DNA of 61,630 bases, filler included, from Sphacelaria rigidula (GCA_964200075.2; 5 parts of 5 records of this genome joined end to end with filler, not necessarily neighbours in it); one strand, 5' to 3'. Counted from the first letter of the whole stretch, positions 1 to 61,630 are shown. The notes: a model not told the origin generated them from the letters alone. Numbers and translations are program-made.

Positions 1-46
<46 letters not shown>

Positions 47-71
47 CAATGATAACAACAATGATAACAAC
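1..71. repeat. (AAT)n/(AAC)-type microsatellite in an intron
   Basis: Direct: ataataataa... grading into acaatgataacaac. Confidence 0.95.
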
Positions 72-144
72 ATACGCACAAAAAGTTGAACGACGAACTG
101 GTCCAAACGCGTTATGCGAAAGAAACAGTCTGTACACGCCGCAC

Positions 145-318
145 CTGCAGGGCCGACAAAGCCGCCTCTAAGAGCTTGGCCAACGTCTCCTCCCCGGGGT
201 CATACACCAACAAATCAGCCACCGCCGCCGCGAGACAGTTCGTCTGCCGTCTCGACATCGCGTCGTAAGCGCCGGACAAGGTTGCCGTGACCAGAGGGAC
301 GGCTACCCGCTCCACCAA
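145..318 (-). CDS. GCFC2/PAXBP1-like protein, GCFC-domain exon (last visible; gene continues off contig)
   Basis: LVERVAVPLVTATLSGAYDAMSRRQT resembles the PAXBP1 segment VEKVILP..WDPFSTTQT. cag|TTG acceptor and CAG|gtgcgg donor, phase 0. Confidence 0.85.
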
Positions 319-1590
319 CTGCCGCCGCGGTTTCATCGGAGCGTGTTGTGTTCGGTGCCCGCGAATGTTGGGGTGAGGATGAGGAGGCGTGTTGAGGGGA
401 GGGGGCGGCGGGGGGAGTTAATGGGACACGTTGAAACGCCCTAGTCTAGGTTTCTTACATGCTACACGACCCCGGGTGACATCCCCGGAGTCAATGCCAT
501 AAGGTATCTCGTTGGTTAATTGACTGGTCGATTGTCGCACACCGACTGATCCGCTACGGTCATAATCCAGTCATGGTCATAATCCAGAAGATAGAATCAT
601 CCAAGGTACACAAAACGAAAGCACTCGCTCAAGGGAAAAGTCAGCATCGGGTTGAGGCATGGCATCAATCCCCCTGTTTCGGGGACGCAAAACCCGCTCA
701 GATAGATCCTAGGTGGTGCACTGTTACTAGTCGAATCATACGCGACAACCTTCCACTTTGGCTGAGAACAATCTTCATCATCAGCGAGGTGGTGGCGAAT
801 CTTGGACTTACCAAACTGTGCCCAAGACCAACCACCTTGGTTGAAAACAATCTTGAGTATCGATTTAGGGGTTGGGGAGCACGGGATACGCGGTACATTG
901 TCAGTCATTTTGGGATAGATGGATGGTGCTCGCAAGCAGACATGCGCTTGTCGACGTCGAAGTTCAGCCAGTGAAATCGATCTGAGAGGAGGTATGGTGC
1001 GCTCCGAAGCGCTGTAATGCAGTGAGGGTTGGGCTTCTTGTTCATCGCTCTCAATGAAAGTACTCCGGAGTCCCGTTACGGCTCTCAGTTGATAAATGGT
1101 AAGGTGGTCGGCAACATCGCCCAGGTCTTGGACTCCACTTTGACATGCCCAATACGTTCTTCAATGCCGCCCCCGACTCGACAGGGAGAGTTCTCACGTT
1201 CAAGGGATCTACCAATCTCTCCCCCGATAGGAAGGGTGCTCCATCCCGAAAGGGATGCGTGGCCAATGGCCAAACGACCAAGGCAACCAACAAATGACGT
1301 ACGCCCCCTCCCCCCAGTACCCCCCCCCGTCTCGAAAGGGATACGTGGTCAACGGTTAAACGACTAAGGCAGGCAACAAACGTTTACGCTCCCCTCCCCG
1401 GCCGACCGGTGCCCGCCTTGCACTGTACTGTGCAGCGTTGGATCATGACCCTCACGATATGTCGACCCCTACTATCGAATCCTGTGCTCTCGCTTGGAAT
1501 ATCATGATAAGGAGGTCATTCAAGAACAACTGCGATGCAACAGGATCCAGTACAAAAATAAAAAATAAAAAAAATCAGTTCACCAGCCAA

Positions 1591-2498
1591 GGTCGCTCCC
1601 CTGATGGTTCGAGAAAATATATATATTTTGGGAAAAGTGCCTTTTTGACCCTTCCGCGTCGTTTTTCGCCCGAGAAAGTGGCTAGAGGCTGGGCTGATGC
1701 CGCCACCTCCGAATGATTTTCCGAATGGTTTCCGGCACGCTTTCGTGTTTTCCGGGTTAGCTCCCAAAAACTGCTGTAAAAAAAATGACAAGGGGACTGA
1801 AACAGTAGTCACGATGGGGGTCTGTGCCAATACTCACGGAAGGGGGCACCTGTAAAAATACTCCCGACAGAATATCTGTAAAAATGCTCACGATAAGAAG
1901 ATTCGTGAAAATACTCGAGGGAGCGGTCCGTGGAAATACTCGGGGCATGGGGGGTGTAAAAATAATCACGATGGGGGTTCCGTGAAATACTCAGGGCAGG
2001 GGGGGGGGGGGGAAAACTCATGAAATGGTGACTGTAAAAAAACCCGGGGAAGGGGGGGCAGGCGCGGAAACGTAGGAAANNNNNNNNNNGGGGCAGCGGG
2101 AGAGGGCAGGGTGGGTGGTGATAAAAGAAGGGCGGCGGGAGGTGCGGGGAATACGGGGGGGGGGGGGGGGGGGGGGGGAATACTCATGACATGGTGACTG
2201 TAAAAATACTCAGGACAAGGGGGGCATGCGCGGAAACGTATGCAACAACAAAAAAAGCATACTTTTCTCTGAGCTTTTTTTGACCGTCTGCGCAGGAAAT
2301 TGCATATTACTACTGCAGCCGTCGGAAAGTGCAAAGGTGCCCTTGAGACCGCCTCGACGGGATTTAGCAAAAAAGTATTTGCTGACATGTCAAAATCCGC
2401 CTTTACTAGCCCCATTGTTCGACGTACATTTGACGAAAAAGGACTCAGAAACAGGCTTTCCAAGGTTTTTTTTTTTTGCGGACCATGAAAAAGCGGCC
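1591..2498. mobile_element. Putative non-autonomous TIR element with internal GTAAAAATACTC-type repeats
   Basis: Imperfect TIR ggtcgctcccctgatggttcgagaaaa / ttttgcggaccatgaaaaagcggcc; about 8 internal aaatactc units; no clear TSD. Confidence 0.45.
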
Positions 2499-2605
2499 TC
2501 AGCACCAACATGTTACAACCACCAGGAACCTCATCAACCACCACAAAATCACACACACGCATACACATAAATAATCAAACACACCAATCATACGAGATGC
2601 CATAC

Positions 2606-2815
2606 CTTCGGTATGAGATTCTGGTCTGGATCCTCCTCCTCCTCTCCGTACCCCGCCGACTTCGGCGGAGGGATATTCTCGGAAAAGTTCTCCAGCGTAG
2701 AGTACCACTCGAACCTCTCCAATACAACGTCATGGTCACCGCCTCCCGCCGTGCTGGCAGCACCGTCGGCTTTCGCCTTGCCCACTGTCCCGGTTAACGG
2801 ATCCCACTTAAGTAG
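2606..2815 (-). CDS. GCFC2/PAXBP1-like exon
   Basis: LLKWDPL...LERFEWYSTLENFS...DPDQNLIPK. aag| acceptor and AAG|gtatgg donor; in frame with neighbouring exons. Confidence 0.85.
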
Positions 2816-3761
2816 CTTTTTTTCCCCGATTAGGGGATCGGGGGAGAGGGATACGATACGGTGTGGTGCGGTGAGATGGGGCGGGGAGGGGGGGGGCGGG
2901 GCGTTAACAACAATAAGATTGGCTCCAAATAATGGTGGGACAGGATTGACGAAGTTGATGGTGGATCCGGAGTCTGCTGAAGTGAAGTGTAAAGTTTCAG
3001 TTTGACTGGTTTCTCTCGCCCGATAATTTTCTTTTCTTTTTTTCTCGAGTTTTTTAGGTCAGTGTCTGCACGTACTAGGCAGTGCTATCACGGCTGGATT
3101 CATACAGCAGGCCAGTCAATATGCGACGATTAAGCACTTGGATCACTCAAATTACTTACTCAGTCAAATCGATCGGTTAATGAATCATATTGTCTTTCCC
3201 TTGCTCAAAAAAATAAATCAAATGACCAACCATCCATCCATCCATCCATCCATCCATCCAATTAATTAATTAATTAAATTTATTTAAATTATAATCCCAT
3301 AAATGGGCAGTAAAAGTGAAAACAAATATATAGTCATGAAACACGCTAAACTATAAACACATTTTCTTACCCCTCCCCTCTCCTCCCCTCCCCGGAAAAA
3401 GTATCCTAATATCTGCACGCACGATCATAGTTATTTGGTGTTTAGAACCCGAAACCACCCAACGACTACAACCCGCGCCAGGGAGGGGGGTGGGGCTGCA
3501 AACTCTGCTGGAAAATGAATTCACTAGTGACCAACCCCTCCCCACGAGCCTCTGGTATGGACCCGGGCTCGATTCACAACGCTCATAACCAGCCCGTATC
3601 CCGTAATGGGGAGGGGGGTGTACTCATGATCATGCATGCCATAGTCACGAGACCAATGGGAAGGGGGGGGCGTACTCATTTGTTGCTTGCCTTAGTCATT
3701 TGACCATTGACCACGCATCCCTTTCGAGACGGAGCACTGGGAAGGGGGGGGGGGAGTACTC

Positions 3762-4925
3762 ATTTGTTACTTGCCTAGGTTATTTGACCATTGAGTTTGT
3801 GTCCCTTGCGAGACGGAGCACCATTCCTACTCCTACCAGAGACATCTCCAACATCAGGGCGCTTATTACGTTCCTTCAATAATTTACACGAGAACCTTGT
3901 ACAGATCTTCAACCCTTCCTGTTTCGTCGTCTATGGCCATCATCCATCTGCTAGTATAGCCATCGTTTTCTCGCTCCTGCGATGTACCAAACGAGATCAT
4001 TTCCTCCCTTCGTTAACTTTCCACATTTCCCTCTCTACCACGTCCCGTTCCTGCTTCTGTAGTTCACATTCTGCCACTATTATGAGTTCTACTCTCTATC
4101 GCTTTGCCACAGGGGCAATTCTGTGTATCTACTTCCTCCTCCACGGGGCCACTGGTATATGATATCTCTTTATTCTTCTCTGGCAGATCCAGGCCCCCCA
4201 CCCGAAATCACACTTTCAAGTTTTCGCGTAGTCAATTGGGCCGTGCAGATATGTTTTCATTCATACCCCTCCCTCGTCTACTTAGGTGCTCTTCCTCGTC
4301 TACTTTGCGTCTGAGCGCTTCTCTCCCCCTTGTTCATACCATGTCTCTTACTTTCGTCTTGTACCCTCCACCTTTACCTATGGACATTATCTCGTCCAAG
4401 TTTCCTCCTATTTCCTTCCATACTTTCTCCACTACGCCATCCCATCTTATTCCAGCCTGCCCTTTCGTCATTTTCTTCCATACAGCCTCATCAATTACGG
4501 CCGGCAATTTCGCCCTCGGCATATTTCTTGCGTTATATTGTCATTTCAATTTATCATGTTCCTCTATGTGTTGAGTGGGTACATTTCCGGCTCTGCTCTC
4601 AACATTGTACTACTCGACGTCGTTGAGCATCAAGGCATTTTCCTAGCCGCCGTCATGAGTACAGTTTCTAGCTGCTTCGCCAACTTCGCGTTCCCTTCCC
4701 ATACTTCTCCTGCATCTTCTCGCTTCGGTATAATCACACTCATCGGGACACATATCTTTACCCTAGTATCGACGTGTGAGTCTCCTATTAATAGGGTCAC
4801 GTTCATCTTGCCTATCCATGCCTTATCCTTTCCTACCCAAGAACACGTCCTTTATATCTCTACGCCACGATATGTTTACTGGTCCACGACCAGCAATTCC
4901 TCTTTCTCCACTTCCTTTCAAACTT
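3762..4925 (-). mobile_element. 5'-truncated degenerate LINE (end of RT, C-terminal domain and 3' tail)
   Basis: Minus translation VVDQ*TYRGVEI (RT Y-x-Y-L-G-like motif), KLAKQLETVLMTAARK, RWDGVVEKVWKEIGG, CPCGKAIESRTH, with stops and frameshifts. Short copies of the same 3' tail at about 1230-1290, 1335-1385, 3675-3740, 5545-5720 and 10285-10345. Confidence 0.75.
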
Positions 4926-5723
4926 TACCGGGTTCTCCTTATTTTCGTTACACAACCACCACATCTTGTGAAGGGAAGGGGGGGGGGGGGGGGGGGGGGG
5001 TTGAGCAGGAAAGTAAAAGATGCCCGGGTGCGTAATATTTTTGTGGTTTTGTTTTTTCCCCGGCCAAAAANNNNNNNNNNTCTCCTTTTTTCTCTCTTTC
5101 CTCCACCACCCCCCTCCCTGGTGGGGGGGGGGGGGGGGGGGGGGGGGGGGTGGCTAGCCGTTGAATGCAAGACTGCCCGTTGCCTGAATATCTGCTGGAT
5201 ATCGTATGTACCCTGCCTACACGAGAGAGAGAGAGAGAGAGAGAGGAAGAGACGAATGCTGCAGCTACAATCTTCACGAACTCTTGATGCTACAGAGTAA
5301 TAGGGTATTGGTTGACCTTGACAGTCCTTCTCTTGCTCTACCGCAGTGACCTCTTTTTCCCGGCAGTAAAATACCACCATTTTTCACTCAAGACAAAGAG
5401 TCATTTTTGGTTCTACAGAAGAATTGAAAATAGTTCAATCGCAAATGTTAATTATGCACCTACACATTAATGTTAGGTCCTCGCACAAACTTCACCATGG
5501 CTTCATCACCAACTCATCCCTCCATCATACGAGGAAATAGATGGTGGCCACAGACGGCGAAACAAGAGGGGAATAATATGTATATTTTTTGTGTAATATA
5601 GGGAAGAAAGGCAATGAACGCCCCAATGTTGAAGATATCTCTATTAGGAGTAGGAACGGTGCTCCGCCTCGAAAGGGATTGGTGGTCAGTAGTTTAATAC
5701 GACTAGGGCAAACAACATATGAG

Positions 5724-5793
<70 letters not shown>

Positions 5794-6194
5794 CCCACAC
5801 CCCCCCCGCCTCNNNNNNNNNNAGGGAGGGGAACGGGGGCCCGCCCCCAAGGGGGTGGGTGGTTGAGTTTTTTAAACCGCTAAGGCAAAAAAACCAGAGA
5901 GCCCCCCCCCCCCCCCCCCCCCCGTCACCATTCCCCGCAACTACACGAGACTGTGAAATGGATCATGACCCTGTTTCATTTTCTCTACTATCGTGCCGAA
6001 CACTTACCCTACTAAGAGCAGACTTTCCTAAACAGATAGTTTCGAGTCACAATTGCGGTGTGCTCAGAGAGAGAGATTCGCCGAAAGTTGACTTTTGGAC
6101 GACTGGAAGATGACAACATCTACATGGAGGAAGGAAGTGAACTTGTGCGTGGAGAGGCCACGACAAACCGACGACCGCTGATGCTACTACGCAC

Positions 6195-6314
6195 CTCCAA
6201 GCGCACGAACGGCGCCAGCAGGTCGGGGATTGTAAGGGTGCAGTAGGCCTGAGCATACTCGTCCCCGTGATCCCGCTTCCACTCTTCGAACAGTGCCTTC
6301 ACCGCCGAAAGAGA
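6195..6314 (-). CDS. GCFC2/PAXBP1-like exon (start of GCFC domain)
   Basis: SLSAVKALFEEWKRDHGDEYAQAYCTLTIPDLLAPFVRLE matches the GCFC motif FEaWr..Y..AY..l.lP.l..P.iRl. GAG|gtgcgt donor. Confidence 0.9.
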
Positions 6315-7373
6315 CTTGTTTGGTTTCGTGTGGAGAATGGAAAAAAAAAAAACAGGCGAGTAAAAACAAGGAAGGGAAGATGCATTAGAAGATGATGACT
6401 TCGCACCCACCTGTACCCCCCCCCCCCCTCAAAGGGTTGGCGTCGGTTCGCAATGATGCTGTGAAGTACGCCATTCACTGCGTAAGCTATTATAGGCAAC
6501 CAGATTACCACTCTTACTTCTCGATAGCGTTCTTTTTTTTTCGCGGTAAGCATGATGACATGACGATGCTCGAGCAAGATCATATCGTACGGGATAGGAG
6601 AACCTCAACTTCGCGCAAAGGGTATGATTGCATCACGTAGTATTCAAATGGTGAGACGCCCATGGGGCAGGCTGTCTCTAGAAGCGGCGATATCAGAAAA
6701 TGAAGCACTTCATTCGAGGCTGTCATCCACGTCCAAGATACTTGGTGCGCTTCGAGCCATGAATCTTGGCAGGATACAGGCCACTCCTCATGCAATCCGC
6801 TAAATACATCACGGCGCTTCGCGCTTGGTGATTGATTGTGAGCCTAGTCCGGCGAAAACCCGGCGTGCTCCGTCCCGGTTTTGTAGAGACGCGAGGTCAA
6901 CGGTCTTATGACTACGGCATGCAAGATCATGAGCACACACCCTCCCCCGCCGCCCTCCCTCGCCGACGACAACATGCGTCATGTTCCAAGAACGAAACAA
7001 AGGGTTGATGTGCTTGTACTACCTGCCGCACGATCCTCCGAAAGAGAGAAGGAACATTTTCGTTGCCGATAGGTATGGACTATTGTGTGCGGAGGATGAC
7101 ATATCCAAATATAAAGCGTCAGAAAAAAATGACTCACCCACCGCTTTGGTTATGTGTGACTGGGGGTATTGAGCATCATAGCTGCATGACGAAACGAAAT
7201 CTCGCGAAACAGGAACATATTGCAGCACGATTCTCCGAAATATACCCGAGAACTTCGCAACCGACACAAACATGTCCTGGAGTATGATCGCAACTATAGC
7301 GGCACTGTGCGGCCGAAGGACCGACGCGCGACGCGTTGACGAAAAACGAAAATAACAAAAAAACAGAACCTAC

Positions 7374-7418
7374 ACAACAACAATGATAACAATGATAACA
7401 ACGATGACAACAACGATG

Positions 7419-7461
<43 letters not shown>

Positions 7462-7476
7462 CGACAACAACGACAC
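7374..7476. repeat. (CAA)n microsatellite
   Basis: Direct. Confidence 0.95.
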
Positions 7477-7578
7477 ATAATAAGTGCAGAAATCCACAGA
7501 CCAACACCGGTTAACGATCCAAACATTCAACTACCCATCCAGCAGACCCACTCAGAAGCAGCAAAACACAGCACACAC

Positions 7579-8094
7579 CTTAACCTCGTCATCCACATCC
7601 TCCATCACCATCTCCGCGGCCTCCAACACCTTCCCTACCCGCTCCCCGAACCTCTCTCCCTCCCCCTCGCTCTCCTCGCCCCCCGAACCCAAAGCCTCCG
7701 TGATTTCCCCCCGCTCCTTCTCCCCCCACGGAAAAGCGCGCCCCTCAATCCATCGCTCCCCTGCCTCCGCCCCACTTCTTCTAAGCCTCCTCCGTCGAGT
7801 TTCCCTCTCTACCCCCCGCCGTATTCTATCCTCGGCGCCGACAGACCGGACCTCGCCGCCGGCGCTGCTGCTACCGGCGCCGCTGCTACCGGCGCGGGCG
7901 CCGTCGGGGTAGGCTCTGGAGAGGGCGCCGCCCGGGGTTGGACGGTAGGGGCGTAGGGTTGTGATGGTGGCGCCTGCGGCGAGGGCGTCTAGGATTTCGT
8001 CCTCTTGGTCTTCTTGCCGGACGGTGAGCTGTGCGTTGAGCCTGCGGGAGTAAATTAACCGTTTGGCTTCTTCTACCTCTGACAGCATGCTCTC
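7579..8094 (-). CDS. GCFC2/PAXBP1-like exon
   Basis: ESMLSEVEEAK...RQEDQEDE...KVLEAAEMVMEDVDDEVK. tttttcag| acceptor and AAG|gtgtgt donor; phase 0. Confidence 0.85.
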
Positions 8095-8551
8095 CTGAAA
8101 AAGTCCACGTTGGTGATGGGTAGTCGTTGTCGGCGTCCGTGGTGGTGGGGTGGTCGTTGTTGGTGACGGGTGGTCGTTGATGGTGGTGGGATGGTTATTG
8201 GCGGCGTAGCGCCCGTTCGCGACACCGCCCCACCCCCGAGAAAAAATGAGGAGCAAACGGGCAAACAAATATTGGAACACAGAAAAAAAGTGAATTATAA
8301 TACAACAGTTCGCTCGGTGACGAAACACAAGTCCTTCCATTGTGCATCGCAAACATGGACATGAAACAAGAAGTTGTAGAGCAGGCAGTGCAAGACTATC
8401 AACAGCTAGCGCCACCTTCTGAAACCATGCTCGTCTACACCTTTCCTTCGAGCCGTTGTGTCATATGATACAGAGCTTGAAGTGCATGGCATAGAGCTCA
8501 AGTGCATGTATCTACTCTAATTACATGTTGAGGATGCAGACGGTCACGAAC

Positions 8552-8689
8552 CTTTTCCCTCAGCATGCCGCATAGATCGGACAGGTCATTTCTTGTCCGT
8601 TGGAAAAAGGTGAACCTTGCAGCCACCTTGTGTTGGTCCTCGGCCAGTTTCTCTTCATCCTTCTTGTGTGTTTCCAGCTCGGATACCAA
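8552..8689 (-). CDS. GCFC2/PAXBP1-like exon (coiled-coil region)
   Basis: ...AARFTFFQRTRNDLSDLCGMLREK resembles the PAXBP1 segment RYKFLQEMRGYVQDLLECFSEK. ccccgcag| acceptor and AAG|gttcgt donor. Confidence 0.85.
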
Positions 8690-8771
8690 CTGCGGGGGAA
8701 TAAAAACAACAAACGGCGAACAGGAGGGGATGCAAGTTGCCGATTTCGCGACTACTCTTTCCCTCTGAAAA

Positions 8772-8821
<50 letters not shown>

Positions 8822-8838
8822 ATAATAATAATAATAAA
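8772..8838. repeat. (TAC)n(AAT)n compound microsatellite
   Basis: Direct. Confidence 0.95.
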
Positions 8839-9189
8839 TGAAGAAAAAAAAAACTCCCCTCGGTATTCATCCCTTAGCCACTGCAGCCCAGAGCGCCTAC
8901 TCAGATCCTCTGGAGTTCATTTTTATTTTTATTTTTGTCATAATCTCAATGCCCCCCCCCAGTAGCCTCTTCCTCGGCAGAAGTCCCAGGTTGCTCAAGC
9001 AGACATTAAACCATATTTCCACCGGCACTTGCTTTACGTCGCACTCTCCTATCGGGCACTGAATCAGCACTGCCATTGACCGCCGACATTCACACGGGAA
9101 AGAGGCCGTGCCCGAGAGTACCTCGAATTCTCAACGTATTCGCCACATCGGACAGCCCAGGGGTTTCTGGGATAGAACGAATGGTACCT

Positions 9190-9608
9190 GAGAAGATTTA
9201 TCTTCGAAAATGAGGCTGAACACTAAATTGAGGTTCCAGTCCAAAACAGTGCTTCCTCTGACCTGTAGTCATGACAAATTATCTTTATGTGGGCAACCTC
9301 ACGCCTGGGGGGTTTCCCGTCTTCCGTTTCCCCCAAGGGTATGATATGTGCGAAAGCACTTTCTTGCCTCGATTTTGGGGTGAAGAAAAGGGACGTTTTT
9401 AAGCCCGCAAATGGTGCTTTTGCGTACACCCTTCGGGAGAACGGAAGGCAGGAAACCCTCCAAACATAGAGTCAGGGAGGTCGGGGGAGCATGAGGTCGT
9501 TCGTATCAAATTATTTTGTCATGAGTTCAGGTCAAGGAGAGCTCCGTTATGAAGCACCGAACCTCATTCTAATGTTCAACCTAAAATTTCGAAGATAATC
9601 TCTTCGTG
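9190..9608. mobile_element. Foldback (palindromic) MITE, same family as 50554-50979
   Basis: Arms agatttatcttcgaaaatgagg... / ...cctaaaatttcgaagataatct; core (tatgtgcgaaagca...aaatggtgcttttgcgtacac) shared with the 50554 element. Confidence 0.75.
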
Positions 9609-10519
9609 AAAGGACTCAAGGTACCCTGGCTTCTTGGCACATTTGCGGTACCCAGTACCTCAGGGCACCTCTAACAGAACCCACGGTACCATGGGTTTTC
9701 AGGGTAATTACATTCATGAGTGTACCCCAGAGTACTCGGTGTTCTCACAGGTTCGCAGTCATGAGTACCCGTACCCCGAGCTGTCCGCACCTTTGCAGTC
9801 ACGAATACCCCAAGTTACCTGGGACAGGACCCACGGTACCCTCGGCTCTCAACGTATTTGCAACAACGGGGACCGCAGGGTATTTGGGATAGAACCCAGC
9901 GTCCTTGCATCATGTGGTTACCTGGGCGTGCCCTGTGGGTGATACCGTGATAGTGCACCCCCCCTCCCCCCCCCCATAGCAGCCCTAGAACCGTAACGAA
10001 TGAAATGGCAATATAGAGCACGATAGCTGGTTTCCGATAGCATGAAGCGCCTCATATGAGCGACCCTGGCAAAAACGACCTCAAGCGTGGGAGTTCCCAA
10101 CTACTCCGTGCACTCGGCTTTTGTCATGCTGATTTACATGCAGATTTTGCTTCCTCAAACCAGCCACTTTCCTGCGGGGGGTGTACTTATCATCATCCAT
10201 GAAATCATTGACCTCGCATCCCTACAAATCCTGGACCGAGCACGCCGGGTTTTTGCCTATTCCCTGGGGGAAGGGGGGGACGTACTCATTTGTTGCTTGC
10301 CTTAGTCGTTTGACCATTGACCACGCATCTCTTTCAAGACGGAGGGTAGGCGGGGGGGGGGGGGGGGTCCACGCGGCATCATGCCCAGGATTTCAGGGTT
10401 TTTTGGGTGGCCCGTCCCGAAGCGTTCTGGGGGCTTCTAGANNNNNNNNNNGGGGGGGGGGGGGGTGCGTTTTTCTTTGTGTGTTTGTTTCTCGTGCGGG
10501 TGCGCGCCGGGGCGAGGCA

Positions 10520-10558
<39 letters not shown>

Positions 10559-11441
10559 CTACCGCGGCATCAGTCCCATGTATTCAGCGTTTTTGCGGTG
10601 CCGCGTCCCAGAGCGTACCGGAGGTATCGAAAATCGAAAAAATTGACAATTCCAAGTGTACCGGTAGTATCGAATAAAACAAAATACCGAGCATTCCAGA
10701 GTACAGTACATCAAACATTGAGCCGTCCTTAATACCCGATTTTTACCCTACCTCACCCTCAGCACACTTTTTTTTTTTTTCTGAGGGGGGTTTCCCGAAG
10801 TTTTCGTTCTCACGACATCGAACCACGAAATCACTGTATATATATCAAATGCTTTTTTGCAGGGATTAAACTTCCCGAAGTCTTCCTGAAGTAGTGTTGG
10901 GATGTGTGTACCAGTTTCATCACCTCGGGCGCCAATACTGTGACGGATGACGATACGTAGCGAGGTATATTTAACCCAAATCGATCCGTCGTCAAATTCC
11001 ATGATTGGCACGTACACTTGCATTCATGGAGCCCAAAGCGTATCTCCATCGAAGGCTAAGACCAACCCTAGCCGTAAACACAAGGGAGAACCCTCGGACG
11101 AGAGAGGTTGCTTAGAGAGTGAGTGCTCTGTGCCGGCAAGAGCTCAAAACGGCGCCTGAAAACGCGTGCCAGTCATGCTGGCGAGCACCTGTGCCTGTCA
11201 GCCCCCGAAAGATCCGAATGTGATGGCCTACCCCAAAACAGCAAAATAGTCGATCAACCATGGAAATTTTTACAACGGGGTTGGGCAAAACTTTACCGTA
11301 CGGTCGTCATTGGTTCGGCCGCCCGACGGCATCCTATTTCATTCGAATCACGAGGATTCCTGTTTCTCGAATTTCTGTCCTCGCATTCAGCCAACGATGA
11401 GGGATGATGACTGTACCGCCAACGACCACCCTCACTCTCAC

Positions 11442-11709
11442 CACTTGCAACTGACGCTCGTTACGCTCATGCGCCTCTCGCAGCTGCCCCGCCGTCTCTC
11501 TTAAAATCTTCTGCATCTCCGCGACTCCCAGGAATTTGGGCCTGCTCGCTCCGCCCCACTGCCCGCCGCCGCCACTACTGCCGTTAGTGCCGTTAACGGC
11601 TACGGCCGTCGAGTTTCCACCCCAAGCCGGCGTTGCAGTTTTACTTTTTTGCTGTTGCTGTTCGCGGGAGGGTCTTGTGGCTCCGCGGCGCACCTGTTCA
11701 TCTTCCCAC
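11442..11709 (-). CDS. GCFC2/PAXBP1-like exon (first visible; 5' part off contig)
   Basis: WEDEQVRRG matches the family motif WEqEQirkG. ctacag| acceptor and GTG|gtgaga donor. Confidence 0.8.
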
Positions 11710-12249
11710 CTGTAGAGACATCATCGATACAGCACATGCCATAAATTTGCGTGTGTCATATTCCAGAGTGTATGTGTCACGTTCCAAGGGTGTATGTGTG
11801 TATGTAATGTGTCTGTGCCTCACACTCCAGAGCGTCTGCGCGAATGTGATAGCGCTACTAAGGAACACATGAGTACTTTGTATATCCTGCAAAGTTAGTG
11901 GTTGTCGAGCTAGGTGATCCCTCATATGGCGCCGGCTCCTATGTGCAATTCTGGCAACAACTCTCACTGATTGTACCGTGTAAATCACGGGGGCGTATCA
12001 CTCCCCCACACGGTGATAGTGATAAAAATCAGCCTCAGATTCAAGTCGTCAAACTGCGGCCGGCAATCCACCTCAGAGATGCATCGTTACGCACATATCT
12101 CGTCGATATCTGTCAGGAAACGGAATCTTTCGGTAGTGCGAAGGTCAGAGGATTGATACGCCTTAGTTATAGATCCCCCCCCCCCCAGCCTGGTCCGGCG
12201 AAAACCCGGCTTGCTCCGTCCCGGCTTTGTAGGGATGCGAGGTCTATGG

Positions 12250-12349
12250 NNNNNNNNNNNNNNNNNNNNNNNNNNNNNNNNNNNNNNNNNNNNTTAATTA
12301 ATTAANNNNNNNNNNNNNNNNNNNNNNNNNNNNNNNNNNNNNNNNNNNN
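12250..12349. other. Artificial contig linker
   Basis: N-run, TTAATTAATTAA (stops in six frames), N-run; 100 bp total. Confidence 0.98.
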
Positions 12350-12419
12350 TCTGGTCCCGTTCCCGTCCGTGGTACCGCGGTGCCTGGTCTGCTGCTGGGT
12401 TGCGTGGCGGGAGGGGGGG

Positions 12420-12633
12420 AACAGGGGAAACGACGGTTTCGGCCGGCGCGGTAAGCTCACAAAGTCGGTAAAATGCGCAGAAGAAGTATCTACGCGATCG
12501 AGGGGCGTTACGCTGACGAAAACGTCATTGGGCACCATCGCTGAAAGTGTGGGGAAAGCCCTTTTATGGGCTTGAACCTTATTTCATTGCGCAACCTCAT
12601 TTTGTTTTTCAACCCCATTTTCGAGAGTCGGCT
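12420..12633. mobile_element. Right arm of a foldback MITE of the 54930-55337 family
   Basis: gtaagctcacaaagtcggtaaaatgcgc...aaaacgtcattgggc...gaaccttatttcattg is near-identical to 55165-55310; ends ...gtcggctg. Confidence 0.7.
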
Positions 12634-13278
12634 GTTGAATGTACAACTCGCACTTCGTGTCTGTCCCGAGCTAGAGCAGGAGCCCAATATAGTAATCTGA
12701 CTCCCGGAATCAAATAAGTAACTCATGGCGTCGGTCGAGATTTCCGTCCTTGACATGGACATAGATTTGGACTTCTCATTTTTCATGGTACTTCAGAATC
12801 ACGATAGGACGCCGCCACCGCTACATGCGACAGAGAACATATACCTCCGTCGCCACAAGAGACGGGAACATGAGAACGGCAGGGTAGATGACACGCTCGA
12901 TCAAAAGCGTTGGTGTTCACCTTCCCCACCCAACCACCTCCCCCTGTACATACCCTCGCGGCAAATGTGGAGGGTCCCCAGGGCTAACTCGTGGGATGTG
13001 ACGTCCGGGCGTCTGCTGAGACGCCGCCCGGGGCAGCCCGAGCGTCACATACGACACCAGAACCGATCCCTAGGTAAGAGCATCTTCAATTTACTATTGT
13101 AGTAACCCCGCGAGCTATTGCAGAAGATGATGATCGCAAGCTCCTCACTGCTTGCTTCCAGGTGATGATTGCGGCTTTCGAACCAAACGCAGGACATGAG
13201 CATGCGTGGAATATATATATATATATAGTCATATGTATGCACAAGATTCCCTGACCCCGGCTCAGTAAACGTCAAATA

Positions 13279-15660
13279 TTGCACAGAACTAAGTTCCTGC
13301 ACACATACGCGTTGTTGCATGTTACGCGGGCAGGTAGTGAAACATCTGCGTATCTACGACTGCCATCCCGCCCAGCACATACCACAAATGTAGCCGAGAG
13401 AACTTCTGGGCCGACAGGCGTAGAACCCGCAGTGTCAATGTCAACCATGAGGGCAATTGCTGGCGGCCACGTCGGCGACGAAGACGCAGTAGGAGAGGAG
13501 CCCAGTCCCCAATCGTGTGGAAAACACAGGGCGATCGCACTGTTCTGTGACTCTCGGGCACCAGGCGCGGTAGTCGATGGTGCACCCATACAAACCGAGG
13601 GGGCGGTGGGTGGGGGCGACGACCGGCGGAGCTCGCAGAGTGAAAAAGTAGAGAGGCGATCGCCCAGGGAAGACCCGACGCACACAGTATCTAGTACCAG
13701 TGCGTCGGAGGTGAATCCACGGGAGCTATCGGCGTCCACGGCGCCGACGACAATCCTCCACGACGTGGGCACGACAACTCGCGAAGGCCGAGGAACTACA
13801 GGCGGGATACCCTATGAGATGGGGAGTTCTACTCCACCTGCCAAAAGAAATAAAAGACGGGCTCCGCCGGGGTCCGGTAGAGGCACACCTCCGCATGCCC
13901 ACATATCGGCGTCAAGGCGGAAGAGGAACATGATCAACCAACCGGATGTGAGTAGCGCATGGGGAACTTGGAATGAGCAGCAGGAGGTTGCATTGCAGCA
14001 CAGGGATAGAGCAAAGGAACATGCGCTGAAGGTACTACATTCTCCTCGGGTGGCTACAACACCCGTAACCCACACATTGCATCGCTTGAGCCTGCGCTTG
14101 GGTTGCCGGACGACTTTTCAACGCCCTCGGGAAACCGCAACAAGCGCCCCGGATCGCCGTGCTCCTCGAAACCAACACCCTCCAACGCTTCGAGACCAAG
14201 ATCGAAGCGGAAAAAAAATGAAGAGGGCTTCTTGTGATTCTGCGCCTGACCTCACCTCAGGAAGGTGTCGAGACGGCGGCAACGCATCTGCGGCGGGGTT
14301 TGAAGACGAGTGGGTTACGTCCATGCTAACGAGTGGAGCTGGCGGCGATGCCATGAGGGATCGGGGAAAGCAAACCTCACCTGCCAAAGGTCGTTATGGT
14401 AGGCATCGACGACACGGTGATGGAACGAGGGTAACGACGCGACGCAGTGGTGAACAGGAGCCTCCCAACAGTCGTGATAGCTGTGTGATGGAGCAGTCGG
14501 CGCCGGCTCACTCGAAACCTGTTAGTGGAAGCAGCCGCCGTCGACGACCGAAGCGGGTCTGCCGTCGCGAGGAGTGCGGCATCACGTACATTCTCGTCGA
14601 AGGCCAGTGGTATATGTGCCCGTCTTGTGGTCAAACTCACGACCCTGCATCGCGTCTGTGCGCGGCGTGCCATCGACCCGGGCCCGGCGAAGGAAAAAGC
14701 TGGCCTCATCTCGGCCCCGCGCGGGTTGCAGAGGCGGAGGTATTCCTCCAGTGTGTGGATGGCAGTAGCGCGCGCCCCGCTGTGCTTGTGCAGAGCTACC
14801 AATCTAGTTCCGATTGCTTGTGTAGCCGGAATGATTGCTTTCTGCCCTCCTTCGAGCGGTACAGACGCAACAGCGATTGGCAAAAGACCAAGTCCACTCG
14901 TGCGCGTTGTCCTACGCCTCCAACGGTAGACGTCACTCCTGATCCTGCCCCTGCAGACCCGGGCTTCGTCGTAGAAGTACGCGAGAGAGGAATAGCGAAC
15001 CTTGAGGCGGGGCGAATAGTGAGCCTGGGGGAGGTCCAATCGTGGCTGACAGAAGCTAGGGAGGCCTCACGGGTCCGGACTGTCGGCGACCGGCGCAACC
15101 GGGATCAGGCTATGGAGATTTTCGGCACGGTAGTAGAGGGCGGCACAGCCCGCGCGAAGATGAAAGAGGTGAGCGGGGTTGGGGAAGCCGCAGGTGATTA
15201 CCGACGAAAGTCCGTGTATCTACTGCCTTCGGCGGTGGCGCCCGAGGTAGCAATGGCAGTTGATATGGATCTTAGAACTATGCGCGCCAGGGTACAAGAA
15301 CTCGAACGTACGGTCTCTCTCCTGGACGCCCAGCGCCACAATGGTCCGACACTCACGTCCGCGTTTGAGCGCGTCAGAGCTGAAGGGTCCGCGGAGGATA
15401 AACGGGCGTTGGTGAGAGCGGCCGGATCTATTGTCAGGAAGGACATCGAAGGTGCGATTGAACTGCATCACGTGTCGGGGAACGCGAGTGAAAAATATGC
15501 GGCCGACTTGGAGAGAAAGATCGAGCTATGCAACATTTCCTGGAGCACGATACACAGTCGATACTGTTGGACTTGCTTGACAGTATGTGCCATGTGGTGG
15601 TACCAGCTGATGACCCCGGGTCGGGGCTCGCTGCCGGGGGGGGCGCGACAACAACAATGA
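13279..15660 (+). pseudogene. N-terminal part of the Academ-like protein (low complexity, RanBP2-like C4 zinc finger, coiled coil)
   Basis: 793-aa ORF with WYMCPSCGQTHDPASRLCAACHRP at about 14608-14680; appears to frameshift into the 15528 ORF near 15525. Confidence 0.6.
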
Positions 15661-18652
15661 CAGATGTGCCAAGTACCAGCGCTATGGGGGAGTCAAGTGA
15701 CAGCGCAACGACTCATAGATCGACAGAACAGGAGAAGGCTTTGCGGAAGAAGAAGAGGAAGAGAGAGAGGCAGCTTGAGAGGCTTTATATGCTAGTGCAA
15801 AATGTCCTGAAAACTGTTCTAGGTCGGAAATTCAGGGCGATGCATGACTTCAGTTTGGCGCAGATGTTGAAAACGCACGGCACACCCGTGGCGGTCATAG
15901 ATTACGTTGCCGCTCACGGCTTCTGCATGACCGAGTCTATGCGATACAAGCGCGAGCAGTACTTCGTGAAGTTGAGGTTGGACAAGCATCTGATAGCCCT
16001 TGCGTTAAGAGCTGCTGCGATCCCTTGGGACAGCTGCGGCTTTCGGGTCACGATGGCTGTTAGCGGGGGGGATGTGCATGTGTGTGCTGTGGCTGCCACT
16101 TGCGTGGCGGTGGAAACCCCGTGTGGTGACCTGTCTCTCGTCCAGAACCATCGCAAGCAAGATCAGCTCGTGGCCGCAGGTGTGACGACGGGACCACAGT
16201 GGCACATTGATGGCGAGCAATGAGACAAGTACCTCTCCGTGTTCGACGAAGAAGCTTTTCGATGCACCGTGGGAAGGATCGTAGGCGAGGGTGGCTCCAT
16301 CGACACTTGCTTGGAACTCGAACTTCGACAGGTGAGATGAGTTATCTGTGCCTGTATGTTGTGTTTGAATACCTGTGCAAAGTCGATTTCTTGATCTCCG
16401 GCGGCTGCGATTGGGTGTGCCGCCAATCCACTGTAGTGTCGTCTCTCGCGTGTCAGTACCAGCTTTGCACCCCCACAGTCGCAGTGTCCCGCTAATCCAC
16501 ACACAGTACCTGCCATGAATTCTGCGGGAGTAGGGCGGGTTGGATTGTCCTGTACATGTCAATTCGTCGCCTCCACCGAGGGATCACTCTGTCGCCTTCG
16601 CCCCGCGTGACTATGTCGCAACACCAACGTTGGCAGCATAGCACGAGTTGTGTGGGAAATGATTGTCGAAACGCAATATGCTGATGTGCATGGTTGACAA
16701 AAGCGAAACTACGGCATGATCCCTTGGCCCGGCGGATACTGTCACCACAGGGTAGGGATTTACGTCATGATTTGAAAATACACAACGCGGTGCAACAGCG
16801 ACCTCATCAGTCCTCTCTCCGCCGCGCTGTTGAAATTGCGAGGCAGGCAGTACCTACGATGCAGCGGGAGCCCCAGGTGTTCAAGTACCTTTTCATGCAG
16901 TTAGAAAGCACGAAGAGCTGGGCTGACTCGAAAGTAGCGAATGACCGCATTGCTGACATACGCCGCGTGGGTGAGAGGGGCGCGCCTGCTGCGTGTATGG
17001 TCGCCGGCGACGAGGAGACGTTTCGGTTTATGTACCACCTCATTAGGAGTAACCCCCGCGAATATCAATGGCTCCGGATATACGTGGGTGACTGGCACCT
17101 CCTTTATCACATGGCGAAGGCGACCATGAAGCGAGTTTGGGGAGCGGGGACAGAATACGTAGCGGAGGCGCTTGGACTGGACGGGAGGAAGCCATTAGAG
17201 GCTAGCAACTACCGTGTCGCGCACCACACCATTTGCGTGTTCTTCGAATCCATGTGGGACAAAATCGTGGCCATGTACTACTCCGAGCGTGGATCCAGTA
17301 TGGAAGACACCAACGCTGAGGGTGCGCCGGGGTCGGCTGCTGAAGCAGCTGCTGTCGCCACAGTGCCAGTGCCGGACCCCGCGGAATCAGCCGCCCCGCT
17401 GCAGGGCGCCGCGGGAGGAACTCCTGTACCGCCGAACGCCCCCACCGGGGTACAACGTGCGCACTCCACCCCCGTACCGCCCATGCGGAATGAGCAAAGG
17501 GCCGCACCTCCATTCAGTAATAACCTGGCATGCTCTTCTCTGGCTGCGGGTTCTGCGCGGCCGACGAACATCATCAGCACGCCTCAGCGACCATTGCGAT
17601 CGCCAAGCCCTCCGCCTTTCGATCCCATAGTTACCGAGGAGATCCGGTGTCGTGGGGAGGATTATTCCTGGCAGGTAACGCATGGCATCGCGGGCCTCGA
17701 TGCACCGATGTTCTGCGTCTTCCACGCCAGTGCGGGACTGGTGGACCTCCGAGAATCCGCACCTGTGCAGTTCGTGTTCACCGCCGACAGCGGAAGAGCG
17801 CCGGCGGGCGCCGGGGCCGCGGAAGTGGCAGGCGGCCCTGTCGACGGAGCATCGGCCGCCGCCAGAAAGGAGTCATCCCCTACCGACTGCGCAGAACCAG
17901 CCGCGGCGGGTGGTAGTCGCAGGGACTCCACAGCCGACATGGCATCAGTGGTAACCCCTTGCACTGGGCCAGCGGAAGCGGCGGCCGAGGGTCGGCGACG
18001 CGAACATGGTAACGATTATGATCCCTTCGATAAAACCGTGGAGCAGTTAGCACAAGAGTTCCGCGACATAGCGAACAAGGTGAAGAAACATGCGAGGAAG
18101 GAAGATATCCCTGCTATTCGAGCTTGGGTTCGGGCGCGTGCAACAAACCACGAGAGCTTCCAAGTGTGGGAGAGCTTCGTCCTCTACCATCATCCAGCGT
18201 ATATGGGATTGCGGACGGACCTGCGCACGCGAAACTTCCTCCTTCGACTGGCAGGCCTTCGCCGGATGGCAGACATATTTTGTGTGACCGGTAAAGACCG
18301 TTACCAGTGGCTGGTGGTCCTTCACCTCATGCATATGGCGCAGATGCCGGGATCCGACTTGAAGGTCGTGGAGCAGTTGTTTTCCGTGACCTTGCGAGAC
18401 AACAGGAGTTGGGCGAGAGTGGGGCTCGACGAGCGGCAGGAGGTGGCGAACAGGTTCTTCAAGAAAGTCGCAAGCAAGAAGACCTCTACTGCGGTGGAGA
18501 AGCTTGCTCCTATCGCGGAATGCCGAGACGCGGCAGAACAACAAGTGAGGGAACAACTGTTCTTCGGGGAGGGCGCAGGGCGGAACCCCACAAGAGGCTA
18601 CACGGTACTCCTGCCTTCACGCCGGCTGGCAAAGAGATTCTGCATGCGCTAG
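15528..18652 (+). pseudogene. Academ/DUF6589-like DDE transposase core, with inferred intron 16332-16750
   Basis: WDSCGF..G..H (first D), GDEET (second D), GDWH, LDERQE (E). In-frame TGA at 16221 with open frame continuing to CAG|gtgaga; acceptor ccacag|GGT is phase 0. Confidence 0.7.
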
Positions 18653-21600
18653 ACGGGCGAGTGGTCAGTGGTCCGCATGCAGCGGCCGTTCTGTCGTGCT
18701 CCGAAGTATCTCAGAATAAGATCCAGGATAATATCGCCTGTTACGTGTTGGGGGACAAGACCAAAAAGGGCGCAACAAAGGAAAAGGTATACACGATCCC
18801 GTCCCGGAATGGTGCAGTCAAACCCACGAACACGCAGGGCAGAAGCTCGGCGTTAAAGTCCAACACGAAGAACAATACGATGTACACGCAGGAGCTGCTG
18901 ACCACATTGCGAGGGATCGTGGGGGCGCCCAATATTTCCCAGGAGGAGAAGGAGAGGGTGCTTCTCAAGCTAGGGGCTTCTGTCCCGTTCAGCCTCCTGA
19001 ATTCTAAAGGAGGTGAGAGATGTATTGAATATCCGTCTGTGGGGACGTAGCGATGAGGGGGGGGGGGGCGGGGACGAACACGGATGGCACCGCCGCCTCG
19101 GCATCAGGCAGGAGATTACAGCCGTGGTACACCGGTGCTCCGAATTTTATTAAGTTTCCACAGCGAGTACTCGAAGCAGACGTGAAACAAAGAAAGCATA
19201 CCCCCCGTGACGCACGTTTACGTGCCGCCCATCCTACCCCGTTGGCCGCTTGATTCCTGCCCGCCGTGTTGCCTGCTCAGGTTTAGGGCACTCGAACAAA
19301 AGTCTCGCCGTGCAATGGATAAGATCTGTTTGCCCCGATGCAGAACAGCCGCATCCGTACTACATGGCGCACGGGCATGCCGTCGACTATGCCGTGGAGG
19401 CGCACAGGGAACCTCCTCAGGCCGTCACAGAGGGTGGCTACCCGGCAGTCGAAGCCTACCACGCGGCGAAGGTGCGCACTGAGTGGACGAACGAGAAGAC
19501 AGAGCTGGTTGTGCTGGCGTACGACAACCCTGACACCGTGGGAATTATTAAGGCGCACGAGCAACGAGGGCGAACAGAGAGGATCGAAAAAGGTGGCACA
19601 AAGTTCAATCCAACATCCACGAAGCCTCTTCCCCGCGGGGCACACTTTCAGAGTCTGCTTCGCGACAAGAACAAACTTGTCCAAAATTACCTGGCCACCG
19701 GTGCATTCAAGCGGATACTTCTCGAGAACCATAAAGGACCGTTGATCGCCACTCACGCGGCCAGCATGCCGCCTGTTGTCAGTGGCTTCACGCCAACGGC
19801 TGCGGCAGGAGTAGGAGGAGGAAAGCACGTAGGACGGGAGCGGGGAGGGGGGGTGGCGACGACGGCGGCCGCCAGGTGCGAGCCTGTGGTGGACACGCAG
19901 TCCGGCGCCGCCGCGGACAGTGAGGGGGAAGCAGGGCCTGCCAACAGACGTCAAGACGCAGCGCTGAGAAGTGGGGGGGGGGGTTGGTAGGACATACTGC
20001 CAACGCGAGCGTGGTGGGTGACAGGGTGCGAAGAACCGCCCAGCGGTTTGCGGCGGCGGCGGGATCAGGCGAGCAAAGGGGCGACAGAGCGGCGTCGGTG
20101 ACGGGAGACGCGACGGTAGGCGCCGGTGTTGTTGCTTGCGGTCTGAGGGGTGCGACCCCGCAGTGGAACGCGGCAGCGATGATGGGCGAGCTACCGTGGG
20201 GGGGAGCAGGGGGGAAACCGCAGGGGCAACTACACGGGCAAGTGTTGTCGGCGGCGGGCTCGCGGTTGCGGCCAGCCAGTGGAATTTACCGTCTGCATCA
20301 AGCCGACGGGGGGAGAGGGGACCGGCGATGCCGCCGGCGGCAGCAAGTGCGGCACGCGGACACGTCGACAACGAAGGTATGGCAGAAGCGGCCCCGAGGA
20401 CATATCTTGCGGCAGTGAGGGGCCAGCGCTCAAGCGGGGCGGCGCCGGTGCCGACGACGGCGCCCAACACTAGTCGACGCTCCCGTGCAGGGGTTACGGA
20501 GATTCCGCGATCGTATCTTGCCGCGTTTACAGGCTGCGACAGGGGGGGGGGGAGCGGGGGCAGGCGGATCCCGCGCACATGGTGACGTGCTCCCCGGCCC
20601 TTCTCCTCGTGCCTCGCAACGTCACCTGTTGTGGTGGCGTGATGGCAGTGGGCCTGATATGAGTATCCACAGCGCACCTGGACCCGGCATAGGTGAGGGA
20701 GAGATGTCCACGGTCCACTTCATCATACACTCCGGAACCTTGTTCGGGAAATCCCTGAAGAAGTGGCTCGTGACTTCCAGCGACACTGATCAGTGGATTA
20801 TTGTACTTCTGGCGATGTCCTCCGGGTGTATCAAGCCGCATGGCGCAGGCGCCAAGCTAGTCACTGTCAAACGCATCGTCAACGGTGGCTCCCAGTACAT
20901 ATTGGTGAACCGGGAGTGTACAATGCGATCGAGAACCTGAGGGACGGGAGCGAGAGTGCGTGGCCGCCCAACGGGCAGTACAATTGGCTGACACCATCAA
21001 TCAAGGTGTCACTGTTCGTTTTGACTATCTGCTAGCCGGGTGCGATTTTTTACCACATGTGTCCGGGATTCCTTTCCTCGAGATGTGGGATTTCGTTCTG
21101 AAGGCCCTTCGCACGCCGAACCTCTTCACGAAAGCGATACTAGAGCACAAAGATGGGAGGCTCAGAGTGGAAATGGGCGAGGGCGTGAAACTGCTGGCCA
21201 CGGTTTTCTTCTTCGGGTATGAAAACGCTTTCGCACAAGTTGCCACGGATCCTAGAACTCTGTTCACCACGTGCGGACAAGACTTGGCATCGTACATGAA
21301 CAAGATCCGCTTGTGTATCACCACAGCGCATGGGCATCAGCCTTCCCGTTGCTGCCCAGACTTGGACGCCTGTAAGAAGCACGTCAGTAAGTTCGATGCG
21401 GTGTTCGAATACTGGGGGGGAAGTTTCCTACGCAGCATGCCCCCAGTAAACTTCAACGGACGCGGGTGGGGCATAGAACCTGAGAGGAGGACTCACCACA
21501 AGGGTGGTGTAAAACCGTCGAGCACAGCGGGGGTGGAGCTTTCACGCGATAACATTGTGGTGTACTTGTCGAGTCACACATACATCGACACATCCGGAAA

Positions 21601-21720
21601 CGTGCAAACACTCAAATGTGGATGCAACCCGTAAAGGGCGGCGTCAAAACACAGATGCCGGAGTTGCAGGTATTTGGGGAACTGCACTCTGAGCTGCGGT
21701 TGCCAGGGTCGCTGCTTCCT
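18590..21720 (+). pseudogene. XPG/PIN-like nuclease and C-terminal Cys-rich finger of the Academ-like protein, with intron 19013-19280
   Basis: Splicing G|gtgaga...ctcag|GT yields PFSLLNSKGGLGHSNKSL. Then AVD, AYD..K, GEGE, SDTD, GCDF and KCGCNP*..HRCRSCRYLGNCTLSCGCQGRC. Frameshifts near 18590, 19980, 20915 and 21020. Confidence 0.7.
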
Positions 21721-24597
21721 GCCTCCGCCCCCTTCACGAGCGGCCGCCACGAAACCCGCTGAGGAGACCGGCGACGGACAGAGCGGTGCACGTGGCCAAT
21801 CGCGAAACGGAAGAAGCCGATCAGAAGCGAAGCATTCGATGGATGGGTCGACTGCATCACGTGGAATGGGGGCGGCGTCTCGAGCAAGCAGCGCAGCAGG
21901 AACACGTGTTGATATGACTGATGGTGAGGAGCCTCGGCGCGGCGCCGGGGGGGAGGTGGTGGGAGGAGCGCACTTGGGATCAGATCGGATCAGTGAAACC
22001 GCCGACGTAGATGGCCGCGCACGCGAGCAATCGCGCAACGGGAAAGCCCGCTCAACAGCGAAGTATGCAAGAGGCGAGTCGGCTGCATCACGCGGAAGGG
22101 GCGCGGCAAGTGGAGCGAGCAACGCCAGGGGCACCTGTTGGTGTGACCGATGGTGAGGGACGTTACTGGCCCGGCGGCGGGGAGCCGGGGATAGGGGGGG
22201 GCGTATCCGGGGCAAGATCCCATGGGTGGCTACTTTTGCGACGGCGGATAAGATGAACCCGTCAGACGCAAGTCCAACTCTGCAGCCGGGATCTGGATCG
22301 GAGATTCTGATTTAGAATGCAGCTGGTCGGCAGGGGACGACGACAATGAGGAAGATTTCGCGTTCTGACTTGAGTTCGCGGATAATATTGGGGCCGTTTT
22401 TTTCTCTAGATAAATTGTGCAAACGTTTCTGTACAAGTCAAGGTTGTTTTTTCCACATTGTAGTCATGAGCCGTGTCCCATGTACATGGCCATGATGGCT
22501 TGTGAATATGTGCGGTGCACCGTGGGGTGCAAACGTTTATTGGGGGTGATCTGGCTACGCCCGCCAGCGAATCGCCTGTGGTGCATGAGGCTACATGGTA
22601 ATGTCAATGAAGTGAGTGTTTCAACGCAAGACCATTAATCTGACCGTCACCATACTATGCCAGTCAACCTTTCGGTTTGCCGTGCAGCACTGCCAACGCT
22701 CGCGCCTCAACGCTATGGCGTTCGCGCAAGGAGACAAGTGCCGGGAATCATACGTATCACCATTGTGCTGAACGGTCCGACGAAAACATCGGGTGGTATT
22801 CTTCGCCACACTCTCGCCGACATCCTTGATACTGCACCATGTGCACCGAACCGGAGGGTCGTCTTACCAACGGTCTCGCGCATCACACATCGGGTCGATT
22901 TTTGCCACGTTTCATTTAAACCGCATACTATAGCAAACACAACATGTTGAACGGCTGTTTTTTTCGCCCTTCTCCGTTTTGGGCGTAAGTGATGATTGGG
23001 AGGATGTTGCCTCCTCGGTATGCCTTGCGTTCATCGTCGGCAAATCTGTCTCATCACATGAACGTATTGAGGTGCTTGTCTCTTGTTTCTTTTGCCGAAG
23101 TGGTATGTTCGTCCAAGAACTATGAACATCAATCGAGTTTAGGATAAAGTGGTGGTCAGGTGTAGAAATCAATCCATGACAGGTATCAACTCGTGTCGAC
23201 TGTTCTTCGACAAAAATGCTAGCCCAGTCGACACAATTCTGCGAGCACCGGAAAATGCGAACATGACACGGATTGTCCCACTGGACTTGACCACTCCGGC
23301 AGATGAGTGTATGTTTAAAAAAAAAAAAACTTCCATTACCAGAGAACATTAAGGTGTCCTCGAGTTTTTTTTCGTACAGAACAGGAAGCCACTATAAAGA
23401 TGAACAAAACAACTCGAGGACGCAAAACAACACAGATGAACAAAACAAATAGTGCTACGACCTGGGCCAGCGGTAAATCCCGCATTTGCATGTCACACCA
23501 TAACTTCTCAAGTTTGTCAAACCAGCCCGACTTGAATATATCGGTGTGACCTGCAGACCAATGTGGAAACACACTGGGCCTCCACTGAAAGAAGAAAAAT
23601 AATGAAAGAAATGTACGGCATAATGTACCACCCAACCGACTGAACAAAAAAAAGGAATCCGTCGGGGTTTGCACTCGTGACCTTCATTATTGGGGTCAAC
23701 TGCGTCACTTGGATGAAGGGAGCGGAGCAGTGCCATACGAAAAGTTGGATGCTGCGCCAAATTTCTGGAAGTTCTGGCCGCAAGTGCACCAGGATGTCTT
23801 CCAATGAAGGACGCAAAACTATGGTAGCGATGCCCACGTATTTATGTATTTTCACGGAGTTACAACATTCTTCTAGTTTTTGCAGAAATTTCAGATCGCT
23901 CCAAAAATGTGTTTTTTTCCTTGGTATTCCTGGGAAGGTTATGCATAGTGATGGTACAAATTTTGTGTCAAAATTTCAGCGCCCAACGCTTCGGATTACC
24001 AGCCGCCCGGCCCGGATACATTCGTAAATCACTGTCAGCTGCCCCATTTCGTACAGTATTTTTTTGACGCTGTTGGTTTGCCATGAGAACTGACCTCATA
24101 CGCGGAGGGGTCACGGCCTCTCTGACGCCAGTATGCGTGTGTTTGCACTCTATGCTTTGGGCAGCAACCTCGCGCGCTACCGCAGCTATGACGGCATGCA
24201 CACGTTTGAACTATCTTCTCTACTGACGGGCAGCGCTCTTGTTTCCATGAAAGAGTGCGGGAGAATATATGTACGTACGACAACGTACACACCTCAACGC
24301 GGCACAAGTGCCGCCGGCTTATTTTGGATATCTCCTCTCTTTGTATACTCCGGAGTATCTGACACGATTTCCCACCGCATCTGATGTGTCCCGAAACCCC
24401 CCGCCGAGAGGGCAATATCTCAACACACACAGCAGCTGCAGACACAAATCAAATTGCTATGTGTAGCTAAGACGCATAGCTATCAGTCATCTACGTTGCG
24501 GCTGCGCATACCCTTCTCGTAACGACAAATAACAGCCGATCCTAATTTTTGGGGTTGAAACAAAATATGAGGTTGAAGTCCCATCCCTCCACTGCAG

Positions 24598-24697
24598 NNN
24601 NNNNNNNNNNNNNNNNNNNNNNNNNNNNNNNNNNNNNNNNNTTAATTAATTAANNNNNNNNNNNNNNNNNNNNNNNNNNNNNNNNNNNNNNNNNNNN
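24598..24697. other. Artificial contig linker
   Basis: Same N/TTAATTAATTAA/N 100-bp spacer. Confidence 0.98.
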
Positions 24698-27600
24698 CCA
24701 CGATCCCGTGCAGGTGAGCAACGTTTGGTCCTCTGTCATGAGTAAAACTACGAACATGTCGCGAAACGTACTCGAGATCGTGCCGTACACCAATTCGAGC
24801 CGCGGACAGGGTTCGTCTTCTACAAACGGAACTCATTGCTTGTGGCACCAAGCCGCTGTAACGAAACCGCAAGTTCTGGGTCTGGTTCTGGGTACGGCGC
24901 CGCCGTAGGTGCTGCTGGTCCGCAACACGCAGTGCGGGTGGGACCGACTTCTACAATGTCGAGCACTGCGCCGGCGCCGATAGTGGCGCCGGTGGCGACG
25001 CCGGCAGCAGCGCCACGCGCGACGCCTACTGACGCGCTCGAATTCTTGGTCTGCTGGCTGGGGATCGTACCTGCCGGCTGTGCGGTTTGAACATGCCTGG
25101 GCGTCTTCGCCTGCGCAGCTTGCGCAGCCGTGGCGTCAAGTGGGATTGGCGGCGCATCAGTCGGCGAATGAAGTGCTAGTGGAGTTTGCACATAAATACG
25201 CTTCTGCGGAGCTGTGTCTTTCGAATCAACGGGAGCGTGGAGTCATTATGGTTCGGGCTAAGTGGAACTCTGGCGCCCACTTTACGGATCATGTGAGTCT
25301 GTCGGTACACCGTCACCGCGTCGGGTCAGCATGTTTACGTCACAGAACGTACTGTTTCGCTGCAGTTGGCTTTCACAACTTCCTGGGGGCGGCGCCGTTG
25401 CCTCCGATCTCGTTTGCGATCATGCCGGGGTCGGATGGAGCCATTCTTCTAGGATTGCCGACGCTTCAGGAACTTGGAGTCGACGCTCGGCGGTTGTGGG
25501 ATTCCATGAAGACGCGGATGTCTCCGCCTGGCCCACGCTTGGAGACATCCGCCTTTTTGGGCAGTCGTCGCATGAGCTGTCGGTGGACGCTTTTCAGGAA
25601 GCTGAGGAGCAGGTGACCGAGGAGCGGGATGCGGCGGTGGAACGCTTGGTAGAGCGCGGCCCCGAGATGTTTGTGGTTCCGGCGGAAGAGGAGTCCGCTC
25701 GGAAGGTCGCGCTAGAGGAGAGCGTGTTCTATTCTTGTCCTGATCGTCAGATATTGATATCTCCGGGTGCATCTGAGTGCTATTGGGGTAATTCTGTTAT
25801 ACAGGTGCCCGAAGTTGAAATGAAAACACGCTTGCCGGTTGAGGATATAACGCATGAACCGCTGGCTTTCCTCAGTGATACTTTCAAGGGTTCGCAATGT
25901 TTTGCGCCGCAATTGACAAGGAACGTTTTGCTATCGTGAGCATGTTTCGTTGTTTGGAGCATCTTTTGTGGGATGGCGTGCACATTTTCACGGATCGCCG
26001 AAATATCGTATATATGTTTGACTCGGACGCGTGCATTACGTCTGTGTCGAAGGCACTGGCACAACGTTTGGAGGGTTGGAAAGCTGTTCTTGGCCAGTAT
26101 CGCTACTCGATTTGCCATATTTCGGGTGACCGTAACGCGTGGGATGACTTGTTTTCACGTTGTGTGAATGTTCCGGCCTTGCCTGTGCGCGCTGTGGCTG
26201 TATATGGTCCGTGTGAACCTGATGATTCGATGCCGTCCAAATCTGTTGTCCGCCAAGCGTAACGAAAAGACCTCGACGCCAAAGATGCGGATGTGCAACA
26301 TTTGTAGTCGGATATTGGTACTGCTATCTAAGACAATGAAGGTATATTTCGTGTGCATGTGCGTGGCCGAAACGTTTTGTGGATTCCGAGTTCTGGCAAG
26401 CAGTTGCACGTACGTCTGATGATTTGCGCGCACAAGCGCGACGCCGGGCATCGTGGTGTGGCTGCGACGCTCGTGCGTCTGCAAGAGTTTTGTGTCTAGC
26501 AGGGGATAAAAACTCATGTGTGCGAATTTGTCCGCCAGTGTCCTCGCTGTGCTGACTCGAGGGCGGGCGATGTTGTTCCCCGCCCGCTCGGCGAAACGGT
26601 CCATGGGACCATGCCGAATGAAGTCGTTCATTGCAACTTCTTGTACGTGGGTGAGAGTGGCCCGCTAGCTTCCCAAGGTTTGCCGGAGGATGCTGGGTTT
26701 CGATATATTTTGGTGATCATGGATGATTTTTGCAACTCCGTTGTCTCTGGAAGCAGTAGCAGTGTGTACTGCTGAATCGACTGCTGCATCTTTGCTGACT
26801 TGATGCAAAACTTTGGGGGTGCCGCGTGTGTGGGTGCGTGATACCGTCACGCATTTCAAGAATGCGATCTTGGTCCGATTGCGAGAGGCTTTGCGCGTTG
26901 ATCACCAGTTTGCGGTAGCGTATTCTCCGTGGCCTAATGGTACGTGCGAACGCATGGTCGAGGAAGTAGTTCGTGCTCTCCGCTCCATTCGTCTCGAGCG
27001 GCGTAGATAGGTCTCCGAGTGGGTGGACGTGTTGCCTGCGGTACAACGGGCGCTCAATACAGCGTATCGTCGTCGCTACGATAGTACGCCGTACCACGTG
27101 GTGTTTGGTCTTGCTCCTCGGACGTCTCTCTCGGTGCTGGTGTTTTCGTCGGCGGGGGAATGGAAATGTGATGTTTTGGACGATGTTCAAATTGAGCGTG
27201 CATTGCAAGGGGTCTTGGACTTGCAAGAACGTTTCCACGTTCAAGTGCAGGAACGTGTTGCCGCTGAACATGCGCGTAGACGTGGGGGTCCTCGGTGGGG
27301 CTGGGACTGCCGAATTTTGAGGTAGGCGACTATGTCTTGTATGTACGCGTGCGTCGTCTGGGCGTTGCGCCCAAGTTGGTGGCGACGTGAACTGGTCCAT
27401 GGAGAGTGGTTGGGACCCATCACTCGGACGTGTTTGAGATTCAGAACATTGTTTCGGGTCGTGTTCAGACCGATTATGTAGCTCGTTTGCGTTTTTATGC
27501 ACACTCGCAGCTCATTGTTACGGCCGACTTAAAGGACGTGTTCCAGCGTGCTTTCAATCAGGCGCAATTTCAGATGACTGGTATTGTCCGAGTGGCAGCA

Positions 27601-27786
27601 GCAGACGATCGTTCGTTGATCGTGTTGGTCGACTGGGTTGGTTTCGAAGTTGCGGAGCGTACGTGGGAGCCTTTTAAGGGTATTTTTGAGGCCGCTCCGG
27701 AATTTCGTTCGAAGGAGTTGCGTAAATTGCGCATGACTCGTGCCGTTGCTGCTCGCATTACGAGTGAGTTCGGTATTCAGGTGTGA
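24698..27786 (+). mobile_element. Degenerate chromodomain-bearing Ty3/gypsy LTR retrotransposon (protease remnant, RNase H, integrase, chromodomain; RT missing)
   Basis: AILLGLPTLQELG (protease end); EPLAFLS..IDKE.FAIV..IFTDRRN..ISGDRNAWDDLFSR (RNase H); H..GHRG..C..C and YILVIMDDF, AYSPWPNGTCER (integrase); VLVDWVGF..RTWEP (chromodomain). Many stops. Purine tract then TGTGACG at about 27861 (probable 3' LTR start). Confidence 0.9.
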
Positions 27787-28548
27787 CTTACTCGTTGTTT
27801 TGGCGTTTTTTATGTGTCAAGCTTGTTGATCGATTTTCTTCCAAGGCATTTTGAGGGTACTGTGACGAAAACAATCGCCGTTACGTTGAGTTGGTAGTGA
27901 TGATCTGGATAATGATTGGCAGCACGGGGATTCGGGAGGATTCTGGGAGGATTCTGGGCAATGACCGGGACACGGAGATGATACCCTGCGAGTCTAGGAG
28001 GTTGATGCCTGGCAGGGCACTCCACGATAATGAAATGTTGCGGAGACTGACAAGTGAATCTGAGGTCAGTGAGACTGGGAAGTCCCTCAACAGCAGTGAT
28101 CCACCAGTTCTTCTTCTCGTTGGCGTCACACTGCGCAAGGGTTTCGTCCAGCCGTCACTTTGGTGTTACCACTACTGTACCGCACTTTCCTGTACCGTAC
28201 AGCACGCACTGGGCTGCAACGCAATGTTGTGGACAGGATTGTCGCAGAAGTGGGCTTTGTTGAGAAACCGGTAGATTTCTGAGCCAAACAGTCAGCACTG
28301 GCTGTTTAGCTCAGCAGTCAACCAGGTTCTTCACAAAAGCTAAGTTCGGTGGGTTTGTCGCATGACCCGGAGCACGCACACCCCAGGGTTGCTATCCCTG
28401 TAGCCAACGCTGCTAAGTTCAACCGGTAGGCTTCAACCCCACCCTGTGCTCAACATCGACGTCAAGTTCTCTGGCTTTTTGTTTTTCGTTCGCAACCACG
28501 CGACATCGAAGAAGATTTTTGCTTGCGCAGGAATTCAAACCCGAGATG

Positions 28549-30678
28549 CTAGCTTTTGTTACGAAACCGGTTGACTTCTGAGCTAAACAGCCAGCGCTGG
28601 CCATTTTGGATCCTTGTGAGTGACAAGAGGTGATGATGGACATTAAGTACATGATCGTCATCAATCAATAAGACCACTATATCCTGTCCGTATGATCTGA
28701 AAGCAAGAGACAAGTTTCCTCTACCTACGATCGAGTAAGTACTACCACCCGCGCACCGTAGTACCCTACCGTGACACTCTCTGTACTCCGTCATCCCACA
28801 GGAATCGGGAAAGAAATGCTTGGTAGCCCCCATGTCAAACACCCACGGTTCGCCCTTACCCCGCTGTTTATCACCCCCCTGCCCAACACAAAATGCGTAC
28901 TCGCCTGTTTCGTCGTTGATGGTGGTGTCGAAAGAGGCGAAAGCCTCCTCGTCCGCGCCCGAGAAAACGGAGGAGTCATCGCTGTCGTCGGCCACACTCA
29001 TCGCCATCGCGACATCTTCTTTGTTCGCTTTCGATCTCGAACAGTCCCGGAACGTGTGCCCCTGTTGACAGCACCTCCCGCAGTATCTCTTCGGGCAGTT
29101 CCTGGCGTGGTGCGTCGTGTCCTCTTCGCAAATGTGGCACCGGATCAGCTTCGTACTCGCCGCTTTTCCGTCCGACGATGTCAACCCAGAGCTACTCGAA
29201 TTCTGGCTGCCGCAATTACTCTGACCAGAGCCCTGGCGTTTGCCCGGTTTTCCTTTGCGGTGTGCACCGCTCGGTTTTCCGGTCCCACCCCTGGCGAGGG
29301 GAGCCTGATCGCCCGGGGATGACTCCTTTCCCCGGGCAAGCTCCTGCTTCAAAGTGGCCAACTCGAAGCGCTTTTGGACCGAGGCTATCATAACATCCCG
29401 TGTCAGCGGCTCCTCTCGATCCTTTAGCAATTGCTTCTGGATGTGATACTCGTACGGCAAGGCGTTGAGATATTTCAAGAGGATATGGTTTTCGCTTAGT
29501 TGTTATTGGTCCTCGTATGAGTTCAGGTCTCCTGCAATGTCTCCCATTTCGATCAGCTTCTGCTCTGGATCATCACGAACACTAATCTTGACTTCATCAA
29601 ACGTTTTCAACAACGCGTTTCTTGCCCCATTTGGTTTGGGGCGGAAGGCATCTGCCAGTTTTCCCCACAGTGCACCAGGCGAGTAAAGTCTGAGCAAGAT
29701 ATCTTGCCCTCTCTTGCCTCCGAGACTACCAACAAGCATCTGTCTCGCCCTTACTTGGGCTGCCACTATGTCCTCCCCGTATGTAGTCTCCAGATATCCC
29801 AGTGATAGTTCAGGGTCACCAACATCTACGTCGTGCGAGCTGTCGCCGGCCATGGCACACACCCAGTCAATTGCTTCGCTCCTTGCGAAGTTGATCAGCT
29901 CAAGTTTAAACCGTGACAATTCTGAGTTTTTCCCTGATCCTTTGCTCCTTGCGAAGTTGATCAGCTCATGTTTGAACCGTGCGGACTCTGAGTTTTTCCC
30001 TGAAATTTTGGGGGCCTTCTGTCGAAAAACGGGAACTCCTGATACATTCCCACTTGCATCAATCACATAGACTGACTCACGCTCGGGTACAAAGCCCCTA
30101 GCTGTGTCGCCTCTGGCCCCGTTGTCCCCCGCGTCGCGAGCTCCTTCCCCCGGTCTGACTTGAGTCCCAATGTTCTGGCGGTCCCGTCGAACTCCAGCAC
30201 TTCGTCGCTCTACTGAACTGATATTTGTTCTGGATTCCCTCTGTGGACTATTGGGACCATCCCTATCGAGAACGCCATTGGTTTAAACGGCCCTGGACTC
30301 TCTCACTACCCTCATGTAATTTATTTCACCCCTTCATGCGGTTTGGTATGACTGCAAGTCACGCAGTAGCTCAGCCATGGATATCAGCTGGCTAGTCACC
30401 ATCCCCAAGTGCTCAAAACGACCCTGCCCGCCGACTACTGGAGCAGGCGTACCACCTTGATCTGCCATTTTGCCCAACCGGTTTTAAAACTAGTGCATTT
30501 CGTGTCCCGCGGCGAAGGGCAGATAGTTTTATTTTTTGTATTATTTGGAGAGTGCCTTGAGGGAGTAGGTCCTCGGAAAGAGCGATCAGATGTAGAGTGA
30601 GGGCTAGCGGCGGTGACACAGTTGCCCGGAGCATGGACTGGCAGTCATACACACTCGACTACCAGTACCCGTGAGTCA
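28549..30678 (-). mobile_element. Truncated Ty1/copia LTR retrotransposon: candidate 5' LTR and PBS, gag with two zinc knuckles, protease
   Basis: YLNALPYEY..LTRDVM (copia gag), CHIC..H..RNC and CGRC.QQGHTFRDC, WVFDMGATKHF (protease). Candidate PBS TGGCGTTCTCGATAGG at 30277-30262 after ...ACCA. The LTR extent (about 30279-30678) is tentative. Confidence 0.85.
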
Positions 30679-30899
30679 GCATAAATCTAACCGCACATGT
30701 GCATCTTCACTCAGTGTACCCGTTCACATCAACGCACATAGCAGCTGCGGTATTAGCAGCGACAGCGTGCACACGATGCTGTGGACTGACTGCCGAATAA
30801 CGCCCATCACCATTTATTTCTACAGCTCAAGTATTTCAAACCTTTCGTTCGTTGTAGCTGGAATTAGTTCTTAAGGGCAGTTTTCATCTAAAAAAATGG

Positions 30900-31640
30900 T
30901 TGTATACTTTCTCATCCGTGAGCTGTTCACGAAGCTATATAGTTGCGGACGTTTCTGACCAAGTGGTTGTTGCAAGCACTTGGTTGACAGGCTTCTCACC
31001 GAGTAGTTTCGTGAAATCAAGTATAATAATAGTTGCACAGGTTATTGAGTGAGCAGTAATTGGTAGACAACTGATGCACGGATTTCTGTCCTAGCCGGTG
31101 TTTACCCGCAACTGCTGCACGCGATTCTGGCCGAGTAGTTGTTTGCACGCAACTAGTTGTTCCTGACCCACTAGTTGTTGACACGACTATAATAATGCAT
31201 TAGACTGCGCTAAGTTTCTGGTTGAGTGGTTATTCATACGCAACTAGTTGCACAGGTTTCCGGCCACCACACAACTACTGCACGGGACTAATGCCGTGAT
31301 AGCCCCTCCACAATAAGTGCACGGGAGACCGTCCGACAAACCGGCTGCGATCCTACTATTGGGCTCGTTTGCAGCAATTTCGCCCTAATGAGAGGCATGT
31401 AGCAGTCCGAAATCAGCTGTAAAGCCCAAATGAGTCGCGTCGTGCAGAACGAAACCAGATCCAGCGACATTTATGATCATCGCCTCCGTGCATGTTTTGG
31501 CCGGTTTGGGGGGGGGGGCATCTCGGCAGTTGTCACGGGTTGCTGAACGAGTATGGTTGGCTGTGTGTAAGCAGTTGCATGGGCTTCTAACCGAGCTGTG
31601 GTTCGCACACACAGTAGGTTATTGAGCCAGTGGTTCCATG
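30900..31640. repeat. Degenerate tandem repeat (caactagttgcacaggttt...gagtagttg units)
   Basis: Recurrent caact..tgcac and gagt.gtt motifs at roughly 35-40 bp spacing. Confidence 0.55.
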
Positions 31641-34299
31641 CAACTACTTTTTAGTTGTAATGGATACGGGGAGTGGTATTGTTTCGCTGTGATAAGGGCT
31701 AGTAAAGGCGGTCACATGGGGCCACCATCCTTTAGAATCAGTCAAGTTCATCGCGAAGCTCGCGTCGTCGTCTTTGCACATTGTTGTGTACCACGTTTTT
31801 GTGTTGGTTCTCTGAAAATGTCCTCAAGAGAACAAGTAATGATTCCGAGTAAGTACAAACCATCTGAGCGTAACTCTCAAGGCGAAAAGAAAATCGGTCA
31901 AGATTTCGTTCCGTGATTCACAATGGTTTGAAAGATATACTCGTAGCCGAAAGCCCAAAGACCTGTCCATTCTGTGTGAGTGCTCATGATGACCACTAAA
32001 TATTAACATTCAGTCCTTGTCTGATACCACGCAGCAACAGAATTAACAGCCGATCCTAATTTTTGGGATTGAACACTAAAATGGGGTTCAACTCGCCTTC
32101 GAAAAATTGAGAATTCACGCCAAAGAGTATCACCACGGGAAAGCATTTTCGCAAGCAGAGTTTCTCTCGAAGTCACGCCGGTGTTGTTAGGTGCACCAAA
32201 TGAATTCCGTGCACACGCGTGTCGATGACGATGTCACCAGAGGAGCAACGGCGGAGAGGAAGCTCCTCGCCGGTGTCCTTTGTGTGTTCTCGTTCGGCGA
32301 TTACCAATCGCTCGAGAGACTGGCATCATGTTATAGTACCAGCACATACCCAACTTGCAATTTGTGGGCAAGCGGGTTATTGTAGCACAGCTGCGGAAAC
32401 AAGATCGCGGGATTCCCCGGTTATCGTCTCCTGTCTGTGGCGCTGACCAATGCAGAGATCGATTTCTCTCTGCCCCTCTGCTTGGACAGGAAGTCCCCCT
32501 GTGCGCAGTAGAACACGTCGTCAAAAAGCAGAGAGATGTTGCCATCACCTCTACTGTTCTCTCACACACACAGGCGAGCAAGGACGGCTGCGCGCTTGCG
32601 GTAAGATCTAATAATCGGAAGCGCGCGGGGGGGTGTTACTGCAGTCGTTAATTTCACCCGGGTCTTCGAAACAAGGACAACAGAAAGTCTGCCACATCCC
32701 AGTTCGGCGGATGTATGCATGAGAGATCAAACACTCGTGTAGACCTTCTTGATATGCGGAGTGGAAAAAAGATACCTGGCGCGGGTGACTTACCTGCTGA
32801 CGTGACCGAAATGGGGGCTGGATCCTGCGATTGAGCCTCTCTGCTGTCAACCGGTCACATGCATGGTGGTGTGTCGGGGGTTATCTGTCGCAAAAATATG
32901 TTATGTGAGGAGAGTCATCCTAAGCTGGGGCGAGATATGGTTAGGGACAGGGGTATCCTATGATTAACCACCTGCCATTGCCTTCCTGACCCGCGCCGTT
33001 AAGCGCTGACCAGGAAGATCTGGCCTGACAACAGCTTTCAAGCAACGACAGAAGTAGGCAGTCGGTTCAGCCCGGAATATTGTTGCACTTTCGTTGCTGC
33101 ATGTACTGACTGCCTGTAGTAATTCGATTCTACAAGCCTTAAGAGGGAGAAGGGTAATCGTATTAGAATCTTATTCCATAACTAGTTCTAGGGATTGTTC
33201 CCCCCGCCACCACTAGGCGGTGGGACTGGAAGGTGTTAGACGTAAAGAAAGGTTGGTGCGGAGGGAAATAAGTTGCAGGGGACGGGTGTAGTGGGTAGTG
33301 CAGGCTAGGTTGAAGAAAAAGGATGACTAACTTCTCGTTTTCGTGTCTACATCCGGGGTGTGCTATGGTAAGTTAAAGAAAAAGGACAAGAAGCTTGCTT
33401 ATTTTGTGTCTCTGTCCGGGGTGTGTTATGGTAAGTTAAAGAAAGAGGATGATCAGCTTCGTTATTCCCTGTCTATGTCCGGACTGTGGTAAAGTAGGTT
33501 AAAGAGAGAGGATGGTTAGCTTCTTTATTTCATGCCTATGTCCTGGCTGTGTTATGGTAGGTTGAAGAACCAGAAGGGTTTGCTTCTCTATTTCATGTCT
33601 ATGTCCGAGCTGTGTAGTGGTAAGTTAAATAAAAAGTATGATAAGCTGCGTGATTCCATGTCTATGTCCGGACTCTGCTATGGTATGTTAGAGACAAAGA
33701 ATGGTTAGCTTCTCTGTTTAGTGTCCATGTCCGGGCCGTATTCTGGTAGGTTGAAGAAAAAGCGCGGTTAGCTTCTTTATTTCATGTCTGTGTCTGGGCT
33801 ATGTTATTGTAAGTGAAAGAAAAAGGTTGGCTAGCTTATCCATTCCATGTCTATGTCCGGGCTGTGTCATGATAGGTTAAAGAAGAAAGAGGATTATCTT
33901 GATTTTTCGTATTTATGTCTGGGCTGCGTTATGGTGGGTGAAAGCAAAAGGAGGACTAGCTTCTCTATTTCATATCTATGTCCGAGCTGTGCTTCGGTAG
34001 GTTGAAGAAAAGGGGTGGTTCGTTTTCCTATTTCATGCCCATGTCGTTGCTGTGCCATTGTAGGTTGAAGAAAAATGATAACTAGCTCATCTATTTCATG
34101 TCTATGTCCGGGCTGTGTTGTGGTAGGTTAAGAAATAGGAGGCATAGCTCCTCTATTTCGCGTCTATGTCCGGACTGTGTCATAGTAGGTGAACTTTATT
34201 TCATGTCTATGTCCGAGCTGTGTTATGGTAGGTTGAAGAAAAATAATGGGTAGCTGGGTCACTCAATATCTATTTTCGAGCTGTGTTAAGAAAGGTTAA

Positions 34300-34964
34300 C
34301 CCTTTAGGAATCCTGCCCTCCCATCCCCGGTCCAGACGCCTCATTGTTTCAAGCGCTGACGAAAAAGAAAAGATAACGAAATAAAATACCAACAATAACC
34401 ATTTTTACGGTGGAAACCCACAGAGGAATTTACCGACATGCGTCATGCACGCCTGAAAGATGTCGCCCCGGTGCTGTCGGATTAGTTTTATCGAATAAGG
34501 GGACGCAACGGGTCAAGTATGTTCAACTTTGTGCACACAGCAAAAACCAGCACCGCGGCCTCGAAATTTCATACAACAAAAATCAGCACCATCTGTATAT
34601 CTTCTATACATTCAGTCCCGTGTGGCACTGCGACACACATTTATATAGGTCACGCACCCCACTGGAGTGTTGTTGTGCTGCAGTCCGGGGGTCGTACCCG
34701 TCCAACACTTGGCAAGCGCGCTAAGCCATATCACAGGAACAGAGGAGTATGGTTGAGCACACCGAAATCCCCTCACCACGCGTGGAAAGATTGAGGTGCG
34801 ACACCGTATTCACGCGAATTACCGCCAGTTGGAAGCGATCTCGAGTCTGCATAACACACCTGGGGCAAAATAGTGGTCCTTGGAAGCTGCACACAATCAA
34901 CCATGTGTTCTTCAAACAACAGCACCTCGAAATCAGCACCTTTCCATTGTCAGTACCAAAAGGG
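34300..34964. mobile_element. piggyBac-type non-autonomous element inserted in the satellite
   Basis: TTAA|CCCTTTAGGAAT...GTACCAAAAGGG|TTCA; satellite phase resumes after the insertion. Confidence 0.75.
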
Positions 34965-35231
34965 TTCAAGAAAAAGGATGGTTCGCAATTCTATTCCATG
35001 TCTATGTCCGGGCTGGGTTATAGTAGGTGAGAGAAAAAGAGGGCGATCCCGTCTATTTCGTGTCTACGTCCGGGCTGTGGTATGGTAGGTTGAAGCAAAA
35101 GGATGGTTACCTTATATATATAATGTCTATGTCCGGGCTGTGTTATAGTCGGTTGAATAAAAATGATGTTTAGCGTCTCTATTTCATGTCTACGTCCGGG
35201 ATGTGTTTTGATAGGTTTATGAAAGAGGATG

Positions 35232-35363
35232 CACGGGTGGCCACTAGAGGATGTACGGGTGGCCACTGGGGTGCCTGCAACCTCAATTTTGGACGTTACA
35301 GACGTTGCACAAGGTCTGTAATGTCCGAAATTGAGGTTGCAGGCATCCAACTGGCCACCCGTG
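35232..35363. mobile_element. Small near-perfect hairpin MITE with CACGGGTGGCCA termini and 2-bp TG duplication
   Basis: About 50-bp arms around the loop gttgcacaag; left 22 bp locally duplicated; flanks gatg|...|tggct. Confidence 0.75.
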
Positions 35364-36132
35364 TGGCTAGCTTCTCCATTTCATGTCTATGTCCGGGATG
35401 TGGTTTGCTAGGTTAAAGCAAGAGGATGATCAGCTCCTCTATTTCAGGTTTTATGTCCGGGCTGTGTTATGGTAGATGAAAGAAATAGGATGGTTAGCCC
35501 CTCTACGTCGTGTCTATGCCAGGGCTGTTTTATAGTAGGTTGAAGAAAAAGGATATTTAGCTTCGCCATTCCATACCCATGTCCGGGCTGTGTTATGGTA
35601 GGCTGAAGAAAAAAGAGGTTTAGCTTCTCTCTTCCATATCTACGACCAGGCTGTGTAGTGGTAGGTTGAAGAAAGAGGAGGGTAAACGTTCCTAATTCAT
35701 ATCTATGTCCGGGTTGTGCTATGGTAGGTGGAAGAAAAAGGATGGTTAGCGATCCTATTTCATGTCGATGTCCGGGCTGTGTTACAGCAGGTTAAAAAAA
35801 GGATGGTTAGCTCCTCTCTTTCGTGTCTATGCCCGGACTGTGTTACAGTAGGTTGAAGAAGAGTGATGCTAGCTTCGTCATCCCATATCCACATCCCGGC
35901 ACTGTTGTGGTAGGTGGAAGAAAAAGACGGTTAGCTTCTCTATTCCCCGTCTATGCCCGAACTGTGTTATGGTAGGTTAAAGAAAAAGGAGGGTTAGCCT
36001 CTACACTCCATGTCTATGTCCGGACTGTGGTATGGTAGGTTGGAAAAAAAGGATGGCTAGGTTTTCTATTCCATGTCCGTGTCCGAGCTGTGTTATGGTG
36101 CGTTAAAGAAAAAGGATGGTTAGCTGTTCTGA

Positions 36133-36632
36133 CACTTTCTACGATAGCCCCCCCCTGACCCAACCCTAAATTGTCACGAAAAAAATGGCCATACAGCGCC
36201 TAATGTTCGGGTTCAGGCTGCAAGAAGAGTCATCCTACGATAGGGGGGGGGTATTTGATTGCCCGAAAAAAGAGGCTCGAAAGTGTGTCAGACGACCTGC
36301 CACACTCGCGGTGACTTGTATTTGGTTCAAAACGGTGTCGATCGGTATGAATGAGCATTATTCATCTATAACAAGCTCGTTCGAACAACCGTTGCTCCTT
36401 TCAACGACGATTTGACACGAAATTTCGTGCAAGAAGTGGCCCAAAATACCCCCCCCCCAAAATCGTAGGATGTCACAGAAGCGCCTCATATCGGCGACAT
36501 TAGCGAGAACGAACCCAAGCATGGGCATTCCCAGCTGCTCGTTGTGCTCAGTTTTTTCCATTACGATTTACGTGAAGATTTTGCCTCCCCAAACCAGGCA
36601 CTTTTGTGGGGGGGGGGCTATCGTTGAAAGTA
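36133..36632. mobile_element. Non-autonomous TIR element, 500 bp
   Basis: TIR cactttctacgatagccccccc / gggggggctatcgttgaaagta; flanks tgttctga / tcttctgt (6 of 8 match). Confidence 0.7.
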
Positions 36633-36943
36633 TCTTCTGTTTCCTGTCGACGTCTGGCCTGTGTTATCGTAGCGAAGAAAACCAAACAAAGAAAAGGGAA
36701 AAGTAGTGTAGAGAAGGAAGAAGAAGGAAAAAGAAGAGGAGAAAAATGGAAAGGAAAGAACGATAGAGAATAAGGAAACGGAAGCAGGGACATTAGAGAA
36801 CGACGAAAAACCAGAACAAGACAAAAAGACAAGAAGCAATGAAGAAAAGGTCAGCTTTGTTATGTAACAACCGATAACAACGAATTGTGCGAATTGAGGT
36901 TTAACTTCGAGATGAGGTTCAAGCCTAAAACAGTGCTTCCCCC

Positions 36944-37043
36944 NNNNNNNNNNNNNNNNNNNNNNNNNNNNNNNNNNNNNNNNNNNNTTAATTAATTAAN
37001 NNNNNNNNNNNNNNNNNNNNNNNNNNNNNNNNNNNNNNNNNNN
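36944..37043. other. Artificial contig linker
   Basis: Same 100-bp spacer. Confidence 0.98.
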
Positions 37044-37077
37044 CGAAGTTAAACCTCAATTCTCACAATTTGTTGTT

Positions 37078-40000
37078 ATTTCATGTCCATGTCAGGGCCG
37101 TGTCCGTGTGAGTTCGGAAAAAGAGAGTGGCCGTCTTCATTCTACGGCCGTGCCCGTGTAGTGTTATCGTAGGGGGAAGAAAAGAGAGGTTGACCTCCTT
37201 CGTTCCATGTTCATGTTCGGGCCGTGTCATTGTGACCTCGAAAAAATGCAGTGAGCTCCTTGATTTCATGTCAACCTCCGGGCCGTATCTTCATGAGTTT
37301 GTGAAAGAGAGGGAGGGCTTCTTCATTTCATGTCCATGTCCGGGCCGTGCTATCGTCGGTGAAAAAAACGAAACGTGAGCGTCCTCGTTTCATGTTCATG
37401 TCCGGGTCGTGTTTCTGTGGGTTCGACAAAAGAGAGTGGGCGTCTTCATTTCATGTCTATGCCAGGGCCGTGTGATCGTCGGAGAAGGGAAAAAGAGGGT
37501 GAGCTCCTTCGTTCCATGTCTATATTCGGGCCGTGTTATCGTGAGCTCGAAAAAAAGCGGGTGACCTCCTTCATTTCACGTCCATGCCCGGGCCGTGTTG
37601 ATGTAGGTGAAGGACAAAAAAAGGCTGAGCTCCTTTATTTCATCTTAACGTCCGAGCCGTTATTTTATTAGTTCGAACAACAGCGGGTGAGCTTTTTCAT
37701 TTCATGTCTGTGTTCGGGCCGTGTTTTTGTGAGTTAGAAAAAGAAAGGATGAGCGTTCCCATTTCATGTTGATGTTTGGGCCGTATTAATGTAAGCTAAA
37801 AAAATGCGGGTAAGCTCTTTAATTCCATGTCAACCTAAGGGCCGTATATTTGTGAGATCGAAAAAAGCAAAGGGTGAGCTCCTTCATTTCATGTCCATGT
37901 CAGGGCCGTGTTTTTGTTAGTTCGAAAAAAGCAAAAGGTGAGCTCCTTCATTTCCTGTCTATGTCAGGGCCGTCTTATTGTTAGCTCGAAAGAAACAAAA
38001 GGTGAGCTTCTTCATTTCATGTCTATTCCCGGGCAGTGTTATCGTAGGAGAGAGAAAAAAGGGGGTGAGCTTCTTCGTTCCATGACCATGTCCGGGCCGT
38101 GTTATTGTGAGCTCGAAGAAAGGCGGGTAAGCTCCTCGATTTCATGTCAACCTACGGGGCATATTTTCGTTGGTCCGAAAAAAAAGAGGCTAAGCTTTTT
38201 CATTTCATGTCAACCTCCGGGCCGTATTCTTGTTATTTCGAGGAATACAGGGTGAGCTTCATTTCATGCCCGGCCCGTGCTATCGTAGGTGAAAAAAACA
38301 AAACGTGAGCGTGTTAATTCCATGTTCATGTCCGGGCTGTGTTTTTGTGGGTTTAGGAAAAGAGAGTGGGCGTCTTCATTTCATCTCCATGCCCGTGCCG
38401 TGTTATCGTAGGAGAAAGAAAAGAGAAGATGAGCTCCTTCGTTCCATGTCTATGTTCGGGCCGTGTTATCGTAAGCTTGACAAAAAGCGGGTGAGCTTTT
38501 TCATTTCACGTCCATGTCCGGGCCGTGTTTTTGTGACGATGGAAAAAAGAGGGTGAGCTTCTTCATTCCATGTTCATGTTCGGGCCGTGTTTTTGTGAGT
38601 CAGAAAAGGAAAGGGTGGGCGTCTTCATTCCATGTCTATGCCCGGGCCGTGTTCTTGTGAGTTCGACAAAAAAAAGTGAAATCTTCCATTTCGTGTCTGT
38701 CACGACTATATTTTTGTGAGTTCGAAAATAGAAGGTAAACTTCGTTATTGCATGTCTATGTCCGGGCTATATTTTTCTGAGTTTGACAAAAAGAGGGTGA
38801 GCTTTCTTGTTTCCTGTTCATGTTCGGGCCGTGTTTTCGTGAGTTTAAAAAAAGCGAATGGGCGTCTTCATTTCATGTCTATTCCCGGGCCGTGTTATTG
38901 TAGGAGAAAGAAAAGATAGGGTGAGCTTCTTCGTTCCATATCTATGTTCGGGCCGTGTTATTGTGAGCTTGAAAACAAGCGGGTCAGCGTCTTCATCCAA
39001 TGTCTGTGCCCGGGCCGTGTTATCGTAGCAGAAAAAAAAAAAAAAGTGAGCTGCTTCGTTTCGTGTCCATGTCCGGGCCGTGATATTGTGAGTTCGAGAA
39101 AAAGAGGGTGAGATTTTTCATTTCATGTCCATGTCCGGGCTGTATCTTTGTGACTTCGGAAAAAAGAGGGTGGGCTTTGTTATTTCATGTCCACGTTCGG
39201 GCTGCATTTTCTCGAGTTAGAAAAAAAAGGGTGGGCTTCTCCATCTCATGTTCGTGTCCAGGCCGTGTTAATGTGAGTTCGACAAAACAAAAAGTGGAAT
39301 TATTCATTTCGTGTCCGTGTCCAGGCTGTATTTCCGTGAGTTCGAAGAAAAGAGGGTGAGATTTGTCATTCCAAGTCTGTTTCCGGGCTGTATTTTTTTG
39401 AGGTCGAGAAAAAGAGGTTGAGCTTTTTTATTCCATGTTCATGGTCGGGCTGTATTTCGTGAGGTTGACGAAAAGAGGATGAGATTTTTCATTTCATGTC
39501 TGTGTCCAGGCGGTATTTCCGTGAGTTCGTCAAAAACAGGGTGAGCTCCTTCATTTCATTTTCATGTCCGGGCTGTATTTCGTTGAGTCGACGGAAAGAG
39601 GGTAAGCTGTATTTTTGCGATTTTGGAAAAAATAGGGTGAGCTTCGTCATTTCATGTCCATGTCCGGGCCGTGATATCGTAGGTGAAAACAAACAAACGG
39701 TGAACTTCCTTCATGTTCATCCTCGACCCATGTTTTTGTGAGTTCGAAAAAAAAGAGTAGGCGTGTTCATTCCATGTCTATGCCCGGGCCGTGTTCTCGA
39801 AGGAGAAAGAAAAGAGAGGCTGAGTTTTTTCATTTCATGTTCATATCCGGGCCGTGCTATCGTAGATGAAAAAAACAAAAGCTGAGCTCCTGCATTTCAT
39901 TTTCTATGTCCGGGCCGTGTTATCGTAGGGGAAAGAAAAGAGAGGGTGAGCTTCTCCGTTCCATTTCCATGTTCGGGCCGTGTTTTTGTGAGTTCGAAAG

Positions 40001-43000
40001 AAGAGAAGGGGTGTCATCATTTCATGTCTATGCCCGGGCCGTGTTGTCGTAGGAGGAAGAAAAGAGAGGGTGAGCTTCTCCGTTTCATGTTCATGTTCGG
40101 GCCGTGTTTTTGTGACTTCGACAAACGAGAATGGGCGTCTTCATTTCATGTTTATGCCCGGGCTGTGCTATCCTAGAAGAAAGAAAAGAGAGGGTGAGCT
40201 CCTTCGTTTCGTGTCTTTGTTTGGGCCGTGTTATTGTGAGCTCGATGAAAAGCGGGTGAGCTTCTTCATTTTATGTCCATGTCTGGGCTGTATTTCTGTG
40301 AGTTCGCAAAAAAGAGGGTGGGCTTCGTTATTCTATGTCTACGTTCGGGCTGGATTGTTTCGAGTTAGAAATAATGGGGTGAGCTTCATTTCACGTACAT
40401 GTCCGGGCCATGTTTTTGTGAGTTCGGCAAAAAGAGGTGAGCTCCGTTATTTCGTGTCTGTGTCCAGGCTGCATTTTTGTGAGTTCGAAATAAAAAGGGT
40501 GAGCTGCTTCGCTTTATGTCTATGTTCGGGCCGTGTTATTGTGAGCTCGATAAAAAAAGGGTGAGCTTCTTCATTTTATGTTCATGTCCGGGCTGTATCT
40601 TCGTGACTTCGAAAAAGAGCGGGTGGGCTTTGTTGTTTCATGTCCACATCCGGGCTAGATTTTTTCGAGTTAGAAAAAACGGTGAGCTTCTTGATTTCAT
40701 GTTCGTGTCCGAGCCGTGTTTTTGTGCATTCGACGAAACTGAAGTGAGATTTCTCATTCTGTGTCTGTGTCCAGGCTTTATTTTCGTAAGTTCGGAGAGA
40801 AGAGGGTGAGCTTTGTTACTGCATGTCCATGTCCGGGCTGTATTTTTCGAGTTCGAGAAAAAAAGGTGAGCTCCTTCATTTCATGTCCATGTTCGGGCTG
40901 TATTTCGTGACGTCGACGGAAATACGGTAAGGTCTTTCATTTCATGTCTTCGGCCGGGTTGTTTTATTGTGAGTTGGAAAAAAAGAGGGTGAGCTTTGTT
41001 ATTTCATGTCCATGTCCGGGCTGTGTCTCTGTGAGTTCGACGAAAAAAGGGTGAGCTCCTTGATTTTATGTTTATGTCCGCGCCGTGATTTTGTCAGTTT
41101 AATCAAAGGAGGGTGAGCTCTTCATCTCGTGTCCGTGTCCAGGCTGTATTTTTGAGAGTTCGAAAAAAGAGGGTGAGCTTCGTTATTGCATGTCCATGTC
41201 CAGGCTGTATCTTGGTGAGTTCGAAAAAAAGAGGGTGAGCTTTTTCAATCAACTTTCATGTTCGGGCTGTATTTCTGTGAGTTCGAAAAAAAGAGAGCAA
41301 GCTTTCGTTATTTCATGTCCATGTCCGGACTGGTTTCTTCAAGTTCGAAAAAAAGAGGGTGAGCTTTGTTATTTCGTGCCCATGTCCGGGCCGTGATATT
41401 GTGATTTCGAAAAAACGAGGGTGATAATTTATATTTCATGTTCATGTCCGGGCTGTATTTCTGTGAGTTAGAAAAAAAAAGGGTGGGCTTCGTTGTTCCA
41501 TGTCTACGTTCGGGCTGGATTTTTTCGAGTTAGAAATAGTAGGGTGAGCTTCATCTCATGTACATGTCCGGGCCGTGTTTTTGTGAGCTCGACAAAAAGA
41601 GGTAAGCTCCTTTATATCGTGTCTGTGTCCAGGCTGCATGTTTGTGAGTTCGAAAAAAACAGGGTGAGCTGTTACGGATCGCGGCGTGATGCGGTGGAAG
41701 GGGGACAGTACAATGATGGGCCGTTGGTTCGGAACGAAGATACGCGCCCGGAGGGCTGATCGCAGGAACTGGCTAGTACCTGCGGTCAGGTGTGAGGATG
41801 TTAAGTAATCCGTCAAGATACGGAGTACATAAAAGCATGCCTCTTGCATCTGGTTGAATCCGATTCTTTCTAAGAATCGGTGCAACGCTAAGATGACCCT
41901 GGTGTTCAGAGAAAGACCTCTCGAGAGACTCTGGCAATCAACACCACCAAGAGAAAAAAAGAAATCGAATTACCTGAAGCGGTGAGCAAAGATACCCTGA
42001 CGATCGACGTGTACTGTACTGCGTTGGACTGTCTCCCCACGCGCTGTTAACTTACGATTGTTACATGATTAACGGTGAGACAGTTTGGAGTTTGAATGCC
42101 GTAGTAAATAAATGAACACAACCGAACTTGGTGCACAAGGGAATGGCAGTCAAATAATAAGTAGGATGAAACGTCCCACATGAAACAGTGAAATTCCGTA
42201 ATCGTTGACCGAAGTTTTGTTGTTTGCCTAGTTGGGTGATCAGCCGGCACTGTAGAGTTAAGCAAAGGCTGACAACAACCGGAGACTGCTGTTTACTTTT
42301 ATCAGAGCTTCTTCATTTCATGTTCATGTCCGGGCCGTCTTTGTGTGAGTTGGAAAAAAGAGGGTGAGATTTTTCATTTTATGTCTGTGTCCAGGCTGTA
42401 TTTTTTCTAGTTCGAAAAAAAAGGGTGAGCTTTTTCATAACAAAGAGGGTGAGCTCCTTCATTCCGTGTCCACGTCCGGGCCGTTTTGTCGGGAGTTTGA
42501 GAAAAAAAAGTGAGCTCCATTCCGTGTCTGTGCCCAGGCTATATTTTTTTTAGTTCAAAAAAAGAGGGTGAGCTCGGTCATTCCATGTTCATGTCCGGGC
42601 TGGATTCTTTTGAGTTCGAAAAAAAGAGGGTGAGCGTCTACATTTCATGTTCATGTCCGGGCCGTGTTTTTGTGAGGATGAACAAAAGAGGGTGAGCTTC
42701 TCCATTTCGTTTCTGTGTCCAGACTGTATTTTTGTGAGTTCGAGAAAAAGATGGTGAGCTTTATTATTCCATGTCCATGTCCGGGCTGTATTTCTGTGAG
42801 TTCGACAAGAAGAGGGTGAGATCTTCATCTTTCATGTCCAACTTCGGGCTGTATTTTTGTGAGTTCGAAAAAAAGAGGGTGAGCTTCGTTTTTATATGTC
42901 TATTCTCGGGCTGGATTCACTCGAGTTTGAAAAAAAGAGGGTGGACTTTATTTTGTGTTCATGTCCGGGCGGTGTTTTCGTGAGTTCGAAAAAAAGAGGG

Positions 43001-43190
43001 TGAGATTTTTTATTCGATGTCCGTGTGCAGGATGTATTTTTGTGAGTCCGAAAATAAGAGGGTGAGTTCTTCCATTCCACGTCTATATCCGGGCCGTGTT
43101 ATTGTGAGTTCGAAAAAAAGAGGATGCGCTCCTTCATTCCATGTCCATGTCTGGGTAGTGTTTTTTTGAGAAAAAAAAGGAGGGTGAGCC
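37078..43190. repeat. ~60-bp satellite, subtype 2 (TTCATGTCCATGTCCGGGCYGT...GTGAGTTCGAAAAAAGAGGGTGAGCT)
   Basis: Continuous diverged tandem array sharing the CATGTCYATGTCCGGGC core with contig C. Confidence 0.92.
41670..42304. mobile_element. Solo LTR (635 bp) inserted in the satellite
   Basis: GAGC|TGTTA...TATCA|GAGC: TG..CA ends and a perfect 4-bp TSD; no coding sequence. Confidence 0.8.
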
Positions 43191-46100
43191 CCGTTATCCT
43201 GTATCCCTGTGCGCGCTCTGTAATGTTGGGATTAGGTGAAACGGGGTGTTAGCTTCTTCAATTCATGTCCATGTCGGTTCTGTGTTGTGGTAGTTGGACG
43301 CAAAAATAGGATGAGCTTTTCTATTGCATGTTTACGCCCGAGCGGTGTTACAGTGAGGTGAAGAAGGACGAGGATTCACTCCTTCATTTCTTGTTCAAGT
43401 ACGGGCTGTGTAATGGTAGGTTGGATATAAACGAGGGATAGCTCATTCATTCCATGTCCATGTCCGGGCTGTGTTACGGTAGGTGTAGATAAAAGCAGGG
43501 TGAGCGTCATTGTTCCACGTCCATGTCCGGCCTATCTTCATGAGAGAAGAACAACGAGGAGGACGAGTTTATCCCTTTTCATGTCTTTGTCCGGAATGTG
43601 TGATGATAGGGTGACCATAAGCTCTGGGCTGTGTAATGGTAGGGTAAATGCAATAAAGGTGGGCGTTTTCATAACAAGTCATTGTCCGGGCTATGTTCAT
43701 GTAAGTTGCCAGAAAGCAGGACGAGGTGATTTATTCCATCGTCATGTCCGGGCTGTGTTATGGTAGGGTAAATAGAACGAGTGTGATCGTTATTTTTCCA
43801 TGTCCATGTCCGGGCTATGTTTTCGTGAATTGAACAAGTGGAACAACAAGCTCAGATATACTCCATGATGATGTGCGGGCTGTGTTATGGTGGGTGATAT
43901 GAAATGGGGGTGAGGTTTTACATTTAAATGTCCATGTCTGCGCTATGTTTGTGTGCGTAAAACAAGGAGGGGGACGAGCTGATCAATTTCAGGATCATGT
44001 CCGAGCTGTGTAGTGATCAATAACAGGGAGGTTAGCTATCTCATGTCATGTCCGGGCTATGTGTGAGTTAAACACGGAGAAGGACGGGGTAGTCTATTCG
44101 ATGTCCATGTCCGGGCTGTGTGATGGTAGCGTGGAAAAGAAGAGGGTGAGCTCCATTTTTCCATGTTCATGTCCGGGCTATGTTTTGGTGGGGTGGAAAA
44201 GAGGAGGGTAAGCGTCATCATCATGTCCGGGCCGTGTTTTGATGGGGTGAAAAACAGGAGGGTAAGCGTCATTATCCCATGTGCATTTCCGGGCCATGTT
44301 CCCGTGAGTTGACCAAGCAGGTAGACGACCTGATCTATTCCATGTCTATGTTCGGGCTGTGTTATGATATGGTTAACATAAGGTTCGGGCTGTGTAATGG
44401 TAGGGTATATGAAACGAGGGTGAGCGTCATCATAGCATGTTTATTCCCAGGCCATGTTTATGTAAGTTGAACCAAGAGCAAGACAAGCTGATCTATTCCA
44501 TGTCCATGTTCGGGCTGAGTAATGAGAGGGTAAGCAAAAGTTGTGGGCTGTGTAATGGCAGGGTATGTGAAACGTGGGTTAGCGTCATATTTGCATGTCC
44601 CTGTCCGAGTAATGTTCATGTGAGTTGAACAAGGAGGAGGACGGGCTGATCTATTCCATGGCTATGTCCGGGCTGTGTAATGATGGAGTAAACATGAGTT
44701 GTGGGCTGTGGAATGGTAAGGTGAATAAAACGAGGATGAGCGTCATCCTTGCTATCTCGTCCGGTCTATGTTCATGTGAGTCGGACAAGGAGAAGGACGA
44801 GCTGATTTTTTTCATGACCATGTCCGGCCTGTGTAATGTTAGGATCAATATCAGTTGTGGGCTGTATAATGGTGGGGTATATGAAACGAGGGTCAGCGTC
44901 ATCCTCGCATGTCTCTGTCCGGGCGATGTTTAGGTGAGTTGAACAAGGAGGAGGACGGGCTGATCTATTCCACGGCTATGTCCGGGCTGTCTAATTATAG
45001 GGGGAACAGAAGTTGTGGGCTGTGGGATGGTTGGGTAAAGAAAACGAGGGTGAGCGTCATAATTTCATGTCGATGTCCGGGCTATGTTCAAGTGAGTTGA
45101 ACAAGGAGGGAGACGAGGTCATCTATTTCATGTCCATGTCCGGGTTGTGTAATGATAAGGTTCAAATAAGTCCTAGGCTGTATCACGGTAGGGTGAATAA
45201 AACGAGAGTGAGCGTCATCATTCCATGTCTATGTCCGGGCTATGTCACTGTGAGTTGAACGAAGGGCAGAAGGAGGTGATATATTTATATGACTGTGCGC
45301 GGGCTGTGTTTATGTAAGATGAACAAAGAGCAGGTCGTGCTGATCTATTCCATGTTCGAGTTCGGGTTGTGTTATGGTGAGGTAAATGAGAGGAGGGAAG
45401 GCCGAGCTGATCTATCCCATGGCATGCCCGGGCTGTGCATTGCTAGATTAAACATGACATCTGGGCTGGGTGATGGTAGGGTGAATAAAACGAGGGTGGG
45501 CGTTATCCTTGCACGTCCATGTCCGAGCTTCGTTCATTAAAGTTGAACGAGAAGGACGAGCTGATCTATTCCATGTTCATTTCCGGGCTGTGTCATGATA
45601 CGGTAAATGTGCGGGGGTGATCGTCACTATTGCATGTCCATGTCCGGGCTATGTTTTCGTGAGTTGAACAAGTGCAAGAACATTTTGATCTATTCCATGC
45701 TTAGGTCTGGGCTGTGTGATGGTAGGATACACGAAACGAGGATGAGTGTCCTGATAACGAGTCAATGTCTGGGCTACGTTAATGTGAGTTGAACAAAGAG
45801 CAAGACGAGCTGATATATTTCATGTCTGTGTCCGGTCTGTGTAATGATAGGCTAAACATAAGTTGTGGGCTGTGTGATGGTGAGGTATATAAAACGAGGG
45901 TGACTGTCATCCTCGCATGTCTGTCTCTGCGTTTTGTTCATGTGATTTGAACAAGGAGGACAACGAGCTCATCTATTCCTTCGCTATGTCCGGGCTGTGT
46001 AACAATAGAGTACACATAACTTGTGGGCAATGTAATGGTGAGGTGAAAGAAACGAGGGTGACCGTCATCATTCCATGTCTATGTCAAGGCTTATTTTCTG

Positions 46101-49100
46101 TAAGTTGAAAAAATAGGACGAGCTGATCCATTCCATGGCTATGTCCGGGCTCTGTAATGATAGAGGGAGCATATGTTGTGGGCTGTGGAATGGTAGAGTA
46201 AACAAAACGAGGGTGATCATCATCATTTCATGTCTATGCCCAGGCTTCCTTTCTGTCCGTTGAAAAAAAAGGACGAGCTGACCCATTCCATGGCTATGTC
46301 CGGGCTGTGTAATGACAAGGGTGAACATGAGGTCTGGGCTGTGTGATGGTGGGGTAAATAAAACGAGTATGAGCGTCATCCTTGCATGTCTATGCCGGGC
46401 TTCGTTCATACCACTTAATCAAGAAGGGCGGGCTGATATATCCCATGTCTATCTTTGGGCTGTCATGGTAGGGTAAATAATTTCTGGGTGACCGTCAATA
46501 TCGCATGTCCATGTCCAGGCTATGTTTTCGTGGGTCTTGTGGTAGGGTAATTGAAACGAGGATGAGTGTCTTGAAAACAAGTCGATGTCCGGGCTATGTT
46601 TACGTGAGTTGAACAAGGAGAAAGACGAGCTGATTTTTGCAATAGCTATGTCCGGGCTGTGTAATGGAGTAAACATATGTTGTGGACTGTGTGATGATGA
46701 GGTAAATAGAACGAATGTGACCGTCATCATCGCATGTCTATCTCTGCGTTTGGTTCATGTGAGTTGAATCTATTTCTTGCCATGTCCGGGCTGTGTAGTG
46801 ATAGGGTACACATAACTTGTGGGCTGTGTAATGGCAAGGTGAACAAAACGAGGATGGGCGTCATCATTCCACGTATTTGTCCAGCTTTCTCTATGTGAGT
46901 TGAGCAAAAAAATATCTAATCCATGACCATGTCCGGGCCGTGTAATGATGTGGTGAACATGACGTCTGGGCTGTGTAATGGGGTAAAAAAACGGGGATGA
47001 GCGTCATCCTTGCATGTCTACGCCCGGGCGTTGTACGTCAAAGTTGAACAAGAAGGACGAGCTGATCTATTCCATGTACATCTTCGGGCTGTGTCATGGT
47101 AAGGTGAAGAATACGGTGGTGACCGTCACTATTGCATGTCCATGCCCGGACTATGTTTTTGTGGGTGGAACGAGTGCAAGACATGCTGATCTATCCCATG
47201 CTCATGTCTGGGCTGTGTCATGGTAGGGTATATGGGACGAGGATGTGTGCCTTGATAACAAATCGATGTCCGGGCTATGTTTATGTGAATTGAAATAATA
47301 GCAGGACGAGCTGATCTTTGTAATGGCTATGTCCGGACCGTGTAATAAAAGGGTCAACATACGTTGTGGACTGTGTAATGGTGAAGTAAATAAAACGAGG
47401 GTGACCGTCATCCTCGCATGTCTATGTCTGCGTTGTGTTCCTGTGATTTATACAAGGAGGAGAGCGACCTGATCTATCTCTTGGCATGTCCGGGGCTGTG
47501 TAATGATAGGGTACACACCATTCGTGTGCTGTGTAATGGTGAGGGGAATAAAACGAGGGTGAGCGTCATCATTCCATGTCCATGTCAGGGCTATGGTTTT
47601 GTGAGTTCAACAAGTGCATGAACATGCTGATTCATTCCATGCTCATGTCTGGGCTGTGTTATGGTAGGGTACATGAAACTAGGATGAGCGTCTTGGTAAC
47701 GATTCAATGTCCGGGCTATGTTCATGTGAGTCGGACCAAGAACAGGACAAGCTGAGCTATTCCATGTCCATGTCCGGGCTGTGTGATGATGGGGGAACAC
47801 ATAACTTGTGGGCTGTGATGGTGAGGTGGATAAAACGAGGATGAGCGTCATCCTTGCATATCTACGTCCGGGCTTCGTTCATTCAAGATGAACAAGGAGA
47901 AAGACGAGCTGATTCATCGCATTTTCATCTTCGGGCTTTGTCATGATAGGGTAAACAACACGGGGGTGACCGTCATCATTGCATGTCCACGTCCGAGCTA
48001 TGTTCATGTCCGGCCTCCGTTCATACAAGTTGAACAAGGAGGAGGACGAGCTGATCTATCGCATGTTCATCTTCGGGCTGTTATGGTGGAGTAAATATTA
48101 CGGGGGTGACCGTCATCATTGCATGTTCATGTCCGGGCTATGTTTTCGTGAGTTGAACCAGGAGCAGGACGAGCTCATCTAATCCATGTCTATGTTAATG
48201 CTATGTAATGATTTGGTGAATGGAACGAGGGCGAGCGTCTTGATGACAAGTCAATGTCCGGGCTATGTTTATGTGAGTTGAACAAAGAGCAGGACGAGCT
48301 GATCTATTCCATGTCTACGTTAGTGCTGTGTGATGGTATGGTGAGTGGCACGAGGGTGATTGTCATCATTCCATATCAGTACGGGCTATGTTGACGTAAG
48401 TCGAACAAAGAGCAGGACGAGGTGATATATTCCATGTCTACGTCGGGGCTGTGGTATTGTAGGGTAAATGAAACGAGAGTGAGCGTTATCATCCCATGTC
48501 AATGTCCGGCCCATGTTCGTGTGAGTTACACAAGGAGCAGGATGAGGTTATCTGTTTCATGTCCATGTTCGGGCGGTGTTATGATACGGTTAACACGAGG
48601 TGTGCGCTGTGTAATGGTAGGGTAAATACAACGAGGTTGAGCGTTATCATTTTATGTCGATGTCCGCGTTGAGGTCATGTGAGTTGAACAAGGAGGAGCT
48701 GAGTTCATGTGAGTTGAACAAGGAGGGAGACAAGCTGATCTATTCCATGTCCATTTCCGGGCCGTGTAATGAAAGGGTAAACATAAGGTCTAGGCTGTGT
48801 AATCGTGGGGTAAATAGAACGAGGGTGAGCGTCATCCTCGCATCTGTACGTCCGGGCTTCGTTTATTCAAGTTGAACGAGGAAGAGGACTGCCTGATCCA
48901 TTCCATGTCTATTTTTGGGCTGTGTTATGGTAGGGTCAATGATACGGGGGTGACCGTCATTATTGCGTGTCCATGTCCGGGCTATGTCGTCGTGAGTTGA
49001 ACAAGTGCAAGAACATGCTGATCCATTTCAGGCCTGTGTCCGGGCTGTGTTGAGGTAGGGTAAATAAAACGAGGGTGGACAAGGTGACCTATTTTATCAT

Positions 49101-49220
49101 CATGTTCGGGCTATGTCACGGTAAGGTGAAGGAAACGAGAGTGATCGTCACTATTCTACGTAATATCCGGGCCATCTGTGTGTAAGTTAAACCAAGAGCA
49201 GGATGAGGTGATTCATTTCA
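43190..49220. repeat. Satellite subtype 3 with higher-order organisation
   Basis: Alternating GAGTTGAACAAGGAG..GACGAGCTGATCTATTCC and GGTAGGGTAAATAAAACGAGGGTGAGCGTCATC monomers plus a ~30-bp half unit (AACATAAGTTGTGGGCTGTG). Confidence 0.88.
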
Positions 49221-49288
49221 CGGTTAGGACAAATCATCACGACTCAAAATCACCAAATTCACGATTTCTTCTGCCTGATTGCCCGAAA

Positions 49289-49388
49289 NNNNNNNNNNNN
49301 NNNNNNNNNNNNNNNNNNNNNNNNNNNNNNNNTTAATTAATTAANNNNNNNNNNNNNNNNNNNNNNNNNNNNNNNNNNNNNNNNNNNN
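49289..49388. other. Artificial contig linker
   Basis: Same 100-bp spacer. Confidence 0.98.
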
Positions 49389-49722
49389 ACAGGATGCCCT
49401 TGTCCCCTGGTCATCATCCAGGATCCACTATATAATCAACCGTGACGGCGTGGTTTCGCCACATGTCGCTTCCTTAAATGTATCGATTTGATAGATTTAT
49501 CACACATCAACCAATCCGCTACGAACCGAGCTATGATCACAAGACGGCCGTAGTGATCCGGATAAAAAACACGACCCAGAGGAAAGAAAATGTAAACCAT
49601 CAAATACAGAAAAGGAGCAGGAAGAAACAACAGCCAAATGAAGGTCAAATTCAAACCATGGAAAAATAAAAATAGAATCGAAAGGGCAACGGAGACACCT
49701 AAACAAACACTCGACTAACTAT

Positions 49723-50421
49723 TTAAGCCAGATAGGACAAGGTCGTACATGAAGTGCGGCCGATAGAGCAATACACAAAACGTTCTCCCAGAGGGCGCGT
49801 CGTCACGTCACCCGCCCCCCCTCTTCCCCCCCGCGAGGCTATCCCAGGGAATAATGAGGTGTGTAATGCACGTTTTGCCGTGTGCGTCAAAAGACCTGAC
49901 CACGGGCGAACTACAAAAGTATCTCCCATAGGTCCAGAGTTCATAGCAGCAAGCTGCCTGACGATCGGTGGCGTGATGGAGGCGTTCTCCAACTCGTTCA
50001 GCAAGATCTTGGTGAACGTGAACGCGTCGAACGTCATACCGGTGAGGCTAGCAAAATACTCGTGGAGCTTTGAGTGGTGCTGCTCGTGCACGTTCAGGTT
50101 CGACCTGGGCAACTTCCGACAACTACGAAGCCCGGCGTACTTCTTGCGGCACTCGTCGTCTTGATTTCCCTCGTGAGGTCCATCGTGTCCGAGGAACATC
50201 TGGCTATTCGAACCGGAGTATGGGCGAGGTTCACCAACCCTCGACTCTCGCCAGAAGTTGAATGAGATGCCATAGGCGGGCATCACGCTGTCGTCGTTCG
50301 TCCCGCCTCCCCCTGAATCCGCGGACAAGGCGATTTGCAAGGCCTTCATAGAATGTTCGACCACCCCACACCCTACTTCAGCTCGGATGAAGCGCTCTGC
50401 GATGACCAAACGGACGACCAA
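49723..50421 (-). pseudogene. C-terminal remnant of a KDZ (Kyakuja/Dileera/Zisupton)-like transposase
   Basis: H..PHEG....C......L....NLNVHEQHHSKL.....LTGMTFDAF resembles the KDZ H...C...N...EQ....l....M...f motif. Broken Cys-rich fragments upstream at about 51400-52550. Confidence 0.55.
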
Positions 50422-50553
50422 ACACGGGAGTGAGGATCAGCGAACGTAGCAGTATCACACGTGATGATAGTACTGGCCAACTGACGATTTCAGTTCGAAC
50501 ATCGCGCCGGGGGAAGGGGAGGTGGGGGGTGGTGGGGGGTAAATAGCCTCTGA

Positions 50554-50979
50554 CAGTCTGGATTCGTTTTTGAGGTTCAACATTTGGGTGAGGTTCAACT
50601 CGAAAACAGGGCTGCTTTCCCTGACCTAAAGTCATGATCAATGAATTTCATATGGACGGCCTCATGCCCCCCGACCTCCTCACACCTATTCCTGGGGGTT
50701 GCCCGTCTCCCGTGCCCGCAAAGCGTATGTGCGAAAGCATCTTTTTGCCTCGATATGGGGGCGAAAAAGGGGGCGTTTTTAGCCCGAAATTGGTGCTTTT
50801 GCATATACGCTTTGGCGGTACAGAAGACGGGCGACCCCCAAAAATAGTTTTAACGAGGTCAGGGGGCATAAGGTCGTCCATATGAAATTCATTGGTGATG
50901 ACTTTAGGTCAGGGAAAGCAGCCCTGTTTTCGAGTTGAACCTCACCTGAATGTTGAACATCAAAAACGGATCCAGGGTG
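50554..50979. mobile_element. Foldback MITE, CAG...GTG termini, candidate 8-bp TSD
   Basis: Palindromic over most of its length (cagtctggattcgtttttgaggttcaac... / ...gttgaacatcaaaaacggatccagggtg); flanks gcctctga / ttctctga. Confidence 0.85.
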
Positions 50980-53064
50980 TTCTCTGATAACTAGCTTCAG
51001 AATTTCAGACAGAAGCTGCGTAGGTAAGAAACATGTTCACTATCAGCAATAAATTATCTGCACAAGGCAAACTACTTGCACGAAAACCACAGACTCCAGT
51101 CAACCCTCTACCGTGAAAAGGATAGCCAAATTAGAGAGAATAGCAGCGGTTGTTACAACTCCAACACAACATAGCCCAACCACTATCGGAACGTACGTGA
51201 ATGTATGACGAGCATGAACGATGAACCGAATAGTGACTGGTGATAGCATAGCATTAACCGCCTTTCAATAGCCAACTTCGGTTATTCAAATAGTGCGACA
51301 ACATATGCCACAGAATCATAGAACAGTACGTAAAACGTACCAGCTTTTCACCGGAAGACTAAATACTCTAAGGATCGGTGCGGTAGCGTATACCCGGTAT
51401 CCTAAATACTCATGTTTTGGGCAAGTCGTTGCGATCGTACTTCACCACCACCACCTGGGAATGCCTGCCGCGTGATAGTTGTCGTGGCATTTCCCAGCGC
51501 GCGAAGGCTGCTGCTATCATGGTCTCGGAATAGCGCTTGAAATAGCACCCATGCCCTCCAGGGTAGGGCAGTTTACATGGACCCACTCTCCGGCTGCCGA
51601 CCGACAAAGACTTGTGGCCCGTCCCACCGCAAACCAGCTAGTCTGTCCAATGCACAACAACACCTGGACGCACGCTGTTTCCGCCTCTTGCACGTATCTT
51701 TCCATTATCTGCACATGGATTTCCGCCACTCCTCTATTATTTCTAACAGTTCCCATAGCACGCATCCGGCCTCATTGCACGCAAACGCCGGCGTCACCGT
51801 TGGTATCCGGGGACTCTTATCTGCTGCTTGTACTGCTTTTGCATGCCCTCATACGTCCACAACGGCGCTGTCGTTTGGTGTCCTCCCAAGCCGTGTGCAC
51901 GGTGTGCCCCACTCTGCAGCATGCCAAATATGGAACATGAAAAATGTTTCACGGTTACTTCTGCACATCTAGTGCTATATACGAGGACGGGTTGAAACCT
52001 ACGCACGACATCTCACGCATTCACGATACAGGGTACACGGGTCGCATATTCCTACGAGGACCAGCCGTTTCGAGACCTTTTCTGCTCACCTGAGGCCATC
52101 GATCTGAGAGCGTAGCATGCGGGCACCGTTCTCGACCACAGCGGCGCGCATCAAGTTTGTCGATATCGACATGGAGTACATTATGCCTCCCGTTGCACCC
52201 CGTTGGAAGCAAGAACACTTTCTGCCGAGCCCTGTGCCTCTTGACGATCCGAGAACGTTGCGATGCACCAGTTGGGCTTTTCTTCCGACTTCTACATTGG
52301 TCGCTGGTCGCTTGATCGTTCCACCCTCTGTTGTGCCTATGTAAGCCTCTCCACTACGAAAGTAGTCGCTGCGAACACTATATGCATGTCGCACAAACAC
52401 GTCCTGGGGCCCAACAGGGTTACTGGCGGAACATACTGGTTACTGGTTACTATATTGCACACCCTGAACAATACAATACCCTCTCTGTCCCATAAGTAAA
52501 CTATGGTATGGGCGGCAGATCGGATCTCGCCGATGCATGTGCCCATTATGCTATACTTAGGTTCGCTGGAAAGCTCTGGTCATGGCGGTGACCACAGAAA
52601 AAAGTTAGTCAAATTCCGACTCGTACTTACTGAGAACGTTTGGGTCGAAAATGACAAATTTTCGACCAAATTCGACCAGTTTAAACCACATTCGGCGTAG
52701 GTTCGACGAAATTGGCCTGTTTTATATTAAACGAAGGCTGCTACGTGACCGAGGGGTTTTGGACGACACGTAGATGTCACACACAAGCGACGCATCGGAG
52801 AAAAATAGTCAGTTTCCATTTTGTTCGCGATTTTGGCCATTTTCCCGTGATTCCGTCGTTCTTCTCAGCTTTCCGGAAAAGGGGCAAAATAGGGCCTTTT
52901 TTCGGCACTGGTGTTTTTTGGGCCGTTCGTCCATGGCAGGTAGTGCGCAAAAAAAGGGGGGGGTGTTAACTAAAAAAACACCAACGATCCATCACCTACG
53001 GCAAAGGACACGGTTAAGAGTCCGTGAAATCATAACATAGTTTACTTATGAGACAGAGGAAGTA

Positions 53065-54690
53065 TGTAATATATATTGCCCGCTCAATATATCGACGCGT
53101 CGGGTGTTCTATATATATTGGGCGAGCAATATGATGGCACGAGGGAGGGTCAATATATATTGTGCCATCAACCTGTCAAGGCTCGCGACGTGCAATATAT
53201 ATCGACCGAACAGTATATCACGACACGCGCCACCTCAATATATATTGGCCGAGTAATATGTTGGTGCGAGAAGGCACCAATATATATATATATATATATA
53301 TTTGTCGAGTAATATACTGGCTGCCACACGAGATCAATATATACTGATGATTCAATATACTCAACACCCGAAGCGCCAATATATATTGCCGCCCCAATAT
53401 GTCTTGCGTCAATGCGTCCAATATATATTGGGCGGACAATACACGAGGGAACTGACGGTCACACACAATATATATATATATATTTTCAACATGTAGATTG
53501 GACAGCGTATTGGAAATAGTATGGCGGGAAATTCTATGTTCGCGGGCGCCATTGAAAGATGTATCACCACATGCCGAAAACGCTCAAGATATTCCTCCGC
53601 AAGCGTGTTCAACATTTATCGGCTGCACAATAGCTATGCGATGAGCGTGCGCAATATATATTGGAAAAACAAAACTTTTGCATGTTTTGCGTTCAATATA
53701 TGTTATGGTAACAATATGCTACGCATCGCTTCGACTCCATATATATTGACATTTCAATACATACACGGTCGGCATGCACAATATATATTGAATGTTTTAT
53801 TCCCGCAGCAAACGGATGTCCAATATATTTTGTCATACATTACTTCATGATCATGACACGAGCAATATATGTTGTTGCTTCAATGTCTCCGAGGACATCT
53901 CAACACAATATCTATTGAAAGGACAATACTTGAGCTGGCTCCAATACAAAGTATTGGTATCAAATGCGAACATATTGTATTGTTCAGGGTATAAGTAACA
54001 CAGCACCGGTGACTGCAGCGGTACCAAAAGGCGCATATCGACCCGCGTTTTCTGTCATCGTGATGTTTAGCCAAGATATCTTAATTATATGGTGTGAAGG
54101 GGATGGGCGGCCCTGCACCGGTGGCGAAATAGATATCAGGAGGCATATATACCGGGTCGCCTCTTCTGTCACCATATTTTCTGACCAGTATATATATGTG
54201 TGTGTGTCAAACGCATTCGACAACTCTCCGCAGTAATGCACGCAAACTTCTGCGACTCCCTTTAAAGCTTTTCCCAATCTGCACGGGCTCCGGCATCCAT
54301 GGCGTCCGGATTTTTGTTACAGCGTACACCATACTTATAATTTCCAATATATATTTTGACCGACCAATACATTGGCATCCACGCAGACCCAATATATTTT
54401 GACCGGTCAATATGTTATCATGAATGCGACCCTGATATATATTGGTCGTGCAATACGCTGTCGCCCACGCTGCCCGAATATATATTGATGGGACAATATG
54501 TCTTCAACCCCGTGGTACCAATATATATTGGGCGGGCAATATTTATGCAGTCCCACAACATCAATATATATCGGGCGCGCAATACGTGTGCACTCTAAGG
54601 GTACCAATATATACTACACCGGCAATATATCGCAAAATTCGAATATAATCGGCTAATATATATTGGAAACATACTGTATTGTCCAGGGTG
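53065..54690. repeat. Array of dispersed palindromic CAATATATATTG motifs ending at a CCAGGGTG terminus (probable subterminal region of a DNA transposon)
   Basis: Dozens of aatatatatt-like boxes separated by variable 20-35 bp; the last 8 bp equal the right terminus of the 50554 MITE. Confidence 0.7.
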
Positions 54691-54929
54691 TGCTATATTG
54701 ACATGATTGCAGATTGCAGATTCGCCTTCCTCAGTGAACCAAAAGTGGGAGAAAAACGTTTTGGACAAGGATGATAAGAGTAGGAATTATCAAAAAGGTG
54801 GGTTGATACGGGCGCGGGATGCGCCCTTCGCCACCACCCATCGTACTTAACAAATCTTTATCTCAACCGTCCAATTCAAACATGGTTGCTAGTGAACAAG
54901 CTAGCACAGCAAGGAGTATGACCAGTTAA

Positions 54930-55337
54930 CACAGGATTCTATAAAATGAGGTTCATCAATGAAATGAGGTTCGAGCTCAAAACAGTACTTTCTCCACGCT
55001 TTCAGTGATAGTGCCCAAAGACTTTCTTGTCGGCCTAATGCCCCCCGATGGCCTAGATACTTCTTCAGCGCATTTTGTCGACTCTGTGAGCTTACAGCGC
55101 TGTCCGAAACCGCCATTTCTACTTATTTTTTAGGGGGGGTAATATCAGGGAAAACAGGAGTTTCGGTCAGCGCTGTAAGCTCACAGAGTCGGTAAAATGC
55201 GCTTAAAAAGTATCTACGCGATTGAGGGGCATTAGGCCGACAAAAACGTCATTGGGCNNNNNNNNNNGTGTGGAGAAAGTACTGTTTTGGGCTCGAACCT
55301 CATTTCATTGATGAACATCATCTTATAGAATTCTCTG
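54930..55337. mobile_element. Foldback MITE, about 408 bp
   Basis: Arms of about 185 bp: gattctataaaatgaggttcatcaatgaaatgaggttcgagctcaaaacagtact... and the reverse complement at 55270-55337. Confidence 0.85.
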
Positions 55338-56211
55338 TTAGTTGTCGTTTTATGGAACTGCCACGCATCGAGAAGTCCGGTCATGGGGAATTATAAACAG
55401 TTTTGGATCCTCGTTCTCATTTCCGGCGAAAGATCTGCCAGCGTGGTCCCAGAGAAAACGAAATTTCAGTCGATTTTTGTCAGCCTAGGGAGCAGAAATG
55501 TTGTCACGACAATTGTTTCACGAATGGGAACGTCGTGTTCTGTACACACATTGTATGAAAACTTGTGCTGCATTCTGCAAGAGCAGGCAGGGCCGGTAAA
55601 CGCTTAGTCATGGTTACTATGAACGAATGACCATAACAATCATTTTGGAGTTTTTACAGGCACGCGATACAGCTAGTGTTGGCTTGATCCCTTGTACCGC
55701 TGTCAAGTAGTTGAGGACTACCCTGCTCGAGGCGGCAGTGCTTTCGAGAGTGTCGATAACGAGTTGGAAATGGTAGATGGGGGGCGAAAAGGTTTTCAGT
55801 TTTCGACGTATCATTATCGTATCGAGATGCGGGGTCGGGTGATGACCAAACCACATCATCGTTCGATATGATTAGGAAACGATTAATTGAGTTTACGCCA
55901 CTTTCTGCGCGTTGATGTAGATGTAGATCCCTGCATAGGCAATCAGAGAGGGGGGTTTTGGCCATTATGCAAAGTTTTCGTTTTGCTTCCGAAAGGCGCG
56001 AGGTAGGGGACGGATGGGCGACGGTCGGAGTTTGACTCAAGGCAGCAATTTGTACACATGGGGTACTTGTGTGTATGTTTGTTACCGTTAGACAGGGCAA
56101 TATATCCTAAAGTGCGTTCATCGGTCTAAATCTGATGCATGCTGGAGAAGTTTGGCAAATAATTCATGAACGAAGCATCGAACAAATCTTGGCAAATCCT
56201 TCGAAAGAGTG

Positions 56212-56458
56212 ATGCAACGGTAGGGGTGCACGAATATTTTTTGAGGTTGGAATTGCTAGGAGCTCTTTATCTCATGCAAAACACGACCTATGAAAAGATG
56301 TGAAAGTACGCCAGGATTACTACTCCAATGCGCTGGGGATATCCCGAATGAATTTGCGAACGGGAATGCCCTGGCCCATATTTTTGTGCATCTCAAATCG
56401 TTAGGAGCTCCTGAAGTGGACATAATTTCGCGAAAAAAGTGCACCCCTACCGTAGCAT
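56212..56458. mobile_element. Small TIR element
   Basis: atgcaacggtaggggtgcac / gtgcacccctaccgtagcat (19 of 20 inverted match). Confidence 0.7.
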
Positions 56459-56567
56459 TGCTCGAAATACACCATCTATCCGATAAATCAACTGCATGCT
56501 TAACATCTGTGCCACGCGTTTGAACCCTGCTGTCTGTACCCCGCTATCGACATTTATGCCCATGTAG

Positions 56568-57215
56568 AACGCAGCCGCCACATCGTTTGGGCTGCTCGGG
56601 GAGGGCGTTTTGCCGCACCCGTATATATTCCAGGTATCTTCAGTTGGGGAAGTAGTTGCCATACCTCAAGATCAGACCATCGTGCTCATGCGGTCGAAGC
56701 TCAGTGGCACTTCTGCCACCTCGGAAGAGTGGCTCCCCGACACTTTCATCGCTCAGCTTTTTTGCAATAGCAAGGCGCTCACGGTCGGGGGACTTGAAGA
56801 CAAAACCGTCGATGAGATGAGCCTCCTGGAATTGGTACCCGTGTTCATCAGTTCAAATCGGGGCGCCGGTGGTGACAGGCTGGTCGTGATTGACGGCACC
56901 AGCGTCTTGCAATCGATGTTCGATCCCGGAAGCGAAGCGCCGCTGTCGACTTCGGGCGGGAACACCGCCGGGGAGAACGGCGGAACTCTGTACTTGGGCA
57001 CGCTGGACTTGGCATTGGCCGTCGACGTCGACGAGGGCGACGGTCACGAGCTGATATCCAGGGTACACATTGTCGAGGCGCCGTGGCCGCCGGTGTACGT
57101 GCTCGAAACAGTGGCTGCCCCAACAGGGATCGTTCTGGTGAACAACGTCAACTGTGGGTACCTAGACCTTGCGATCAACCTGCTGCGGTCCGTTCGGAAC
57201 GTGAGCAATGCGAAG
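56568..57215 (+). CDS. Nucleotide-diphospho-sugar transferase (GT77-like), first recognisable exon
   Basis: catgtag| acceptor; open frame ending GIVLVNNVNCGYLDLAINLLRSVRNVSNAK; AAG|gtgcga donor. Start exon not identified. Confidence 0.75.
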
Positions 57216-57733
57216 GTGCGAAAATGGAGCCGGGGCTTCGGCGTTGTGGTCTTGTTACGAAAATATGCATTTGTAGCCTATCAGCTACCCTCTAATGAAA
57301 CTCCCGACGGTCGAGTGATGCTAGGGTCATATCGCGTCCATAGTCACACATCCTTGACGTAAACACTACGTGCAATTTCTTGTTGACGACGTAAATCTCG
57401 GGTCATTGACATGCGTGACAGTTGAAATGATCTCATCCTTCGATGATCCCTAGCCCAAACACCTGTCGTTTGTACCTGCCTCGGATGTGGCTTTCTTCAC
57501 GTTTCCCGCTTTCTTCGCTTCTTTTTGTTCCTTTTCCCATTGCCTTTCCTTTCCTTCTCTGTAGCTGAGGTGTAATGCTGTTTCTGTGTCCCTCTTGCAG
57601 AGCTGGTGGGTGAAACTCCTACGCTAAAAATGCGTCCCCGGAGAGCAGTCAAATCCATCAAATCAATCAAACAGTCCATCTACTAACTGTTCCCCGTGTT
57701 CCTGTCGTAAAAACTTGTGTGGTTTGGACGCAG

Positions 57734-57823
57734 ATTTTTTGGATCACCATGGACGATGTTTCATTCGAATTCATGGATGATCTAGAGCCCGGATGCGTCG
57801 CCATGTATCCCTACAAAGGCACG
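57734..57823 (+). CDS. GT77-like transferase exon
   Basis: gcag|IFWITMDDVSFEFMDDLEPGCVAMYPYKGT|gtgaga; phase 0. Confidence 0.8.
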
Positions 57824-58155
57824 GTGAGACAAGATGGTGTGATGCCAGAAACCTACCTTGCTCGCACACTGGACTATGTTGGTGTACATGACAGGCAAAG
57901 GAGTGCTGAAAATTCCTCCTGGTGATGACAAACTTAATACCGCCGTGTGTAACACTGATACCATCGGACTCTACTGCCTCCAATTTTTAGTTTTGGAGGG
58001 GAATCGTGACAAACTGAACCAGGAACCTGCTGACCGTAAGCTTCGGGAACAGCCTGAATAGCATATTATACTGGGCTCCCACTTTTCTTCAGTAATCACC
58101 GACCAACGAAGTGTTAATTGTTTGTGTTGCGTCGGATGCCGTACCTTTACGACAG

Positions 58156-58341
58156 GAGCGGCATCACGCCATCGAGGCGGGGGTATTCCGAGACAAGACC
58201 TTCAAAAGTCAAGTCCTCGTCCGACCGAGCATTTTGCTGCAAATTTTGAATCAAGGGTTTACATTGCTCTGGACCGACTCTGACATGGTCTGGTTGCAGA
58301 ATCCTCTGCCGCTGTTGCCAGACTTGGACGATCCGACTGCG
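58156..58341 (+). CDS. GT77-like transferase exon with DxD motif
   Basis: RPSILLQILNQGFTLLWTDSDMVWLQNPLP; acag| acceptor and |gtgagg donor. Confidence 0.9.
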
Positions 58342-59172
58342 GTGAGGATTTGTTGTCCTGTGACAATACGTAGATGGTGGGTAAAATCATGCGGTGACCT
58401 TGCTTCTAATCCATCTGACTCCGCCCTGTACATGGTCGGTACGTTGAGTAGTACTCGCTTTTCACCATAACGAACGGGGTTACGGATGACCGCTGATGGT
58501 CTGACGGGAAGTCGGTCACAGCTGATAGCCTCGCAGGGACAGCGGGTTAAAGGCTTTCTAGTGCTGAAGAAGGATACGCCAAGCTCATAAATCGACACAA
58601 AAGGGGCTGATCATGAGATGGGGCACAGGAACCATTCGTGTGGTGTAAGAAATACACCGAGCTCATCCTACAACGCAGTATCAAACATGAAGATTCGAAA
58701 CTGCGCCTTGTACTAAAAGGGCAAGAAGGGAAGAACAACGTATATTTGAAGCAGGAGCTTATGTAACATGCTTTGGGCAGGCATTTTCTGTAACTAATTA
58801 TATTTGGTTTGTTCACCTTGATCTTTGTTACGAAGCGCCGTGTTAAAATTGTGTGTCATTTCTTGGTCAGGGATCTGAAATTGAAGTGCCGAAGACACGG
58901 TGGGTGGATGCACATCACGCAGGTCCGTGGGGTTATGTCATCAAGATATATCGCTCCAATTCCGCGAGTGCCAGCATCTCCTTACTTGTACAGCTTCTGC
59001 AATGAGACGGAGCTATGTTTGAGTTGTGCATAGATGGAGAAGGGTGAAAAACCCTCGCATGGCGTTCCGCGGCATCCCCTCGGAATCGTTGTGTCAAATG
59101 GTTGCGAATAACCCCCTGCTTACCCATTCGGTCAATGTCACAAATTTCTGTTGCCATGTTTTTCGTGGGCAG

Positions 59173-59313
59173 GCCGATTTGATGCTTCAGTACGATAACT
59201 CGGAGGACAACAAGTGCACCTGCCTCCTGTTCATGAAACCCCACGAGCGTGTGACGAAGCTTTTGGAATTGTGGATACAGGCGATTGTCGACGAGGAGCC
59301 GAAGGATGATCAG
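59173..59313 (+). CDS. GT77-like transferase exon (GC donor)
   Basis: ADLMLQYD..CTCLLFMKP...LLELW...DDQ then CAG|gcgagt. Confidence 0.85.
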
Positions 59314-59362
59314 GCGAGTACCAGTCTTACTCCGGCGCTGTCCGAGCAAAACCGGCCTCAGC

Positions 59363-59647
59363 CCTTTGACGGCGAGAGTAGATCATGTGTTGGAGCGGTA
59401 CTAATTTCACTTCAAAAATGTACACATGGCCCAGGTGGATCACCCTTTGACGGAGAGGATGATCCATCTGGATCGTGCATTCTTTTTTCAGGTGGAATTG
59501 ATGCCGATTCAACAGATGACCTGCTCTCGCTGTCTAAGGGTTATAATGCATCAGCGAGAGTAGATCATCTGTTGAATCGGCATTAATTTCACCTGAAAAA
59601 ATAGTATGCGTCATCCAGATGGACTTCCGTCGCGGTTTAAGGGTTAA
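59363..59647. mobile_element. Cluster of short CCCTT...AAGGG (piggyBac-like) inverted-repeat units in an intron
   Basis: ccctttgacggcgagagtagatcat / atgacctgctctcgctgtctaaggg, plus an overlapping long hairpin at 59463-59622. Confidence 0.55.
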
Positions 59648-60408
59648 TGGGGGAAGAGACATTTGGTTCCGCCTGAAACCCCAATGACATAAATTTCGGG
59701 TGGCTTGCAAATATCCTCTGGCCAGTTGGGCAGCGGCTTTTTTGCGTGGCGAATCTGTATGTTGGATCGTTTGTTTTGCATCATATGAAGGTACTACTAT
59801 TCGCGGATATAGGATCAGATGGTGACGCCAGGAAACCGTGTACCGATGAGTGGGACGGGAACATTGTGGGGGAGCTATCAAATACGCTATTTTCTATACG
59901 CTACTGGCGCTGATGTCCGGGTAGAAAAAAATATACATCGGTGATACTGCCAAAAAAAAGCCGACTGATGAACAGTTGCGCGGCACCCTGCGGATGTACT
60001 CATCGTCACTCACTTCATGTGTGTATACATACGTTGGTACACATTATCGGACACACTGTGTTGTGCACAAGGAATGAATGGTAGAGTATGGTACCACCGG
60101 TATATCATAGATTGATCATATCCCATACCTGGTCAACAGTGTAGCAGTGCGCGTTTACGGGGTATCAAATCGAGGGCTACATGTGTATGGCCAAGTTCCG
60201 TGATCATCTCGCCTACAGCACTATATACAACCACGAAAACGTTTCCAATGTCTTGATTGGTGGTCCATGTGACCCTACTACATTACCTGCTGTACATCAG
60301 TACGCAAGTTACGTGTGAGGTGACACCAAACCACTCCTTCGTTGTACAGCTCCTTATAACACATTCGAATCGCATTGTTGCGTTGCATACGTCATGCATT
60401 CCGACCAG

Positions 60409-60666
60409 GCAGCCTTTGGGGGCCCTTGGGAGGTGCAGACAAACGAAGGGTTGCGCACGGATGTAATCCCGGAGAACGTGTTCCCTTCAGGGAAGGTGTT
60501 TTTCGACCACCCGTGGGAGGAACAATACGTCCGGAAGTATTTTCCCGACATTTGTATCGTGCACAACAACTGGATTTCGGGACACGACAGCAAGGTTGAA
60601 CGATTCAAGGAATACCACCTCTGGGGCGTGGAGAATGTGCTCTTCCCTGCATGTGAGCGACGCTGA
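60409..60666 (+). CDS. GT77-like transferase last exon
   Basis: ccag|AAF...FPSGKVFF...IVHNNWISGHDSKVERFKEYHLW..., ending in TGA; HxNW motif typical of the family. Confidence 0.9.
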   Translation, partial: AAFGGPWEVQTNEGLRTDVIPENVFPSGKVFFDHPWEEQYVRKYFPDICIVHNNWISGHDSKVERFKEYHLWGVENVLFPACERR

Positions 60667-61630
60667 GAATGTTTCGGGTCAGACGGCGTCGGGTACTTTG
60701 TGGGGAGGAGAAAAATCGATCCTGTAAATACCCGGATCTTGCGAAGAACAAAGAAGACTGTTCGAACCTGGAAAGAGAAGACTGCTCAAGCTCGTCTACT
60801 CGGTGGACTAGGCGAAGATGATAACAATCTACCTTATTTGGGCACAGGGCTGTTCCGTGGTCTGTGACCCGTACACAGGGTCAGATGGACACGACTGGTA
60901 AAGTCGATCAAGGGATACGGCCGAGCCGATCAGGTTGTTATAGAAGAGTAGCATTACGTAGCTAGACAAAGGAAAGAGGAGGAAGTATTTTGGGTGGGGA
61001 CCAACACCAGGAGAAACGAGGCCTCTCAACCAGACAGTACGTAAGGGAGTCCAGTACATTCGTCGACTATTGATATCAAGTCCCACCGCATGTAACTATC
61101 GAAGCAGGTACAGACAAGCACCTCTGTACCGTGTCATCTAAGCAGTACCGTAGACTATGCTGAAAAGCCTATCCACTCGGATAAGGGTTGGACTGCCCAA
61201 AAAACCCATGTAGTGTCAAACGGTCATTTTGCTTTACAGGAAATGGTCATCTGGTCTTGAAGACGCTGGGTCGGGGAAAGCTGAGCATATCGCTATAATG
61301 GGCTTGTTCAGGTGGTCATGAGCACATATCCAACTGATAAATCCCCCAAGTTGGCGTTATAGTACTCGCATTTCCATGTTTGCACTTGTTTCTATCAGGT
61401 GTTCGTGTTGGCCCCTTCGAAGAACATTGATGAAAAGGTAGGGCTGTGAACTGGACTGGTTTGTACTGGTACTTAAACTGGAACTGGAGTTTAAGTGGAA
61501 CTAACAGTGGACTCTAGAAAATGGGGTTCATCTACAAAATGAGGTTGACGTGGCATTTCTCTTTTGCAGGGAAGACGCGAAACACTTACGACCAAGCGAA
61601 GCCATCTTTCCCCCCCAAATGTCCGCAGCA

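What the first reader, a model, noticed from the sequence alone, without database searches (positions are those of the whole stretch)
13279..22156. Intron-containing AcademX-like transposon (DDE transposase + XPG/PIN nuclease + Cys finger) in a probable brown alga
Seen: eight consecutive plus-strand ORFs that join into one very long protein after about six frameshift/stop repairs and two GT-AG introns. Motifs occur in the order WD..f...G..H, GD..T, G.WH, R..N....L, D...E..NR..K, then PIN-type D, YD..K, EGE, SDTD, GCD, GW and a Cys-rich finger. Established: this domain order defines Academ elements of the XPG-bearing (AcademX) type. From memory, Academ is described from animals, fungi and red algae; I do not recall a stramenopile report. 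Inference: this is a divergent stramenopile Academ lineage coupling a transposase to a flap/5' nuclease. The host assignment is also inferred.
Basis: partly seen in the sequence, partly recalled or inferred. Interest (0 to 1): 0.85.

Follow-up and report, generated by a model that had tools for sequence, protein, structure and literature searches.

The report
Decayed AcademX-like transposon in brown alga
This is a broken copy of a large, many-copy DNA transposon whose single giant protein joins a transposase to a flap-type nuclease; the element type is already known, but brown seaweeds are a host group where it seems not to have been described.

Summary
Eight plus-strand ORFs between 13.3 and 22.2 kb are collinear pieces of one very long protein. 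Gene models from Ectocarpus and Sphacelaria join them in the same order. The closest named proteins are from Sphacelaria rigidula, at 94%, 89%, 85% and 77% identity on different contigs, so the host is a brown alga.

The protein has a DUF6589-type DDE transposase, an XPG/FEN1-like nuclease with all five acidic motifs, and a CXC cysteine cluster.

Contigs from public runs show thousands of diverged copies and several internal-deletion forms, so this is a mobile element, not a host gene.

The window's copy is dead. It has at least seven frameshifts and four premature stops.

I find four GT-AG introns, not two.

No TIRs or TSDs were found. No direct comparison with Repbase Academ was possible.

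Verdict: an AcademX-like element, a new member of a known kind, of moderate interest.

The parts
12759..13073 (+). 5' non-coding region of the repeated unit (left end not located), with the first exon up to the donor at 13074
   Evidence: Summed contig depth here is high (8900 in X1). Internal-deletion joints start at 12842, 13342, 13520, 13576, 13652 and 13779. The donor TAG|GTAAGA is at 13074.
13074..13333 (+). Intron A (260 nt, GT..AG)
   Evidence: The joint 13071>13332 (cut +2) appears in 2 contigs of X6 and 1 of X7, both runs guessed to be RNA. It appears in none of the contigs of X1 or X2. Sequence.
13438..15657 (+). N-terminal region (frame 1, first ATG at 13438) with a zinc-ribbon-like Cys pattern at 14614-14670; coding status unverified
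   Evidence: Open frame. Pfam gives only Zn_Ribbon_1 at E 0.27. No relative among the stored proteins. Contigs of the RNA?-runs cover 13795-16038. A frameshift near 15500-15660 is needed to join it to the next block.
15840..16331 (+). Transposase, N-terminal block (frame 3) with the first acidic motif WDSCGF (16026-16043) and a premature stop TGA at 16221
   Evidence: tblastn of P0174 gives 82% identity. The paralogue has W at the stop and WDNCDF in the motif. Stop confirmed.
16332..16846 (+). Intron B (515 nt, GT..AG, phase 0)
   Evidence: P0174, P0081 and P0130 are continuous across it. The ends are CAG|GTGAGA and GGCAG|. Depth in the RNA?-runs is 4-5 in bin 16440-16848, against 20-98 in the bins beside it.
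16847..17288 (+). Transposase core (frame 2): GDEET 17003-17023, GDWH 17087-17098
   Evidence: Pfam DUF6589 at E 5e-4 on this ORF. phmmer finds 332 relatives. Motif places.
17289..18071 (+). Probable intron C (783 nt, GT..AG, phase 1, in frame and open), or alternatively an Ala/Pro-rich linker
   Evidence: It is spliced out in gene model P0174 and absent from P0151, P0153, P0003 and P0002. Joining the ends gives SE-P-NKVKKHARKED against P0174's SE-P-DKVKIHARKED. RNA?-run depth is 0-17. Against: ORFs P0001, P0013, P0037 and P0044 match it in frame at 46-58%.
18072..18595 (+). Transposase, C-terminal block (frame 2) with DERQEVANRFFKK at 18425-18466
   Evidence: tblastn of P0174. E, N and K of this motif are invariant in alignment A1.
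18577..19012 (+). Linker block (frame 1), reached through a frameshift near 18596
   Evidence: P0174 matches at 87% identity in frame 1. Other copies carry extra letters at 18596 (table 5).
19013..19280 (+). Intron D (268 nt, GT..AG, phase 1)
   Evidence: P0173, P0174, P0151 and P0036 are continuous across it. The ends are GGAG|GTGAGA and CTCAG|.
19281..19948 (+). Nuclease, N-terminal half (frame 2): first Asp (HAVDYAV 19376-19396) and second motif (AYDNPDTVGIIK 19517-19552)
   Evidence: These align with the FEN1 motifs AIDA and VFDG..P..K in the profile-profile alignment.
19949..20517 (+). Variable G-rich spacer holding at least two frameshifts (frame 2 to 3 to 1)
   Evidence: P0171 maps in frame 3 at 20328-20546 and then in frame 1 from 20518.
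20518..21023 (+). Nuclease, central part: GIGEGEM 20686-20706 and TSSDTDQW 20773-20796; 2-nt insertion at 20914 shifts frame 1 to 3
   Evidence: P0170 at 88%. Other copies lack 2 letters at 20914 (table 4). Aligned to FEN1 SEGEA and SQDYD.
21026..21631 (+). Nuclease, C-terminal part (frame 2 after a 1-nt loss at 21024): AGCDFLP..SGIPF (H3TH-like) at 21035-21055, helical region, GRGWGIE at 21458-21478
   Evidence: P0170 at 89%. Other copies have one extra letter at 21024/21025. Aligned to FEN1 GTDFN.GI.GIGPKTA and to EXO1 ILSGCDYLSSLRGIG.
21617..21715 (+). CXC-type Cys cluster, interrupted by a premature TAA at 21632
   Evidence: P0170 has E where the window has the stop. The cluster aligns with the TCR/CXC domain of the animal relatives. 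TCR was found in 7 of 24 members. The A1 profile hits LIN54 CXC weakly, E 0.14.
21716..22368 (+). C-terminal tail with a two-fold internal repeat, a frameshift near 22122-22170, stops at 22192 and 22249, and the natural stop TGA at 22366
   Evidence: tblastn of P0170 to its last residue (...EEDFAF, 22348-22365). Other copies have +CG at 22122.
22369..23455 (+). 3' non-coding part of the repeated unit (right end not located); another repeat begins at 23456
   Evidence: Summed depth is 3800-6500 in X1. 71 contigs have loose ends before 23456, where depth jumps tenfold.

Best explanation
The stretch from about 12.8 to 23.4 kb is a dead copy of a large cut-and-paste DNA transposon family of a brown alga. 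The closest relatives are in Sphacelaria rigidula.

Intact copies encode one protein of roughly 2,400 residues from an intron-bearing gene. Its parts, in order, are:
- a poorly conserved N-terminal region with zinc-ribbon-like motifs;
- a DDE transposase of the DUF6589 type;
- an XPG/FEN1-like structure-specific nuclease that keeps all the acidic metal-binding residues and a helix-3-turn-helix motif;
- a CXC (Tesmin/LIN54-like) cysteine cluster.

This is the architecture published for the nuclease-bearing branch of the Academ superfamily (AcademX).

Likely mechanism (inferred, not shown):
- The DDE domain cuts and transfers the 3' ends of the element.
- The fused nuclease cuts the other strand, or trims the 5' flaps at the ends or at the gapped donor. 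TnsA does this for the 5' strand beside TnsB in Tn7.
- The CXC cluster and the zinc ribbons bind DNA.

What is shown: homology, collinearity, many diverged copies, internal-deletion derivatives, splicing of the first intron, and decay of this copy.

What is inferred: catalysis, the division of labour between the two nucleases, and the identity of DUF6589 with the Repbase Academ transposase.
For: Collinearity:
- P0153 and P0151 match o2, o4, o5, o6, o7 and o8 in order.
- The S. rigidula models P0174, P0173 and P0170 do the same at 70-89% per block.

Host:
- P0170 94%, P0171 85% and P0172 77% identity. These were 3 of 3 hits among 188 candidates.
- P0174 89% and P0173 65%, 2 of 2 hits.
- 3 of the 4 named clusters among the 10 looked up are Ectocarpus.

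Transposase:
- phmmer finds 332 relatives at E<=1e-3.
- 18 of 24 long relatives pass the DUF6589 gathering score, and 23 of 24 hit it at E<=0.01.
- The motifs GD..T, GDWH and DE..E..N...K are invariant or nearly so.

Nuclease:
- 14 long relatives share the C-terminal domain.
- The A1 profile's best PDB hits are human EXO1. That is 5 of the 10 sequences listed, best E 0.0028, with two collinear stretches.
- hhalign of a 23-row domain alignment against 9 archaeal FEN1 gives score 47.6, probability 80.6%, E 1.3e-5 and 221 columns, with all five acidic motifs in register.
- Two reversed and 20 column-shuffled controls score at most 21.8.
- Three bacterial 5'-3' exonucleases score 18.6 (0.4%), while FEN1 against those three scores 101.
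- The Atlas lists Pox_G5 (0.85) and XPG_I (0.81) among the nearest named clusters. These are leads only.

Mobility:
- 12,177 (X1) and 10,481 (X2) contigs lie on the 12.2-kb piece at 85-100% likeness.
- Internal-deletion joints are seen at 13520>20466 (all four runs), 13576>21339 (three runs), and 12842>21173, 13342>20483, 13652>20823 and 13779>19424 (X1).
- The 5' and 3' parts are deeper than the middle.

Decay: the window's lesions at 20914, 21024, 18596 and 22122 are absent from other copies, and the stops are sense codons in paralogues.

Lineage: the 5 named brown-algal rows lie on one side of a branch with SH-aLRT 97-98, apart from the 4 named animal rows (quick tree of 54 rows).

Against: - No terminal inverted repeats or target-site duplications were found. 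blastn-short and a 16-mer scan gave only chance-level pairs (26 pairs with 12 or more of 16 matches, about 20 expected) and none with a flanking duplication of 3 nt or more. The ends of the element are not located.
- The only clear inverted pair (12592-12636 / 24531-24575) belongs to an unrelated, far more abundant short repeat.
- The window's own transposase ORF scores below the DUF6589 cut-off (19.3 against 27 bits), as do P0174 (23.4) and P0153 (22.3).
- No member hits Pfam XPG_N or XPG_I (0 of 24 at E<=5). One hits 5_3_exonuc_N at E 0.096.
- A profile of brown-algal sequences alone finds no nuclease in the PDB.
- The animal-only profile reaches only 44.5%, and FEN1 trios give 18-67%.
- phmmer of two ORFs against the PDB found nothing.
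- No Academ reference sequence was compared. The link between DUF6589 and Academ is in none of the papers I could read.
- The first acidic motif is degenerate in this copy (WDSCG against WDNCD).
- The first ORF has no detectable relatives.
- Depth sums of contigs are not copy numbers (note).
Confidence: 0.8

Rival explanations
1. The element is a real transposon, but DUF6589 elements with a fused FEN-like nuclease are a superfamily distinct from Academ as defined in Repbase. The likeness to AcademX would then be one of architecture only.
For: No Academ reference was compared. A 2017 survey states that the Academ RNase H-like domain had no detectable Pfam match (passage in PMC5751038), and a 2025 pipeline still built its own Academ profile (passage in PMC12973397). 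No paper in the library links DUF6589 with Academ.
Against: DUF6589 entered Pfam after 2017 by my recollection, so the 2017 statement does not exclude identity. The published description of AcademX (a nuclease-encoding branch) fits. The named relatives are animals such as amphioxus, a crinoid and an annelid, a host range recalled for Academ. Both DUF6589 and Academ are reported from rust fungi.
Confidence: 0.1
2. The ORFs belong to an expanded host gene family, a domesticated transposase-nuclease, and not to a mobile element. The window holds one pseudogene of that family.
For: No TIRs or TSDs were found. The gene has several introns and is covered by contigs of runs guessed to be RNA. Public annotations treat the relatives as ordinary genes.
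Against: More than 10,000 contigs at 85-100% likeness cover the piece in each of two DNA runs. There are many internal-deletion forms that join the 5' and 3' parts, and the ends are deeper than the middle. Paralogues at 65-94% lie on different short contigs. Gene models in Ectocarpus are fragmentary. The copy shows heavy decay.
Confidence: 0.05
3. The stretch is part of an integrated giant virus (phaeovirus-like), which are common in brown algal genomes.
For: Brown algal genomes hold many viral insertions, including in Sphacelariales (passage in 10.1101/2024.02.19.579948). There is a very weak EsV_1_7_cys hit, E 0.2, inside the probable intron C. The nearest named Atlas clusters with nuclease families are viral (scores under 0.9).
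Against: A scan of IMG/VR with the family alignment found no relative; 5 pattern matches were found and none was confirmed. The relatives are spread over animals. No viral marker gene lies on the 12.2-kb piece. The gene has spliceosomal introns.
Confidence: 0.02

Closest known systems
AcademX, the nuclease-encoding branch of the Academ superfamily of eukaryotic DNA transposons (Kapitonov and Jurka 2010; Kojima 2020, Mob DNA 11:15; neither text was held, so I rely on the passage in PMC10045372 and on recall)
   Same: One very long protein with a DDE transposase followed by an XPG-type nuclease. No helicase. A large element. Relatives in animals.
   Different: The host is a brown alga and the sequences form their own branch. 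The 3-4 bp TSD reported for AcademX could not be checked because the ends were not found. The gene has four probable introns. The N-terminal 740 residues have no detectable relatives.
Pfam DUF6589 (PF20231)
   Same: The transposase core of 18 of 24 long relatives passes the family cut-off. The window's ORF matches profile positions 105-207.
   Different: The brown-algal members, this copy included, score below the curated cut-off, at 19-24 bits against 27.
XPG/Rad2 family nucleases (FEN1, EXO1, XPG, GEN1)
   Same: The order and spacing of the acidic motifs match: D; D..P..K; E.E; S.D.D; G.D plus a Gly-rich helix-3-turn-helix. The best PDB hit is EXO1. Profile-profile match to archaeal FEN1 is 80.6%. 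The domain is closer to FEN1 than to bacterial 5'-3' exonucleases.
   Different: The similarity is too remote for the Pfam models (0 of 24). A long disordered insert sits between the second and third motifs. The domain is fused to a transposase and a CXC domain. Many animal relatives have Glu, not Asp, in the first motif.
Tn7 TnsA/TnsB (a functional analogy only; recalled, apart from the mention in PMC3627910)
   Same: A DDE transposase works with a second, unrelated nuclease that would cut the other strand.
   Different: TnsA is a restriction-enzyme-like protein on a separate chain. Here the second nuclease is FEN-like and fused. There is no homology.

Membership tests
AcademX (Academ superfamily) | Transposase homologous to the Academ DDE transposases of Repbase / Yuan and Wessler 2011 | not testable with these tools
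   No reference sequence or profile is held. As a proxy, the core belongs to DUF6589 through relatives that pass its cut-off. No paper read links DUF6589 to Academ.
AcademX (Academ superfamily) | XPG-type nuclease encoded in the same protein, C-terminal to the transposase | tested here: met
   Collinear in the window and in 14 long relatives. hhalign to FEN1 gives 80.6%, E 1.3e-5, with controls at most 21.8 against 47.6. EXO1 is the best PDB hit.
AcademX (Academ superfamily) | No helicase (which would mark AcademH) | tested here: met
   No helicase family appears in the 9 ORFs, the 8 flanking ORFs or the 24 long relatives.
AcademX (Academ superfamily) | Target-site duplication of 3-4 bp | tested here: inconclusive
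   The ends were not located. No candidate inverted pair has a flanking duplication of 3 nt or more.
AcademX (Academ superfamily) | Terminal inverted repeats | tested here: inconclusive
   Only chance-level pairs lie between 12600-13075 and 22366-23470. Other copies' DNA could not be fetched.
Cut-and-paste DNA transposon in general | Many copies, with non-autonomous internal-deletion derivatives | tested here: met
   12,177 and 10,481 contigs were laid. Six different deletion joints link 12.8-13.8 kb to 19.4-21.3 kb, one of them in all four runs.
Pfam DUF6589 (PF20231) | Score at or above the gathering threshold (27 bits) | tested here: not met
   Window ORF 19.3 bits, E 5e-4. P0174 23.4 bits. 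Homology is transitive through phmmer hits that pass, for example P0106 at 40.3 bits.
XPG/Rad2 nucleases (Pfam XPG_N PF00752, XPG_I PF00867) | Match to the family models | tested here: not met
   0 of 24 members at E<=5.
XPG/Rad2 nucleases (Pfam XPG_N PF00752, XPG_I PF00867) | Seven conserved acidic residues in five motifs plus H3TH, in order | tested here: met
   The window pieces carry D (19376-19396), D..K (19517-19552), E.E (20686-20706), D.D (20773-20796) and GCD plus SGIPF (21035-21055). They are aligned to the FEN1 invariants D27, D80, E152, E154, D173, D175 and D236 of A4.
XPG/Rad2 nucleases (Pfam XPG_N PF00752, XPG_I PF00867) | PIN-like FEN fold | not testable with these tools
Tesmin/TSO1 CXC domain (PF03638) | Match to the family model | tested here: inconclusive
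   7 of 24 relatives match (best E 2.5e-5). P0170 and the window do not match at E<=0.1. Their nine Cys align with the animal CXC columns.

The most novel reading that the evidence does not exclude
Brown algae harbour their own, so far uncatalogued lineage of AcademX-type transposons. The gene is intron-bearing and transcribed. In Sphacelaria the paralogues have long intact reading frames and there are many deletion derivatives, so the family may still be active. This would extend the Academ superfamily to stramenopiles and offer a native cut-and-paste element for brown-algal genetics.
Probability: 0.45. Interest if true: 0.45.

Novelty: new member of a known kind. Interest (0 to 1): 0.35.

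Why it matters
Academ is among the least studied DNA transposon superfamilies, and the role of its fused nuclease is unknown. A brown-algal lineage would widen the known host range. It shows that the transposase-nuclease-CXC fusion is old and stable across very distant eukaryotes.

It also explains a set of 'unnamed' or misnamed gene models in brown-algal annotations. One example is the E. siliculosus protein labelled as similar to a solute carrier. These should be masked as repeats.

If intact copies are active, they could serve as a mutagenesis tool in a group with few genetic tools. The window's copy itself is dead and has no function.

Tried and rejected
- Own-genome and relatives searches: no genome is held for this window.
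- The Atlas could not read the first ORF.
- phmmer of o8 and o6 against the PDB gave no hit.
- A brown-alga-only profile against the PDB gave only a chance ribosomal-protein hit.
- A search with the P0153 nuclease region at near lengths returned only 2 fragments that match its first 75 residues.
- The inverted pair 12592-12636 / 24531-24575 was considered as TIRs of a 12-kb element. I rejected it. It lies in a short repeat whose summed depth is about 100 times that of the element, some copies lack exactly that 49-nt unit, and no TSD flanks it.
- My impression that the ORF at 23644-24027 looks like an integrase was not borne out. No Pfam hit came up for 8 flanking ORFs.
- Expression: no listed holder is on record as RNA. 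X6 and X7 are only guessed to be RNA. The parts without cover in them (17258-18484) are not used as evidence of silence.
- Joints for introns B, C and D were not among the 15 joints shown; 241 more were not shown.
- Papers: Kojima 2020 and Yuan and Wessler 2011 were not held. One broad search was wasted on unrelated stramenopile papers, and one matched 'academic'.
- A scan of viral contigs found no relative.
- The careful tree search did not finish, so the quick tree is reported.

Full report
**Setting.** The window is not one locus. It is five pieces of about 12.25 kb joined by N44-TTAATTAATTAA-N44 spacers. The finding lies in the second piece, 12350-24597, and only that piece is its context. 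GC is 58-61% from 14 to 22 kb and 49-52% on either side.

**Observation.** A phmmer search with the 655-residue ORF (16685-18652) against 1.84 billion representatives found 332 proteins at E<=1e-3, 128 at E<=1e-10 and 28 at E<=1e-30.

Of the ten clusters I looked up first, four carry names: three are Ectocarpus and one is amphioxus. Two Ectocarpus proteins match six of the window's ORFs in the same order. They are P0153 (CBJ31386, 1480 aa) and P0151 (804 aa).

Searches with two nuclease pieces found Sphacelaria rigidula proteins at 94, 85 and 77% identity and at 89 and 65% identity. They lie on different short contigs. So the ORFs are pieces of one gene, the host is a brown alga, and the gene has several diverged paralogues.

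**Gene structure.** tblastn of the Sphacelaria models gives the following path.

| Segment | Frame / type | Notes |
|---|---|---|
| 15840-16331 | frame 3 | TGA at 16221 where the paralogue has Trp |
| 16332-16846 | intron B | CAG\|GTGAGA ... AG |
| 16847-17288 | frame 2 | |
| 17289-18071 | see below | |
| 18072-18595 | frame 2 | |
| near 18596 | frameshift | |
| 18577-19012 | frame 1 | |
| 19013-19280 | intron D | G\|GTGAGA ... CAG |
| 19281-19948 | frame 2 | |
| 19949-20517 | G-rich spacer | at least two frame changes |
| 20518-20913 | frame 1 | |
| 20914 | 2-nt insertion | |
| 20916-21023 | frame 3 | |
| 21024 | 1-nt loss | |
| 21026-22132 | frame 2 | TAA at 21632 where the paralogue has Glu |
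| near 22122-22170 | frameshift | |
| 22171-22368 | tail | stops at 22192 and 22249; natural stop at 22366 |

Contigs of public runs show that other copies lack the 2 nt at 20914, carry one more letter at 21024/21025, and differ at 18596 and 22122. These lesions therefore belong to this copy.

The stretch 17289-18071 has GT..AG ends. It is spliced out of model P0174 and is absent from P0151, P0153, P0003 and P0002. Joining its ends reproduces the paralogue's sequence (SE-P-NKVKKH against SE-P-DKVKIH). ORFs called on other contigs (P0001, P0013, P0037, P0044) do match it in frame at 46-58%. I rate 'intron' at about two in three and 'variable linker' at one in three.

A further intron, 13074-13333, is seen as a GT..AG joint in three contigs of the two runs guessed to be RNA, and in none of the two DNA runs.

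The first ORF (ATG at 13438, to 15657) has no detectable relatives and only a weak zinc-ribbon hit. Joining it to the rest needs a frameshift near 15500-15660.

**Transposase.** The window's ORF hits Pfam DUF6589 below threshold (E 5e-4, 19.3 bits). Of 24 long relatives, 18 pass the gathering score and 23 hit at E<=0.01. In a 14-sequence alignment, the motifs DN.D...H, GD..T, GDWH and DE.HE...N...K are invariant or nearly so. The window keeps all of them except part of the first (WDSCG against WDNCD in the paralogue).

**Nuclease.** Fourteen long relatives share a C-terminal domain downstream of DUF6589. They include proteins of amphioxus, a crinoid and an annelid.

- Single sequences hit neither the PDB nor Pfam XPG models (0 of 24 at E<=5; one weak 5_3_exonuc_N hit).
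- A profile of whole proteins finds human EXO1 as the best PDB match. EXO1 makes up five of the ten sequences listed (best E 0.0028). There are two collinear stretches: the first two motifs and the GCDY/H3TH motif.
- A profile of brown-algal sequences alone finds nothing.
- Structure prediction was off, so I fetched nine archaeal FEN1 genes and compared profiles.
- The whole-protein alignment gave 56% probability over 87 columns.
- A realigned 23-row domain alignment gave score 47.6, probability 80.6%, E 1.3e-5 and 221 columns, with all five acidic motifs in register.
- Two reversed and twenty column-shuffled controls scored at most 21.8.
- Three bacterial 5'-3' exonucleases scored 18.6, although FEN1 matches those same three at 98%.
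- With only three FEN1 rows the probability fell to 18-67%. With animal rows only it was 44.5%.

The likeness to the XPG/FEN1 family is therefore real but remote. The window's pieces keep every acidic residue. The Cys cluster aligns with the Tesmin/TSO1 CXC domain of the animal relatives.

**Mobile element or gene family?** I laid four public runs on the 12.2-kb piece at 85% likeness or more.

- 12,177 and 10,481 short contigs were placed in the two DNA runs, spread over all likeness classes.
- The 5' part (12.8-14.0 kb) and the 3' part (20.5-23.4 kb) are several times deeper than the middle.
- Six different joints link 12.8-13.8 kb directly to 19.4-21.3 kb. One is present in all four runs and another in three.

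This is the pattern of a cut-and-paste transposon with internal-deletion derivatives. The tool warns that these depths are not copy numbers, so I give none.

I could not find the ends. The only clear inverted pair (12592-12636 / 24531-24575) sits in an unrelated short repeat about a hundred times deeper. Scans for short TIRs with a flanking duplication gave chance-level results. A different repeat starts at 23456.

**Rivals.**
- A viral origin has no support. No relative was found in IMG/VR and the gene has spliceosomal introns.
- A domesticated host gene family does not fit the deletion derivatives or the decay.
- The serious rival is one of naming. DUF6589 elements might not be Academ in the Repbase sense, because I could compare no reference.

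**Comparison with what is known.** The passage I could read says that AcademH and AcademX differ in TSD length (9-10 bp against 3-4 bp) and in the enzyme they encode, a helicase or a nuclease (PMC10045372). The original papers were not held. The architecture here matches AcademX, and no helicase is present.

A quick tree of 54 of the 159 rows that matched places the five named brown-algal rows on one side of a branch with SH-aLRT 97-98. The 54 rows are those covering at least 300 profile positions. The four named animal rows and two groups of unnamed origin lie on the other side. The careful search did not finish.

**Novelty.** The searches gave the following results in the held library.

| Search terms | Papers | Relevance |
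|---|---|---|
| Academ + Ectocarpus | 1 | irrelevant |
| Academ + algae | 23 | no brown-algal genome paper in the listing |
| Academ + Phytophthora | 9 | fungal papers |
| Academ + stramenopiles | 2 | no explicit report in the passages read |
| Academ + XPG | 0 | none |

The brown-algal genome preprint never uses the word Academ. Repbase, Dfam, supplements and Kojima 2020 were out of reach. So 'unreported' is likely but not shown.

The element type itself is known and this copy is dead. I file it as a new member of a known kind, of moderate interest.

Noticed in passing
window 12350-12640 and 24211-24597: A very abundant short repeat, with summed contig depth 7.4e5 and 3.5e5 in run X1. That is about 100 times the depth of the transposon. 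Its 45-nt core makes the inverted pair 12592-12636 / 24531-24575, and some copies lack exactly a 49-nt unit (joint 12587>12637). It may be a MITE or a satellite.
   Followed up: partly
window 23456-24210: A second abundant repeat (depth about 4e4) starts sharply at 23456, where 71 contigs have loose ends. None of its ORFs hits Pfam.
   Followed up: partly
window 19403: In both runs guessed to be RNA, a contig carries telomere-like (CCCTAA)n letters directly before 19403. This could be a truncated copy at a chromosome end or a chimeric contig.
   Followed up: no
window 14614-14670: The first ORF has Trp then C-x2-C-x10-C-x2-C. This spacing is like a RanBP2-type zinc finger (pattern recalled). 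The N-terminus of E. siliculosus P0153 has a similar CxxC pattern. Pfam gives only Zn_Ribbon_1 at E 0.27.
   Followed up: partly
protein P0153 (E. siliculosus CBJ31386.1): This public gene model is named 'similar to solute carrier family 35, member F4'. It is in fact a transposase-nuclease protein of this family. The name is probably a leftover of a merged or wrong annotation.
   Followed up: partly
proteins P0143, P0109, P0131 (animal and unnamed relatives): Some relatives carry an OTU cysteine protease domain N-terminal to DUF6589. The brown-algal members lack this extra module.
   Followed up: no
window 10347-10366 and 10520-10558 (neighbouring piece): There are runs of 16 to about 36 G, within a 93-nt direct repeat 191 nt apart (10341-10433 / 10532-10624, 75% alike).
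   Followed up: no
window 19283-20719, minus strand: A 478-residue open frame lies antisense to the nuclease region. Other long ORFs occur in all frames of the G+C-rich spacer, so open frames alone are weak evidence of coding in this stretch.
   Followed up: no
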